64,000 bases of DNA from an uncultured Chloroflexia bacterium (GTDB taxonomy: Bacteria > Chloroflexota > Limnocylindria > QHBO01): positions 381,657 through 445,656 of the forward strand of contig CAWIVT010000008.1 of the NCBI GenBank assembly GCA_963839635.1, in the 5' to 3' direction. Shown one piece after another: positions 1 through 64,000 of the stretch. A program made the position numbers and the translations under genes. Numbering within the stretch: position 1 is the first letter of the stretch; every line of letters starts with the position of its first letter. The notes below the pieces were generated by a model. The model saw nothing but the letters and a program-made list of their open reading frames with translations. It did not search any database and was not told the DNA's origin.

Positions 1-460
1 CGAGCAGGATCGCCACGCCGACGATGCCGGCCAAGAGGCCGCCGACCACCAGCCGGCTCGGCCGGCGCCGGGTCAGGATCGCATCGAACAGGGCCAACCA
101 GATCGGCACCGTCGCGACCAGCACTGCGGCGATGCCGGACGGGATGTACAGCTCTGCGAGCACGACACCGCCATTGCCGCCGAGGAGGAGCAGGGTGCCG
201 ACGATGAGCGCCGACCGCCAGTGCGCCCGGGTCGGCCGCTCGAGCGGCTCGGCGCCGCGGCGCAGGCGTGCGTGCGCGACCAGCGCCCCCAGCATGAGCA
301 GCCCGGCAGCCGCATACCGAACGCCCGCGGCCAGCAGCGGCGGAAGCGTCTCGATCATGATCGCGATGCCGAGGTAGGTCGAACCCCAGACCACGTAGAC
401 GAGGAGGAGGGCGACCGCGACCGCCGCGGTCGACGGCCGCGTGCGATGCGCGGAACTCAC
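1..460 (-). CDS. EamA/DMT-family transporter, N-terminal part only (runs off the window edge); paralog of the next gene
   Basis: The minus frame from GTG at 458-460 reads VSSAHRTRPSTAAVAVALLLVYVVWGSTYLGIAIM... It is about 86% identical by eye to the first ~153 aa of the 476..1462 product. It is absent from the ORF track because it is truncated by the window edge. Confidence 0.7.
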   Translation of the reverse strand, partial: MSSAHRTRPSTAAVAVALLLVYVVWGSTYLGIAIMIETLPPLLAAGVRYAAAGLLMLGALVAHARLRRGAEPLERPTRAHWRSALIVGTLLLLGGNGGVVLAELYIPSGIAAVLVATVPIWLALFDAILTRRRPSRLVVGGLLAGIVGVAILL

Positions 461-475
461 GCGGCCATTGTGCCG

Positions 476-1462
476 TTATGAGCGACGATCGTCCTCGGCC
501 GGCACCATTCCCGGTGACGGCCCGGGCTCGTCGGCGTCCCTGGGCCGGCCAGAGACCATGGCCACCACGGAGCCGATGATGATCGCGCTGGCGATGAGCG
601 TGCGCGGCGTGATCGGCTCGCTCAAGATGACCGCGCCAAGCGCCACGGCCACGATCGGATTCACGTACGCGTAGGTCCCCACCGTCGAGATCGGCACGTT
701 GGCGAGCAGCCAGGTGAAGGCCGAGAACGCGACCAACGACCCGAACACGATCAGGTAGGCCAGCGCGAGGAGCGAACGAAGCGAGAACGCTTCGACATTC
801 GTGCGGCCGATCTCGCCGAGCAGGCTGCCGGCGAGGACCATCATCAGCCCGCCGGCAAGCATCTCCAGTCCGGTGCCGAGCAGGGCAGAGCGCGGCAGTG
901 GTGCGCGCTTGGCGTAGACGGAACCGGCCGCCCACGAGATCTCGGCCAGCAACACAAGGCCCACCCCGAGCGGGTTGATGGCGTCGAGGTCCTCGAGCGG
1001 AGCAAGCAGGATGGCAACACCGACGATCCCGGCCATCAGGCCGCCGATCACCAACCGGCTGGGGATGCGCCGGGTGAGGATGGCCTCGAACAGGGCCATG
1101 AAGATGGGCGTCGTCGCCACCAGCACCGCAGCGATCCCCGACGGGATATACAGCTCCGCCAGCACGACGCCGCCGTTGCCACCGAGGAGGAGCAGCGTCC
1201 CGACGATGAACGCGGAGCGCCAATGCGCGCGGGTGGGTCGCTCGATCGGCTCCGCGCTGCGACGCACCCGCGCGTAGGCGACCAGCGCCCCGAGCATGAG
1301 CAGTCCGGCGGTCGCGAACCGGACGCCGGCCGCCAGCAGCGGCGGCAGGCTCTCGATCATGATCGCGATGGCGAGGTACGTGGAACCCCACACCACGTAC
1401 ACGGTCAGGAGCGCGACCGCGACCAGCGCGGTCGACGGCCGCGACGGATGCGCGGAGCTCAC
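476..1462 (-). CDS. EamA/DMT-family (RhaT-like) transporter
   Basis: 328-aa ORF with about 10 hydrophobic segments. The N-terminus has the typical EamA sequence VYVVWGSTYLAIAI, and the protein has a duplicated EamA-like architecture. Confidence 0.85.
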   Translation of the reverse strand: MSSAHPSRPSTALVAVALLTVYVVWGSTYLAIAIMIESLPPLLAAGVRFATAGLLMLGALVAYARVRRSAEPIERPTRAHWRSAFIVGTLLLLGGNGGVVLAELYIPSGIAAVLVATTPIFMALFEAILTRRIPSRLVIGGLMAGIVGVAILLAPLEDLDAINPLGVGLVLLAEISWAAGSVYAKRAPLPRSALLGTGLEMLAGGLMMVLAGSLLGEIGRTNVEAFSLRSLLALAYLIVFGSLVAFSAFTWLLANVPISTVGTYAYVNPIVAVALGAVILSEPITPRTLIASAIIIGSVVAMVSGRPRDADEPGPSPGMVPAEDDRRS

Positions 1463-1477
1463 GGCCGCATTGTGCCG

Positions 1478-1756
1478 TTACGAGCGGCGATCGTCCTCGT
1501 GAGGAAATTGCGGCTCCTGCGCGTCGGGCGGATCGTTGGCCACGCCGGCCTGATCGCTCCGCGCCGCGAGCGATGTGAACCACGGCTTTGCCTCGTCGCG
1601 GGCGTCGTCCGGTGGTGCGCCGGGGACGAGCTGCTCGTCGTCATCGACCGCCGCTCCCGGCGGCGCGGACTCGGGCACCGGGTCGATTCCGAGGGCAGCC
1701 GCATCGGCCCCTTCCAGGCCACCGAGCCTGTCGATGGTGGATCGTTTGTCATCCAT
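1478..1756 (-). CDS. hypothetical acidic, Pro/Asp-rich protein
   Basis: 92-aa ORF ending HEDDRRS*. No recognisable domain and no clear SD sequence. It could be a shadow ORF. Confidence 0.3.
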   Translation of the reverse strand: MDDKRSTIDRLGGLEGADAAALGIDPVPESAPPGAAVDDDEQLVPGAPPDDARDEAKPWFTSLAARSDQAGVANDPPDAQEPQFPHEDDRRS

Positions 1757-1851
1757 GGCCGCGGAACGTGCAGAATCGGTACCGGCGTCGATCTGGCGGC
1801 ACCCTATTCGTCGTCATCGGTGCAGATGCACCGCCTTCGAAGGAGTCACCG

Positions 1852-2208
1852 ATGAAGTACATGATGCTGATCGCGGATCGCGAGGACGGCATGGCACGCT
1901 CGACCGACGAGGAGCAGGCGACCTATGCCCGGATCGGGGCATGGTGGAACGACCACGCCGCCGCGGGCCGGATCATCGAGGGCCATGAGCTCCAGCCGTC
2001 TTCCACCGCCACGACGGTGCGCATCGGGCCCGACGGCGGGACGACCGTCACCGACGGCCCGTTCGTGGAGGGCAAGGAGATGGTCGGCGGCTACGGGATC
2101 CTTGACGTGCCCGATCTCGACGCCGCGCTCGCCGTGGCCTCGTCGTGGCCGGGAACCGCGACCTCCCTCGAGATCCGCCCCATCGTCGAGCGTGACGCAA
2201 CGAGCTGA
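1852..2208 (+). CDS. YciI-family (DGPF-domain) protein
   Basis: ATG at 1852 is preceded by GAAGGAG at 1839-1845. The 118-aa product contains MKYMMLI...VTDGPFVEGKE...GGYGILDV, typical of YCII/DGPF proteins. Confidence 0.85.
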   Translation: MKYMMLIADREDGMARSTDEEQATYARIGAWWNDHAAAGRIIEGHELQPSSTATTVRIGPDGGTTVTDGPFVEGKEMVGGYGILDVPDLDAALAVASSWPGTATSLEIRPIVERDATS

Positions 2209-3424
2209 CGTCGACGCCCAGCTCGACGCGGTCCTGCGCGAGGAGCGTGGACGGCTGACGGCGGCCCTGGTGCGCATCCTGCGCGACTGGGACCTGGCGG
2301 AGGAGCTCGTGCAGGATGCGGCCGTCACGGCACTCGAGCACTGGCCGGCCGAGGGGATCCCGCGGAATCCGGGCGCATGGCTCATGACCGCCGCTCGACG
2401 CAAGGCCGTCGACCGCCTGCGGCGCCACGCGCGCTATCGCGACCGCATGCGCGAGCTCACGGCGCAGGCAAGCGAGATGGACCGACCGATTGCCACCGGA
2501 GGGCCGATGGGCGCCGACGACCGGCTGCGCCTCCTCTTCACGTGCTGCCACCCGGCGCTCAACCGGGAGGCCCAGGTCGCACTGACGTTGCGCACCATCG
2601 GCGGGCTCGAGACCGCCGCCGTGGCCCGCGCCTTTTTGGTTCCGGAGGCGACCATCGCGCAGCGGCTGGTGCGCGCCAAGCGCAAGATCCGCGACGCGGC
2701 GATCCCCTACCGGGTACCGGAGGCGGCCGAGCTGCCGGCGCGCCTTGGTGAGGTGCTCCAGGTCCTCTACCTCGTGTTCAACGAGGGCTACCTCGCTTCG
2801 TCGGGCGATGCCCCCGAGCGTCGCGACCTGGCACGCGACGCCGAGTGGCTCACCACACTCGTCTCGCGCCTCATGCCGGATGAGCCCGAGGTGCTCGGGC
2901 TGCTCGCCCTTATGCGCCTGCACCTGGCACGCGCCGATGCCCGCTTCGCTGCGGACGGCTCGCTGGTGCTGCTCCCCGACCAGGACCGGTCCCTGTGGGA
3001 TTCAGGCTCGATCCGTGACGCGGTGAGCCTGCTGGCGCGGGCGGAACGCATGGGCCGGCCCGGGACGTACCAGCTACAGGCTGCGATCCTCGCGACACAT
3101 GCCGGCTCGCCGTCGTGGGGCGACACCCCCTGGCCGGCCGTGGTCGCCCTGTACGACCTGCTGCTGCGGATGGAGCCGACGCCGGTCGTGGCGCTGAACC
3201 GATCACTGGCAGTCGCCGAACGCGATGGTCCGGCCGTGGCGCTGGCGGAGCTCGAGCCCTTGGCCGAGCGGCTCGACGCCTACCACCTCTATCACGCCGC
3301 CCGGGCCGAGATGCTCAGGCGCCTCGGCCGCGCGGAGGATGCGCGCGACGCGGATCGTCGGGCCCTGTCGTTGACCGAGAACCCCGCCGAGCGCCAGCTG
3401 CTCGAGCAGCGGCTAGGCGGGTAG
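2192..3424 (+). CDS. ECF sigma factor with long C-terminal helical/TPR-like extension (ECF42-like)
   Basis: In-frame GTG at 2192 overlaps the yciI stop codon. Region 2 reads LVQDAAVTALEHWP...PGAWLMTAARRKAVDRLRR and region 4 reads IAQRLVRAKRKI. A C-terminal extension of about 200 aa follows. Confidence 0.85.
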   Translation: MTQRADVDAQLDAVLREERGRLTAALVRILRDWDLAEELVQDAAVTALEHWPAEGIPRNPGAWLMTAARRKAVDRLRRHARYRDRMRELTAQASEMDRPIATGGPMGADDRLRLLFTCCHPALNREAQVALTLRTIGGLETAAVARAFLVPEATIAQRLVRAKRKIRDAAIPYRVPEAAELPARLGEVLQVLYLVFNEGYLASSGDAPERRDLARDAEWLTTLVSRLMPDEPEVLGLLALMRLHLARADARFAADGSLVLLPDQDRSLWDSGSIRDAVSLLARAERMGRPGTYQLQAAILATHAGSPSWGDTPWPAVVALYDLLLRMEPTPVVALNRSLAVAERDGPAVALAELEPLAERLDAYHLYHAARAEMLRRLGRAEDARDADRRALSLTENPAERQLLEQRLGG

Positions 3425-4510
3425 GCGCCGCTCCGCCGGCCCGGTGTAGACCACGTCCGGACGGATCAGGACGTTGACCTGCGCCTGTTCGAGGCAGTGC
3501 GCGGTCCAGCCCGCGTGACGTCCCAGCGCGAAGGTTGCCGGGAACAGCTTCGACGGCAGGCCCACACCCTGGAGCACGGCGGCCGCGTAGTACTCGACGT
3601 TCGTTTTGATCGGGTAGTCCGGCTTGAACTCGGCCAGCACCCGAAGCGCGATCTCCTCGACCGCCACCGCCTTCTGCAGCCAGTCGGCGACGCCCGCCTG
3701 GCTCTCCGCCACCGAGCGCAGTGCGGCGGCGCGCGGGTCGTAGGCTCGGTAGACGCGGTGGCCGAATCCCATGAGCCGCTCGCCCCGCTCGAGGGTCGCT
3801 CTGATCCACGCCTCGGCCTGGTCGATGGAGCCCATCTCGTGCAGCTGGTCGACGACCTCCGCCGGCGCGCCGCCGTGCCAGGGACCCTTCAGGGCGCCGA
3901 TGGCGCCCGCCACCGCGCTCGCGACATCGGAGTGCGTCGAGATGATCACCCGCGCCGCGAAGGTCGAGGCGTTGAATCCATGCTCCGCGCCGACGATGAG
4001 ATACGCGTCGAGCGCGCGCGCGGCGGCCGGATCGGGTCGCACGCCGCGAAGCTGGTACAGGAATCCCTCGGCCAGCTCGAGGTCCGGGTCGGGCTCGATA
4101 GGCTCCTCCCCCGCACGCAGTCGGGCGAAGGCCGCGAGCGCGCTCGGCGCGAACGCGGTCAGCTCCCGCGCCTGCTCGACGGTCGGGGGCCATAGCGTGC
4201 CGGCGACCGCGCCCCATGCCGAGACGGCCGTGCGCAGGGCATCCATCGGGTTCGCGGTCGGCGGCAGGCTGCGGAGGACTTCGAGCACTGGCGCGGGCAC
4301 GGCGGCGCAGGCGAGATGCGCATCGTCCTTCCACGCTCCCGTCCACAGCAGCTCGGCAACCTGGCCGTACGTGCCGTTGGCGACGAGCTCGCCGATGGGA
4401 TAGCCGCGGTACTGGAGCCGGCCGCCCTCTCCGTCGATCATGGCGAGGGCGGTCTCGCCGGCCAGGACGCCCTTGAGCCCGGGCGAGAAGGTGCGTGCAG
4501 AGTCATTCAT
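3413..4510 (-). CDS. citrate synthase (short, about 365 aa type; could be 2-methylcitrate synthase)
   Basis: 365-aa ORF containing GLKGVLAGETALAMIDGEGGRLQYRGYPI, GAEHGFNASTF and MGFGHRVY motifs. Confidence 0.9.
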   Translation of the reverse strand: MNDSARTFSPGLKGVLAGETALAMIDGEGGRLQYRGYPIGELVANGTYGQVAELLWTGAWKDDAHLACAAVPAPVLEVLRSLPPTANPMDALRTAVSAWGAVAGTLWPPTVEQARELTAFAPSALAAFARLRAGEEPIEPDPDLELAEGFLYQLRGVRPDPAAARALDAYLIVGAEHGFNASTFAARVIISTHSDVASAVAGAIGALKGPWHGGAPAEVVDQLHEMGSIDQAEAWIRATLERGERLMGFGHRVYRAYDPRAAALRSVAESQAGVADWLQKAVAVEEIALRVLAEFKPDYPIKTNVEYYAAAVLQGVGLPSKLFPATFALGRHAGWTAHCLEQAQVNVLIRPDVVYTGPAERRLPA

Positions 4511-4608
4511 GGGATGCGGTGAGTCTAGCCCGCGGCGGACGTAACGATGCGTGAGCGCGATGCGTCTCAGCGCCGGTCATCATCCATCGATCCGAGGAGC
4601 TCACCCAG

Positions 4609-5253
4609 ATGCGTCACTCACGTCACCTCGCCGCTCTTGGCGTGGTCGCCTCCCTGCTCGCCGGCTGCCTGGGATCATCGCCGGCCGACCCGTCCGCCTC
4701 TGCATCGACGTCCGCCTCGATCCCAACGATCGATCCGGGCGCGTCCGCCTCCGAGCCTGGCAGCCCGACACCCGAACCGACCGCCGAGCCCGTTCCATCG
4801 GACGACCTGGGATCGTTCAGCTGCGATCTCCCCGTCGTCGATGACGCCACCATCGCGCGCGCGCAGATCACGGACGTCCGAGTCGGCACGCATGCCGACT
4901 ACGACCGGGTGGTCTTCGAGTTCGCCGACGGCCTGCCGGAGATGACACTCGATCGCGCAACGCCACCCTTCACCGGCGATGCCTCAGGGCTGCCCATCGA
5001 GGTCGAGGGCACCAGCTTCCTGCGCCTGACGATGCGAGGCGGCACGAAGCAGACCGAGGAGGGCACCAGCAGCTATGACGGGCCGGCCGACTTCGACCCG
5101 GGCTTCCCGATGCTCGTCGACGTGACCGAGGGCGGCGACTTCGAGGCCCAGAGCACGTGGTACCTCGGGCTCGAGGGCGAAGCCTGCGTGCGGGTCATGC
5201 GGCTCGTTGGCGAGGGTGGCCCCGCACGCCTGGTGATCGACGTCGAGCACTGA
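4609..5253 (+). CDS. lipoprotein of unknown function
   Basis: Signal peptide plus lipobox (LLAGC), then a Ser/Pro-rich linker and a globular C-terminal domain. GAGGAG lies upstream. Confidence 0.6.
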   Translation: MRHSRHLAALGVVASLLAGCLGSSPADPSASASTSASIPTIDPGASASEPGSPTPEPTAEPVPSDDLGSFSCDLPVVDDATIARAQITDVRVGTHADYDRVVFEFADGLPEMTLDRATPPFTGDASGLPIEVEGTSFLRLTMRGGTKQTEEGTSSYDGPADFDPGFPMLVDVTEGGDFEAQSTWYLGLEGEACVRVMRLVGEGGPARLVIDVEH

Positions 5254-5284
5254 GCGTGGCCGGCGGGGGTAGCATCGGTGGCCG

Positions 5285-5836
5285 ATGAGCGATCAACCGT
5301 CCGCCTTCGTCTCGGTCGACATCGAGGCGTCCGGCCCGAGCCCGAGCCGTCACTCCCTCCTGTCCATCGGCGCGTGTCTCGTCGATGATCCGATGCGCGG
5401 GTTCTACGCGGAGCTCCGGCCACGGAGCCGAGAGGCGGACCCGGCGGCGATGCAGGTCCACGGGCTGTCGCTCGACGAGCTGACGGAGCGGGGCGAGGAG
5501 CCGGCCGCCGCGCTTCGGCGGTTGGAGGGCTGGCTTGCCGCGGAGCTCTCGGGCCGGACGCCAGTCTTCGTCGGGCACAACGCCGCCTTCGACTGGATGT
5601 TCGTGGCCGACGCGTTCCACCGCTATCTTGGCCACAATCCGTTCGGCCACGCGGCGCTCGACACGAAGTCGTTCTTCGCAGGCCTCACCGGCGCGCAGTG
5701 GAGCGAGACCGGCCTCGTGCAGATCGCGGCGCAGTACGGCGAGACCGGGACGCTCCCCCATCACGCTCTCGAGGACGCGCGGATCCAGGCCCGATTGTTC
5801 GCGGCGATGCTCCGCAGCTCACAGGAGGAAGCATGA
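5285..5836 (+). CDS. DEDDh-family 3'-5' exonuclease (DnaQ/epsilon-like)
   Basis: ExoI is VDIEASG, ExoII is GHNAAFDWMF and ExoIII is HHALEDA. The protein is 183 aa. Confidence 0.8.
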   Translation: MSDQPSAFVSVDIEASGPSPSRHSLLSIGACLVDDPMRGFYAELRPRSREADPAAMQVHGLSLDELTERGEEPAAALRRLEGWLAAELSGRTPVFVGHNAAFDWMFVADAFHRYLGHNPFGHAALDTKSFFAGLTGAQWSETGLVQIAAQYGETGTLPHHALEDARIQARLFAAMLRSSQEEA

Positions 5837-7173
5837 CCACAGGTTCCGGCGCCGACGAACAGCTCGCGAGGATCGTCGACGCGGCGGCGCGCCTCGGGGT
5901 GGAGCTCGACGAGCTGGAGGCGATGCGCTGGCTCACCGCAATGGCGGCGGCCCCCGAAGGCGGCGACGTGGTGGTCGACGTCGCGTCCGGCGTGTATGGC
6001 CACCGCGTCAGCATGCTCGACTTCTCGCCGGATGACCTCGCACGCTTTCGGCGCATCGGCGAGATCGTCGGCTTCGACGATGCGCCGGGCGTCGAGACCG
6101 CCCTCGCGCTGTCGGGCTCCGCGGCGCAGTCGAAGGTCCAGACCCACCCGGGCGACTGCGACTATTTCGAGCGCGTGAACATCCACGCACCATCACGCGA
6201 CGAGGCGTGCCGGATCCTGGGCGACGTCATGCGAGCAAAGGCGCTCGAGGCCGAGCGCGGCGACGGCTATCGGCTCATCGAGGTGAAGTTCGGCTCGGCA
6301 CCGTTCGAGGTCGTCATCGACGGCGAGACCCGATCGGCGGGAAGCGCCCTGACGTGGCGGCCCGCCCAGGTGCGCGAAGGGGTCCTGAGCGGCACGCGAC
6401 CGGATGGGTCACCGGCGGAGATCCGGTGGGAGGAGGCCGCGGCCGATCCGGGGTGGTGCAAGCTCGACTGGATCGTGGCGGACCCGGCGCACGGGACGCT
6501 GGCGAACGCCAGCAACATGCTCGATGTCACCTGGGAACAGCCCGACGGCACGATCACTCCCCTCGACGGCCACCTCGACGGCTACTTCCAGGAGGTCTAC
6601 CTGGAGGCCGAGTCGATCCCGATCTTTTCGAAGGTCGTGCGACAGGCCAGCGCCGACGCGCTCGACGAGTACATCTCGCGGCTCGAGCATGAGGTGGCGA
6701 AGTACCTGACCAAGGACCTTAACTACGGCAAGGCCGCGAAGCGGATGTACAACGTGTTCCGCCTCACCGGCCGCTACCCGGAGGCCGCGTACATTCGCGA
6801 GCTCTTCGACGAGCCGGCCGCAGTCCTCTACCAGGTCTGGTCGCTGCTTCGAACCCTGGACGACGCGATGTCGGCCTCCGAGCCCGCCACCCTCGGGGAC
6901 GCCGAGGCCCATGCGAACCTGCTGATCACCGAGGTCACGGCGGCGCTCGACGGGCCGGAGGAGACCGAGATCATCGATGCCATCATCAAGCTCCGCGACC
7001 GCCTCGCCGCAGCGGCGCCGTCCGCCGAGCTGACCGCGGGGCTCGAGGCAGCTCGGGCGACGGTGATCAACCTCGTGAACAGCTTCTTCCACGACCGGCT
7101 GGTGGGGCTGCCGACCATCGCGGCCTACGTCGACCAGGTTGCGGCGACGGACGAGCCAGCTCCGAACGGCTAG
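5833..7173 (+). CDS. uncharacterised protein with Pol-beta-type nucleotidyltransferase signature
   Basis: ATG at 5833 overlaps the exonuclease stop (ATGA). The motif [23 protein letters not shown] (GS at 6115-6120, DxD at 6154-6162) is followed by KLDWIVAD and a long helical C-terminal half. Confidence 0.6.
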
Positions 7174-7207
7174 CATCGGAGCGTCCCTTACCACCGCAGG
7201 AGTACAC

Positions 7208-7714
7208 ATGGCCGATCGACCAGCCGCGCCCTCGGGGGCGCTCGATACCACCAAGTCCTACACGGCACGCCTCAAGACCGAGCGCGGCGATATCGTCGTC
7301 GAGCTCTATGCCGACCGAGTGCCCTTGACGGTCGAGAACTTCGTGAATCTCGCGCGGGCCGGCTTCTACGACGGGACGACCTTCCACCGCGTGATCAAGG
7401 GCTTCATGGCGCAGGGCGGCGATCCGACCGGCACGGGGACGGGCGGGCCGGGATACCAGTTCGGCGACGAGTTCCACCCATCGCTGCGCCACGACGGCCC
7501 CGGCGTCCTCTCGATGGCAAACGCGGGACCCGGCACGAACGGCAGCCAGTTCTTCATCACCCACTCGGCGACGCCGCACCTCGACAACCGCCACAGCGTC
7601 TTCGGCCGCGTGACCGAGGGAATGGACGTGGTGAACGCCCTCCGCGAGCGCGATCCACAGCGTGACCGAAATCCAGGTGAGCGAATCGAGACGATCGAGA
7701 TCACGGAGTCCTGA
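7208..7714 (+). CDS. cyclophilin-type peptidyl-prolyl cis-trans isomerase
   Basis: Contains [15 protein letters not shown]...[12 protein letters not shown], classic cyclophilin motifs. Confidence 0.92.
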
Positions 7715-7721
7715 GGATCCC

Positions 7722-8276
7722 GTGCGCCGGGGTCCGTTCGCCGCGCTGACGGTCGCCGCGCTGACGCTTGCCGGCTGCGGGCCCAGAGCGGACGCGACGC
7801 CCTCCGAGCCGGCCGCGCTCCCCTGCAGCAGCGAGCTGCCGGCGCGAACCTCACCAATCGACGTTCCCGTGGCCGTGCTCTACGTCGCCGGCGACGACCT
7901 GCCGCCAGTCGTGGGCGACGTCGAGTGGGTGACGGGCGGCGAGGAGCCGGTGGTCCACGAACCGGGGAGGCCGGTGCATCTCCAGCGCTTCACCGTCCTC
8001 CAGGCCCAGGGTCAGGCCGACATCTCGCTGCGCATGACCGATGGCGTGCGCATCGCCGCCTGGACCGTCGACGCCCTCCCGGACGGCTCGTTCCGGTCGG
8101 GTGATCTCGAGACCGGGCGCGTGCGCTGGAGCGAGGGGGACGATCCCACAGACGTGGTATGCATCCCCGCGCGCGACGGCGAGTGGGCCATCATCGCCGA
8201 CCTCACGTTTGCCGACGATGCCGGGCACGGCACCTACTTCTGGCGCCTCAACGTGAGCCAGACGCCGGGGACCTGA
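7722..8276 (+). CDS. lipoprotein of unknown function
   Basis: In-frame GTG at 7722 gives VRRGPFAALTVAALTLAGC (lipobox). It lies 7 nt after the PPIase stop. Confidence 0.55.
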   Translation: MRRGPFAALTVAALTLAGCGPRADATPSEPAALPCSSELPARTSPIDVPVAVLYVAGDDLPPVVGDVEWVTGGEEPVVHEPGRPVHLQRFTVLQAQGQADISLRMTDGVRIAAWTVDALPDGSFRSGDLETGRVRWSEGDDPTDVVCIPARDGEWAIIADLTFADDAGHGTYFWRLNVSQTPGT

Positions 8277-8279
8277 GGG

Positions 8280-9020
8280 TCAGGCGTCATCGTCCTCGGA
8301 TACCTCAAGGATCTCCTGGAGCGGGGCGGCCCGGTAGCGATCGATCCAGTCGAGCACGTCGTCGGCGTAGCGCCCCGAGGCGTTGTAGGCGATGAGCGCG
8401 CGTCGGAGCTGGCCTCGATCGGCATAGTCGCCGGGCTCGCGGAGGCACAGGTGGGCGACCGCGGTGAGCGACGCGTCATACAGGTTGTCCGGGTCCGCGA
8501 TGCCGTCGTCGTTGCCATCGCGGCCGAGCTCGCGCCACGTGGTGGGGATGAACTGGAGCGGCCCCATCGCCCGATCCCACTCGTCGTCGCCATCCAGCTC
8601 GCCGCCGTCGGTGTCGACGATGGTCTGCGTGCCACGTGAGCCGTCGAGCGGGCGCCCGCGAATCGGTGGCACGACGTCACCGTCGGGCGAGACGGCATGC
8701 TCGCCGTCGATCAAGCCGTGATGGGACTCGACCTGGGCGATGCCGCCGAGGATGGTCCAATCGACGGAGCACGACGCGGTCACGCTCGGCGCTCCGGCGG
8801 CGGCCGTCCGGTACGCGTCGTACGCAACGGCAGGAATGCGGCCTCCAAGGGGCGGCATCAGGTCGACGCGGCCCAGGGCATACGCCGCCACCGCTCCGAT
8901 CCCGACCAGGAGCGCCGCGAGGATGAGCGTTGACCCGATGCGTCGGCGCTGCCTGCGGGCGCGAGCCGGTGACATGCCGCCGAGGGTGACACATCTCCGG
9001 TTCGGCCGCTGCGGCCGCAC
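8280..9020 (-). CDS. lytic transglycosylase domain protein (membrane anchored)
   Basis: N-terminal TM segment, then GIAQVESHHG...GPLQFIPTTW...DPDNLYDASLTAVAHLC, typical of SLT/MltB-like enzymes. The start may be the internal M at 8975. Confidence 0.75.
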   Translation of the reverse strand: MRPQRPNRRCVTLGGMSPARARRQRRRIGSTLILAALLVGIGAVAAYALGRVDLMPPLGGRIPAVAYDAYRTAAAGAPSVTASCSVDWTILGGIAQVESHHGLIDGEHAVSPDGDVVPPIRGRPLDGSRGTQTIVDTDGGELDGDDEWDRAMGPLQFIPTTWRELGRDGNDDGIADPDNLYDASLTAVAHLCLREPGDYADRGQLRRALIAYNASGRYADDVLDWIDRYRAAPLQEILEVSEDDDA

Positions 9021-9032
9021 CGGCCCAGCGGA

Positions 9033-9257
9033 TCAGGCCGCCTGGGCGGTCTCGTAGAGGAGGGCGAAGGTGGCAGATGGGTCGGGTGCGAAGGCCATGT
9101 GGCTGTTGCAGGCGCTGCACACGAGCTCGTCGTCGGTCTCGCTGACCGAGAAGACGACCTCGTCGCCGCACCACGTGCAGTCGAGAAGAATGTTCATGCG
9201 GCGCACGATGAGCATGGTTCGTGACAACTCGCGTGTCGCGTTGCCGACACGGGCCAT
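9033..9257 (-). CDS. small zinc-ribbon protein (CxxC...CxxC)
   Basis: Contains CTWCGDE...VCSACNS. The start is uncertain; an alternative is MNILL at 9197. Confidence 0.5.
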   Translation of the reverse strand: MARVGNATRELSRTMLIVRRMNILLDCTWCGDEVVFSVSETDDELVCSACNSHMAFAPDPSATFALLYETAQAA

Positions 9258-9388
9258 GACGAATCACCCATGTGACTGGCGCGGTCCGATGCCCTAGGCT
9301 GACTCATGTCGGCTGCCCGGCTGGGACGCCCTGCACCGACGTTCGCCAGAACGGGTCTGGCGAGAGTACGCGCGCTCCCGGACAAGGT

Positions 9389-10699
9389 ATGCATCGGCTC
9401 GTGCGCGCACGTCCCATCACTCGACTTCCTGCCGTCACCGATTGGCGCGCCTTCGCGGCACGCCCATATCGGCCCTTCCGGCTGCTCGCCATCGCCCAGG
9501 GCTTCATCGGCGCCCTGACCGGGCCGGCCATCACCATCCCCCTCCTCCTGGCGCTGGGTGCGCATCCGGCACTGGCGACGGCGCTGGCGGTCCTGCCCGC
9601 CGTCGGCACCATGTCGCAGCGCTGGCTGCCCGCCATGCTCGACAAGACCGATGGCAATCTGCGCGGCATCGTCATCCTCTTCGCCACCATCGGAGAGCCG
9701 CGCGGGTTCCTGCTGGCGGCCGTGGTGGCCCTCGCCGCGCTCGGCCTGATGCCGGCGTGGGCGGCGATCGCGCTGATCGGCATCATCAGCGGCCTCCTCG
9801 GCGCCCTTGGCGCGACGGCGTACAGCCTCCAGCAGTCGTGGTACCAGATCATCCTGCCCGACGAGGAGCGTCGCCTCATCGGGCCGCGGCTTGGCGGCAT
9901 CACCCTGGGCATCGGCTCCGTCATCCTGCTCCCGCTCGCGTTCACCATCGACGGCCTGGTCGAGGCGGTCGGGCTGTGGGCATACGCCGGGCCGCTCCTT
10001 GTGGCCGGGGTCACCGGGATCGTTCCGATCCTCGTCCTGCGCCGCCTCCGATCGCCGGGCCGGATCCGGGTCCCGCGGCAGACGCCGTGGGGCAGCGAGT
10101 CGCAGGCACGTCTGCGGCGGCACGGCAACGTCATGACTCTCGCCCTGCTGTCGGCCGGACTGTCGCCATTCCTCTCGGTCTACGCGATCTCGGTCCTCGG
10201 CACGGGGGCCGGCTTCGCCATCGCCCTGAGCGCCATCAGCTCCGGGACGCTCGTCCTCGCGTCGCTGTACGTCAGCACCCACCTGCGCGGCGGCTCCGCC
10301 TCGCTCCTGCTGCGCCGCTCGTTCCTGCTGCGCGGGTGCGCCCTCTTCCTGGGCCTGGCCGCGCACCCTGCCAATCCCCTCGCGCCACTCGTGCTGGTGA
10401 TGGTCGCAATCCTGATGGCCGCGGGTGACACCGCCGGGCAGCTTGCCGCCAGCGAGCGGCTCTTCCGTCTGGCAACCGGCCCGGGGATGCTCGCCTTCCA
10501 GAGCCACTTCGTGATCCGCAACGTCGGCGCCTACACCGGCGGGATCGCGGTGGCATCGTCGGTGATGCTCCTTGGCGGTTGGGCGGCATTCGCAACCCTC
10601 TTCGTCGCCGCAGGCATCGGCCGGTTCGCCGCCGCGCGCGCCACCGAGCTCCCAGAGCAGGCGACCGAGGTCCTTCCGAGCGGTTCCGTCCCGGCCTGA
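9389..10699 (+). CDS. MFS-type transporter
   Basis: About 12 hydrophobic segments. The start is placed at the internal ATG 9389 of ORF 9272..10699. Confidence 0.65.
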   Translation: MHRLVRARPITRLPAVTDWRAFAARPYRPFRLLAIAQGFIGALTGPAITIPLLLALGAHPALATALAVLPAVGTMSQRWLPAMLDKTDGNLRGIVILFATIGEPRGFLLAAVVALAALGLMPAWAAIALIGIISGLLGALGATAYSLQQSWYQIILPDEERRLIGPRLGGITLGIGSVILLPLAFTIDGLVEAVGLWAYAGPLLVAGVTGIVPILVLRRLRSPGRIRVPRQTPWGSESQARLRRHGNVMTLALLSAGLSPFLSVYAISVLGTGAGFAIALSAISSGTLVLASLYVSTHLRGGSASLLLRRSFLLRGCALFLGLAAHPANPLAPLVLVMVAILMAAGDTAGQLAASERLFRLATGPGMLAFQSHFVIRNVGAYTGGIAVASSVMLLGGWAAFATLFVAAGIGRFAAARATELPEQATEVLPSGSVPA

Positions 10700-10844
10700 G
10701 CGTCGGACCGGCGCGAGCGCCGGCGACTCGGACCAGCTCGATGACGGCGAGCGGCGCGAAAGGGGGTCCTATTGACACGTACCGGGTGCCGGGGCACCGT
10801 CGGGGCGGACCAGTCTTCCAATCCTGATCTCGCCGCAAAGCCCT

Positions 10845-13800
10845 GTGGCCACTCACGAGGGACTTCCCGGAGACCTCGTGCTGCCCACCGCCCCAAACCC
10901 GATTCCATCGGGCCAGCCCGCAGCGGACGGGTCGGCTGGCACCCCGCCACTGCGCAGCGCCGTCGCGAGCCGCGTCCTGGCCGCCTATCTCATGGTCGGC
11001 GCAGTCGCCACCCTCGCGTTCGTCCTCCTGCCGGGCATCGGCTCACCGGTGGCCTCACTCGTCATCGCGATCCTTCCGGTCATCGCCGTCATCGCGGGCG
11101 TCTGGATGTTCCGCCCGAGCGACCAACGACCCTGGTTCCTGCTCGCCGCGGGACAGGCCATGGTTCCGATCGCGGACGTCATGTGGGCGATCTCGGGGGA
11201 GCACTCCGTCGAGTCGGGGGTCCCATCGATTGCCGACTTCGTGTACCTGTCGGGCTACCCCCTCATCGTCGCGGCGTTCCTTCTCTTCATCCGCGCGCGC
11301 CAGCCGACCTACCGTCTGGCGGCAGCGGTCGATGCCCTGATCATCGCCGTGGCCGGTGGCCTGATGGTCCGTCAGCTCGTCCTCGAGCGGTTCATCTACG
11401 ACGAATCCGTCCCGATCCTGGCGCGCGCGCTGATGGTGGCGTACCCGATCGGCGACGTGGTGCTCCTGAGTGCGGCCGCGTATCTGATGCTGTCTGCCAG
11501 GCACGGTCGGGCGGCGGTCACGGTACTGGTTGCCTCCGTGTCGGCGCTCCTCGCGGCTGACGTCATCTATACGGGGGTTCCCGGCTCGTACTCACAGGGG
11601 TTGCCCCAGCCACTCTGGCTCACCAGCTATCTGCTCGTCGGGCTGGTTGCCCTCCTCCCATCGATGCGTGAGCTGACGGTGAGCCGAGGGCTGCCGGGCG
11701 CCCCGGCCGGTGGCCGTCGGATCGCCGTGCTCGGCGTCGCCGCCTCCAGCGTCCCGGCCTTCGGCCTGTACCAGTTCCTGTTCGAGGACCGACCAGACCT
11801 TCTTGCCTTCGGCGCTGCGTCGGTCTCGATGCTGGTGCTGTTCCTCCTGCGGATGTACGACCTGGCGGCGGTGCAGGGGCGCATCGAGAGGCGGTACGCG
11901 GCCCTGCTCGAGCACGCGTCAGACGCCTTCTCGGTCATGGGGCTGGACGGGCGGCGGATCTATCTCAGCCCCGCATCCGAGCGCCTGCTGGGCTACGACG
12001 GCTCGAGCGCGGAGGGCCACTCCCTCCTTGACGCCGCGCATCCGGAGGACCGCGCCGCCGTGCGAGCGGCATTCGAACGAGTCGCGGGCGCGCCCGGCGC
12101 GACCGCCGAGTTCGAGATCCGAGTGCGTCGCCGCGATGGCACGTGGTGCTGGCTCCATGCGCGGGGCACGAACCGCACCGATGAGCCGATGATCAACGGC
12201 ATCGTCTGGAACTACAACGACATCAGCGCCCGCCACGATGCCGACCAGAGGGTTCGCACCCAGGCAGGCATCCTGGCCGAGGTCCAGCATGCGGTCGTCG
12301 CCACCGATACCGACGGCCGGGTCACCTACTGGAATGGCGCCGCGGAGCGGATGTACGGCTGGCGCGAGAACGAAGTGCTCGGCCGTCTGGTGATGGAGCT
12401 CGACTTCGACCCGCACCAGGAGGTCATCGAGGAATTCATGCGCACCCTGCCTGCCAGTGGGCGCTCCACCAGCGAGTTCGCGCGCCGGCATCGCGACGGG
12501 ACACCACTCACGATCCTGGTGACCGCGTCGCGAATCAGAGACGCGACCGGGACCGTCACCGGCACGATCAGCACGGGAGTCGACATCACTGACCGCAAGG
12601 TCCTCGAATCGCGCCTCATCGAGCAGGCATTCACCGACGAGCTCACGGGGCTCGCAAACCGGACGCTCTTCCGGGATCGCCTGGCGCAGCTGATCGAAGC
12701 CGCCGGCGATGGGCCGGGTCACCCGCTGGGCATCCTCTTCCTGGACCTCGACGACTTCAAGATGGTGAACGACAGCCTCGGCCACGGCGCGGGCGACGCC
12801 CTGCTGCGCATCGTCGGCGATCGCCTACGCGGGCTCATCGGCCCGACCGACACCGTCGCGCGCCTGGGTGGCGACGAGTTCGGCATCATCATCGCGGACA
12901 CGCAGGCCACGGGGGTCGACGAGGTGGCGGCGCGGATCCTGGCGTCGATTGCCCGTCCGATTCAGCTGCCGGAGGGAGAGGTTCGCACGCATGCCTCGAT
13001 CGGCACCGTCACGAGCGCGCCAGGGCGGGAGACGACAAGCGCGGATCTGCTCCGAAGCGCCGATCTCGCGATGTACGCCGCCAAGGAGCAGGGCAAGAGC
13101 CGCCACGTCGCGTTCAACCCGACCATGCATGCAACCGCCGTGCGGCGCCTCGCCCTGAAGACGGATCTCGAACGCGCGGTCGAGCACGGTGACCTGACGC
13201 TGGCCTTCCAGCCCATCGTGAGCCTGAATGATCGGCGAGTGATCGGTGCCGAGGCGCTGGCGCGGTGGACGCATCCGGAACATGGATCGGTCTCGCCCGG
13301 CGAGTTCATCCCCCTTGCCGAGGAGTCCGGGCTCATCGTGTCCATCGGCCGCTGGGTGCTCGACGAATCCTGCCGAGTTCTCAGGACCTGGCGCGAAGCG
13401 GCCGTTGGTCCGTGGGAGGGCCCGACGATCAGTGTCAATGCGTCCGCGCGCGAGCTTCGCGATCACGCGTACCCGGACATCGTCGCTGCAACCCTGCGCC
13501 GCCACGGTCTCGATGGCGAGGCCCTGGTCATCGAGGTGACGGAGGGCGCACTGCTGCGCGACTCGGAGGTGAGTACCGGGGTTCTGGGACGCCTCAAGGC
13601 GCTCGGAGTGCAGCTGGCAGTGGACGACTTCGGGACGGGCTACTCGTCTCTCGGATACCTGTCGCGCTTCCCGCTGGACGCCCTGAAGATCGATCGCCAG
13701 TTTGTTTCATCGCCGGAAGCGGCCCAGCGGAACTGGGCTATCGCCCGCTCGATCGTCGACCTGGCAACCACGCTCCGGCTGAGAACGGTCGCCGAGGGCA

Positions 13801-13982
13801 TCGAGCACCCCGAACAGCTGGCGGCCATGGAGCGTCTGGGAGTCACCCACGGGCAGGGATACCTGCTCTCCCGGCCGGTCAGCGCGGAGGCCGTCGCGGC
13901 GATGCTCGCCGCAGGGTCCCCGCCGGTCATCGCTGGCACGACGAGACTGCACCGTCCGCGGACTACAACCGCGGCGAACTGA
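10845..13982 (+). CDS. membrane-bound PAS/PAS-GGDEF-EAL signalling protein (c-di-GMP turnover)
   Basis: Multi-TM N-terminus followed by two PAS-like modules. GGDEF is encoded at 12867-12881 and EAL at 13251-13259. The C-terminus carries DDFGTGYSSL. Confidence 0.9.
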   Translation: MATHEGLPGDLVLPTAPNPIPSGQPAADGSAGTPPLRSAVASRVLAAYLMVGAVATLAFVLLPGIGSPVASLVIAILPVIAVIAGVWMFRPSDQRPWFLLAAGQAMVPIADVMWAISGEHSVESGVPSIADFVYLSGYPLIVAAFLLFIRARQPTYRLAAAVDALIIAVAGGLMVRQLVLERFIYDESVPILARALMVAYPIGDVVLLSAAAYLMLSARHGRAAVTVLVASVSALLAADVIYTGVPGSYSQGLPQPLWLTSYLLVGLVALLPSMRELTVSRGLPGAPAGGRRIAVLGVAASSVPAFGLYQFLFEDRPDLLAFGAASVSMLVLFLLRMYDLAAVQGRIERRYAALLEHASDAFSVMGLDGRRIYLSPASERLLGYDGSSAEGHSLLDAAHPEDRAAVRAAFERVAGAPGATAEFEIRVRRRDGTWCWLHARGTNRTDEPMINGIVWNYNDISARHDADQRVRTQAGILAEVQHAVVATDTDGRVTYWNGAAERMYGWRENEVLGRLVMELDFDPHQEVIEEFMRTLPASGRSTSEFARRHRDGTPLTILVTASRIRDATGTVTGTISTGVDITDRKVLESRLIEQAFTDELTGLANRTLFRDRLAQLIEAAGDGPGHPLGILFLDLDDFKMVNDSLGHGAGDALLRIVGDRLRGLIGPTDTVARLGGDEFGIIIADTQATGVDEVAARILASIARPIQLPEGEVRTHASIGTVTSAPGRETTSADLLRSADLAMYAAKEQGKSRHVAFNPTMHATAVRRLALKTDLERAVEHGDLTLAFQPIVSLNDRRVIGAEALARWTHPEHGSVSPGEFIPLAEESGLIVSIGRWVLDESCRVLRTWREAAVGPWEGPTISVNASARELRDHAYPDIVAATLRRHGLDGEALVIEVTEGALLRDSEVSTGVLGRLKALGVQLAVDDFGTGYSSLGYLSRFPLDALKIDRQFVSSPEAAQRNWAIARSIVDLATTLRLRTVAEGIEHPEQLAAMERLGVTHGQGYLLSRPVSAEAVAAMLAAGSPPVIAGTTRLHRPRTTTAAN

Positions 13983-13987
13983 CTGCC

Positions 13988-16129
13988 CTAGCGCGAGAGA
14001 TCGACGGGCTCGCCGTCGATGGTGCCAGTGATCGTTACCTGCCAGGTCTCGGTTGACTCGTAGGTGACGTTCCCATTCGGCACCTCGAGTTCCATGGTAG
14101 TGGTGAAGTTCGGCAGGAGGTCGACCGACCCGCTCAGCGGCCAGCCGACGAGCACCTGACACTCGTGGAGCTCGAAGGCCTGGTGACCTCCCCAGGTCAT
14201 CTGCATCCAGCCGCCGTGCGGGCAGCCCAGTCGGCGCGCAGCGCCGTCCCAGTAGACAAAGTCGGGCATCGTAATCAACGTCTGCTCAACCGCCACGAGC
14301 GCCTCGAGGACGTCAGGGTAGGCGTCCACACCGTCGAGTGGCAGCGGCATGTATGGATCCACCAGGTACCCGTCGCATTGAGTCCGCTCGTTTTCCGGAA
14401 GGTCCCCAAAGACCAGGAACTCCTTGACGATGTCGTCGGGGCACGCCAGCCCCCAGCCGAACGAGCCGTGCGAGCCGTCGCTCGTGACGATGAGGTACGC
14501 ATCTCCGTGGCGGCCCGCCACTGCCTCTGCCCACGACATCGGGGTCGCGGGATCCGCCTCGGAGGTGAGCACCAGCATCGGATAGTCGACCTCTGTATCA
14601 GTGCTGACGACCAGCGGATCCGCCGCGCCGGCAAAGCCGCCGAAGCAGGGAAGGCTGCTCAACGCGAGTGAGGCCATTCGCGCGCCCTCGCGAGCCAGCC
14701 GCTGGGTTTCCCCATGCAGTTGGGCCAGCCCACCTTCGCGATCGGCCGGAAACGCCTGGCACGCGACCGCATAGAAGCCGGCGGAGGACTCGTAGAACGT
14801 CGACAGGGGGCGCCCGGTCTCGGGATCGCGGCCCACGAGGATCGCGGAGACGCGCGCGAGCGGCTTGAGATCGCCGCGGGCCGACGAGGCAAGGATGCGA
14901 AGCAGCATGGAGCGATCGTGCTCGGTGTAGAGCAACGCGCCCGACGTGCCGATCAGGTCGTCGCGGCTTATCGGCACCGTGACCAAAGAGCCGTCGCGAG
15001 TCGGAAGTTCGACCTCGATACGTTCTTCCCGGAGGCGGTCGGCCAGCTCGTCCCACGCGCGTGCGGCGGTCGTACCGGGGAAGTCGTCGGCGCAGAACGG
15101 GTCGTCCACGCATGCATCAAGCACGCGATCGAGAAGGTCGCTGAAGGCCGATGCCTGCTGGATGGAGGCCTCGACGGCAGCGATCGTCGGATCAACGACC
15201 GCGTCAAGGATGAGACCCGCCACCCGTTCCGGACGATGCGCCGCGTACGTCTGCACGAGGTCCGTGCCATAGCTCTCGCCGTACAACATGACCGCGCCGG
15301 CGCCGATGTGATCGAGATAGGCATCGAGGTCTGCCGCGGCCTGGAACGTGGCGTAGGCATCCAGGGCCGATGGATCGTCGATGCCTGCCTCGGCCAGGCA
15401 CATGTCAACCCACTCGGCCGCGACGCGCCCCACGTCGGCGAGGTCATTCGTGACGAGGTCCGACCAGCCGGGCATCTCAGCGTCCGCCTCCTCGCAGCCG
15501 ATCGCGGCCGATCGCCGGACTCCTCGCTGCTCGAAGAAGACGACGTCGTACTTGTCGAGCACGGCATCCGGCAGCGCCGCGATGAAGCCCGGGGAGAGCT
15601 CGATGCCGCTCGAGCCCGGGCCGCCAGTGGCGATCACCAGGGTGCCGCTGCGCTCGTCTGGATCGGCCTCGTGGACCCCGAAGCGAACTTCGACCGTCTC
15701 GTCGTCGGGATCGGCGTGGTCGCGCGGAACGACCAACCGCACACACTCGAGCTCGCCCGACGCACAGGCCTCATCAGAGACCGAGGAGGTGGTGCCGAAG
15801 GGCCGGCCGAGGCCGGTCACCTCGCCCGAGTCAGAAGACTCGGATGACCCCTCCGACGCACCGCTCGATGACGCTGGCGAGCCAGTCGCCTCCGCAGTCG
15901 GGACGCCCAGACGACTGATCACGGCCGCCGCACCCAGCAGCAGCAGAGCGGCAATGACGCCGGCAGCCGCAACGAGTTGTGGGCGGGGACGCGCCGAACC
16001 TACCGGGATGGGGCGTTCGAGGGCGGCGCCACAGAAGGTGCAGAAACGATCGCCGGCCTCGGACCACGTGGCGCACTGACGGCAGGGCATCCGGTCAGGC
16101 CCGGGCTGGATCCACGCGCGATCGGACAC
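13988..16129 (-). CDS. alpha/beta hydrolase (tripeptidyl-aminopeptidase-like) with N-terminal zinc ribbon and TM anchor
   Basis: N-terminal zinc ribbon CRQCATW...CTFCGAAL, then a TM segment and a Ser-rich linker. The nucleophile elbow is GESYGT. Confidence 0.8.
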   Translation of the reverse strand: MSDRAWIQPGPDRMPCRQCATWSEAGDRFCTFCGAALERPIPVGSARPRPQLVAAAGVIAALLLLGAAAVISRLGVPTAEATGSPASSSGASEGSSESSDSGEVTGLGRPFGTTSSVSDEACASGELECVRLVVPRDHADPDDETVEVRFGVHEADPDERSGTLVIATGGPGSSGIELSPGFIAALPDAVLDKYDVVFFEQRGVRRSAAIGCEEADAEMPGWSDLVTNDLADVGRVAAEWVDMCLAEAGIDDPSALDAYATFQAAADLDAYLDHIGAGAVMLYGESYGTDLVQTYAAHRPERVAGLILDAVVDPTIAAVEASIQQASAFSDLLDRVLDACVDDPFCADDFPGTTAARAWDELADRLREERIEVELPTRDGSLVTVPISRDDLIGTSGALLYTEHDRSMLLRILASSARGDLKPLARVSAILVGRDPETGRPLSTFYESSAGFYAVACQAFPADREGGLAQLHGETQRLAREGARMASLALSSLPCFGGFAGAADPLVVSTDTEVDYPMLVLTSEADPATPMSWAEAVAGRHGDAYLIVTSDGSHGSFGWGLACPDDIVKEFLVFGDLPENERTQCDGYLVDPYMPLPLDGVDAYPDVLEALVAVEQTLITMPDFVYWDGAARRLGCPHGGWMQMTWGGHQAFELHECQVLVGWPLSGSVDLLPNFTTTMELEVPNGNVTYESTETWQVTITGTIDGEPVDLSR

Positions 16130-16216
16130 GAATGCGCCGCTCCCCTCTGGGCGCCGGATGGTCGACGCCGCATGGGACGCAACCTACGCGAGCGTCCGGC
16201 CCCTGTCCATAGTCAA

Positions 16217-16232
16217 TTGCGCCATTGCGCAA
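16217..16232. promoter_or_regulatory. candidate ArsR/SmtB operator (inverted repeat TTGCGC-N4-GCGCAA)
   Basis: The palindrome lies 12 nt upstream of the arsR-like start codon. It is an unusually AT-containing patch. Confidence 0.3.
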
Positions 16233-16243
16233 GTTCTGAGACA

Positions 16244-16546
16244 ATGCCGCCGATGGAAGCGACGCGAACCACCGACGCGACGCGCGCCCACGCGGCGAGC
16301 ATCGCCCGCGCACTTGCCGATCCCAAGCGCCTCTGCGTGCTGGAGCAGCTTGCCAGTGGCGAGCGCAGCGTCAGCGATCTCTCGCGAGACGTCGGCTGCC
16401 AGGTGCCCAACATGAGCCAGCACCTGACCGTGCTGCGCTCAGCCGGCCTGGTCGCAAGCCGCCGGGAGGGGAGCAACGTGTTCTATCGGCTCGTGGACGA
16501 CCGCGTCCTCGACGCCTACCGATTGCTACAGCAGGTCGCCGGCTGA
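16244..16546 (+). CDS. ArsR/SmtB-family transcriptional regulator
   Basis: Contains LADPKRLCVLEQLASGERSVSDLSRDVGCQVPNMSQHLTVLRSAGLV. An alternative start is at 16253. Confidence 0.85.
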   Translation: MPPMEATRTTDATRAHAASIARALADPKRLCVLEQLASGERSVSDLSRDVGCQVPNMSQHLTVLRSAGLVASRREGSNVFYRLVDDRVLDAYRLLQQVAG

Positions 16547-16572
16547 CGCCGGACGCCACGAAAGGAATTCAC

Positions 16573-16926
16573 GTGTCCGCAAACGTTCAAGAGGTCACCG
16601 ACGCCACCTTCGAGACCGATGTGCTCCAGAGCGAGAAGCCGGTGGTCGTCGACTTCTGGGCGGAGTGGTGCGGGCCGTGCCGCATGGTCGCGCCCGAGAT
16701 CGAGAAGCTGGCCGCCAAGTACGCCGGCACGGTCGAGGTCCGGAAGCTCGATGTCGATGCCAACCCGCAGACCGCCATGCGCTACGGGATCATGAGCATC
16801 CCGACCGTCGCCCTGTTCGCGCCGGGAGAGCCGCCGAAGGCGGCCGTCGGCTTTCGCCCGCTCGAGGCCCTCGAAGAGGCATTCAACCTGTCCAGCCTGA
16901 CCAACGGCGAGTCCGCCTCCGCCTGA
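16573..16926 (+). CDS. trxA: thioredoxin
   Basis: WCGPC is encoded at 16666-16680. The 117-aa protein has the canonical Trx sequence. Confidence 0.95.
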   Translation: MSANVQEVTDATFETDVLQSEKPVVVDFWAEWCGPCRMVAPEIEKLAAKYAGTVEVRKLDVDANPQTAMRYGIMSIPTVALFAPGEPPKAAVGFRPLEALEEAFNLSSLTNGESASA

Positions 16927-16942
16927 CCCGCCTCCGCCGATG

Positions 16943-16978
16943 CGCCCGTCCCGCCAGCCGGGGCGGGCGTTTCTCGTT
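16943..16978 (+). terminator. rho-independent terminator after trxA
   Basis: A 10-bp GC stem (16943-16952 pairing with 16960-16969) is followed by TTTCTCGTT. Confidence 0.65.
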
Positions 16979-17042
16979 GGAGCGAGGCGCGACCGCGGAG
17001 GCGTGACGCCATCCGCCGAGGCTCGGCATACTTCGCCGGCAT

Positions 17043-18374
17043 ATGCGTCGCTCGCTGAACGCCGTCCTCATCGGCACCTTCACACTCCGCTTCAGCACCG
17101 GGCTGACCGGTGCCCTGCTGGTCTACTACCTCGCGGACCTCGATGCCTTCGGGGCGGCCGAGGTGACGCCGTTCCAGGTCGGCATGCTCACGGCGGCGTT
17201 CTACCTGGCCGAGCTCATCCTGTCGCCGGTGTTCGGGATGCTGTCCGATCGGCTCGGCTCGCGGCCGGTCATGCAGTTCGGGCCGGCGTTCGGCGCCGTC
17301 GCAGTGATCATGACGGCGTTCACCACCGACCTATTCCTGCTCGGCACGACCCGATGGCTCGAGGGGGCCGCGGCCGCGGCAAGCATCCCGTCCATCCTCG
17401 GCTACATCGCGCTGGCCACGTCGCACGACGAAGGGCTGCGCGGCCGCACGGTGGCCCAGTTCGAGGCGGCAACGCTCGCCGGTATCGGGCTCGGGCTGGT
17501 CGCGGGAGGCGGCCTCTGGGCGCTCCTCGGCCGCGACGCCTTCCTCCTCAACGCGCTGCTCTACGGCGTGAGCTTCCTGATCTACCGCTTCGGCGTCACC
17601 GAGGGACGGCCGGGCACGGCCGGCGACGCTCACCGGGAGCTCGAGGAGCTTGGCGCCGGCGGCGTCACGGGCGTGTCGCGAGGGTTCGACCTGGCTCGCT
17701 ACCGGCGCGTGCTGAGCAGCGGATCGGTCTGGCTGCTGGCGCCGACGTGGATCGCCATCAACGCCTTCATCGGCGCCTGGACGAGCCAGTCGATCTTCCA
17801 GCTCGTGAACGAGCCACGCCCGGGCTTCGAGGATCAGCTGCTGATGGGCGGCTTCGAGCCGGTGCAGGTCAGCATCGGGCTGGCGATCGCGCTGCTCGTC
17901 TTCTTCGCCGGACTCTTCTACTGGGGAAACCGGTTCAAGCGCTATCGGCGCACGACGATCATGGCGATCGGCGCCGCCGGCGGGGTCGCGATGGTGGCCG
18001 CCGTCTTCGGCCTCAACCACGCGGAGACGTGGGGACCCGTCCTCCGGATCGCCCTCGGGCTGGTGGCCGCTGCCGGGCTGTTCGTGCTCGCAGGCGCAAC
18101 GCCCGCGGCGCTCGGGATGCTGGCGGACATCAGCGAGGAGCACCCCGAGGACCGCGGCGCGATCATGGGCCTCTACTCCGTGTTCCTGGCGGTCGGGCAG
18201 ATCATCGGCTCGCTCATCGGTGGCGGCGCGGCCGAGTGGCTCGGCGTCGACGGGCTGCTGCTGGCGTCGGCCGGCCTGCTGGTCGTGGCGCTGGTGCCGC
18301 TTCGCTGGCTGCGCGGGTCGGAGCATCTCGTTGGGCTGCGGCCCGGCGCGGCACCCGCGGAGCAGGCGCCGTGA
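17043..18374 (+). CDS. MFS transporter
   Basis: 443 aa with 12-14 TM segments. Contains the MFS-like motif SDRLGSRPVM. Confidence 0.85.
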   Translation: MRRSLNAVLIGTFTLRFSTGLTGALLVYYLADLDAFGAAEVTPFQVGMLTAAFYLAELILSPVFGMLSDRLGSRPVMQFGPAFGAVAVIMTAFTTDLFLLGTTRWLEGAAAAASIPSILGYIALATSHDEGLRGRTVAQFEAATLAGIGLGLVAGGGLWALLGRDAFLLNALLYGVSFLIYRFGVTEGRPGTAGDAHRELEELGAGGVTGVSRGFDLARYRRVLSSGSVWLLAPTWIAINAFIGAWTSQSIFQLVNEPRPGFEDQLLMGGFEPVQVSIGLAIALLVFFAGLFYWGNRFKRYRRTTIMAIGAAGGVAMVAAVFGLNHAETWGPVLRIALGLVAAAGLFVLAGATPAALGMLADISEEHPEDRGAIMGLYSVFLAVGQIIGSLIGGGAAEWLGVDGLLLASAGLLVVALVPLRWLRGSEHLVGLRPGAAPAEQAP

Positions 18375-18733
18375 CGTATCCGCACGGCATCGGGCTCGTG
18401 CCGGAGCAGTTCGACGAGCACACGATCATCTTCCTCGTGCGCCCCGCCGATCCGCCGCCGTTCTCCGAGGACGAGCTGGATCGGCTCCAGGGCGAGCACC
18501 TGGCGTACCTGCGCGACCTCCAGCGGCGGGGAGTGCTGATCGCCAACGGCCCGCTGGCGGAGCAGACGGACGAGCGGCTGCGTGGCCTCTCGATCTACGC
18601 CGTCCCGCTGGCAGAGGCCCTCGAGATCGCAAACGCGGATCCGATGGTGCTCGCCGGGCGGCTCGAGATCCACGGCGCGCGGTGGTGGACGGCGGCCGAC
18701 ACGGCTCGATTCGGACCGCTCAGCTCAACGTAG
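18371..18733 (+). CDS. YciI-like protein
   Basis: GTG at 18371 overlaps the MFS stop (GTGA). The sequence ...LRDLQRRGVLIANGPL...ADPMVLAGRLEIH resembles the YCII family. Confidence 0.65.
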   Translation: MTYPHGIGLVPEQFDEHTIIFLVRPADPPPFSEDELDRLQGEHLAYLRDLQRRGVLIANGPLAEQTDERLRGLSIYAVPLAEALEIANADPMVLAGRLEIHGARWWTAADTARFGPLSST

Positions 18734-19600
18734 CTGCGGGAGGATGTCGGCGCCGATGCGCTCCAGCTTGGACGTATCCGACACGCGCGGCACGCTGAAG
18801 ATGAGGTGCTGGGCGCCGGCCTCGCCGAGGGCGCCGAAGCGCTCGACGGTCTCGTCGGTCGAATCGTTCTCGAGGTCGATCCCGGTCAGGACGGAGCGCT
18901 CGATCTCGTCGTAGGGACGCTCCAGCCGCTCGCAATGCTCGCGCAGCACGGCGAACTTCGCGGCGACGAACTCCGGCGAGCGGCCGAAGATGTTGCAGCC
19001 GTCGGCGTACTGCGCCACCAGGCGGAGCGTCTTCCGCTCTCCGCCGCCTCCGACCATGATCGGGACCCGGGGCTTGCTCAGCGACTGGGGTGAGTTGATC
19101 AGGTGCGTCGCCGTGAAGTGCGTGCCCTCCAGCGCCTCGCCGGTGCCGCTGCCACCCGACCACATGCCGTGCGCCATGCGCAGCGTGTCCTCCAGCCACT
19201 CGAAGCGCTCCCTGAGCGGCGGGAACGCGAAGCCGAGCGCCTTCGACTCGTGCACGTTCCAGGCGGCGCCGATCCCGAACCACGCGCGGCCGCCGCTCAG
19301 CACGTCCAGCGTGGTGGTGGCCTTGATCCAGAGCCCCGGCGGTCGGTAGTGGATGCCTCCCACCATCAGGCCCAGCCGGGCCCGTTCGGTGTGCCCCGCC
19401 AGGAAGCCGAGCGCGGTCTGCCCCTCCAGCATCGGCGCCTCGGGCGGCCCCAGGCCCCGGATCTGGAAGAAGTGGTCCATGACCCAGATCGAGTCGAACC
19501 CGGCGTCGTCGGCCGTCCGGCCGACACGTGCCAGCGTCGGACCGATGGCGGCTGCGCCGCCGGGCCAGGTGAACTGGTTGATCTGGAGCCCGAACTTCAT
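18725..19600 (-). CDS. LLM-class F420-dependent oxidoreductase
   Basis: MKFGLQINQF...FDSIWVMDHF...GGGGERKTLRLVAQYADGCN, a luciferase-like monooxygenase family signature. Confidence 0.85.
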   Translation of the reverse strand: MKFGLQINQFTWPGGAAAIGPTLARVGRTADDAGFDSIWVMDHFFQIRGLGPPEAPMLEGQTALGFLAGHTERARLGLMVGGIHYRPPGLWIKATTTLDVLSGGRAWFGIGAAWNVHESKALGFAFPPLRERFEWLEDTLRMAHGMWSGGSGTGEALEGTHFTATHLINSPQSLSKPRVPIMVGGGGERKTLRLVAQYADGCNIFGRSPEFVAAKFAVLREHCERLERPYDEIERSVLTGIDLENDSTDETVERFGALGEAGAQHLIFSVPRVSDTSKLERIGADILPQLR

Positions 19601-19748
19601 GGCGTGATCGTGCCACGGCCGGTCAGGTTTCGCGCGAATGGGCTCCAAGCCACGACCATCGACGAGATGGACGCCCAACCAGGCGCGATTCGCACGTTGA
19701 AGCGGGCGTGAGGGCGGACCGTGGTACGCGACCTGCTTCAGGGAGGTC

Positions 19749-20654
19749 ATGCCCAAACGCAGACGAAAGCCCGCCAGCGACGACGGAAGGCTGATCGGCG
19801 GCCGGTATCGCCTCGGCGAGCGGATCGGCCGCGGTGGGATGGCAACCGTGTATCGGGCGCACGACGAGCAGCTCGATCGCGCGGTCGCGCTGAAGATGAT
19901 GCGCGCCGACCTCGGCGAGGACCCGCTGTTCGTCAAGCGCTTCGAGGCAGAGGCCCGACGCGCGGCCTCGGTCGTCCATCCGAACGTCGTCCCGGTGTAC
20001 GACGTAGGGGTCGACGAGGCTCCCTACATGGTGATGGAGCTCATCGAGGGGGGCGACCTCGCCAAGGTCCTCGCCGCGGGCCCGGTCCCTCCCGAGCGAG
20101 CCGCGCGCCTGACGGCCGATGCCGCAGCGGCACTGCAGGCCGCGCACAACGCCGGCCTCGTCCACCGCGACGTGAAGCCGGGCAACATCCTGCTGCGGGC
20201 GGATGGGCAGGCAGTGGTCGCCGACTTCGGGATCGCGCGTGCGACCGGCGAGGACAGCATGACGAAGACCGGGGCGATGCTTGGCTCCGTCGAGTACTTC
20301 AGCCCGGAGCAGGCCCGTGGCGAGCGAGCCGGCCCGAGCAGCGACATCTATGCGCTCGGCGTCGTGCTATATGAGCTTCTCACCGGCCGGCGAGCCTTCA
20401 CCGGTGATACGCCCTATGCCGTGGCGACTGCCCGCCTCCGTGTCCCACCTCCGGACCCCCTCGCGGTCGTCACGACCCTGCCGCCCGCGCTCGGCGAGAT
20501 CGCTACGCGTGCGATGGCGCGCGATCCCGCCCGCCGCTTCCCCTCTGCAGAGACCATGCGCAACGCGCTGATGGCGTGGCTCGAGGATGCCGGCCCTCCG
20601 CCCCTTGCCATACCGGCTCGCCTTGGCAGCACCGCAGGCGGCGAAGCCGGGTGA
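19749..20654 (+). CDS. Ser/Thr protein kinase, catalytic domain (ORF ends prematurely)
   Basis: Contains GRGGMATVY, VALK, HRDVKPGNILL, DFGIA and SPEQ, the Hanks-kinase motifs. Confidence 0.85.
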   Translation: MPKRRRKPASDDGRLIGGRYRLGERIGRGGMATVYRAHDEQLDRAVALKMMRADLGEDPLFVKRFEAEARRAASVVHPNVVPVYDVGVDEAPYMVMELIEGGDLAKVLAAGPVPPERAARLTADAAAALQAAHNAGLVHRDVKPGNILLRADGQAVVADFGIARATGEDSMTKTGAMLGSVEYFSPEQARGERAGPSSDIYALGVVLYELLTGRRAFTGDTPYAVATARLRVPPPDPLAVVTTLPPALGEIATRAMARDPARRFPSAETMRNALMAWLEDAGPPPLAIPARLGSTAGGEAG

Positions 20655-21390
20655 CACCTCGGTCTCCGTTCCGATCGCGGCGCCGGTTCCGTCCCCCGCC
20701 TCGGCACCGGTCAGCATCGGCGCCGGCGAGACTCAAGCGCGACGGCGGCGCGGCGTGGCGATCGGGCCGCTTGCTCTCATCCTCGTGGCCCTGATCGCCG
20801 GGGGCTACCTCGGGGCTCGGCTCATTGACGGGCGGCAGGCTCCCCTGCCCGGCATCGTCGTGGGCTCGCCGGGGGGCGAGGTGATAGCCGATGCGACACC
20901 TACTCCTGAGCCGCTCGCCACCCGTTCATCGCCGCCCACCCCGACCCAGACGAGCACACCCGCACCGGAGGACCGAACGCCGGCCCCCACAGAGGTACCA
21001 GCGCCGGCCCCCACGGAGGTACCTGCGCCGGCCCCGACCGTTGGGCCTCCGGCACCGACCGATGCCGCGGTCGCGCTGGCTGGGCCGGACGATGCGGTGG
21101 CCGCCTTCTACGCGGACGTTACAGCGGGTAGGTTCGACGACGCGTATGCGCTGTGGAGCGACCGCATGAAGGCAACCTACCCGAGGCAGGAGAACCTGGA
21201 CAATCGCTTTGACGAGACGGCCGACATCACGTTCGACGCGCTGTACGTCGCCGAGGAATCGGCGTCAGCGGCAACCGTGCAGGCCAACTTCCTCGAGACG
21301 TACGACTCGGGCAGCAGCCGACGCTTCATCGGCTACTGGCGTCTGGTGCGCGTGAACGGCCGATGGCTGCTCGACGCGCCTACCTACTGA
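20587..21390 (+). CDS. probable C-terminal part of the same kinase (linker, TM, extracellular domain) in another frame
   Basis: Pro-rich linker, TM segment IGPLALILVALIAGGYLG, then a globular domain. The frame differs from the kinase ORF. Confidence 0.55.
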   Translation: MPALRPLPYRLALAAPQAAKPGDTSVSVPIAAPVPSPASAPVSIGAGETQARRRRGVAIGPLALILVALIAGGYLGARLIDGRQAPLPGIVVGSPGGEVIADATPTPEPLATRSSPPTPTQTSTPAPEDRTPAPTEVPAPAPTEVPAPAPTVGPPAPTDAAVALAGPDDAVAAFYADVTAGRFDDAYALWSDRMKATYPRQENLDNRFDETADITFDALYVAEESASAATVQANFLETYDSGSSRRFIGYWRLVRVNGRWLLDAPTY

Positions 21391-21457
21391 AGCAATCCCT
21401 TGGCATGCCGCCGCTTCCTCACACGCGACGGCTCACCCGATATCGAAGGAGTAACCG

Positions 21458-21668
21458 ATGACCGAACGAGCACAGGGCGAGACCCTTGGGCCCGAGCAGG
21501 AGCCCACCGAAGCCGGCGACCAGGACCCCGCCGCCCGCGATCCGCGCCCGGATGGCCCGATGAACCAGCCAGTCGACCAGGACCAGGCGAGCGACGAGTT
21601 CGGCGAAGAGCCCGGATGCCGCGTACGGTCAGCGCGAGGGCCAGGCGGATCCCGAGGGCGGCCGCTGA
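21458..21668 (+). CDS. small acidic hypothetical protein (needs one frameshift near 21611-21615)
   Basis: Strong SD (AAGGAG) lies 7 nt upstream of ATG 21458. The end is inferred from the alternative frame ...DAAYGQREGQADPEGGR*. Confidence 0.25.
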
Positions 21669-21689
21669 CGACGCGCCGGCCGGCTGACC

Positions 21690-22954
21690 CTAGAGGATGT
21701 CGTGCTCGCGGGCGTCGAAGGGCCGGTCGGGGCGGAAGGGATTCGCCGCGCGGATCGGCCGCGCCGGTGAGCAGGTCGACCACCAGCCGGCTGCCGCCGG
21801 CGCCGGCCATGATCCCGTGACCCGAGTAGCCGCCGTTGAGGAAGAGGCCGTCCGGGCCCGATCGGCCCGAGGTAGGGCCGGCGGTCGGGCGTGTACTCGT
21901 ATTGGCCGGCCTGCAGGAACCAGTGGAGCGGTTGGCGCTCCGCCGGCCCACGCGTCGCGCCAGAACGGCGCCACGCGCGCCAGGGCGTGGTCGGAGGCCG
22001 GGATCCAGCAGGCCGAAGGCCCAGTCGTGCTCGATCGGGCACCGGGTCGTGCGGCTCGGATGGCCGGCGCCTGCGGGATCGGTGAACAGCGCCAGGCAGC
22101 CGCGCATGGCGGGGCGCCAGTGGGCGGCCGTCTCCTCCTCGATCGTCATCGGCGCGTCGGGCGGTACCGCCGGCAGCTCCGGGACGACGAGCTTCTGGCG
22201 GCGCGTCGGCCGCAGGTCGACGTCGCACGCCGGCCAGCGCGGCGACCTGTGCGGTGAACGGTCCGGCTGCGACGATCACCGTGCCGGCGCCGACGTCGCC
22301 CCGCGCGTGGTTCGCACGCCGCGAGACGCGCTCGCCGTCCGAGCGTGATCCCGGTCACGCCGGCTGCGCGTGACGAACGTTGCCCCGCCCGCCGCCGGCG
22401 GCGTCGGGGATGCGGTCGGCGTTCGACGCGGCCGTGGCATAGCCGATCGTCAGTCGCTTGACGTCGAGCCAGCCGTCCCCGCGCGGTAGCGCGCGCCGCG
22501 AACCTCGGCAGAGAGCCACGGCCAGCGCGGCACGGGCCTCGTCGCCGGTGAGCAGCTCGACATCGGTCAGGCCCCAGGTCCGCTGGCGCTCGACCAGGCG
22601 GCGCGGTTCGCTCGAGGGTCGCATCGGTCAGGGAGCAGAACAGGTACCCGCCATGGCGCAGGCCGAGATCCCAGCCGTCGAGACCCGTTGCGCTCCGCGA
22701 ACGCGTCGAACAGCTCGACGCCCTCGCGCACCGTGGCGATCTCCTCGGGGTTGTCGAACTGGAGCCGGAAGGCGCCGGTCGAGGCCGGCGTGGTCAGGGT
22801 CCCCAGCGCCGCGCGCCGCTCGAGGACGACGACCTGCAGTCCGGCGCGGGCGGCAAAGAAGGCGGTCGCGCAGCCGATCGATGCCGCCGCCGATGACCAC
22901 CACGTCGGCGGTGGCGGGCAGGTCGTCGGCGAAGCGAACCTTCGGCTCGGCCAT
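21690..22954 (-). pseudogene. FAD-dependent oxidoreductase (DAO family), multiple frameshifts
   Basis: N-terminal MAEPKV...ADVVVIGGGI, middle GYLF..., C-terminal FLNGGYSGHGIMAGAG. These are spread over at least 4 frame segments (ORFs 22628.., 22355.., 21629.., 21433.., 21690..). Confidence 0.7.
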
Positions 22955-22986
22955 CGCCTGCAAGTCTAGCGGGTAGGATCCGCGCC

Positions 22987-24182
22987 ATGAACGCGGAGCG
23001 ACCGGGCCGACGTCGTCATCGTCGGCGGCGCGATCATCGGCATCGGCGGTGGCGACCTTCCTGGCGGCCCGACCGGACTTCGACGGTCGGATCGTGGTGG
23101 TCGAGCGCGACCCGACCTTCCGCACCTCCTCGACGACGCTGTCGGCCGCGAGCATCCGCCTCCAGTTCAGCACGCCGCTGAACATCGAGATCAGCCGCTT
23201 CGGGGTCGAGGTCATCAAGCACCTCGACCGCTACCTGGCGGTCGACGGCGATCGCGCCCGAGGTCGACTTCGTCGAGAACGGCTACCTCTTCCTCGCGAC
23301 CGATGCGGGCCTCGCGACACTCGAGCGCAACCACGCGCGTTCAGCGCGAGCTGGACGTGCCCGTCACGCTGCTCGGCCGCTCGGAGCTGCGGCGCCGCTT
23401 TCCATGGCTCCACACCGACGACCTGGCCGGCGGTTCGCTGGGCCTGTCCGACGAGGGCTGGTTCGACGCCTATGCGCTGCTTCAGGGCTTCCGGCGGCGG
23501 GCCCGCTCGCTCGGCGGTCGAGCAGCGCATCGGCGAGGTGGTCGGCATCGAGCGCGACGGCGATCGTGCCGCGCGGCGTTCGGCCTGGCCGATGGAGGAG
23601 CCATCGACGCCGAATGGGTCGTGAACGCGGCCGGCCCGCGCGCCGCAGACGTCGCCGCGCATGGCCGGCATCGAGCTGCCCGTGCGGCCACGCAAGCGGC
23701 ACGTCTACCACTTCGAGGCGCCGGTCAGCCTCGGCGCCGCGCCGCTGACCATCGACCCATCCGGCGTCTACTTCCGCCCGGAGGGGCCAACCTACATCGC
23801 CGGCTTCTCGCCGCGCGACGGCGATCCGGACCCCGACACGCTCGACCTCGCGCCGACCGGGCGCCGTTCGAGTCGTTCGTGTGGCCGGCGCTGGCGCATC
23901 GCGTCCCGGCGTTCGACCAGCTGCGCCTGCTCGACACGTGGGCCGGCCACTACGAGGTCAACACCCTCGACCACAACGCGATCATCGGTCCGCACCCGGC
24001 CATCGCGAACCTGCTGTTCGCGAACGGCTTCTCAGGTCACGGGCTCCAGCAGGCACCAGCCGTCGGGCGAGGGCTGGCAGAGTGGATCGCCAGCGGCCGC
24101 TACGAGACGCTCGACCTGTCGCCGCTCGGCTACGAGCCGCATCGCGCGCGGCGAGCCGATCCGCGAGCTCAACGTCGTCTGA
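22987..24182 (+). pseudogene. FAD-dependent oxidoreductase (DAO family), multiple frameshifts
   Basis: DVVIVGGAIIG (23009-23041), FLAARPDFDGRIVVVERD, GYLFLATD and FANGFSGHGLQQAPAVG are all in different frames. Confidence 0.7.
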
Positions 24183-24223
24183 GACGAGGGCGAGCCGTCC
24201 AGGACGTACCGGCGCCGCGAGGC

Positions 24224-24829
24224 TCACGAGCATCCGACGTCCGGCGGCATGCGGGTCGGCGAAGGTGACGATCCCCTTCGGCGGCTCCGCGCAGGACTCG
24301 CGCGGTGTCGACGATGACCATGCCCGTCCTCGTCGATCACGCACGGGGAAGCGGTCCATGCCGCGCTGCGCCGGTCCCATCTCGAGCTTCTCGCCGAGGA
24401 TGTTGTAGGTGCTCTGGTGGCAGCGGCACTGGAAGCGCTTCCCGACTCGTCGCAGGCCTCCGGGACCATGCAGCCGAGGTGCGGGCACTTGCGCCACAGC
24501 GCGAGCATGTCGGCCGCCGGGGTCGGCGGCATGTCGACCGTCTCCCCGCTCGCCATGCGCGCTTCGCGGCCGGGACGTTGACCAGAAAGCTGCGCGCCGG
24601 GCGTGAAGCTCGAACGGGTAGCCGTTCGCGAAGGCGGGACGCCGCGTTGAGCCGTCCGCCAGCGTGCCGACGCGGAACTTCGCGCCGAGGCCCTCCGGAT
24701 GTTCGGCCACAGGAAGGCGAGCGAGCCGCCGACGAACTCGAGCGACAGGAGGCCGACGCCGGCGCCGACCATGCGCCGCATGAAGGATCGCCGGCTGAGC
24801 GGTCCGCTCGTCGAGCATCGGTCCAGCAC
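24224..24829 (-). pseudogene. Rieske [2Fe-2S] protein with Tat-like signal, frameshifted
   Basis: SRRSFMRRMVGAG is a twin-arginine signal. CPHLGC (frame of ORF 24224..24829) and CRCH (frame of ORF 23982..24818) lie in different frames. Confidence 0.65.
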
Positions 24830-24848
24830 CTCGACGGGGCTGTGGCGC

Positions 24849-26352
24849 TCACATCAGGCGCCTCGCTCGGCGTGCGGGCAAGGGGCGGATGTCCTGAAGC
24901 GGGCGGGACGCCGGCGCCTGCCTACGGATGCTCGAGCGGCATGGAACTCGGAATCGGGCGCTCCCTGCGGGCGCCTGGGCCGACGGGCCGCGTGGTGCGC
25001 GTGTCGAGACGGCGAGCGTCAGGAGCGAGGCGACGAACATCAGGCCGAACACGATGCCGATGGCGGTGCCAGCTCCAGCGCGCCCGCCTCGGCCAGGGCA
25101 ACGATCGCCCCGCCGACCCCCGCACCGAACGCGGTGCCGAGCGTGAACATGAGCTGGAGCGCGGCCGAGCTGAAGCCCTCCTCGCCCGGGCGTCGAGGTC
25201 TCGAGCATGAGCAGAGCGAGCATCGAGTAGGCGAGCCCCATGCCGAGCCCGGCGACGGCCCAGCCGACGGCCGCCACGCAGCATCGGCATGCCCGGCAGC
25301 AGGACGAGCGCGCGTGATCGCGATGCCGGCGCGCGATGAGCGCCGCGCCGACCATCACCAGCGCGCGCCGGATGCCGGCGGCCGCCGGCCCGCGCCTGGA
25401 GCCACGAGCGGCGCCCAGGTCACGGCCGCGGCCGAGAGCGCCAGCGCCGCCGAGCGTGACGCTGCCGCCGCGGACCTCGACAACGGTGAGCGGCACGAAG
25501 GCCTCGGTGCCGAAGAACGCGAAGGCGATGGCGAAGACGGCCGACCGCGACCGACGGGCGGCCGCGCGGCGAGGCGCAGCGCTCCCGGCGGCAGCAGGTG
25601 GCGCAGACGCGCCAAGCGCCAGCCAGCCGCCGACTACCGGCCAGCGCCGACGGCACAGGGGAATCAGGCCGATGGTCAGCGCGGCGAGCAGCAGCGTCGA
25701 GCCGACCGCGAGGCGCACGGCGTCGAGCGCGCGACTCGTATCGCTCCGAGCGCCGGCTCCGCCGTTGCGGTCGCCGGTCCCAGGCGCGCCAGCTGCGGGT
25801 AGAGCGGCGAGGCCCATCAGGAGCACCGGTGGCACGATCGCCAGGAAGACCCAGCGCCAGCCGAGCGCATCGGTCACCAGGCCGGCCAGCGCCGGCCCGA
25901 CGAGGCCCGGCACGACCCACGCGCTCGAGACAAGCGCGATCATGCGCGGCGTCGCCGAGCCGGGATACGCGCGCGCGATGGCCGCGTACACCACGGAGCC
26001 GATGCGCCCCTGACCCGAAGCCCTGGATGGCGCGGCCGGCGATGACCATCGGCATGCCGGTGGCGACGCCGCGACACGAGCATGCCGGCGGCGAACAGCG
26101 CGACCCCGACGCGAAGGCGCGCGCCGGGCCGCGCCGGTCGGCGTCCGACCCGGCGAGCGTGATGCCGATGATGTTCGTCAGCCAGAACGCGCTGAAGGCC
26201 CAGCCGTAGAGGTCGAGCCCGCCGAGCTCGTCGACGAGCGCCGGCAGGATGGTCGGGACGGCCATGCCCTCGAAGGCGGCCGCCGTGACGAGGCCGATGA
26301 GCCCGACGGTCAGCAGCCGCCGCTCGGGCGCCCAGGCGCCTCGCGCGGTCAC
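24849..26352 (-). pseudogene. MFS transporter, frameshifted
   Basis: The N-terminal half is in ORF 25420..26352 and the continuation is in ORF 24849..25994 (different frame). Confidence 0.6.
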
Positions 26353-27530
26353 TCGAGGACCGCCGGCCCCAGCAGGAGCGGCGAGCCGAGCTTGGCCTCG
26401 TAGCGCGGGCGGAAGCGCTCGGCGTTGTACATCGCAGCCACGTCGAGCGTGCGCGCGCCGTGCGAGCGCGCTCGGGCAGCGGCGCGTGCGCGTACTTGCC
26501 GTCGCGGATCGCGACCATGCGGCCGAACAGGCCGTCGGCCAGCAGGTCGACCGCGACGTTGGCGAACGTGATGGCCACCATCTGGTCGAGCGCGTCGGGA
26601 TCGCCGGAGCGCAGGTCGTAGGTGAGGTCGCTGTGCACCGTCTCGATGCCGGTGCGGCGCTTCAGCTCGTTGGCCAGCGCCTCGCCCGACGTCGGCCTTG
26701 TGGCGGTGGCCGTAGGCGTCGGCCTCGCCGATCTCGTCGCAGCTCGCCGCCGCTGCCAGATGGCGCCCTCGCTGGCGATCACGAAGGCGTAGCCGGACGG
26801 GTTGAGGCGGCGATCGTCGGCCAGGAGGTCCGCCAGGGCGTCGAGGTCGAACGGCGCCTCGGGGATGACGCAGCGCGCGCTCGTCACGTAGGCCGCGTAC
26901 CACGCCGTGTAGCCGGCGTTGCGGCCGAAGATGCGGAAGACGCCGATCCGCTCGTGGCTGCCGAGCGTCGTGCGCTGGCGGTTGATGAGCTCCTTGGCGC
27001 GGGTCACCGCGGTCGAGAAGCCGATGCAGTACTCGGTGCCGTGCACGTCGTTGTCCATGGTCTTGGGGATGGCGACGACCGGGAAGCCCTCGCGCCCGAG
27101 CCGGGCCGCGTAGCTGAGCGTGTCGTCGCCGCCGATGGCGACCAGCGCCGTCGACCTCGAGCGCGCTCGAGGTTCTCGAGCACGATCGGCGTCAGGTCGT
27201 AGCGGCCCTCCTCGGTCTCCAGGCGCCCGACGCGCCGGGTCGAGGCGCTCCGGGCAGCGCGCTGCGCGGCCCATGCTCGACGGGTTCGTGCGCGAGGTGT
27301 GCAGGACGGTGCCGCCGGTGCGGTCGATGGCGCGCGTGGCGACCCGGTCGAGCGGTCGCAGGTAGCCGCCGCCATCCGCCTCGGGGGTCCATGTGGGTCA
27401 GGCCCTGCCAGCCGCGGCGGATGCCGAGGGCCTCCCAGCCGACCTCGCTGGACCGATACACGACGCTCTTGATGACCGAGTTGAGGCCCGGGACGTCGCC
27501 GCCGCCGGTGAGAATGGCGATGCGTTTCAT
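26349..27530 (-). pseudogene. pfkA: 6-phosphofructokinase (ATP- or PPi-dependent), frameshifted
   Basis: [17 protein letters not shown] (ORF 27192..27593), IGGDDTL...PKTMDNDV (ORF 25940..27274) and the C-terminus (ORF 26349..26903) are in different frames. Confidence 0.75.
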
Positions 27531-27658
27531 GACGTGCACGGGCCATGCTGCCAGATCGGAGCCCGATTTGTGAAAATGGCCGATTTCTGGCACAATTGGG
27601 TCTCCCGCAAACGGAGTCCCGCCCTGTGTCCTCGACCCCCACTCGTCAGCGCCGCTAT

Positions 27659-27817
27659 GTGACGTGGCGCCTTCCGGATCGCCACTTCAGCAAGGTGCAT
27701 CTCATCGGTGAGCCCGGCTCGACGATCTGCGGCCGCGCCCTTCCGCGCGCCATCGGCCAGCCGAAGGCGCCGATCCCCGATTCGGAGATGTGCCCGGACT
27801 GCGACGCCCAGGGCTAG
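27659..27817 (+). CDS. small Cys-containing hypothetical protein
   Basis: In-frame GTG at 27659. Reads [28 protein letters not shown]...[10 protein letters not shown]. No recognised family. Confidence 0.25.
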
Positions 27818-27889
27818 CTCCGCATTCCGATGGCATTCCCACCGGCCGCCGATCTCGAAGGCGGCCGGTCCGCTTTTCCGGCGTTGGTC

Positions 27890-28411
27890 GTGCCGGCCGA
27901 TGCGCTCGTCCTGCTGATCGGGATCGCGGCGAGCGGCAAGAGCACCTTCGCGGGCCGCGCACTTCGCTCCGACCGAGGTCCTCTCCTCGGACGCGCTGCG
28001 CGGCGATGATCACCGACGACCCGTCCGCGCAGGGCGCGACCGACGACGCGTTCGACCTGCTCCACCGCATCCTCGCCATGCGGCTGCGGCGCGGGCGGCT
28101 GACCGTCGTCGATGCCACGAACGTCGAGGAGTGGGCACGCGCCGAGCTGGTCGCCGATCGCCCGTCGCCACCGACGGCCGGCCGTCGCGATCGTCCTGGA
28201 CGTGCCGCTGGCCGGTCGCGCTCGAGCGGAACGCCACGCGCGCCGCGCCGCGCCCACCTCCGGCCGCCCTGCGCCGGCAGCATCGCCGGCTGATGGATTC
28301 CATCCTCGGCCTTGGGGCCGAGGGCTTCGCGGCCGTCCACCACTGCGGTCGGCGGAGGAGATCGACTCGGCCAGGATCGAGCGATCGCGCGCCCGGGAGC
28401 GTCAGTGCTGA
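27890..28411 (+). pseudogene. P-loop kinase (polynucleotide-kinase-like AAA ATPase), frameshifted
   Basis: LVLLIGIAASGKSTFA is a Walker A motif. ...LTVVDATNVEEWARAELV... and ...AVAIVLDVPL... are in three frames. Confidence 0.55.
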
Positions 28412-28424
28412 GGCCGGCTCGCGG

Positions 28425-28464
28425 CTGTCACGGGTTATATCACTACTGCTATAACCGCTGACAG
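28425..28464 (+). terminator. AT-rich imperfect hairpin followed by TTT (possible terminator of the kinase gene)
   Basis: Arms CTGTCACGGGTTATA and TATAACCGCTGACAG are complementary at 13 of 15 positions, with a 10-nt loop. The hairpin lies 14 nt after the stop at 28411. Confidence 0.4.
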
Positions 28465-28510
28465 TTTCACGGGCGTCGCCGCCCGAGGACGCCGGGCATC
28501 CGCTCAACCG

Positions 28511-28723
28511 GGACACACGAAGCGTCCCGAAGGAACAGGCGTCCGACTCCGGTGACCGAAGCCACCGAACCCGGTACCGGAACCTACAACCGAAGTCATG
28601 TGTTCCGGTATCGCTTGCCCCTTCGGGACGACCTCAGTATCGCCCGCCGTCCAGACGAGACGCAATACCACTTATCCCCGAACTTGCGACCGATACGGCG
28701 GCCTGTCCACAGCTCGTCCACGT
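28511..28723. repeat. 213-nt structured intergenic element, copy A (candidate ncRNA or MITE)
   Basis: Identical to 40834-41046 at 210 of 213 positions, with unrelated flanks. Contains multiple nested helices. See findings. Confidence 0.85.
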
Positions 28724-28845
28724 TGGGGCGTGTACTCGGTGCTTGCCCGCATCGCGAGCCGTCGCTTCGACCCTGTCAGCGCCACCCTCTGACAGGCAGG
28801 CTGCCTGACCCCTCCCGCCGCCATCGATCGCCACGCCGGACGCGG

Positions 28846-29970
28846 CTAAGGCAGCGACACCTCGATCGCCATGGTGGAGCCGCAGTCCTCGCACGTCACC
28901 GAACGTTCGCTGAGCCGCAGCGAAAAGCCATCGTCTGGAAGAGCATCGCGCGAGACCGCAACCACGAACACCGCGGCACCGGCCAGGGGTTGTGAACAGA
29001 CTCGCGGCGCGAGCGGGTCGGACGTGACGCTGAAGACCGTTCCATCGTCTACCTCGACGCCATCGAGCCTGAGCTCGGGACAGCCCCCGATGCCGTGCCC
29101 GAAGCTGACGACGACCTCAGTCTCAAAGTCGACAGCAGGCGGCTCCCCAACCAAGCCAAGCGCTCCCCACATCTGGGCCCACGTGGCAGAATCGGGCGCG
29201 GCGCGGACGGTGTGTGCCTCCGCGCTGCCGGTTTCGCCGAACGCGAGCAGCCGCCAGCCGTCGCCGTCGGCGGCGTTCTCCCAGGGACCGGGAACCGGGT
29301 GCACGGTGACGTCGAGACGCCCGCGATGAGCATTCTCCATTTGCTGCTCGAAGGTCGGATCGTTCGTCTTGACCTCGAGCGTGACGACGTTCCGAATGAT
29401 GTCGACCCCTGCGCCAACCAGCTCGAGCCCGGCATGGTTCATGGATGCAAGGTCGAGGCCCTCGAGGACCTCGTTGAGCTCGGCCTCCGTGAAGTCGACC
29501 CGCCGCACCCTCACGGCGACCCCCGCAGGCGCCAACGCGCTGGCCGCACGGGCGTGGCGCTCGACGTCGCGCGTGAAGAGGAGGACGACGTCGCCGCCGG
29601 CTGCCTGATCGATGTACATGCCGCCGAACGTATCGAAGTGCTCGGCGCCATACGCGGCCAGCATGCCCAGGTCGTCCTGGGCTTCGAACCGGCGATCGAG
29701 ATCGGCGGCCTCTTCGGGTGTCACGAGGAGGCCAAGGTCATGCCTCACCGAGTCGGCGGCGGCGTGGACGGCTTCAACGTACTCGACGTCCGAGCGCAAG
29801 CCGAAGTCGGTTCGCCTGATGATCGCATCGGCGATGTCCGCCGGCAGATCCGGATCGAAAGTGGGTGCCGGCTCGGGGCGCGGCGGGGGTTCGATGCGAG
29901 AGCCGCAGGCGGCGAGGAGCACGGCGGCCAGCATCAGGCTCCCTGCCCGGCCAATGCCCCGATATCGCAT
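28846..29970 (-). CDS. lipoprotein of unknown function
   Basis: Signal peptide plus lipobox (LLAACG). 374 aa with no recognised domain. Confidence 0.7.
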   Translation of the reverse strand: MRYRGIGRAGSLMLAAVLLAACGSRIEPPPRPEPAPTFDPDLPADIADAIIRRTDFGLRSDVEYVEAVHAAADSVRHDLGLLVTPEEAADLDRRFEAQDDLGMLAAYGAEHFDTFGGMYIDQAAGGDVVLLFTRDVERHARAASALAPAGVAVRVRRVDFTEAELNEVLEGLDLASMNHAGLELVGAGVDIIRNVVTLEVKTNDPTFEQQMENAHRGRLDVTVHPVPGPWENAADGDGWRLLAFGETGSAEAHTVRAAPDSATWAQMWGALGLVGEPPAVDFETEVVVSFGHGIGGCPELRLDGVEVDDGTVFSVTSDPLAPRVCSQPLAGAAVFVVAVSRDALPDDGFSLRLSERSVTCEDCGSTMAIEVSLP

Positions 29971-30011
29971 CTCCCAGCCCTCCGTGCCTGCACGCTAGAC
30001 TGCGCGCCATC

Positions 30012-31171
30012 ATGACAGCCGCCACTCCTGGATCGTTGCGCGCGCGTGAGCTTGGGATCCAGATCGGACGCATGGAGCCCGGGCCGCTCAACGCGATCAC
30101 CGACGTCGCCGGCGTTCGCGTCGGCCACACGACGCTCATCGCCGGCGACGGGCCGCTGCGCCGAGGCGAAGGGCCGGTCCGGACGGGCGTCACGGTCGTC
30201 GTCCCGCATGACGGGACATCTGGACCGAGCCGGTGTTCGCCGGGTCGCATCGGCTCAACGGCAACGGCGAGCTGACCGGGCTGGAGTGGATCCGCGAGGC
30301 TGGCATGCTGGCCGGCGCGATCGGGATCACCAACACGCATACGGTCGGCGTCGTCCACGACGCGCTCATCGCGGCCGCCGCTCGCGCGCATCCGGCGGGC
30401 GACGACGTTCTGGGCGCTGCCGGTCGTGGGCGAGACGTACGACGGCGCGCTGAACGACATCGACGGCTTCCACGTACGGCCGGAGCACGTCGACGCGGCG
30501 CTGGCGGCCGCGAGCGACGGGCCGGTGGCCGAGGGCAACGTCGGCGGCGGGACCGGGATGATCTGCCACGAGCTCAAGGGCGGCATCGGCACCGCGTCGC
30601 GCCGCGCCGGCGACGGATGGACCGTCGGCGTGCTGGTCCAGGCCAACTACGGGACGCGCGAGCTGCTGCGCATCGATGGCGTGCCGGTCGGCGCAGCGAT
30701 CCCGCGCGACGAGGTGCCGTCCCCGTGGGACCAGGTCGAGGCGCTCAGTTCAAGGGCCGGGCCCGAGGGCGGCTCGATCATCGGCATCGTGGCAACCGAT
30801 GCGCCGCTCCTCCCCCACCAGTGCGCGCGGCTGGCGCAGCGGGTCGGGATGGGCGTTGCGCGCATGGGCAGCTACGCGTCGCACGGCTCGGGCGACCTGT
30901 TCTGCGCCTTTGCCACCGGCAACCGCGAACCTCTCGTACGATGCCGGCGAGGACGACCCGCGGCCCACGGTCGGACCTGCGCATGGTCGCCGACTCGAGC
31001 ACATCAACCCGCTGCTCGAGGCCGTCGTCGAGGCGCACCGAGGAGGCCATCACGAATGCGCTGCTCGCCGCGGAGACGATGACCGGGCGGGACGGCATCA
31101 CCGCCCATGCCCTCGACCCCCATCGGCTCGTCTCGGTGATGCGAGCCCACGGCCGGCTCGACCACGGCTGA
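30012..31171 (+). pseudogene. DmpA/S58 (P1) family aminopeptidase, frameshifted
   Basis: NAITDVAGVRVGHTT, NGNGELTG, VVGETYDG, GGGTGMICHELKGGIGTAS and GSGDLFCAFATGN are spread over at least 4 frame segments. Confidence 0.75.
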
Positions 31172-31273
31172 GCTCGTACGTCACATGACGTAGGGGGCGA
31201 TGGGCGCTTCGTCCGTGGCGCGACGGGTCCTCAGAGCTCGACACTTAGCGAGACCCAACCTCCCTCCAGGCGA

Positions 31274-31314
31274 ACGCCCCGCACGGTACCGAGCCCGAGC
31301 GGGGCGTTTGTCGT
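31274..31314 (+). terminator. rho-independent terminator after the DmpA-like gene
   Basis: 9-bp stem ACGCCCCGC/GCGGGGCGT followed by TTGTCGT. Confidence 0.5.
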
Positions 31315-31330
31315 CCCGGGAGAACCCTGG

Positions 31331-32278
31331 TCAGCGCTGGCGAGGATCGAGGGCGTCGCGCAGGCCGTCGCCGAGGAACGACGCGCTCATGACGATCGCC
31401 ACCAGGACCAGCCCCGGCCACGCGACGAGCGCCGGGTTGCGCAGGAAGTAGGTCCGCGCCTCGGTCAGCATGTTCCCGAGGCTCGCCTCCGGCTGGCTGA
31501 TCCCGAATCCCAGGAAGCTGAGTGCGGCCTCGATCACGACCGAGTCGGCCACGCCGAGCGTGGCGGCCACGATGATCGGCGCCAGGGCCGGGGGCAGCAT
31601 GTGGCGGACGATGATTCGCACGGGGCTGGCGCCGAGGGCGCGGGCGGCGGCGACGTAGTCCACCTCGCGCAGGCGCAGGAACTCGGCGCGCACCAGGCGG
31701 GCCGCGAGCGTCCACGACGTGATGCCGATGGCGATGATGATGACGAGCACGCTGCCACGACCCAGAAGCTGACGAGCGCCAGGATGATGAAGAGCGCCGG
31801 CAGGCTCAGCACGATGTCGACGATCCGCATCAGCAGGTTGTCGACCCAGCCGCCGACGTAGCCGGCGATCGAGCCCACGGTGATGCCCATCACGACGATG
31901 ATCAGGACCGCGGCGGTGCCGATGGAGAGACTCGTGCCCGTCGCCTTCGCCAGCCGGGCGAGCACGTTCTGGCCGATGTCGCTGTAGCCGAGCGGGGCGA
32001 TGCGCATGACGCCGGCCTCGTCGGTGCCGATCTCCGGTGGGGCGTTGACCTTCGACAGGACCGCCGCGCGCCAGGCATCGCCGGTGAGCGCGGGGATGAC
32101 GAGCGCGCCGACACGAGCACCGTCAGCACGACCAGGCCGACGACGGCCAGGCGGTTGCGGAGGAAGCGCTGACGGGCCAGCTGCCAGTAGGTCCGGACCG
32201 GGGTGCGGTCGAGCAGCTCGGCGATCGACCGAATCGATATCGCGTTCGGCCGCCGCCGCGGATCTCGAGCTGTGCCAT
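31331..32278 (-). pseudogene. peptide/nickel ABC transporter permease (DppC/OppC-like), frameshifted
   Basis: The C-terminal part ITSWTLAARLVRAEFLRLREVDYVAAARALGAS... is in ORF 31331..31750. Earlier parts are in ORFs 31534..32487 and 31902..33257. Confidence 0.7.
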
Positions 32279-32293
32279 CGGCCGGGACCTCCG

Positions 32294-33257
32294 TCAGGAG
32301 AGCTTGATGCGCGGGATCGGCGACCGCGTAGAAGACGTCGGCCAGCAGGTTGCCGAGCACGACGCCGACGCCGCCGATCATCACGAACGAGAGGACGACC
32401 GGGTAGTCGCGCTTGGCGACCGCGTCGACGCCCATGGGCCGACGCCGGGATAGCTGAAGATCGCCTCGGTGATCGCCGCCCCGCCAAGCAGCGTCGGGAT
32501 GGTGAGCCCGATGAGCGTGATCACGGGGATGATCGCGTTGCGCAGCGCGTGCTTGTACGTCACGCGGTGCGCGGGCAGGCCCTTCGCGCGCGCCGTGCGC
32601 ACGTAGTCCTGGTGGAGCACCTCGAGCATCGCCGCTCGAACGTAGCGCGACCAGCCGGCAACCTGCTGGATGGCGAGGCTGGCGCACCGGCAGAACCAGG
32701 TGCCAGGCAATGTCGACGGGATCACCGTCGCTGCCGAATGTCTCGAGGCCGAAGAGCGGGAACCATCCCAGCACGACGCCGCCGAAGAAGAGGAGGTAGA
32801 GCCCGAGGAGGAACGACGGGATCGCGTAGCCGATCGTCGCGAGGCTGCTGATGATCCGATCGGCCCAGCTGTACTGCCTGACCGCCGCCAGGATGCCGAG
32901 CGGGATGGCCAGCAGGATGGTCACGAGCAGCGCAGTGCCTCCCAGCAGCAGGGTGGCCGGCAGCCGCTCGGCGATCTTGTGGAGCACCGGCTGGCCGTCG
33001 AGGAACGAGTAGCCCCACGCCTCGGGACGCCAGACCTGGACGTATGTCGTGATCCAGCTGAAGAACTGCTCGTGGAGTGGCCGATCCAGCCCGTAGAGGC
33101 GGATGAGCCCCTCGAGCTGCTCAGGTCGGATCGTCGGGGTGCGAAACCGATCGATCGGGTCGCCCGGCGACAGGTGGACGAGCGCGAAGCTGACGATGGC
33201 GACGCCGAACAGGATCGGCACCGCCTGGATCATCCGCCGCGCGACGTAGCCGGCCAT
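32294..33257 (-). pseudogene. peptide/nickel ABC transporter permease (DppB/OppB-like), frameshifted
   Basis: MAGYVARRMIQAVPILFGV..., then ...[10 protein letters not shown]... in ORF 32381..32725. The canonical C-terminus DPRIKLS* is restored by removing one G from the run at 32313-32315. Confidence 0.7.
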
Positions 33258-33353
33258 GGCCTGGTCTGCCTCCGAGCTGGAAGGGGTGGTGGGCCGATGG
33301 CGCCCGACCGTGCGGGCGCCATCGGCTTCAGGTGGATGAGCCCTAGGTCGCGA

Positions 33354-35348
33354 TCACCCCTCGATCACGATCTTGTGGCGCTGCCACAGCCAGGTCGGCG
33401 ACTCGAGGTTGAGCTCGCCATCGGTGAACGTCATTCCGACGTGCATGCCGTCCCGCACCAGCGGCGCGTAGGCGAACAGGTACGGCTGCTCCTCGGCCAG
33501 GATCTCCTGGAACCGGAAGTACAGCTCGCGCCGCTCCTCCTGGTCGGTGGTTGCCAAGCCGGCCTCGATGATCTCGTCGACCTCCTCGTTGCAGTAGCCG
33601 ATGTAGTTGAAGAGCTCCGGCCGCTCAGCGGTGCTCACCTGGCTGCAGTGCCAGAGGCTGAACGGATCGGGATCGAGCGCCGCCGACCAGCCGCCGAAGT
33701 AGGCGTCGAAGCCGTCCTCCGCCCAGGCTCGGTCGAGGGCCGGGATCAGCACGGTCTGGAAGTCGGCCGGGTTGACGGTGATGTCGAACCCGCACTCCCG
33801 CACCTGCTCCGCGAGCAGCTGCATGAAGTTGATCCGGTCGCTCTGGCCGGCACGGACGAGGACCTCGGCCGAGAGACGCTGGCCGTCCTTCTCGTAGATC
33901 CCGTCGGCACCCTCCGTCCAGCCGGACTCCTCGATGAGCGCCCTGCCCGCGTCCACGTCGCGATCGACGCCCTGGACGTCGGGGTTGAAGGCCCACGATG
34001 CCGGTGGCGTCTCCGACTCGGTCGGCAGCGCGGTGCCGTTGGTTGCCGCGTCGACGGTTCCCGCCTTGTCGATGCAGAACTGCATCGCCCTTCGCAGGTT
34101 CACGTCGCTGAAGATGCGGCCCTCCCGAACGTTGAACTGGAGCTCCAGGTGCAGGAAGCCGGGGTATTCGGCGACCTTCACGGAGTCGGAGTCACGGATG
34201 GCCTCGTACGCGTCCGGGGTCATCTCCTCCACGTAGTCGACCTGGCCCGCCGCGAGCGCGCTGGCAGCGGCCACGAGGTCGGTGATGATCACAAAGTTCA
34301 TCGTCGGGGTGGCCGGGACGCCGGCGTGATAGTCGGGATGCGCCTCCAGGATCACGCTCTGGCCGACCTCGAACTCGACGAGACGGTACGGGCCGGTGCC
34401 GACCGGCGCGCGGTTGAACGGCAGGAGGCTGTAGACCGCGGCCACCGCGTCGAGACCCTCTGCCTCGAGCGAGGTCGCCACCCCGAGCAGGTCGGTGGAG
34501 AGGACCGTGCCGTAGCTGCAGGGATCAAAGCCCTCCTCGAAGGTGTGATCCTCGCGGCGTGGCAGCTGGACGCCGGCCTGGGTCAGGAGCGCCTCGGCCT
34601 CGGCGAGTGCCGCTTCACATCCGGCGGCATCGGGCTCCTCGGCCCCCGCCGGCTCATCGATCGCCGCGCCCGCGGCGCGCACGTCGGCCGGGTCGAGCGT
34701 CGCGGCCGCGCCGGTGAACTCCTCGTAGGCCGCCTCGATGACCGCCTTCGACTCGATCCCCAGCGTCGGGAGGATCAGGGTCGTGAAGGGCGAGTACGGC
34801 TGTGGGAGGGTGAACGCGATCGTCCGGTCGTCGATCACCTCGGCGCTCTCGACGAAGCCCTCGAGGCAGATCGACGGGTTGTAGGTGCAGTTCGGGCTGA
34901 TGGCGAGGTCGTAGCTGTACTTGACGTCCTCGGCCGTCATCGGCGAGCCGTCGTGGAAGCTGGCTTCGAGGATCGAGCATGTCCACACCAGGCCCTCGGC
35001 GTCGGGCTCGCACTCCGCGAGGTTCGGCACCGATTCGAGCGCGTCGTTGTACTGGTACAGAGCGTCGTAGATGAATGCCGCCAGATCCGCGGTGGGGTCG
35101 TCATCGGCCCCGTTGCTGATCTTGCCCGGCTGGCCGTCGAGCACCCAGGTGATAGAGTCGCGCGAGCCGGTCTCCCCACCGGGGTCGCCTGACGACCCGG
35201 GACCAGCGGAGGGTGCATCGGATCCCGTGGCCCCACCCGACGAACTCGTGCCGGCGCCACCACAGGCGGCGAGCAGCAAGCTGACGGTCGCGACCAGCGC
35301 GGCGTATCGCCACCTGCGTCGATTCATCGGTGTGTCGTCCTCCATCAC
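33354..35348 (-). CDS. ABC transporter substrate-binding lipoprotein, family 5 (peptide/nickel)
   Basis: 664 aa, intact. Lipobox LLAACGG and overall SBP_bac_5-like sequence. Confidence 0.9.
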   Translation of the reverse strand: MMEDDTPMNRRRWRYAALVATVSLLLAACGGAGTSSSGGATGSDAPSAGPGSSGDPGGETGSRDSITWVLDGQPGKISNGADDDPTADLAAFIYDALYQYNDALESVPNLAECEPDAEGLVWTCSILEASFHDGSPMTAEDVKYSYDLAISPNCTYNPSICLEGFVESAEVIDDRTIAFTLPQPYSPFTTLILPTLGIESKAVIEAAYEEFTGAAATLDPADVRAAGAAIDEPAGAEEPDAAGCEAALAEAEALLTQAGVQLPRREDHTFEEGFDPCSYGTVLSTDLLGVATSLEAEGLDAVAAVYSLLPFNRAPVGTGPYRLVEFEVGQSVILEAHPDYHAGVPATPTMNFVIITDLVAAASALAAGQVDYVEEMTPDAYEAIRDSDSVKVAEYPGFLHLELQFNVREGRIFSDVNLRRAMQFCIDKAGTVDAATNGTALPTESETPPASWAFNPDVQGVDRDVDAGRALIEESGWTEGADGIYEKDGQRLSAEVLVRAGQSDRINFMQLLAEQVRECGFDITVNPADFQTVLIPALDRAWAEDGFDAYFGGWSAALDPDPFSLWHCSQVSTAERPELFNYIGYCNEEVDEIIEAGLATTDQEERRELYFRFQEILAEEQPYLFAYAPLVRDGMHVGMTFTDGELNLESPTWLWQRHKIVIEG

Positions 35349-35527
35349 TCGTGTGGGGCGCGAGGCCGGGCGGAGGATCGGTCAAGATGAGACGGACCAG
35401 GACTCCTTACCGATGCGCCGCCCGACCGGCGCCGTTCCCATGCCTGTCCGTAGAATCAGTCAGGCTGAACACAATACGCGCTGTCGTACTCAGGGGTTCA
35501 TTTTTACTAAACACTCCGGCTGCGCCG

Positions 35528-36133
35528 ATGTCTGAGGCCCACCAGGCCAACGCGGCGCTCATCGGGGCGCGGCTGCGGGATCTGCGAGCGGCACGCGAGC
35601 TGTCGTTGCGCCAGCTGGCGCGGCTGATCGGAGCGAGCCCGAGCCTCCTCAGCCAGATCGAGAACGGCAAGGTCACGCCCTCGGTCGACACGCTCTATCT
35701 GCTCTCCGCGGCGCTGGCGGTACCCGTCGCGGCGTTCTTCGGCGTGCCGGCCGCGAACGAGTCAACGCCGGCCGGCGCATGGGTCGTGCGCGCGATGGAC
35801 CGGCAGCGGATCAACCTGGAGCGAGGGGTCACCTGGGAGAACCTGCTGCCGCACGAGGAAGCCGGGCTCCGGTTCATGGAGATCCGATACGCCCCCGGTG
35901 CCAACAGCGGCGAGCACATGCTGCGCCATCAGGGCCGCGACCTGTTCGTGGTGCTCGAGGGTGAGCTCGTCTTCAGAATCGGCTTCGGTGAGCATCGCCT
36001 GCATGCCGGCGACTCGATCAGCTTCGCCGACTACGAGCCCCATCAGCTCCGCAACGACGGCAAGGTCGAGGCCCGGGCGATCGTGTGCGTCATCGGCGAT
36101 CACGACATGGGACCGCCGGCTGAAGGGTCCTGA
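35528..36133 (+). CDS. XRE-family HTH regulator with C-terminal cupin domain
   Basis: LSLRQLARLIGASPSLLSQIENGK is an HTH_3 motif. The cupin part reads ...GEHMLRHQGRDLFVVLEG...GDSISF. Confidence 0.85.
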   Translation: MSEAHQANAALIGARLRDLRAARELSLRQLARLIGASPSLLSQIENGKVTPSVDTLYLLSAALAVPVAAFFGVPAANESTPAGAWVVRAMDRQRINLERGVTWENLLPHEEAGLRFMEIRYAPGANSGEHMLRHQGRDLFVVLEGELVFRIGFGEHRLHAGDSISFADYEPHQLRNDGKVEARAIVCVIGDHDMGPPAEGS

Positions 36134-36264
36134 GCGCCGATCTATCGGGTCAAGGCGCACATCTGTGCCCGCTCCGGCGTCGAATCACCCGATACATCGG
36201 GTCGCGGCGCACCGTGGAGCCTCTTCGCGTGCGAAATCACCCGATTTATCGGGTCGGCTGTGCC
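36134..36264. repeat. three direct repeat units (~50-bp period), each centred on a CCGAT-NN-ATCGG palindrome (the last two extend to ACCCGAT-NN-ATCGGGT)
   Basis: Palindromes at 36137-36148, 36187-36202 and 36238-36253. Units 2 and 3 share AATCACCCGAT..ATCGGGTCG. Confidence 0.6.
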
Positions 36265-36277
36265 TCGGAAGGAAATT

Positions 36278-36309
36278 GCGGCGCGACCCACGCCCCTGGG
36301 TCGCGCCGC
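36278..36309. terminator. perfect 13-bp GC hairpin (I-shaped terminator candidate)
   Basis: GCGGCGCGACCCA, a 6-nt loop, then TGGGTCGCGCCGC. No clear U-tract. Confidence 0.45.
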
Positions 36310-36518
36310 GAAGTTCTGGCTCAGACGGACGAGGTGGGTTGCGACGGCGTCATCGGACTCATCGACCACCGGAACCGCGGATCGCTCAGGCCACTGAGAC
36401 GCTCCGTGTCGCGATCCGTGCCGGCGGTACGTCGAGTCCGCGTCGCACCCGCCCGCCTCGTGACATGGATACGAGAGCGCAGGTGCAAACGTTCATTTCG
36501 GATCAACACCCTGGATCC

Positions 36519-36899
36519 TCAGGAGTGGCTGTCCTCGACCGGGACCGGCCGTCCGTCTTCGCCGACTGCCACGAACACGAAGCTCCCCGAGGTCGCCAGG
36601 CTTCGCGCGCCGGTCGCCACGTCCTCGGCAAACATGTCGACGCCGACGGTGACCGACGTGCGTCCGACGTGCGTCACGCGCGCCACCAGCTCCACCAGCT
36701 GGCCGGCACGGACCGGAACCTTGAACTCGACTCGATCCGAGGCGACCGTGACCATCGTGCGCCTGGCGCATCGGGTGGCAGCCACCCAGCCCGCGTGGTC
36801 CATCAGCCCCAGGGCGTGGCCACCGAACAGCGTGCCGTGATGATTCGTGTGGTTCGGCATGATCAGCTCCGCCAGCCGAACCTCCGGGTGCTCCGTCAT
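36519..36899 (-). CDS. acyl-CoA thioesterase (hotdog fold, YciA-like)
   Basis: Contains MPNHTNHHGTLFGGHALGLMD.... Confidence 0.85.
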   Translation of the reverse strand: MTEHPEVRLAELIMPNHTNHHGTLFGGHALGLMDHAGWVAATRCARRTMVTVASDRVEFKVPVRAGQLVELVARVTHVGRTSVTVGVDMFAEDVATGARSLATSGSFVFVAVGEDGRPVPVEDSHS

Positions 36900-36958
36900 C
36901 GGCCCAGATGGTATCCGGCGCGCGAAGCGGAAATCCGCATCGGGCGTAGACTTGGCTC

Positions 36959-37618
36959 ATGTTTGGATTCGGAAAGCCCAAGACTCTCACCTCGGAGGCC
37001 GATGCGCTCCCCGGCCGCGCCGAGCCGCTCCCCATCTCGGAGCGGTCCCTGATCAACGGCGCCAACGTGAAGCCGCCGTATCCGGCCGGCAGCGAAATCG
37101 CCGAGTTCGCCCTCGGCTGCTTCTGGGGCGAGGAGAAGCTCTTCTGGGAGCAGCCCGGGGTCATCGTGACCGCGGTGGGCTACCAGGGTGGCTTCACCCC
37201 GAACCCCACGTACGAGGAAGTCTGCGGCGGCAGGACCGGGCACGCCGAGACCGTCCGCGTCGTGTACGACCCAGCCCGCATCAGCTACGAGCAGCTGCTC
37301 AAGCTCTTCTGGGAAGCGCACGACCCAACGCAGGGCATGCGCCAGGGCAACGACGTCGGCACGCAGTACCGATCGGCGATCTTCACGCACACCGATGCGC
37401 AGGCGGCCGCCGCGAAGGCCTCGCGCGAGATGTACCAGGCCGAGCTCTCGAAGGCCGGCTACGGAGAGATCCAGACCGAGATCCGCCCGGCGCCCGAGTT
37501 CTTCTTCGCCGAGGACTACCACCAGCAGTACCTCGTCAAGAACCCTCGCGGCTATTGCCCGGTCCACGCGACCGGCGTGAAGCTCACCGGACCCATCGTG
37601 ACGATGGAGCAGGTCTAG
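36959..37618 (+). CDS. msrA: peptide-methionine (S)-S-oxide reductase
   Basis: Contains [19 protein letters not shown] and YHQQYL motifs. Confidence 0.95.
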
Positions 37619-37650
37619 CCCTCGGCAGGGGCGCGCGCCTTACGGAAACC

Positions 37651-37755
37651 TCATCGCGCGTCGCTGCGCGTCACCGCGAGAAGCCACATAACGGTGAGCA
37701 GCGCGAGTATCAGCAGCGCAAAGCCGAGCAACGAGCGCCCAAATTCCAGCTCCAT
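37651..37755 (-). CDS. 34-aa single-TM micropeptide (below ORF-track cutoff)
   Basis: GGAGGTG lies 6 nt upstream of the ATG. Reads MELEFGRSLLGFALLILALLTVMWLLAVTRSDAR. Confidence 0.35.
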   Translation of the reverse strand: MELEFGRSLLGFALLILALLTVMWLLAVTRSDAR

Positions 37756-37851
37756 GTCAGCCACCTCCGGGCAGGGTCAACCCCCCACTGCCTGCCGAAG
37801 GGCACCGACGGCGCAGCCAGCATACGACCCCGATGCAAGAGGTCGGGCGGC

Positions 37852-39063
37852 TCAGCGCGAGGTTGCGCGCACCTGGGCGACGAGGGTGTCGAATGGCGTG
37901 CCATCAAGCCCGCTGAGGAAGTCCTCGTCGCCCGGCAGCACCTCGGCGGCGCCATCGCGATTCACGACGACCCCGCGCATGACGACGAGCCGGTAGTAGT
38001 CGGCGTCCGCGCCGCCCTTGTTGCGCAGGAAGAAGAGGCTCTCCCCGACGGGAAGCGAGGTCCGCAGCGCGTCGATCAGGTCGGGGCCACCGAAGAGCGG
38101 GACCTCCAGGGTTACCTGCGCCGCGTGGGGTGATGGCAGTGTTCCTGTGACGGCTTCGTCGACGGCGATCGTGACGGCCGCGTAGTGCAGTGCGTGGTCG
38201 GCTACCCCGAACACACGGCCGGGCACGACGTCGACGACACGACCACGTACCACGGCGTCCGAGGCGCGAGCCATGTCGGGCAGCGTGGCGTAGTGCTCGA
38301 GCTCGGTGGCCTCGACGACGGTATCGGCCCAGGCCGAGAACCGCGGCTGAGTTCGCAGCGGCACGCCGTCCATCGGCAGCTGCCGGCGCGACGGAGGGTG
38401 CATCGTGTAGTTGTAGGCGTCGATATGGTCGCGATCGACCTGGTCGAGCCCGGTCGGCCCGTCGAACGTGTTGGCGTTCATGCAGGTGGCGGCCGGCGGT
38501 CCGGCGCTCCCGGGCGGGTTTCCCCAATGCCGGAGCCCGAGCGTATGACCGAGCTCGTGGCACGCCACGTGGTCGCGACTGCCGTCATCGGCGAAGTAGA
38601 TCGCGACGCTCGGGTTCAGGTTGAAATGCAGCTCCTGCCCCTGGCACCATCGGTGGCGCTGACGGTTGACACCCTGCCGAGAGTCGGGCGGGCAGTTCAC
38701 CCAGCCGGCGGCGCCGTTGTTGCCGTAGTCCTGGCTGAAGGCGATGACGTCGGTCTCCGGCGTGATCCCGTCCTGGAGGATCATCTCGAGCTTCGTTGGG
38801 TCGTAGTCCTCGAACATCGCGTCGCGAAGCGACTCGGCCAGGCCGATGGTCAGCGTGGCATCGAACGCAACGTGGTGACGCGTGTCGTTTCCGACGCTGC
38901 TGCAGCGCTGTGGGCTGATGTTCGGACGCCTGCAGGTCGAGAACGACCCGATCGGTCGCCCGGCATGGTGCGCCGCGATAGGACCCGCCGCCTGGGTGAG
39001 CGCCATCAGGATCGCCATGGACACCACCAGACCACGCCGGAGAGAGCTCGGGATGCGGGTCAC
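37852..39063 (-). CDS. secreted zinc metalloprotease (metzincin-like)
   Basis: Signal peptide. HELGHTLGLRH matches the HExxHxxGxxH motif. Confidence 0.8.
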   Translation of the reverse strand: MTRIPSSLRRGLVVSMAILMALTQAAGPIAAHHAGRPIGSFSTCRRPNISPQRCSSVGNDTRHHVAFDATLTIGLAESLRDAMFEDYDPTKLEMILQDGITPETDVIAFSQDYGNNGAAGWVNCPPDSRQGVNRQRHRWCQGQELHFNLNPSVAIYFADDGSRDHVACHELGHTLGLRHWGNPPGSAGPPAATCMNANTFDGPTGLDQVDRDHIDAYNYTMHPPSRRQLPMDGVPLRTQPRFSAWADTVVEATELEHYATLPDMARASDAVVRGRVVDVVPGRVFGVADHALHYAAVTIAVDEAVTGTLPSPHAAQVTLEVPLFGGPDLIDALRTSLPVGESLFFLRNKGGADADYYRLVVMRGVVVNRDGAAEVLPGDEDFLSGLDGTPFDTLVAQVRATSR

Positions 39064-39101
39064 GTGGCCATCGTCCGTGGGGTCCTCATCGGTGTCAACA
39101 G

Positions 39102-39117
39102 TAGAACGCCTGTTCTA
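39102..39117. promoter_or_regulatory. LexA/SOS box (TAGAAC-N4-GTTCTA) overlapping the promoter of the radical SAM gene
   Basis: Perfect palindrome of the Gram-positive GAAC-N4-GTTC type. TATACT at 39116-39121 ends 6 nt before ATG 39128, so the transcript is likely leaderless. Confidence 0.6.
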
Positions 39118-39127
39118 TACTGGTCCG

Positions 39128-40030
39128 ATGCACGCCACCTACCGCGAAGAGCCGTGCCGGACGGCGATCAACCGCGTGACCGGCATGGGCTTTCGCTGGA
39201 GCCTCAACCCGTACATGGGATGCGCGCATCGGTGTGCCTTCTGTTACGTGCGAGGTTTCGAGCGACGCGCGGACCGGCCATCCGACGAGCGCTACGGCGC
39301 AAACGTCCGCGTCAAGGTCAATGTGGTGGAGGTGCTGCGCGCCGAGCTGGCACGCCGCAGCTGGCGACGAGAGCTCGTGGCGATCGGCGCCGCGACCGAC
39401 CCGTATCAGCCGGCCGAGGGCCGGTACCGCCTCACGAGGGGGTGCATCCAGGCCCTGGGCGCGGCCCGCACGCCGTTCAGCATCATCACGCGGGGTCCGC
39501 TCATCGTGCGCGACGTGGACGTGCTCACGGATGCAGCCCGCCGCGCCGAGGTGATGGTCAGCGTCAGCATCGCCACACTGGACGAGTCGCTCAGCTCCCG
39601 CCTCGAGCCCGGTGTCGCTCCGCCACGCCAGCGCCTGCGCGCCATCCGGACGCTGTCCGAGGCGGGCATCGCCGCGGGGGTGGCGCTTGCGCCGGTCCTG
39701 CCGGACATCACCGATGCGCCGCGTTCCATGGCCGCCGTGCTCGACGCCGCTCGCGAGGCGGGCGCGACGCACGCGTGGTCGAATGTGCTCAACCTGCGAC
39801 CCGGCACCCGCGAGCACTTCCTCGGGGTGCTCGAGCGCGAGTGGCCGTCCGAGCTCGAGCGCTATCGGCGGCTCTACCCCGCCGGAGGGTCGGGCTACCT
39901 TGCGGCGGTCGATGCCGGACCGATCGAACGCCGCGTGGCGGCGGTGCGCCGCGGCGCTCGCATCGCCGACCGACGCCGAATCGTCCTCACGCCGCCACTC
40001 GAGCCGGAGCAGCTGCCGCTGGCGATCTAG
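39128..40030 (+). CDS. radical SAM protein, SplB-like / Rv2578c family (DNA-repair photolyase-like)
   Basis: CAHRCAFCY matches the CxxxCxxC motif. 300 aa with family-typical sequence. Confidence 0.85.
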   Translation: MHATYREEPCRTAINRVTGMGFRWSLNPYMGCAHRCAFCYVRGFERRADRPSDERYGANVRVKVNVVEVLRAELARRSWRRELVAIGAATDPYQPAEGRYRLTRGCIQALGAARTPFSIITRGPLIVRDVDVLTDAARRAEVMVSVSIATLDESLSSRLEPGVAPPRQRLRAIRTLSEAGIAAGVALAPVLPDITDAPRSMAAVLDAAREAGATHAWSNVLNLRPGTREHFLGVLEREWPSELERYRRLYPAGGSGYLAAVDAGPIERRVAAVRRGARIADRRRIVLTPPLEPEQLPLAI

Positions 40031-40031
40031 C

Positions 40032-40787
40032 TCAGCCATCGAGTCCGATGTGCGCGGCGAGGAACGCGCGGCGATCTCGAGCCGCCTCCGGGACGCGCAT
40101 GCCGTGGTCGGCCTCGTACGCGTGCAGCTCCTTGGGGTCGCCGGCCGCGGCCTGGAACTCGAGCCCGGTCATCGAGGCGATGAAGAAGTCGCCGCGCGCG
40201 AACTGGAAGCAGACCGGGCGCGGGCTGATCTCCCCGACACGGCTGATCGGGTCGAGCGGTGCGATCGCTCGGAGGTAGTCATGACGGTCCTCCGCGATCG
40301 GCCAGAAGGGCAGGAACCAGTCGCCCCAGCGCGGCGTGGCGGCGATGAGCACGACGGCGGCGATGCGCGGATCCTCCGCGGCCAGGAGCGTGCCGTGCAT
40401 CCCCCCGAAATCGTGTCCGACGAGGGCGATGCGGGCGGGGTCGACGTCCGGCCTCGCGGCCAACAGGTCGAGTGCGACACGATGTCGTTCGACCTCGGCT
40501 CGAATGCGCTCTGCGTCCGCCTCTGCGCCGGACGGCTCCCCCGCCCAGGGAAACCGCCCCTGCGGAAGGATCGAGACGACGCCCAGGTCGCGAGCCAGGC
40601 CCTCCGCCTCCGCCAGGAACTGCGTGCGGTCGCCGTCCGGCGCCTCGGTGTCGAACCAGTGCAGGAAGAGGATCGCCGCGCCGGTCCCTCCCGCGTCGGG
40701 GGACACGAGGAACGCCTCGACGTCATCGGCGATGCGAATGTCCTGGACGCGGGCGTCCACGCGGCGGATCGGGGTCGGATCGGTCAT
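40032..40787 (-). CDS. dienelactone-hydrolase-like alpha/beta hydrolase
   Basis: GHDFGG nucleophile elbow. 251 aa. Confidence 0.75.
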   Translation of the reverse strand: MTDPTPIRRVDARVQDIRIADDVEAFLVSPDAGGTGAAILFLHWFDTEAPDGDRTQFLAEAEGLARDLGVVSILPQGRFPWAGEPSGAEADAERIRAEVERHRVALDLLAARPDVDPARIALVGHDFGGMHGTLLAAEDPRIAAVVLIAATPRWGDWFLPFWPIAEDRHDYLRAIAPLDPISRVGEISPRPVCFQFARGDFFIASMTGLEFQAAAGDPKELHAYEADHGMRVPEAARDRRAFLAAHIGLDG

Positions 40788-40833
40788 GCAGTAGGTACGC
40801 GCGGCGTGTCAGGAGGGTTCGGTTCGAGAGTCC

Positions 40834-41046
40834 GGACACACGAAGCGTCCCGAAGGAACAGGCGTCCGACTCCGGTGACCGAAGCCACCGAACCCGGTAC
40901 CGGAACCTACAACCGAAGTCATCTGTTCCGGTATCGCTTGCCCCTTCGGGACGACCTCAGTATTGCCCGCCGTCCAGACGAGACGCAATACCACTTATCC
41001 CCGAACTTGCGACCGATACGGCCGCCTGTCCACAGCTCGTCCACGT
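40834..41046. repeat. 213-nt structured intergenic element, copy B
   Basis: Same orientation as copy A. Differs only at 40923, 40964 and 41023. Confidence 0.85.
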
Positions 41047-41097
41047 GCGAGTCGATCGGTCGGGCTGGCGATCGCCGGCACGAGTAGCGACCGACGG

Positions 41098-42357
41098 TCA
41101 GATGCCCTTGAGCGCGGAGATGCGACGCCAGGATTCGTCGATCCGTGACTCGGAGATGCGGCCGCTGCGGACGAGGCCCTCGACGACGTCGATGGTTCGC
41201 GCGGCAACGTCGGCCTCGTACACGATCTGGTTGGCAACCACCAGCAGGTCGATTCCAGCTTCGATTGCCAGGGCGACCGCCTCTTCATAGCCGTAGGCAT
41301 CCCGTATGGCGCCCATCTGCATGTCATCGCTGAGAACGGCTCCATCCCACCCGAGCTGCTCGCGCAGGATGCCCGTGACCGTCGCGCGCGAGAGCGTCGC
41401 CGGATGATCGGCGTCCAGCCGGGAATTGAAGACGTGGGCGGTGAGGACGGCATCGGCCCGGCCATCCCCGATCAGCGTCGCGAACGGCTCGAGCTCGGTC
41501 TCGGTCCAGGTGGCCGTCACGTCGACGACCCCCAGGTGCGTGTCGCCCATCGAGCTGCCGTGCCCCGGAAAGTGCTTCAGCGTGCAGCGGAGGCCGATCT
41601 CGTGGTGCCCGTCGATGAATGCGCCGGCCTGCGCTGCCACCTTCATGGGATCGACCCCGAAGCTGCGGCCGAGCGCGGCGATGATCGGATTGTCGGGGTT
41701 GACGGCGAGATCCACCACTGGCGCGAGGTTGAGGGTGATGCCGCCGGCGGCGAGGACCTCGGCGGCGGCCCGGCTCTCGGCCCGCGTCACGGCGAGGTCG
41801 TCGAGCCGACCGAGCTCGGCGGCCGACCGGGGCGGCGCCGGAAAGCCGTTGGCCGGGCCCAGTCGCGCCACTCGCCCGCCCTCCTGGTCGATCGCAACGA
41901 GCAGCGGAGCTAGACCGGCCGCCGATTGAAGCGCGCCGACCAGTGCTGCCAGCTGCTCCGGCGACTCGACGTTGCGCGGGCCGCCGGTCGGCTGATCCAC
42001 GCTGAAGAGCACCACGCCACCGAGCCCGAGCTGGGTCACCTGGTCCAACGTCGGCCGCGCCTCGTCGGGGGTGCGCCCACGGAAGCCGACGACGATCATC
42101 TGCGCGATCCGCTCCCGCAGCGTCGGCCCGGTCGGGGACGGCGCGGGGATCGGCGAAGGAGTGGTCGGCGCGCTCGGCCGGACCGTTCCCGAGTGCCGGG
42201 GCGAGACGGAGCCGACCGCTGCGGCGCACGCGGCGGTGATCAACCCGACGGCGCCAGCCAGCGCGGCGGCCAGGAGGCGACGGCGCGAGAGCATCGGCCC
42301 GATGGTAGCGCTACGATATCTGGGCCGCGTGCGCGCTCCTCGATGGATCACTCTCAC
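41098..42357 (-). CDS. glycoside hydrolase family 3 (beta-N-acetylhexosaminidase-like) lipoprotein
   Basis: Contains GGVVLF, IDQEGGRVARL and KHFPGHG motifs. The likely true start is MLSRRRLL at 42294 (Tat/lipobox). Confidence 0.85.
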   Translation of the reverse strand: MRVIHRGARTRPRYRSATIGPMLSRRRLLAAALAGAVGLITAACAAAVGSVSPRHSGTVRPSAPTTPSPIPAPSPTGPTLRERIAQMIVVGFRGRTPDEARPTLDQVTQLGLGGVVLFSVDQPTGGPRNVESPEQLAALVGALQSAAGLAPLLVAIDQEGGRVARLGPANGFPAPPRSAAELGRLDDLAVTRAESRAAAEVLAAGGITLNLAPVVDLAVNPDNPIIAALGRSFGVDPMKVAAQAGAFIDGHHEIGLRCTLKHFPGHGSSMGDTHLGVVDVTATWTETELEPFATLIGDGRADAVLTAHVFNSRLDADHPATLSRATVTGILREQLGWDGAVLSDDMQMGAIRDAYGYEEAVALAIEAGIDLLVVANQIVYEADVAARTIDVVEGLVRSGRISESRIDESWRRISALKGI

Positions 42358-42405
42358 CAGCGAACGCGGCCGGATGTCAGAGCGCAGCGATCCCGGAGGT
42401 CCTCC

Positions 42406-42690
42406 ATGACCGATGCGCTTGCCGTCGTCGCCGCCAGCTGGGGCGTGATGATGGCCCTCTCCCCGATCCTCCAGCTCCGGCGGATCCTGGAGCGCCGCTC
42501 CTCGGCCGACGTCTCGATTGCGTACCTGGGCGTGCTCCAGGTCGGGTTCACGGTGTGGGTCGCGTACGGGCTGGCGCTCGGCAACTTCGCGATCGTCGTG
42601 CCCAACAGCGTCGCCTTCCTCGTCGGTGCGGCGACGATCGCAATCGCGCTCCGCTTCCGGAACACGACCGCGAACGAGGGTGGTCGCTGA
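42406..42690 (+). CDS. SemiSWEET (PQ-loop) transporter
   Basis: 94 aa with 3 TM segments. SPILQLRRI is a PQ-loop motif. GGAGG lies upstream. Confidence 0.8.
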   Translation: MTDALAVVAASWGVMMALSPILQLRRILERRSSADVSIAYLGVLQVGFTVWVAYGLALGNFAIVVPNSVAFLVGAATIAIALRFRNTTANEGGR

Positions 42691-42694
42691 CGAA

Positions 42695-42856
42695 TCAGCG
42701 AGCGAGGCGGCGCTCGATCAGGCTCAGGACCCCACCGCCGAAGATCGCGGCGAGGCCGAGGCCGACCCACGCCATGTAGCCTCCACCGAGGAATCCGAGG
42801 ACGGTGATGAGGACGCCGAGGACGATGAGCGTCCCGGCAGCGAATGACGAGTACAT
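42695..42856 (-). CDS. 53-aa two-TM membrane protein
   Basis: Internal ATG of ORF 42695..42970. Reads MYSSFAAGTLIVLGVLITVLGFLGGGYMAWVGLGLAAIFGGG.... Confidence 0.45.
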   Translation of the reverse strand: MYSSFAAGTLIVLGVLITVLGFLGGGYMAWVGLGLAAIFGGGVLSLIERRLAR

Positions 42857-43083
42857 GGCACGTGCCTTTCGTTGTGAGTTGACGCCCACAGGCTGCGCCG
42901 GCGTCGCGCGCGTCGCATCGGTTGAGCCGACGTCGCGCCCGGGGCATCCGGCGTACGTCATGTGCCGCATCGGCCATTCGGTCGGCCGGACGACGCCGCC
43001 GGCGTGGCGCGCTGCCAGACTGCACTCCGCCGGTTCGGCGACCGGGCAGGGTCGCCACCACCGCCTGATCCCCTGGAGGACCG

Positions 43084-44138
43084 ATGAACACTGCAGCCGA
43101 TGCGCTCACGGAGCGTCTCTTCAACGCCGCCGTCGCGAGCTTCGACATAGCGGGGGTCTACCTCGGTGACCGCCTCGGCTGGTACCGCAGCCTCGCCAGT
43201 GAGGGCGCCGCCACGCCGGACGAGCTGGCCGCCCGAACCGGGACCGATGCGCGCTACGCGCGAGAGTGGCTCGAGCAGCAGGCCGTGAGCGGGATCCTCG
43301 AGGTCGACGGCGATCACCGGTTCAGCGTGTCGGACGACCACGCCTCGGTGCTGGTCGATCCGGAGAGCCTCAACCTGATGGCGCCGATGACCCGGATGCT
43401 GGCCGCCGCGTTCGGCCGGCTGCCGGCGCTGGCCGAGGCATACCGGTCAGGCGAAGGCATCGGGTGGGAGGCATACGGCACGGACATGCGAGAGGGCCAG
43501 GCCAGCTTCAACCGCCCCGCCTTCACGCACCTGCTCGGCAGGCAATGGCTTCCTGGCGTGCCCGACGTCGACGCAAGGCTTCGGGCCGATCCTCCGGCGC
43601 GGATCGCGGACGTCGGCTGCGGCGAGGGATGGTCGACGATCGCCATCGCGCGCGCCTATCCGAAGGCGCGGGTGGTCGGCGTGGACCTGGATGGCCCCTC
43701 GATCGAGGCGGCACGCCGGCACGCGCGCGACGCCGGCCTCGGGGAGCGGGTGGAATTCCGGCACGGCGATGCGGCATCGCTCGACGACGGACCGTACGAC
43801 GTGGCGATCATCATCGAGGCCGTCCACGACATGGCGAACCCGGTGCCCGTGCTGCGAGCGGTTCGGAACGTGCTTGGAGATGACGCGTCGCTCATCGTCG
43901 TCGACGAGCGGGTGGCAGAGGAGTTCCACGCTCCGGGCGACGAGGTCGAGCGCTTCATGTACGGCTGGAGCATCACCACGTGCCTGCCCGACGGGCGTTC
44001 GCGATCACCCAGCGTGGCGACCGGGACCGTCATGCGCCCGGACACGCTGCGCGGCTACGCGAGCGAGGCGGGCTTTGCGCAGCTCGAGATCCTCGGGATC
44101 GAGAACGACTTCTTCCGCTTCTACCGTTGCGCCGGTAA
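43084..44138 (+). CDS. class I SAM-dependent methyltransferase (3' end needs a 1-nt correction)
   Basis: DVGCGEGW matches motif I. The ORF track runs on to 44610, but adding one T in the TT run near 44127 gives ...FFRFYRLRR* with TAA at 44136-44138. Confidence 0.8.
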
Positions 44139-44163
44139 CGGAGCGACCGGCCGGAAGCCGATC

Positions 44164-44283
44164 TCAGGCGATCGCAGGGACGAGGAAGGCGGTCAGGACG
44201 ACCGCGAGAAGGAGGAGCACCGCGGCCACGCCCAGCTCCCAATCGGAGACGCTCGTGGTCCGGCTCGGTTCGTGACGAATCAT
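44164..44283 (-). CDS. 39-aa single-TM micropeptide (below ORF-track cutoff)
   Basis: GGAGAG lies upstream of the ATG. Reads MIRHEPSRTTSVSDWELGVAAVLLLLAVVLTAFLVPAIA. Confidence 0.35.
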   Translation of the reverse strand: MIRHEPSRTTSVSDWELGVAAVLLLLAVVLTAFLVPAIA

Positions 44284-44364
44284 CGTCGTGCTCTCCAGCG
44301 TTGCGTGAACGCACCGTACGCCCCCGAACTTAGGAGCGGGATCAAGCAGGCGTCTCGATCTCGT

Positions 44365-45910
44365 CTACGTCATTCCGCCGATCAGTCGGCGCGCGGCCTC
44401 GACGCGGTCGAGGCCGGCCATGCCCGCTGCCTCGACGGCCTCCGCCACCTCCGCGCGAACCCGCGCTGCCAGTCGATCGCCGAGACGCCTCCCGATCCAG
44501 CCGGCGTGCGCCGAGAGGATGAGGCCGAGGATGGCGCTGACGATGATGGATCCCGCGAGCAGCACGAGCGGCAGCGGCACCGGGCCGAGGATCGGCAGGT
44601 CGGTCGTTGAGACCGGGATTGCGCCCGTTCGACACGAAGAGGGTCACGTACCAGGCCACTGCGAACGCGAAGACTGCGCCGACAGCCAGCTGCACCACGC
44701 CGATGACCGGCCAGAGGATCGAACCGGGCACGCGCAGATCGGCGGCCGCGTCGCGCGCGACCAGGTCGAGCGCCCGCGTGACCGCGGCCTCCGTCTCGTC
44801 CGCACCGAGCGAGCGCAGGATCGCCGCGCGCGACCCGGCCGGCACGCGGCTCGAGGCGTCCACCAGCGCCGCATGGACCGGGTTGACCGCGCGCCCGAGC
44901 GACCCCCGGCGGCGCCAGTCGCGGAGGTAGGCGGCCGGGTCGGCGCTGCGGCGCTGCTGCCCCGTCATCCACAGCAGCAGGGCGACGACCCGCCCCAGCA
45001 GCGAGCCGCCGGTGTGCCGCGCCTTCGCCAGGACGGCAGCCCGGACCTGGCGGCCGACGCCCGGCGGATCCATCACCGCCACCGCGCCCTCGACGGCGGA
45101 GCGCACGGCCTCCGCGCGGGCGTCCGCGCTCAGCAACGGTCGAACCTCCCCCTCGGCCTCGACGCCGACGGCCCCGGCCAGCGCCCTGGACGCCTCGCGT
45201 GCATCCGTCTCGAGCTTGCCGACCACCAGGCCCTTGGCATCAGCCTCGGATGCGAGCTCCGCGCGCAGGGCATCAATGCCGTCGCCGCGTTGGGCCGAGA
45301 CGACGGACACGCGCGGCGCGTCGATCCCGGCGGCGGCCAGGCGGAGGCGGAGATCCGCGGCCAGCTCCTCTCGCTGCTCGTCGGCCAGGCGATCCGCCTT
45401 GTTGAGCACGAATCGCATGCGTGGCGCGTGGGCCGAGAGCGAGCGGAGATAAGCGTGGAGCCGCTCGTCGTCGTACTTCTCGGGGTCGACCACCCAGGCG
45501 ACGGCGTCGATCCGCGGCAGGAGCTCGTCGACGCGTGAGCGGTGCGCGGTCTGGATGCTGTCGACGTCGGGAAGGTCGAGCACCGCCACCCCGGCGAGCG
45601 ACGCGTCGGCATGGGAGGCCACCTGACGGACGCCGAGCCATTCCATCAGCGGACCAAGCTCCTCGCGACGTTCCTCGGCGACCCAGGCGATCGGCTCGTC
45701 GGTCGTCGGTCGAACGGCTCGCACCTCGCTGACTGCCCTGTCGGCGAGGGCGTTCAGGAGTGACGACTTTCCGACCCCCGTCCCGCCGGCCAGCGCCAGC
45801 ACGTAGGTGGCTCCCGGAAATCCCGCTCGCTCCCGCGCTCGTCGCACGATAGCGTCCGAGGCCGCCGCGACCTCCTCCAGGCCGATGTCGCGCGCGGCGG
45901 CCGCCGCCAC
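44365..45910 (-). CDS. dynamin-like / HSR1-type membrane GTPase (one frameshift near 44600-44640)
   Basis: GGTGVGKSSLLNAL (G1), DLPDVDS and LNKAD (G4). The C-terminal TM hairpin continues in the frame of ORF 44365..44580. Confidence 0.75.
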
Positions 45911-45940
45911 GCTCCAGCCGGTCGAGCTGCTCGCCGAGCG

Positions 45941-47608
45941 TCACGACAGGTCGGCGTCCGCCGCGCGCCGTGCGGCCGATCGGAGCCGATCGGCGAGGTC
46001 GGTGGGCTCGGCGAGACCGCCCAGCGCATCGCTGAAGCGGCGGCGCTCGGTCTCGAAGGCCGAATCCAGCAGCGTCGAGAGCGCAGAGCGCGCCCGCGCG
46101 ACGAAGGCCGCCACGTTTGCCTCGCCGAAGATGGCCTCGAGTAGCTTCTGGTTGACCACGGCGGTGGCGGCCGTGATCCCGACCTCGGCGCCCGTGAGGC
46201 CGCCGGTGTGCACGAACACGGCGAGGATGGCGCTCGTGCCGACCGCGTTGACGCCGATGCTGGCGACCTGCGCCCACCCCTTTCGCTGCTCACCGAGCGC
46301 GCGTATCTGGTCGCCGACGCCTGCTGCCCAGACCTCGAGATCGGTGCCGAGACGCTCCGCCAGATCCGGCGATGCCCCCCATAGCCGCGCGTCGACTGCG
46401 AGCGCCTTCGCACCGTACTGATCGTCCATCCAGGAGGTGGCGGTCCGACGCGCGGCAGCATCCGCGTGCTGGACGGCGAGCGCCATGAGATCGGTGAATG
46501 CGGCCTCACGCACCTCGATGGCCGGCGCGGCCGGCCCGGGCTGGAAGAGGCTGCGGATGGTCGCGGCGACGCGACCGATGCCGTGCGACAGGATGCGCGC
46601 GACCTGGCCTGCGCCGACGAAGTCCTGCCACTGGCGAAGGACCTCCGCCCGGAGGAACGCTCCGCGGCCCAGCTCCTCGCCAAGGGCGGCGCGTCGCTCG
46701 CGGTAGGCGCGGTCGGCCGTGGTCGTCAGCGCCAGCGCCGCGGCCTCCTCCTCGTCGACCTCGACGGCCACCTCGTCGACTGCGGGCGGCAGTCCCTCCA
46801 GGGCCGAGGCCAGGCTGCGTCGCGCCAGCGCCCGCCGAGCGACATCGTCGGCCATCAGCCGGTCGAGTGCATCGCGGATCGGTGCGATGGCCGCGCCGTC
46901 GAGCGCATCGTTCTCGACGTCGAGCGCTCCCTCCGGCACCGGGACGACTTCGAGCTTGCCGAAGGCGCCCGCATCGGCGAGGCTTCCGCGCTCGATGAGG
47001 CCGCGGTAATCGGCGACGACCGAGTCGGCGTCGCCCGAGTCGGGTGGGAGCCGGTTCAGCACGGCGAGCAGCGGCACGCCGCGCTGGCGCACGCGACCGA
47101 GGATCGTCCACGGCACCTGGTCGGCGTAGCGCGTGGCGGTGGTGACGAAGATGACGAGGTCGGCCGCTTCGAGCAGCTCCTCGGCAAGCGCCCGGTTCGC
47201 GAGCTCGACGCTGTCGAAGTCCGGCGCGTCCACCACGACGAGTCCGCGGCGCGCCGAGGGATCGGTGACGAGGTCGACCGCGTCGCGCGAGGCCATGCCG
47301 GGCAGCAGGTCCTGGCCGGCCTCCGAGGGGTGAACGATCGCCATCGGGCGACGCGTGGTCGGCCGCAGCACGCCGGATGGGCTGGCGGCGCGACCGGCGA
47401 GCGCGTTGAAGAGGCTGGACTTGCCGCTCCCGGTCGACCCCAGGATCACGACGACGAGCGGCGCGGCCGCATTCAGCGCACGCGGGGCCAGGTACTCGGT
47501 GACGTGGCGACGCAGCCGCTCGGCGCGTTCGGCGCGCTCGGTATTCGGCGCGAGGGCAACGCGCCGTTCGAGCGCGGCGGCGAGATCGCGAAGTGCTTCG
47601 GTCGGCAT
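45941..47608 (-). CDS. dynamin-like / HSR1-type GTPase
   Basis: [21 protein letters not shown] and LNRLP, followed by a long helical region and a hydrophobic paddle. The start is at the internal ATG 47608. Confidence 0.8.
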
Positions 47609-47720
47609 CGTGGCGATGAGTGTGCACGTCGCGGACCGTTGCGGTGTGGCGGCCCGCCGCAACAGGGACGGGTCCCGGTGCCGGAGCACCCCAACTGCCG
47701 TTCTGCGAGATGATGGCCAC

Positions 47721-49589
47721 ATGACCACGGCCATCCGCTCCGACCTGCGCAACGTGGCGATCATCGCCCACGTCGACCACGGCAAGACGACCCTTGTCGA
47801 CGGCATGCTGCGCCAGACCGGAACCTTCCGCGCCAACGAGACGGTCGTGGACCGCGTGCTCGACTCCGGCGACCTCGAGCGCGAGAAGGGCATCACCATC
47901 CTCGCCAAGCAGACAACCGTCGACTACGACGGCGTCCGCCTCAACATCGTCGACACGCCCGGCCACGCCGACTTCGGAGGCGAGGTCGAGCGCTCGCTGC
48001 TCATGGTCGACGCCGTCCTGCTGCTGGTCGACGCCGCGGAGGGACCGCTGCCCCAGACGCGCTACGTCCTCCAGAAGGCGATGCAGCGGCACCTGCCGGT
48101 CGTCGTCGCGCTCAACAAGATCGACCGATCCGATGCGCGGCCGGCCCAGGTCCTGGACGACGTCTACGAGCTGTTCATCGACCTCGGCGCCGACGAGTTC
48201 CAGATCGAGTTCCCGGTGGTCTACACGAACGCTCGCGCCGGGACGGCGACGTCGGACCTCGCCAAGCCTGGGACGGACCTGCGCCCGCTGCTCGACCTCC
48301 TCGTGTCGATCACGCCGCCGCCTGCCTTCGAGGAGGGCCACCCGCTCCAGCTCCTCGTCACGAACCTCTCGGCAAACGAGTACGTCGGACGCATGGCCGT
48401 AGGGCGCATCCGCAACGGCACCATCCGCGTCGGCCAGCGGGTGTCGATCGTGCGTGAGGAGGCGGAGGATCCCGATGGCTCGGTTGAGCCGGGCCGCAGC
48501 ATGACCCTGGTCGGCACGGTGTCGGCGCTCCAGACGGCTCACGGCATCGATCGCGTCGACATCACCGAGGCCGGACCCGGCGACATCGTCAGCGTGGCCG
48601 GCCTGCCGGAAGTGACGATCGGCGACACGCTGACCGACCCCGACGACCCGCGGCCGCTCCCCCGCCTCGACGTCGACGCGCCGACGCTGCGCATGACGTT
48701 CGGCGTCAACACGTCACCGATGGCAGGGCGTGATGGGACGTTCCTCACCAGCCGCCAGATCAAGGCACGCCTCGAGCGGGAGGTGCTCGGCAACGTCGCG
48801 ATCGAGGTGCACCCGACCGAGTCGGGCGAGACGTTCGAGGTGCGCGGCCGCGGGGAGCTGCAGCTGGCCGTGCTCATCGAGCAGATGCGTCGTGAGGGAT
48901 TCGAGCTCACCATCAGCCGGCCCGAGGTCATCCTGCGCGACGGCCAGGAGCCGTACGAGCGCGTCACGATCGACATCCCGCCCGACTACATCGGCACGGT
49001 GCAGGGCGCCCTCGCGGGACGCAAGGGTCGCCTGGAGCAGATGAGCACCGATGCCGACGGCCGTGTACGGATGGAGTTCATCATCCCCACGCGCGGGTTG
49101 ATCGGGTACCGGGGGCAGCTCCTGAGCGACACGCGAGGGACGGCGCTGCTGCACCAGCTCGGCGAGGGCTACGGCCCGTGGGCCGGCGAGGTGACGCATC
49201 GGACCAGCGGCGTGCTCGTCGCGGACCGCACCGGCGAGTCGCGCGCCTACGCGCTCTCGTCGCTCGTCGAGCGTTCGGAGCTCTTCATCGGCGCATCGGC
49301 CGAGGTCTACGAGGGCATGATCATCGGCGAGAACAGCCGGCCAGGGGACATGGACGTCAACCCCACGAAGTCGAAGGCGCTCTCCAAGATGCGCACGCAG
49401 GCAACCGACGGGGACTACCGCATCCACACCCCGCCGCGCGTGATGACGCTCGAGTCGGCCATCGAGTTCATCGCCGCCGACGAGCTGGTCGAGGTCACCC
49501 CGACGGCAATCCGCCTCCGCAAGCGGCTCCTCCCGCAGCACGACCGCCGGCGGGCGGCCGGAGCCGAATACAAGGCCACCGCGCGGTGA
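47721..49589 (+). CDS. typA: translational GTPase TypA/BipA
   Basis: Contains [31 protein letters not shown] and NKIDR. 622 aa. Confidence 0.95.
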
Positions 49590-51004
49590 CCGGACGCCGC
49601 ACGAAGCTCGTCTGCACCATCGGGCCGGCGACGGTCGACCGGGTCGACGAGCTCGTGGCGGCCGGCATGGACGTCGCGCGCGTCAACTTCTCGCACGGCA
49701 CTCCGGATGAGCAGGGCGCACGCGGCGCGAGCGGTGCATGCCGCCGCAGAGCGCTCCGGGCGTACGATCGCGCTCCTCGCCGACCTCGCGGGGCCGAAGG
49801 TCCGGCTCGGCAAGCTCGCGGACGACGAGCTCACGCTGGAGCCCGGTGCCGGCTTCACGCTTCGACCGGGCAGCGAGGCCGCCGGCGACGCCACCGGCGC
49901 CGGCGTGAGCCAGGAGAGCCTCGCCGCCGACCTCCGTCCGGGCGACCGAATCCTCCTTGCCGATGGCGCGGTCGAGCTGCGGGTCGATGCCGTGACCGAG
50001 GAGATCGAGACCGAGGTCGTGCGCGGCGGGCTGATCCGCTCGCATGCCGGGGTCAACGTGCCGGCTGAGCGGCTCTCCGGGCCGGGCCTGACCGACCAGG
50101 ATCGGGCCGCATGCGAAGGACGCCGTCGAGCTCGGCGCCCACTACGTCGCCCAGTCGTTCGTCCGGCGCGCCTCCGACGTCACCGACCTGCGGGCCGTGC
50201 TCGGACCGGACGGGCCGCAGATCGTCGCCAAGATCGAGACGCGCCCGGCGGTCGATGCCTTCGACGCCATCTGCGACGTGAGCCGACGCGATCATGGTCG
50301 CGCGCGGCGACCTCGGCGTCGAGCTGCCCTACGAGGAGGTCCCGATCATCCAGAAGGAGCTCGTTCGGCGCGCGCTGGACCGCGGCATCCCGACGATCGT
50401 CGCGACCCAGATGCTGGAGTCGATGATCTCGTCGCCACGCCCGACCCGCGCCGAGGCGAGCGACGTGGCGAACGCCATCTTCGACGGGGCCGACGCGATC
50501 ATGCTCTCCGGCGAGACGGCCATCGGCGCGCACCCGATCCTCGCGGCGGAGGCGGCAGCGCGCATCATCGGGCTGTGCGAGACGCGGGGCGCGGCGCATC
50601 TCGCGTCGGGGGCACCACCGCACGCCGACACCGACGCCGATGCGCTGGCCTACGCTGCCTCGGCGCTCGCCGCCGCCGATCGGGACGTGGTCGCCATCGC
50701 CTGCTACACCCGGACCGGCCGCACCGCGCGCATCATCGCGGCCCTCCGCCCGCGTGTCCCGATCCTCGCGTACTCGCCGCACGCGTCGGTCGTGGCTCAG
50801 ATGGCCCTGGTCCACGGGGTCGAGGCGCGCTCCTGTCAGCCACCGTCCGACGTCGACGGACGCCTTGGGCTGATGGCGTGGCTGGTCGGCGAGGACCTCA
50901 CCCTGCCGGCGGGCTCGGCGGTGGTGCTTGTCGCGTCGACCGCGCGGCCCGGATCAGGGCCGAACCTGCTCGAGGTGCATCGGGTGCCGGAACGGCCCGA
51001 TTAG
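49586..51004 (+). pseudogene. pyk: pyruvate kinase, frameshifted
   Basis: GTG at 49586 overlaps the typA stop. [31 protein letters not shown] and TQMLESM are in at least 4 frame segments. Confidence 0.8.
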
Positions 51005-52004
51005 CCCCCGACCCTGCCGCCCCCGACGGAACGACAGAGCGCGGCCAGCTCGTCGACCGACGCCCCCGATCCGATGCCGAGCGCCAGCAGCACGCGCGCC
51101 TTCAACGGGTCGAGCGTGCCCGAAAAGAGTGCTCCGGCCTCCCACCAGCGCGAGCTGCCCCCGGGGAAGCCATAGCCCGCCCGAACCCGGCCGGATGGGC
51201 ACCGAGTGGTGAGCATCACCGGCACACCGCGGCTCATCAGCCCGATGGCAGCATCCAGCAGCCACGCGGCGCGTGTTCCCGCCGCCGGTCGCCGCCACGA
51301 CGAGGCCGGCCGGCACCGGCTCGAGGAGCCGGTCGACGGCCGAGCGGTCGGCGTCGAGGACGGCGGTCAGCACGTGCACCGGCAGCGCGGCCGTGGTCAG
51401 GGATGCGTGCCAGACGCAGCGGAGTGCGGCGCCGCAGGAGCGTCACGTGACCGTCGGCGATGAGCCCGAGTCGACCCGCGTTCGGGCTCTGGAATGTGGC
51501 GTGAGCGTGAGTGTGCGTCTTGCGCACGTCATCGGCGCCGTGCAGCTCTCCGGCCATGGCGACCACCACGCCGGCATCCGCCAGGGCGGGGTCGGCAGCG
51601 GCGGCGACGGCGTTCCGCAGGTTCTCCGGCCCGTCGTACGCCTCCTGCGACGCCGAGCGCATGGCGCCGACCACGACCACCGGCTTTGCGGGGAGCGGCA
51701 GCAGGTCCCACGCGAAGGCCGTCTCCTCGATCGTATCGGTGCCCTGCACGACGACGGCGCCGTCGATCTCGGGCCTCCCCAGCTGAGCGGCGAGGATGGA
51801 GCCGATCTCGAGCACCTGGTCCAAGGAGAAGTGCGAGGCCGGCACCAGGCCCCAGTCGATCGGCTCGACGTCGGCGATCGCGTCGAGGCCGGGTACTGAC
51901 GCGAGCAGCTCCTCCGCGCGCAGGCTCGGGACGTTGCCGGACGCCGCCGGATCGTGCCGCATCGAGATGGTGCCGCCGGTGAATACGACGGCGACGCGCG
52001 CCAT
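51001..52004 (-). pseudogene. ansA: L-asparaginase, frameshifted
   Basis: VVFTGGTISM and VVVQGTDTIEETA in ORF 51237..52151. The C-terminal parts are in ORFs 50954..51379 and 51001..51237. Confidence 0.7.
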
Positions 52005-52056
52005 GGGACAAGTATGCCCGGGGGTGGTTCCTGATATTCCGGTAGGCTCTCCAACA

Positions 52057-53025
52057 ATGACAAACCTGATGATCGAGGCCGTCGGTCTCCACAAGTCCTT
52101 CGGCGAGACACATGCCCTCGCGGGACTGGACTTCGATGCGAAGGAGGGCACGATCCTCTGCGTGCTCGGGTCCGAACGGGGCCGGCAAGACGACAGCAGT
52201 GCGGATCCTTACGACGCTGACTCGCCCCGACGCGGGGACGGCGACGGTCGCGGGCATAGATGTCCTGCGTCATCCCGCCGAGGTGCGCGACAAGATCGGC
52301 GTGGCCGGCCAGTACGCAGCCCTGGACGAGCTGCTGACCGGGCGCGAGAACCTCGAGATGGTCGGGCGTCTGTATCGGGTCAACGCGAAGGATGCCGCGG
52401 ACTCGGGCGACGGCGCTCATCGAACACTTCGAGCTGACCGACGCCGCCGATCGGATCGTGAAGAACTATTCCGGCGGCATGCGCCGCCGCCTCGATCTCG
52501 GCGCGGCGCTCATGGCGGAGCCACCCGTGATCTTCCTGGACGAGCCCACGACCGGCCTGGATCCAAAGGGGCGGCTTTCGATGTGGGATCTGATCGAAGA
52601 GCTTGCCAGCGAGGGCACCACGGTGCTGATGACCACGCAATACCTGGAGGAGGCGGACCGCCTCGCCGATGACATCGTGGTGATCGACCACGGCCGTGCG
52701 ATCGCCCGCGGGACCGCCCTCGAGCTCAAGCAGCAGGTCGGTGGCGAGCGGCTCGAGATCACGATCAGCGACAACCCGTACCTCGGACGCGGCGCGGCGC
52801 GTGCTCGAGGCACTCGGCGAAGGGCCGGCGCACGTCGAAGAGGAGGCGCGCCGCGTCAGCGTGGCGGTGAAATCCCACGATGGCGTGCTGACGCGCGCAA
52901 TCCGTGAGCTGGACGCGGCCGGGGTGCATGTGGACGACATCGGGTTCCGGCGGCCCACGCTGGATGCGGTGTTCCTCTCCCTCACGGGCCGCCCCGCCGA
53001 GGACAAGGTCGAGGTGGAGGCATGA
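52057..53025 (+). pseudogene. ABC transporter ATP-binding protein (DrrA-like), frameshifted
   Basis: Walker [10 protein letters not shown] (ORF 52112..), signature YSGGMRRRL and Walker [12 protein letters not shown] (ORF 52392..), and the C-terminus (ORF 52696..) are in separate frames. Confidence 0.75.
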
Positions 53026-53810
53026 GCCGCTTCGGCTGGTGGCTGCGGGACTCGTGGGAGATGGTCCTGCGCAACCTCATCCACATCAAGCGCACGCCCG
53101 AGCTGCTGCTCGACGTGACGCTGAGCCCGATCATGTTCGTCATCCTCTTCAGCGTCGTCTTCGGCGGTGCGATTAACGTCGGGGAAGAGGGCGGGGATGA
53201 GGCCTTGTACATCAACTTCCTGATGGCGGGAATCTTCGTCCAGACGGTCGCCTTCGCCGGCATCTACACCGGCGTCCTGCTCGCGAACGACCTCACGAAG
53301 GGCATGATTGACCGATTCCGCTCCCTGCCGATGTCGCAGTCGTCGGTCCTGACCGGCCGCACGCTGACGGACGTCCTGCGCGCGATGCTGGCGATCGCGA
53401 TCATGTTCGTGGTCGGCGTGCTCGTCGGGTTCCGGCCAGAGGGAGGGATCCTGGGCAACCTGGCGGCGATCGGCCTGATGCTCCTCTTCGGCTTCGCCCT
53501 CTCGTGGGTTGGGGTGGCCGGCGGCGCGATGGTGCGAACGCCCGAAGCGCTCCAGGGCATCATCTTCGCGGCCGTCTTCCCGCTGACCTTCGTGAGCAGC
53601 GCATTCGTGCCTACCCGGACCATGCCCGACTGGCTGCGGGTCTTCGCCGACAACCAGCCAATGACCATGGTCGTCAACGCCGTTCGTGACCTGACGCTGG
53701 GCACAAACGTGTACGACGCCGCAGTTCCCTCGATCCTCTGGTCGTTGGGAATCCTGATCGTCGCGTTCCCGATCGGTCTGTGGCTCTACAACCGGCGCAC
53801 GACGCAGTAG
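53022..53810 (+). CDS. ABC-2 type transporter permease (DrrB-like)
   Basis: 262 aa with 6 TM segments. The start overlaps the ATPase stop. Confidence 0.85.
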   Translation: MSRFGWWLRDSWEMVLRNLIHIKRTPELLLDVTLSPIMFVILFSVVFGGAINVGEEGGDEALYINFLMAGIFVQTVAFAGIYTGVLLANDLTKGMIDRFRSLPMSQSSVLTGRTLTDVLRAMLAIAIMFVVGVLVGFRPEGGILGNLAAIGLMLLFGFALSWVGVAGGAMVRTPEALQGIIFAAVFPLTFVSSAFVPTRTMPDWLRVFADNQPMTMVVNAVRDLTLGTNVYDAAVPSILWSLGILIVAFPIGLWLYNRRTTQ

Positions 53811-53823
53811 GGCGGGCTTCCGC

Positions 53824-53850
53824 GATTCGTAACGACCTCTGTTACGAATC
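53824..53850. terminator. 10-bp hairpin between convergent genes
   Basis: GATTCGTAAC, a 7-nt loop, then GTTACGAATC. It is an AT-containing stem in a GC-rich context. Confidence 0.5.
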
Positions 53851-53862
53851 TGGTCGACGAAC

Positions 53863-54246
53863 CTAGGGCTTGCGCAGGGCGTCCGCGGCGGGCTCCCAGA
53901 GCTCGAACCTGTTGCCCTCCGGGTCGGATCCCCAACCGAAGCGGCCGATGCCGTCCATGGCCTGCACCTCGTCGTCCACGTTCACGCCGGCCTCACGCAG
54001 CTGGGCGAGCATCGCGTCGAGGTCGCTGACGCGGAAGTTGATCATCCAGCCCTGCTCGCGACGGCCGAAGTAGTCGGTGTCGGCCGAGAACGGCGCCCAC
54101 ACCGTCGGGCCTTCCTCCTGCCACCAGGTCTCATCGGCCTCCTCGGAGTACGCGCTGAGGCCGAGGTGCTCGCGATACCAGCTCGCCAGGGCGTTGGGAT
54201 CGCTGGAGCGCATGAAGACGCCGCCGATCCCGGTCACTCGTTCCAT
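53863..54246 (-). CDS. VOC/glyoxalase-family protein
   Basis: Reads MERVTGIGGVFMRS...GRFGWGSDPEGNRFELWE. 127 aa, from the internal ATG of ORF 53863..54771. Confidence 0.8.
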   Translation of the reverse strand: MERVTGIGGVFMRSSDPNALASWYREHLGLSAYSEEADETWWQEEGPTVWAPFSADTDYFGRREQGWMINFRVSDLDAMLAQLREAGVNVDDEVQAMDGIGRFGWGSDPEGNRFELWEPAADALRKP

Positions 54247-54304
54247 GGACGAGATCCTACCGCGTCGCGCGTGGGTCTCAGCCAAAGGGACTAGGCTGAA
54301 TGGG

Positions 54305-54856
54305 ATGAAGGCCATCGACGCGATTCGACCGCTCCTCCGCGTGCGCCAGGTGCGTGAGTTCACCGATGCGCCGCTCGAGCCCGCGGCGCTCGACGCGATT
54401 GCCGAGGCCGCGCGCTGGTCGGGCTCGATGGGCAATAGCCAGCCCTGGCGATTCATCGTGATCAGGAATGCCGAGACCCTGCGCCAGCTCGCCGGCGCGA
54501 ACCCGCCGTCGACCGACTCGCTGGCGACCGCCGCCGCGGCGGTGGCGGTGGTGCTCCCCCAGGAGAAGGGCGCGGCGGTCTCGAACGCCTTCGACGAGGG
54601 CCGTGCGGCGGAGCGGATCCTGATTGCCGCGCATCTCGTCGGTCTCGGTGCCGGAATCGCCTGGCTCGGTCCCGACGAACGACCAGGGGTGGCCGAGCTG
54701 CTCGGGGTGCCGGAGGGCAGGTTCGTGCGGACCCTGATCGCCATCGGACATCCGACGACGAAGGAGAGCAAGCCCAGATCGACCCGCGGCCAAGCTCGCC
54801 TTCCGAGCTCCGAGACGGTGTTCAGCGAACGCTGGGGCGGCAGCCAGGAGGACTAG
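54305..54856 (+). CDS. nitroreductase-family protein
   Basis: Reads RQVREFTDAPLEPAALDAIAEAARWSGSMGNSQPWRFIVI. Confidence 0.8.
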   Translation: MKAIDAIRPLLRVRQVREFTDAPLEPAALDAIAEAARWSGSMGNSQPWRFIVIRNAETLRQLAGANPPSTDSLATAAAAVAVVLPQEKGAAVSNAFDEGRAAERILIAAHLVGLGAGIAWLGPDERPGVAELLGVPEGRFVRTLIAIGHPTTKESKPRSTRGQARLPSSETVFSERWGGSQED

Positions 54857-55317
54857 GCGGGCGAACCGTCGCGCGCGGCGCGGATCTGCGCCGCGTGATC
54901 GTGTGAGTGGCCCGCATAGATTCCCAGCCACCTGTCAACGTTGTACCGGCCTGACTCGCTGTGCGTGCCGCCTCGCTCCCACTCGGCCGGCGTGAGCGAC
55001 TCGAGCAGCTCGAGGCTGGCGAGCCGCACGCCGCGCAGGACGGCCAGCGAGGCGTCCACCGGACGCTCGTAGTGGAGGCGCCGCGCGTACTCCGGCTCGT
55101 CGTAGCCGGTGATCGTCGGCTCGTCCTCGGCAATGAGCCGCCGCAGCCGAACGTAGGCCACTGCCTCGGAGTCCGCGAGGTGATGCGCGACCTGCCGCGC
55201 AGACCAGCCGCCGTCCGCACCCGGGCGATCGAGCTCCTCGTCGGTGATCCCGGCCAGGGCTTCCTCTACGGCGGCGTACCCGCCCCGAAATCGGTCCAGG
55301 AGCTCACTTCGTTCCAT
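54853..55317 (-). CDS. DinB-family protein
   Basis: Reads WSARQVAHHLADSE...YAGHSHDHAAQI (His triad pattern). The start MERSELL overlaps the DUF3037 stop by 14 nt. Confidence 0.75.
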   Translation of the reverse strand: MERSELLDRFRGGYAAVEEALAGITDEELDRPGADGGWSARQVAHHLADSEAVAYVRLRRLIAEDEPTITGYDEPEYARRLHYERPVDASLAVLRGVRLASLELLESLTPAEWERGGTHSESGRYNVDRWLGIYAGHSHDHAAQIRAARDGSPA

Positions 55318-55732
55318 CTGCTTCGGATTCCTCACTGCTGGTGGGTCGGTCGACCAGGGTCGCGTAGAGATGCTCGAAGGTGGCGGCGGGATCATCGGTC
55401 ATCCCGCCGTGGGTCGGTCCGGGCTGAACCGCCGTGCTGCGCGGCGTCGTGAGCCAGTGGAATCGCTCGGATTGGCTCATGCCCGCCAACGGGCCGCTGG
55501 CGACGTCGCCGGCGGCGATCCGCTCGACGAGCGTCAGCTGGGCGCGGAGGCCGTCAAGGTCGGCGTCGGGCCGCAGCGCCGACAGGCCATCGGCGTCGAG
55601 GGTGGCCCGGGCGTTCAGGTAGCGCAGCGAGCGGCAGAAGAGGACGAGGCCGGCATTCACGAACTCCTCGCGCTCGATGTCCGGCACGACCCGCAGGACC
55701 GAATAGGCGAACGGGCTACGCGACGACGCCAT
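55304..55732 (-). CDS. DUF3037-like protein
   Basis: FAYSVLRVVPDIEREEFVNAGLVLFC is recalled as the DUF3037 N-terminal signature. The start overlaps the kinase stop by 17 nt. Confidence 0.7.
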   Translation of the reverse strand: MASSRSPFAYSVLRVVPDIEREEFVNAGLVLFCRSLRYLNARATLDADGLSALRPDADLDGLRAQLTLVERIAAGDVASGPLAGMSQSERFHWLTTPRSTAVQPGPTHGGMTDDPAATFEHLYATLVDRPTSSEESEADGTK

Positions 55733-56510
55733 GCCGCACCTCGAGCCGCGCCGATTCTGCTCCGGCGACCCAGGCCGGTCGCGCCTCGAGCCGGGTGGCG
55801 AGGTAGCGACGATACGCGTCGCGCTCGTCGGAAGGCCCGGTGAACCGGGTGTCGTTGAGCCACCCCTCCGGGATCGCGTCGATGATCCCGTCCAGCGTCC
55901 CGCTGTCCAGCCGGGGGGCCAGCCGCGCGTCGGCATCGCCGATGGAGCTCGCGAACGGGAGCAGGATGTGCTCGCCGATGCGGTCGAAGGGCCGGCGCGC
56001 ATGCGCATCGGGCTCGTTCCAGGCGTGGTGGACGTAGAGCGCCGACCCGTGGTCGATCAGCCACGTCCGCCCGTGATCCACGATCAGGTTCGCGTTTCGC
56101 GGCGTGCGGTCGGGATTGATGGTGAGCGTGTCGAACCAGACGACGTCGGCCGCCCACTCCTGGCCTTCGGCCGGCGCCTTCGTCATGTCGCTGGCCATCG
56201 CGCCCGGGACGAAGGCAAGGCCGATGTTGAGGCCGACCGACCAGCCGAGCAGGTCGCGGATCTCGTCGTGCGACTCCGCCCGGGCGATCTCCTCGGGCAG
56301 GGTCGCCAGCACGATCTCGGGCACCGCAAGGCCAAGCGCACGGCCGATCTCACCCACGACCAGCTCGGCGATCAGCGCCTTCTCGCCGTGCCCGGCTCCG
56401 CGGAACTTGATCACGTACTCGCGGCCATCGTCAGCCTCGACCAGTGCCGGGAGCGAGCTGCCCTCGCGCAGCGGCGTGATGTAGCGCGTGATGTCGACGG
56501 CGCGGAGCAT
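55716..56510 (-). CDS. HipA-like / atypical protein-kinase-fold protein
   Basis: YVIKFRG..GEKALIAELV (Lys/Glu pair), NPDRTPRNANLIV (catalytic-loop-like) and LIDHGSALY (DxG-like). Confidence 0.7.
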   Translation of the reverse strand: MLRAVDITRYITPLREGSSLPALVEADDGREYVIKFRGAGHGEKALIAELVVGEIGRALGLAVPEIVLATLPEEIARAESHDEIRDLLGWSVGLNIGLAFVPGAMASDMTKAPAEGQEWAADVVWFDTLTINPDRTPRNANLIVDHGRTWLIDHGSALYVHHAWNEPDAHARRPFDRIGEHILLPFASSIGDADARLAPRLDSGTLDGIIDAIPEGWLNDTRFTGPSDERDAYRRYLATRLEARPAWVAGAESARLEVRHGVVA

Positions 56511-56554
56511 GCCGGCGAGTGTAGTGCCGGCACCGGATGGCTGAGACGGCGTGA

Positions 56555-56722
56555 GCTAGCTCGACGCGGTTCGCGGCTCCATGGCAATGGCAACGGCCGT
56601 CATGACGGCGATTCCGAGCACGCCGAGAGCGATCACGCTGGGCGACAGCGCGAGTGAAGCGGCGATCATGAGGTACGCGCCGATCGCGATGACGGCGGCG
56701 GATGCAAGAGCGGCGGTGCGCA
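56555..56722 (-). CDS. 55-aa two-TM micropeptide (below ORF-track cutoff)
   Basis: AAGGAA lies upstream of the ATG. Reads MRTAALASAAVIAIGAYLMIAASLALSPSVIALGVLGIAVMTAVAIAMEPRTASS. Confidence 0.3.
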
Positions 56723-56803
56723 TCGGTCTGGTTCCTTGAGCGTTTGGAGCTCAAGCGTCGCCTGCCAGCCGCGAAGCGCCAACGTCGGTTGCGCCGGTGG
56801 GGA

Positions 56804-57820
56804 CTACGCCATTCGTCGCCCGTCGGACGCCAGGCGCTCGATCAGCAGGGCGGTGGCGGCGACGATCCGCGCCAGCGTCGTGTAGTCGAGCGTGTCGGGC
56901 GTGTCGGACGGGCGGTGGTAGTGCGGATTGCGAAAGTTGGCGGTGTTGGTGACCTGGATGGCCGGGAGGCCGGCCTGCCAGAACCGCACGTGGTCGCTGC
57001 GGCTGAAGTTGCGGGCCACGGGGACGGCCATCAGCGCCGGACCGATGACCGGCAGGTCCAGCGGGTCACGCAGCAGGAGCACGCGCTCAGGACCGATGGT
57101 CGCAGCGAGGCATCGAGCCCACTCGGTGACGAGCCCGAGCGAGACCCGTCGGTAGAGCCCGACCACCGTGTCCCCGGCGTTCCCTCGCTCCGCGAGCCGC
57201 TCAACCTGGCCGGGATAGAGCCGGTCGATCCCGGCGGGCACGAGCTGGCTCCCCGGCGCGGCGTTCATGTACCCGATCGGGTCGTAGACGACCGCACCCC
57301 GCACCCGATAGCTGTTGCGCAGCCAGCGCACGAGGTGGCGCGAGCCGACGAGCCCGATCTCCTCGAAGTCCGGCGCGGCCAGGATGACGGTGCGCCTGAA
57401 CCGTCGACCGGCGAACATCGCCGCCAGCTCGAGGAGGGCCGCGAGCCCGGCGCCGTTGTCGTCGGCACCCGGTGAGTCGCGGACCGTGTCGTGGTGCGCG
57501 ACGACCACGATGGCCTCGTCGGTTTCTCCCTGCGCAATGGCGACGAGGTTGGTGCCGTCGAGCTGTGGATAGACGTGGACGGGATGCCGGCCTCCGCTCC
57601 CTTCCTCGGGGTAGTCGAGGCGGGCCTTGAGGTTGCGCAGTCGGAGCTGCTGGCGGCCGGTGCGCCATCCCGCGGCCCGCCAGGCGTCGACCAGCAGCGC
57701 ATCGGTCTCGGCCATGGCCTCGGGCGCGTGCATCCGGTTGCGCGGACCCGGCAGCGACTTGACGTGGCCGCGCAGGCGCTCCGGATCGACACGCTGCACC
57801 CACTCGCCGGCGCTTCGCAA
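56804..57820 (-). CDS. M28-family metallopeptidase
   Basis: Contains VVAHHDTV...GADDNGAGLAALLELA. The start is uncertain. Confidence 0.8.
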   Translation of the reverse strand: MRSAGEWVQRVDPERLRGHVKSLPGPRNRMHAPEAMAETDALLVDAWRAAGWRTGRQQLRLRNLKARLDYPEEGSGGRHPVHVYPQLDGTNLVAIAQGETDEAIVVVAHHDTVRDSPGADDNGAGLAALLELAAMFAGRRFRRTVILAAPDFEEIGLVGSRHLVRWLRNSYRVRGAVVYDPIGYMNAAPGSQLVPAGIDRLYPGQVERLAERGNAGDTVVGLYRRVSLGLVTEWARCLAATIGPERVLLLRDPLDLPVIGPALMAVPVARNFSRSDHVRFWQAGLPAIQVTNTANFRNPHYHRPSDTPDTLDYTTLARIVAATALLIERLASDGRRMA

Positions 57821-57931
57821 CAGCCCGTCGTCGGGGAGCGTCGTAGCGCGGCTCCGCGGTGCCGGGCATCCGTCTCAGGTCCATCGACGGGATTCTGGCA
57901 TGAGGAGCCGCGAACACAGCACAATGTGCCC

Positions 57932-59095
57932 ATGACCGACATCACCCGCGTCTCGGGCCGCGCGGCCTCGTTCACCGAGTCGGTGATCCGCGAGATGACG
58001 CGCCACGCGACGCTCCACGACGCGGTGAACCTGGCGCAGGGCTTCCCCGACTTCGCCTGCCCACCCGAGCTCAAGGAAGCGGCCAAGGCCGCGATCGATG
58101 CCGACGTCAACCAGTACGCCATCACCTGGGGCGCGCGCGACTTCCGCGAGGCGATCGCCGCGAAGACGACCCGCTGGTACCCGGGCTGGCCGGTCGACCC
58201 CGAGACCGACATCACCGTCACCTGTGGCGCGACCGAGGGAATGATCGCGGCCATGCTGGCGCTGGTCGACCCCGGCGACGAGGTGATCGTCTTCGAGCCG
58301 TTCTACGAGAACTACGGGCCGGATGCCATCCTCTCCGGCGCGATCCCTCGCTACGTGACGCTCCACGAGCCGGACTGGCGCATCGATCCCGACGAGCTGC
58401 GGGCCGCGTTCGGCCCTCTGACCCGAGCGATCATCCTCAACACCCCGCACAACCCGACCGGCAAGGTCTTCGACCGCGCCGAGCTCGAGCTGATCGCGGA
58501 GCTCGCGCAGGAGCACGACGCACTCGTCCTGACCGATGACATCTACGAACACATCGTCTTCGCCGGCGAGCACATCCCCATGGCGACCCTCCCCGGCATG
58601 GCGGAGCGCACCGTCGCCATCAATTCCCTGTCGAAGACGTACTCGGTGACCGGCTGGCGGGTCGGGTGGGTCGTGGCATCGGCTCCACTGACCAACGCCA
58701 TCCGCAAGGTGCACGACTTCCTGACCGTGGGTGCGGCCGCTCCCCTCCAGGCGGCGGGCGCCGTCGCGCTCGCGCTGCCCGACGACTACTACGCGACCCT
58801 CGCCGCCGACTACCGCCACCGGCGCGACCTGATCCTGCCGGCGCTCGAGGCCGCCGGATTGCGGCCGTTCGCGCCGGACGGCGCCTACTACGTCATGGCC
58901 GACATCACCAGCGTCACCGACGAGGACGACGTGACATTCGCGCGCCGCCTCACCGTGAACCCGGGCGTGGCGTCGGTGCCGGGATCCTCGTTCTATTCCC
59001 GCCCGGAGCTCGGGAGGACGAAGGTGCGCTTCGCCTTCCCGAAGCGAGAGGCGACGCTGGCCGAGGCGGCCACCCGCCTCGCGTCCCTGGCCTGA
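57932..59095 (+). CDS. class I/II pyridoxal-phosphate aminotransferase
   Basis: LAQGFPDF, NPTGKVF and SLSKTYSVTGWRVGW (PLP lysine). 387 aa from the internal ATG. Confidence 0.9.
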   Translation: MTDITRVSGRAASFTESVIREMTRHATLHDAVNLAQGFPDFACPPELKEAAKAAIDADVNQYAITWGARDFREAIAAKTTRWYPGWPVDPETDITVTCGATEGMIAAMLALVDPGDEVIVFEPFYENYGPDAILSGAIPRYVTLHEPDWRIDPDELRAAFGPLTRAIILNTPHNPTGKVFDRAELELIAELAQEHDALVLTDDIYEHIVFAGEHIPMATLPGMAERTVAINSLSKTYSVTGWRVGWVVASAPLTNAIRKVHDFLTVGAAAPLQAAGAVALALPDDYYATLAADYRHRRDLILPALEAAGLRPFAPDGAYYVMADITSVTDEDDVTFARRLTVNPGVASVPGSSFYSRPELGRTKVRFAFPKREATLAEAATRLASLA

Positions 59096-59314
59096 CCTCC
59101 TGTCCCGTTCCGGTCGGTTCCGGCACCTGCCTCATAGGTCCCTTGCGGCACCTGCCTCATTGATCGGGCATCCCGGCACACCGAGCCGGGATGCGGAGCC
59201 GTCCTGCCGCATCGATGGGGCGAGAATGCACAGGGACTGCCTGCCGTGTGCGCCACTGCCCGAAATATCGGGCCGGGCCGGAGGCTGGATCGATGATGCG
59301 ATCGGCGCACGCGC

Positions 59315-59698
59315 TCAGTCCCCGCTGACAGCCTCCAGCCAGATCGTCTCGCCCAGGCTCAGGGCCAGGTGGGTCACCGGCGCGTGCTCAGAGGCACCGT
59401 GCCAGTGCTCCTCGTCGGGAGGCGCCTCCACCAGATCGCCCGCACCGATCTCCGCCACCTCCCCGTCGCGTGTTCCGACGCGGCCCGAGCCATCGATCAC
59501 GAAGAGCACCTGGCCGGACGTATGCCGGTGCCAATCCGTGCGTGCGCCAGGCTCGAAGCTGACCGCCAGCGCCGTCCCGTCGAGCATCTCGACCCGTCCG
59601 AGGTCGCGTCGGCTGACGGTGCCGGCGAAGGTGTCGGTCGCCATAGGCTCGGAGGCGGTGTCGGTGATTCGCGCGATCCTCATTCGGTCACTCCTCAA
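59315..59698 (-). CDS. cupin-domain protein
   Basis: Reads GARTDWHRHTSGQVLFVIDGSG...PPDEEHWHGA. Confidence 0.8.
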   Translation of the reverse strand: MRSDRMRIARITDTASEPMATDTFAGTVSRRDLGRVEMLDGTALAVSFEPGARTDWHRHTSGQVLFVIDGSGRVGTRDGEVAEIGAGDLVEAPPDEEHWHGASEHAPVTHLALSLGETIWLEAVSGD

Positions 59699-60780
59699 TG
59701 TGGCTCAAGAATCTCGGTGCGCAGCTGCTCGCGATAGCCGACTACGGCCGCGAGCAGGACGAGGTGCCAGACGGCGACCTCGATCGAGTCGAACTGGTGG
59801 ATGTAGAAGCTGATGAGGTCGCCCAGGGTCAGCGCCACCAGCAGCCCGAAGTAGGCGAGGGTCCAGCCCAGCCGATGCCACCCGACCAGGCCGACGAGGA
59901 CAGCCCCCACTAGCAGCAGCGCGCCCGACACGCCTTCGACCACGAGATGGCCGAGCTGGAACAGGGTGAACGGGCTTGGCTGCGACGCGTCGAGCCTCAC
60001 CTCCGAGCCGATCCCGACAAGCGCCAGCACCTGGCCGATGCCGGTCAGGATGAGGGTGGCGATGAGCGCGATCCGCAGCCCTCGCCCACCGAGCCAGCTG
60101 CGCGACCTGGCACCCAGCCGAGCGCGGATGCCGCCGAATCGGTCAATGGGATCCGGCGCGACTGACAGCTCCTCGGCCTCGACGAATGCGAGCAGGTCGG
60201 CGGCGAGGCGTCGCTGCTCCGGCTGGGGTGCCCCGGCGGCCGCCGCAATCAGCCGATCGCGCAGCCTGTCCCGCTCGCCTCGTTGGAGGTCGCCCTCGAC
60301 CGATTCCTCGAAGAGCTCCAGCGCGGTGAGCAGCTGGCTGCGCGGATCGGGGTCGTTCGGCTCGCGCGCCCGAAGCCAGACGAGGACGGCCAGCAGGAAC
60401 GTGGCGTAGATGATCGGCGCGGCAGCGGGATAGAAGTAGTCGTTCTCGGCGGTGATGAACTTCCCGACCTCGTCGATGAAGAGGCCGATGCCGACGCCGG
60501 CCAGGAACGCCGAGAGCAGGTACACGAAGCGCCCGGCCATCAGGATCGGCAGGAGCGAGGCGGCGAAGAGGGCGGCTCCGCCCCACAGCGCGTGGGCGAT
60601 GTGCAGGTCGCCGCCGCCGATCTGCGGGAAGCCGGTGACGGTCAGGAACCAGCGCGTCCCGATGACGGTGGCGGCGAAGCTGACCAGCGTGACGAGCAGG
60701 TATCGCTCTGCGCCTTCGCGCCGAACGGGTCGCCGAATCCACGGAAGCCGGCGTTGGCTCAGGCTGGCAGGCTCACCCAC
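59695..60780 (-). CDS. multi-pass membrane protein of unknown function
   Basis: 361 aa with about 8 TM segments and a central charged helical insert. The stop overlaps the cupin start. Confidence 0.65.
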   Translation of the reverse strand: MGEPASLSQRRLPWIRRPVRREGAERYLLVTLVSFAATVIGTRWFLTVTGFPQIGGGDLHIAHALWGGAALFAASLLPILMAGRFVYLLSAFLAGVGIGLFIDEVGKFITAENDYFYPAAAPIIYATFLLAVLVWLRAREPNDPDPRSQLLTALELFEESVEGDLQRGERDRLRDRLIAAAAGAPQPEQRRLAADLLAFVEAEELSVAPDPIDRFGGIRARLGARSRSWLGGRGLRIALIATLILTGIGQVLALVGIGSEVRLDASQPSPFTLFQLGHLVVEGVSGALLLVGAVLVGLVGWHRLGWTLAYFGLLVALTLGDLISFYIHQFDSIEVAVWHLVLLAAVVGYREQLRTEILEPH

Positions 60781-60904
60781 CCGCGTACGCTAGCCGACGG
60801 GCCGGGTGGCCGCCTGCCGGCAGCTCGACGCGGTGCAGCAGCATCTGCCGCGCCAGCGGGGATCGGTTCAGCTCGCGGCGGGTGAGGACCGGTTCGGACG
60901 CCAT
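60773..60904 (-). pseudogene. 43-aa N-terminal remnant resembling YcaQ/AlkZ-type winged-helix proteins
   Basis: MASEPVLTRRELNRSPLARQMLLHRVELP resembles the family N-terminus as I recall it. It is truncated by a stop at 60773. Confidence 0.25.
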
Positions 60905-60997
60905 CGCCGGTACGGTAGGCGATCGGCCGGACCCCTTGCGCTGGCCCGTAGGCTGTAGGCGGGCGGACCCATCGGATGGATCGTCGGAGGAGGTCTC

Positions 60998-61426
60998 GTG
61001 AGTTTCGATTTCATCAACGACCTGAACTGGCTCGCCGTCATCGTCGGGGCGTTGATCTACTTTGCGCTCGGTGCGCTGTGGTACACACCGGGATTCCTCG
61101 GGCGCCGCTGGCAGCGCTCGATCGGCTGGGACCCGGAGCAGACGCCCCCGGAGATGAAGATCGCGACCTACGCGGTGCCGCTCGTTGCGTACATCGTGAT
61201 GGCGATCGCCGTCGGTCTGGTGGCCGCCGCCACGGGGACCGACACACTCGGCGAGGGGATCATCCTGGGGCTGGTGCTGGGCGTCGGGCTGTCGCTGATG
61301 CACACCCTGGTCGACGCCACCTTCGACCCGAACAAGCCGGAGCCCTGGACCTGGTTCGCGATCAACGGCACCTACCACGCGCTCGGCCTGTTGATCGTCT
61401 CGGTCATCGTCGCCGTCTGGCGCTGA
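60998..61426 (+). CDS. DUF1761-like membrane protein
   Basis: Reads NWLAVIVGALIYFALGALWYTPGFLGRRW. GGAGGAGG lies upstream of the GTG start. Confidence 0.75.
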   Translation: MSFDFINDLNWLAVIVGALIYFALGALWYTPGFLGRRWQRSIGWDPEQTPPEMKIATYAVPLVAYIVMAIAVGLVAAATGTDTLGEGIILGLVLGVGLSLMHTLVDATFDPNKPEPWTWFAINGTYHALGLLIVSVIVAVWR

Positions 61427-61433
61427 TCCGAGC

Positions 61434-62252
61434 GTGAGCACAACTCGCCTGGCCGACCTGTTCGAAACGCCCAGCCCGGTCATCGCCATGGCGCACTTCC
61501 CGGCCCTGCCGGGAACGCCGCGCCACGTGCCGGGCACCTCGCTCGACGAGCTCGCCGATCGGGTGCGCACCGACGTCGGCCACCTGCTCGACAGCGGTGT
61601 GGACGGCATCCTGTTCTGCAACGAGGACGATCGGCCCTACAGCCTCCACGTGGGCGCGGAGATACCGGCGACCATGGCCGCCGTGATCGCCGAGGTCCGC
61701 CCGGCGGATCGGCCGTTCGGGGTCGATATCCTGTGGGATCCGATGGCGGCCATGGCACTCGCCAAGGCGACCGGTGCCGCGTTCATGCGCGAGGTGGTGA
61801 CCGGCGCCTACGAGAGCGACATGGGCGTATGGGCCCCCGACGCCGCCGAGCTGTATCGCTATCGACGCCAGATCGACGCCGAGGACGTCCTGGTCATGGC
61901 CAACATCACGCCCGAGTTCGCGTCTCCGCTCGGTTCGCGATCGGTTGCGCAGCGGGCGCGCAGCGCCCTCACCTCGTCGCTGATCGACGTGCTGCTGATC
62001 GCCGGGCCGATGGCGGGCGCCGAGCCTGACCTCTCAGCCCTCCGTGAGGCGAAGGAGGCGGTCGACGGACGGATCCCCGTTCTCATGAACACCGGCGCGC
62101 GGGCGGACAACATCGGCCGCTTCCTCGAGGTGGCGGATGGCGTCATCGTGGGCTCGGGCCTCAAGGTCGACGGCCAGACCTGGAATCCGGTCGATCCGGC
62201 GCGGGTCACCGCGTTCATGGCCGCAGTGCGGGTGACTCGCTCCGCCGCGTAG
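61434..62252 (+). CDS. BtpA/SgcQ-family TIM-barrel protein
   Basis: Reads VIAMAHFPALPGTP...GILFCNEDD...MREVVTGAY. Confidence 0.75.
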   Translation: MSTTRLADLFETPSPVIAMAHFPALPGTPRHVPGTSLDELADRVRTDVGHLLDSGVDGILFCNEDDRPYSLHVGAEIPATMAAVIAEVRPADRPFGVDILWDPMAAMALAKATGAAFMREVVTGAYESDMGVWAPDAAELYRYRRQIDAEDVLVMANITPEFASPLGSRSVAQRARSALTSSLIDVLLIAGPMAGAEPDLSALREAKEAVDGRIPVLMNTGARADNIGRFLEVADGVIVGSGLKVDGQTWNPVDPARVTAFMAAVRVTRSAA

Positions 62253-62267
62253 CTCCGCGGTCGGCCG

Positions 62268-62813
62268 TCAGCGGCAGGCCGGGTGCTCGCGCAGCCGATC
62301 TCGCAGGTCCTCGGCAATGGCCGCTGCATCGTCGGATGCGTCGACGACGATGTCGGCGACCGACGTGTAGAGCGGGTCGCGCTCCCGCACCGCATCGACG
62401 AACCACGACTTCCCGCCCGCGTCGATCCATGGCCGATGCTCCCCACCGCGGGCCCGGGAGGCGAGCGTTTCGGCGTCGGCGCGAAGCCACACGACGATCC
62501 CGCCGCCACCGAGCCGCTCGCGGTTCGCCGCGTCGAGGATGGTCCCCGCCGCGACACCGATGATGGCCGGCTCGGCGACTTCGAGCCCGCGAGCCAGAGC
62601 CGAGGACTCTGCGGCCCGCATCGCGGCCTCGCCGCGCTCGGCCAGCAGCTGGCGCGACGTCGCGCCCTGCGATTCGCGGACGAGGTCGTCGTTGTCGACG
62701 TACGGCCACCCGGTAGCCTCGGAGAGCAGCTGCCCGATGGTCGACTTCCCGCTGCCCATCATCCCGACCAGGATGATCCGGCATGGTCGCGCGGCGCTGC
62801 CCTCTGACGACAT
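62268..62813 (-). CDS. shikimate-kinase-family P-loop kinase
   Basis: Reads ILVGMMGSGKSTIGQLL...YVDNDDL. Confidence 0.7.
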   Translation of the reverse strand: MSSEGSAARPCRIILVGMMGSGKSTIGQLLSEATGWPYVDNDDLVRESQGATSRQLLAERGEAAMRAAESSALARGLEVAEPAIIGVAAGTILDAANRERLGGGGIVVWLRADAETLASRARGGEHRPWIDAGGKSWFVDAVRERDPLYTSVADIVVDASDDAAAIAEDLRDRLREHPACR

Positions 62814-62830
62814 CTCGCGGAGTCTACGCT

Positions 62831-63982
62831 GTGCACGTGCCGTCCCCGGTCGCCGCGCGCGCTGCTTACGCCACGCTCTTCGGGGCCATCGGCGCGTCGT
62901 TCCCCTACCTGCCGGTCTACTACCGATCGGCCGGCCTCAGCCTCGGTGAGATCGGCCTGCTCAGTGCGCTCGCGGCGGCCGTCGGCCTGGTGGGCGCGCC
63001 GCTGTGGGGGACGCTGGCTGACCGATACCCCACCTCTCGGCTCATCATGCCCGCCGCCGCTACGCTCGCAGCGCTGTCCGCCCTTGCGCTGGCCGTGGCG
63101 CGCCAGCCTGTCGCCATCGGCGCCGCGGTGGTCGCCACGTCGGTGGCGCTCGCCGGCCTCACGCCGATCCTCGACACGCGAGCGCTCGAGGCGGTTCGCG
63201 GCGACCACGACCGGTACAGCCGCCTGCGGGTATGGGGCTCCATCGGCTTCGTCGTGGTCGTGTGGATCACCGGGTTCCTGATCGAGCGTGCCGGCATCGC
63301 GAGCCTGTTCTGGGTCTACGTTCCGCTGCTTGCGCTCACGGCGGTCGTGGCCGTCGTGCTGCGCGGCGCCGGACGGACGGTGCCGGCGTTGCCGCGACTG
63401 TCGGGCATCGGCCTCGTGCTTCGGCAGCCACCACTGAGACGGTTCCTGCTTGCCGCATTCGCCGTCTGGTCGGCGTCGATGGCGATCAACGCCTTTCTCT
63501 CGATCCACCTGCTCGACATCGGCGCGCCCGGGGAGCTGGTCGGCTCGGCCTGGGCACTCGGCGCAGCCGTCGAGGTGCCGATCATGTGGGCGTATCCCGC
63601 CCTGGCGGCGCGATTCGGGGCGCGACGGCTGATCGTGGCGGGCGCAGCTGCCTTCGCGCTTCGTGCGCTCGCGCTTCCACTCCTGGCGCACCCGGTGCCG
63701 GTGGCGTTGACGATGCTGCTGCACGGTGCGGGATTCGGGCTGCTGCTGGTGGGGGGAGTGACGCACGTCTCTCGCCACGCGCCGCCCGGCGCGGCAGCAA
63801 CCGCCCAGGGAGTGCTGACCGCCGTGGTGTTCAGCCTGTCCATGATCGTGGGGCCGGGGCTCGGCGGCCTTGCCGCCGGCGCCTGGGGCATTCCGGTCAT
63901 GTTCGGGATCGCGGCGGCCCTCGGCGTGGTGGCGGCCATCCTGATGGGCATCGCCGTTGCCGAGAACCGCGAGGCCGGTTGA
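62831..63982 (+). CDS. MFS transporter (MFS_1_like)
   Basis: 12 TM segments. The start is placed at in-frame GTG 62831 to avoid a 5' overlap with the divergent kinase gene. The ORF track starts at 62783. Confidence 0.8.
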   Translation: MHVPSPVAARAAYATLFGAIGASFPYLPVYYRSAGLSLGEIGLLSALAAAVGLVGAPLWGTLADRYPTSRLIMPAAATLAALSALALAVARQPVAIGAAVVATSVALAGLTPILDTRALEAVRGDHDRYSRLRVWGSIGFVVVVWITGFLIERAGIASLFWVYVPLLALTAVVAVVLRGAGRTVPALPRLSGIGLVLRQPPLRRFLLAAFAVWSASMAINAFLSIHLLDIGAPGELVGSAWALGAAVEVPIMWAYPALAARFGARRLIVAGAAAFALRALALPLLAHPVPVALTMLLHGAGFGLLLVGGVTHVSRHAPPGAAATAQGVLTAVVFSLSMIVGPGLGGLAAGAWGIPVMFGIAAALGVVAAILMGIAVAENREAG

Positions 63983-64000
63983 CGCTACGATCGGGCCATG

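Follow-up and report, generated by a model that had tools for sequence, protein, structure and literature searches.

Several bacterial small RNAs (sRNAs) are encoded in multiple copies, each with conserved upstream activating sequences (for example, RsmX/Y/Z, CsrB/C, Qrr1–5 and OmrA/B). The RNA described here, encoded twice in the window (that is, the whole 64-kb stretch of Limnocylindria DNA that was analysed), resembles the Rsm/Csr, Qrr and Omr RNAs in having paralogous genes, very high expression, a putative promoter region as conserved as the RNA and repeated upstream boxes, and its repeated similar hairpins (P5, P6 and P7) suggest multivalent protein binding, as in CsrB/Rsm. Unlike these RNAs, it lacks exposed GGA loops and any sequence or Rfam similarity to them, and in contrast to sigma-54-driven sRNAs the TGG-to-TTGC spacing of its unit is wrong; a CsrB/Rsm-type sponge acting through GGA loops was rejected, the loops being UUCG (UUGC or UUAC in a few P5 arms), although a multivalent decoy mechanism is conceivable. 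As with the YrlA/YrlB Y RNAs, an abundant RNA of about 100–150 nt ends in a long conserved stem, is sometimes present in two copies and, as in rsr–rtcBA loci, adjoins a gene for an RNA-repair-type enzyme (here, a stand-alone Pnkp-like kinase). However, the Limnocylindria RNA has no Ro (TROVE) gene, tRNA-like domain or Rfam Y_RNA match, the kinase gene is convergent rather than co-transcribed, and a second conserved site has no such neighbour; a Y RNA/Ro ribonucleoprotein was rejected, as no TROVE domain was present among the neighbours tested.

With 5S rRNA, the RNA shares its size, a closing terminal helix, a three-way junction with two arms, several gene copies and very high depth, but it has no RF00001 match (at E values up to 10), loop E/loop A motifs or linkage to rRNA operons, and many members have four helices. 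Like the raiA motif, OLE, ROOL, GOLLD and IMES RNAs, it combines conservation and covariation in an uncultured or poorly studied lineage with high metatranscriptome expression and an orphan function, although it is much smaller and simpler than these, lacks conserved single-stranded junctions or pseudoknots and is confined, as far as searched, to one class of Chloroflexota. Its likeness to MITEs and REP/BIME elements (that is, a short intergenic repeat with strong predicted structure and a G+C content below that of adjacent genes) is set against fixed orthologous positions, no terminal inverted repeats (TIRs) or target-site duplications (TSDs), a low copy number per genome, a fold that is asymmetric and specific to one strand, and a transcript that is discrete and abundant.

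Searches with Rfam 15 gave no match at gathering score in the whole window and, with lax filters, only noise at E values of 5–10 for 28350–28900 together with 12 other family members (14 members in total); in the literature, we found no description of such an RNA in Limnocylindria. Beyond the 5S rRNA and Y RNA readings, 6S RNA was rejected (the three- or four-way junction has no bubble, and there was no RF00013 match), as were the guide RNAs of IS200/IS605 or IS110 elements (omega RNA, reRNA and bridge RNA), with no TnpB, IscB or IS110 recombinase gene in the 8-kb blocks flanking the copies and no HEARO match; the upstream variable segments, taken as guides, had no matches elsewhere in the window. 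The proposal of an earlier note that the repeat is a candidate novel non-coding RNA (ncRNA) thus holds on four counts: the absence of an Rfam match in the window or relatives, where the note had asked for this comparison, covarying helices, a minus-strand fold and transcripts. The family is new, and the kind of gene it represents (an independent bacterial small RNA gene) is already known. We suggest, with a probability of roughly 0.7, that each repeat is a self-contained small ncRNA gene with its conserved promoter and regulatory region, giving rise to a highly expressed RNA that, less certainly, acts in trans.

The repeat unit and its RNA core

The two copies of the unit in the window are direct repeats 12.3 kb apart that share 210 of 213 positions and differ at 28600 (G/C), 28641 (C/T) and 28700 (G/C), which lie in the P5 internal loop, at the first position of a −10-like hexamer and in a variable spacer, respectively. 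These differences, and flanks that are unrelated (26% and 29% identity over 100 nt, which is background), were recomputed and agree with the earlier note, as does a G+C content of 62.0% against 70.3% for the window; CGAA, which it had counted five times on the plus strand of the unit, occurs six times (about one expected). A profile search of the window found these two copies only, and the unit boundaries were the same in more than 100 relatives (nhmmer and family alignments). Because the window seems to carry frameshifts, its gene calls are approximate, and the genes around the copies were defined by cross-locus clustering of open reading frames together with Pfam/NCBIfam and tblastn. Of the 213-nt RNA element first envisaged, the structured ncRNA stands, but only about 108 nt (28522–28629, minus strand) are structured and abundant.

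28511–28723, minus: copy A unit, with a putative upstream control region, the small RNA gene and a short conserved tail (210/213 identity to copy B; family boundaries)
40834–41046, minus: copy B unit (repeat comparison; profile search)
28522–28629, minus: copy A small RNA core, 108 nt (fold; covariance-model hit over exactly these coordinates; RNA contigs), with a predicted 5′ end at 28629 and a 3′ end near 28522 from RNA contigs
40845–40952, minus: copy B small RNA core (covariance-model hit of 117.8 bits)
28612–28629, minus: P4 5′ strand GUCCCGAAGGGGCAAGCG, pairing with 28524–28541; two invariant G–U pairs in 98 sequences, sequence nearly invariant
28575–28610, minus: P5 arm with a cUUCGg loop (28591–28594); 9 of 13 pairs changed on both sides
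28543–28574, minus: P7 arm with the invariant apex GGCUUCGG (loop 28557–28560); 6 of 11 pairs changed on both sides
28524–28541, minus: P4 3′ strand CGCCUGUUCCUUCGGGAC, followed by GC and then UUCG; probable termination region

The minus strand of 28522–28629 (40845–40952 in copy B) encodes a compact, very stable RNA. The core folds at −69.8 kcal/mol (z = −7.83, frequency of the minimum free energy (MFE) structure 0.61), with a mean z of −6.3 over 40 relatives. Its terminal helix P4, of 17 bp (14 + 3), is formed from both ends of the RNA, encloses P5 and P7 and closes a three-way junction, the two arms each being capped by cUUCGg; the long-range helix and the two enclosed hairpins reported earlier correspond to P4, P7 and P5 and recur in 98 relatives. 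In about two thirds of relatives a third arm, P6 (a UUCG hairpin between P5 and P7 that resembles P7 and may be its duplicate), is present, so that cores measure either 104–109 nt (short form) or, with P6, 137–143 nt (long form, four helices). The palindrome CCGGTACCGG noted at the centre is the P5/P7 junction, at which longer relatives have the additional hairpin. Fewer than about a dozen core nucleotides are unpaired, the hairpin loops of the family are UUCG (with the P5 exceptions given above), and the junction nucleotides vary whereas the P4 helix and the tetraloops are invariant.

Covariation supports this predicted fold. In the alignments (A2, 48 members; A3, 98 members), a well-aligned 3′ part is preceded by conserved 5′ blocks split by hypervariable stretches of fixed length. 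Across the 98 sequences, 89.7% of cells are paired, against 30–49% when partners are slid by 1–3 columns, and 23 of 56 pairs are changed on both sides, against 15.5 ± 2.0 in shuffles, with none of 500 shuffles matching any observed measure; the covariation check that had been proposed therefore came out in favour of the core, in which compensatory changes exceed those of all 500 shuffles. The apical pair of P5, for example, is UA in 49 sequences, CG in 38 and UG in 11. P4 hardly varies, its tandem G–U pairs included, and divergent members lengthen its base with compensatory C–G, A–U and U–G pairs. The short helices Px (5′ GAC with the GUC beside P4) and P3a–c were rejected as invariant or inconsistent and as contradicted by divergent members, and a fold of the whole 213 nt as one RNA was rejected because helices of the 5′ half are not conserved.

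The invariant G–U pairs of P4 would be A–C mismatches on the plus strand, as would the frequent G–U pairs of P5 and P7 (many in P7), and the former fix the predicted RNA strand as minus. The whole unit folds at −110.7 kcal/mol (z = −5.9) on the minus strand and at −76.4 kcal/mol (z = −3.1) on the plus strand, and among relatives the reverse complement of the core has a mean z of −3.6 against −6.3. A covariance model of the core (R1) scored 119.9 bits (copy A) and 117.8 bits (copy B) on the minus strand against 29 bits on the plus strand, with the next best match in the window at 13 bits (E values of the model are rough). The preference of the earlier note for the minus strand is thus well founded; its argument for the plus strand, from the C/T change at 28641, falls away, as this position lies outside the RNA, in the −10-like hexamer.

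The conserved upstream region

The 94 nt upstream of the core (28630–28723) fold like shuffled sequence (z = 0.08; mean z = −0.27 over 40 relatives), and RNAalifold, averaged pair probabilities, APC-corrected mutual information and per-sequence folds found no consensus pairs in this part. Neither a helix between 28637–28642 and 28691–28696 nor a closing GGACA/TGTCC helix, both of which had been proposed, is conserved by these measures. The complementarity of the two upstream variable segments to each other was no greater, in duplex energies, than that to the segments of other members. The lack of a conserved fold in this half argues for a promoter reading. Across 103 relatives, the region is laid out with rigid spacing between boxes and hypervariable filler sequence, as GTGGAY-N5-GTGGAYA-N23-[C/G]GGGGATAA-N6-TTGNNN-N18-NATACT-N6-GTCCCG, with the following elements in copy A.

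28716–28721 and 28705–28710, minus: a direct repeat of the GTGGAC box, with the two starts 11 bp apart
28666–28682, minus: conserved box TTCGGGGATAAGTGGTA abutting the −35-like hexamer; CGGGGATAA nearly invariant in 98 sequences
28660–28665, minus: −35-like hexamer TTGCGT, with 18 nt between it and the −10-like hexamer; TTG invariant
28636–28641, minus: −10-like hexamer, GATACT here and AATACT in copy B, separated by 6 nt from the downstream G at 28629; NATACT in 102 of 103 relatives

The pair GTGGAY-N5-GTGGAY is present in 102 of the 103 relatives and the N23 spacing in 99; the spacer between the −35- and −10-like hexamers, hypervariable in sequence, is 18 nt long in 83 and 17 nt in 17, and NATACT lies 6 nt from GTCCCG in 100. 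On the basis of this arrangement, the 94-nt region is most likely promoter and regulatory DNA: the hexamers, the 18-nt spacer and the N6 stretch would fit sigma-70 geometry, the predicted +1 being the G at 28629, which is the first to be paired in P4. The GTGGAC boxes, whose 11-bp spacing would suit a regulator that binds in tandem, and the CGGGGATAA box are putative regulator sites. The promoter and the terminator are both read from geometry. A scan of the unit for consensus promoters and terminators made no call; the promoter goes uncalled because the window hexamers TTGCGT and GATACT match only 7 of 12 consensus positions. Elsewhere in the window, there was no further exact instance of the GTGGAC pair and no GGGGATAA–TTG–ATACT arrangement, and the TTCGGGGATAAGTGGTA box occurs at the two copies only. 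Two other readings were rejected: sigma-54 recognition of GTGG..TTGCG, for which the spacing is wrong (by inspection), and an ECF-type reading (GGGGATAA ... CGTC), which applies to a subfamily only and does not fit the RNA ends.

Distribution, genomic sites and transcripts

An exact 21-mer from the unit retrieved 63 stretches from 36 species-level metagenome-assembled genomes (MAGs) of a species-representative genome collection, and a profile search found 67 copies in those stretches. Thirty-two of the MAGs are labelled Candidatus Limnocylindria, Limnocylindrales, Chloroflexota or Chloroflexia; the other four share the same gene neighbourhood and are therefore probably mis-binned. In soil and permafrost metagenome runs, the unit is present without the window flanks, on short high-depth contigs with other flanks. 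A second, independent pattern, which combined the P7 apex with the P4 3′ strand, was found in at least 120 metagenome contigs, with 100 family members among the matches listed and 20 of the 120 listed matches discarded as chance occurrences in coding sequence. The check on copy number and conservation that had been suggested thus yields a family in 36 MAGs and at least 100 metagenome contigs, with 2–4 or more gene copies per genome across the class Limnocylindria; among 106 representatives with less than 96% identity to one another, the median pairwise value is 77%. No match to the unit was found by BLAST in phage and plasmid collections, nor to the second pattern in IMG/VR viral contigs. All relatives are MAG or metagenome sequences found through two search blocks, which relatives without both blocks would escape, and P4 and the P7 apex owe part of their invariance to ascertainment, as both served as search patterns; each search set nevertheless independently shows the block of the other search to be invariant.

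Copies that share a contig (12 contigs and the window) always have the same orientation and lie 7–21 kb apart. Their pairwise identities are bimodal: six pairs, including that of the window, are 98–99% identical over the whole unit, and six are 67–79% identical, such that paralogues are near-identical in about half of the genomes examined, whereas orthologues between species are about 70–90% identical. Gene conversion between paralogous RNA genes would produce such a pattern, and the copies presumably undergo concerted evolution. Among 169 copies, many of which are truncated at contig ends, two main sites were tallied.

Site A, upstream (window copy A): a divergent Peptidase_S58 or EamA gene
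Site A, downstream: a convergent gene for a homologue of about 186 amino acids of the Pnkp polynucleotide-kinase domain, then phosphofructokinase (60 of 169 copies converge on the kinase gene)
Site B, upstream (window copy B): a divergent MarR gene, or GH3, the latter being the case in the window
Site B, downstream: an alpha/beta hydrolase gene 47–64 nt away in the same orientation (27 of 169 copies)

The Pnkp-like kinase gene is the most frequent neighbour, with its stop codon 2–15 nt from the unit, and encodes a stand-alone homologue of the Pnkp 5′-kinase domain (TIGR04075 positions 2–168, E = 1.5e-53); on the other side of site A, the divergent gene starts only 17–50 nt from the unit edge. 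In the window, the copy B unit ends 47 nt upstream of the alpha/beta hydrolase gene (40032–40787, minus); on its other side it follows the GH3 gene (41098–42357, minus) at a distance of 55 nt. The neighbours are housekeeping genes, and no transposase, integrase, TnpB/IscB, IS110 recombinase or reverse transcriptase was found near the copies (8-kb blocks and neighbour genes). The ends CGTGGAC... and ...GTGYCC are not inverted repeats of each other, so that terminal inverted repeats are lacking, and the inspection of copy ends that had been advised, carried out on the flanks of 45 copies, revealed no target-site duplication. The same syntenic sites are filled in species whose copies are only 67–90% identical.

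Soil and rhizosphere communities contain the RNA at very high levels. The unit is present in many soil, rhizosphere and ice metatranscriptome runs, for which the data are directionless assembler contigs from mixed communities. In three small rhizosphere runs of one study (X26, X29 and X38; 62–94 million letters), the word depth over the core ranges from hundreds to about 19,000 for the window copy and reaches about 35,000 for a long-form relative (L047), with zero depth in the flanks and throughout the upstream region, the invariant boxes included. A discrete abundant transcript is thus observed with the conserved structure: RNA contigs and read starts stop at 28521–28529, depth ends at the end of P4, and adapter-joined contigs place insert ends at window positions 28522 and 28615, 28620 or 28621, and in L047 at its positions 2841, 2842 and 2845 (that is, 6–10 nt inside the P4 start). 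Random-primed libraries usually lose the last 5–15 nt at true 5′ ends, which could explain why the captured 5′ ends are ragged and lie 6–15 nt inside the predicted start. All of the roughly ten adapter junctions (X26, X29, X38 and X32) have one polarity, with read 1 on the window plus strand, which would indicate a minus-strand RNA if the libraries are of the dUTP type. Lower-depth runs (X28, X32 and X39) also cover the upstream region, at one third of the core depth to equal depth and once past the unit; this could reflect a precursor, read-through or DNA carry-over. As to the transcript that the earlier note had asked for, transcripts do exist, with an abundant core and one polarity, but the abundant species is not of about 210 nt.

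Proposed function and rival explanations

If each unit is indeed a self-contained gene, the upstream 94 nt would drive the RNA from the −35 TTGCGT and −10 GATACT hexamers across the 18-nt spacer and 6-nt discriminator, with the CGGGGATAA box and the two GTGGAC repeats, one helical turn apart, serving as regulator sites. Transcription would start at the G of GUCCCG (28629) and would end, or the RNA would be trimmed, just after the P4 3′ strand. The product may then act in trans as a very stable protein-binding decoy or scaffold, with candidate contact surfaces in the invariant P4 sequence (tandem G–U pairs and a bulged A) and in the repeated GGCUUCGG hairpins. We prefer this decoy or scaffold reading, tentatively and at odds well short of even. 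As nearly all nucleotides are paired and the loops are closed tetraloops, there is no obvious antisense seed, which makes protein-binding action in trans the most likely mode, and the conservation of the P4 sequence and of one or two GGUGGCUUCGGUCACC hairpins beyond the needs of pairing points to protein recognition. A possible but more doubtful form of the proposal is that the RNA is the core of a lineage-specific ribonucleoprotein (RNP), either with the Pnkp-like kinase as partner or the RNA as its substrate (in repair or surveillance, compare Ro/Y RNA–Rtc) or as a decoy for a global regulator. The Pnkp-like neighbour is the sole candidate partner and a lead toward an RNA-repair or surveillance role, but its association with the RNA may be plain inherited synteny.

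We consider it unlikely that the whole unit of about 213–249 nt is a precursor whose unstructured 5′ leader is cleaved beside P4 to leave the stable core, in which case the boxes would act in the RNA, as signals for processing or protein binding, and the promoter would have to be placed further upstream. Contigs of X28, X32 and X39 do run from the core into the upstream region and once beyond, the abundant species begins inside the P4 5′ strand and not precisely at the predicted +1, and the 5′ box UCGUGGACG is complementary to CGUCCCGA, such that an alternative helix could form; yet no conserved promoter lies upstream of the unit, where flanks vary between sites and the divergent gene at site A leaves little room, the highest-depth runs have zero depth upstream, the fixed 18- and 6-nt spacing of TTG, NATACT and the first paired G suits promoter geometry, and 5′ ends that are ragged and 6–15 nt short are what random-primed libraries give at true ends. 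More improbable still, in our view, is a cis-acting leader, riboswitch or attenuator of a downstream gene (for example, the alpha/beta hydrolase at copy B). In many MAGs, the site B unit does precede the hydrolase gene and shares its orientation, with a divergent MarR gene on the other side, a typical regulator–target layout, but the gene downstream of the commonest site (60 copies) converges on the unit and so offers no cis target, RNA depth stops at the end of P4, and conserved helices with closed tetraloops and variable junctions are the opposite of a ligand-binding aptamer; the riboswitch candidate was rejected on these grounds.

Judged by its placement at fixed syntenic sites across Limnocylindria, the unit is not a mobile element, an option that the earlier note had kept alongside an ncRNA. 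Sharp boundaries, unrelated flanks, near-identical copies within a genome, contigs that often break at the unit, a single orientation for all copies of a contig and two hypervariable segments of 18–23 nt between conserved blocks might each be expected of a non-autonomous element, be it a MITE, a REP-like element or an IS200/IS605-type end, or of the remnant of an omega or bridge guide RNA. Such an origin is nevertheless highly improbable given the occupation of the same sites by copies of only 67–90% identity in different species, the lack of TIRs, target duplications and transposase, TnpB, IscB, IS110 or reverse transcriptase neighbours, the absence from phage, plasmid and viral collections, and variable segments unmatched in the window. 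We give the least credence to a very divergent member of a known RNA (5S rRNA, 6S, SRP or Y RNA): the rRNA-like depth in some runs, the several gene copies, the length of about 110–140 nt and a closing helix with two arms recall 5S rRNA in particular, but 14 members searched with lax filters met no Rfam family at E values of 5–10, the long form has four helices, and neither the central bubble of 6S, the GNAR/AGCA domain IV motifs of SRP RNA nor a nearby Ro gene is present.

The Limnocylindria, once called Ellin6529/CSP1-4, belong to the common uncultured Chloroflexota that live in soils and fresh water; to our knowledge, nothing is known of their RNA biology. Given its class-wide distribution, several homogenised copies and depths of thousands in small metatranscriptomes, the RNA is likely to be physiologically important. 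It could mark Limnocylindria activity in metatranscriptomes, where such reads now go unannotated, and the family is a clean candidate for Rfam. The unusual architecture (closed UUCG loops in nearly all arms, buried ends and one helix invariant in sequence) makes the RNA an attractive target in the search for a new RNA–protein partnership, and the conserved upstream boxes provide a handle on a regulator in an uncultured group. If the RNP reading is true, rhizosphere soil would contain the RNA in near-ribosomal amounts, and the RNA would constitute a new functional class of bacterial RNA rather than another base-pairing sRNA.

The kinase-like gene facing the small RNA

At its commonest site, the small RNA converges with a gene for a Pnkp-like kinase, which adjoins 60 of the 169 unit copies and has a fragmentary counterpart in the window:

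L045 (a Gaiellales MAG stretch carrying a unit copy) 7248-7805, minus strand, Pnkp-like kinase gene, convergent with the small RNA
Window 27790-28293, plus strand, fragmentary Pnkp-like kinase gene

The stand-alone product (approximately 186 amino acids) is homologous to the 5'-OH polynucleotide kinase domain that bacterial Pnkp carries; it matches TIGR04075 over positions 2-168 (E = 1.5e-53), and its similarity to KTI12/PSTK is weak. Functionally, an abundant structured RNA might be linked here to an enzyme of the RNA-repair type. An imperfect inverted repeat of 15 nt (CTGTCACGGGTTATA ... TATAACCGCTGACAG; window 28425-28464, plus strand) forms a hairpin (z = -5.0) followed by TTTCA. The plus-strand kinase-like gene probably has its terminator in this hairpin, which points toward the 3' end of the small RNA. 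Some soil metagenome contigs carry a sequence resembling the hairpin.

Copies sharing a contig and contigs in other bins

Pairwise identity between unit copies on the same contig is bimodal:

98-99% identity: L002/L004, L008/L050, L009/L054, L049/L051, L025/L042
67-79% identity: L010/L013, L012/L034, L023/L038, L046/L061, L048/L056 and the two copies in L003

In the former the identity extends to the hypervariable spacers, and the latter sometimes combine one short and one long form; the bimodality suggests that gene conversion has acted episodically and on the unit as a whole. Units also occur on contigs from non-Chloroflexota bins, namely L007 and L063 (Steroidobacteraceae MAGs), L045 and L053 (a Binatia MAG). 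Given that their unit neighbours are the same genes as at Limnocylindria loci, these contigs were probably mis-binned.

Divergent genes and the upstream region

A conserved block (..ATTATGGTGACCATAACCATTCTGTCAA..), seen in L020, L016, L008, L037, L046, L049, L007/L053 and L012, lies 20-90 nt upstream of the unit and separates it from a divergent MarR gene. On the marR strand it contains TTGACA-N16-CATAAT and repeated AACCATT, motifs by which it is likely to be the marR promoter and operator. Elsewhere (L009, L050, L051, L003, L004, L024 and L058), Peptidase_S58 genes start on the opposite strand, 17-50 nt upstream of the unit edge, with TAGACT approximately 7 nt ahead of the ATG. This arrangement suggests that the mRNAs lack leaders and that the divergent control region, shared with the GTGGAC boxes, is very tight. 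In the window, overlapping ORFs (30233-31171, 30426-31082 and 31902-33257) split or fuse Peptidase_S58 and oligopeptide-permease domains, suggesting frameshift errors (perhaps from long-read assembly) or pseudogenes. The window also holds a 300-nt direct repeat (3-302 and 1005-1304; 83% identity, spaced 1002 nt), probably two paralogous coding segments.

In the A2 and A3 alignments (48 and 98 family members), the 5' box UCGUGGACG (window 28715-28723) is complementary to CGUCCCGA (28622-28630) at the start of P4, the terminal helix of the small RNA core. When the 3' strand of P4 is left out, the two pair in most of the aligned sequences; if the upstream region were ever transcribed, this pairing would form a competing helix.
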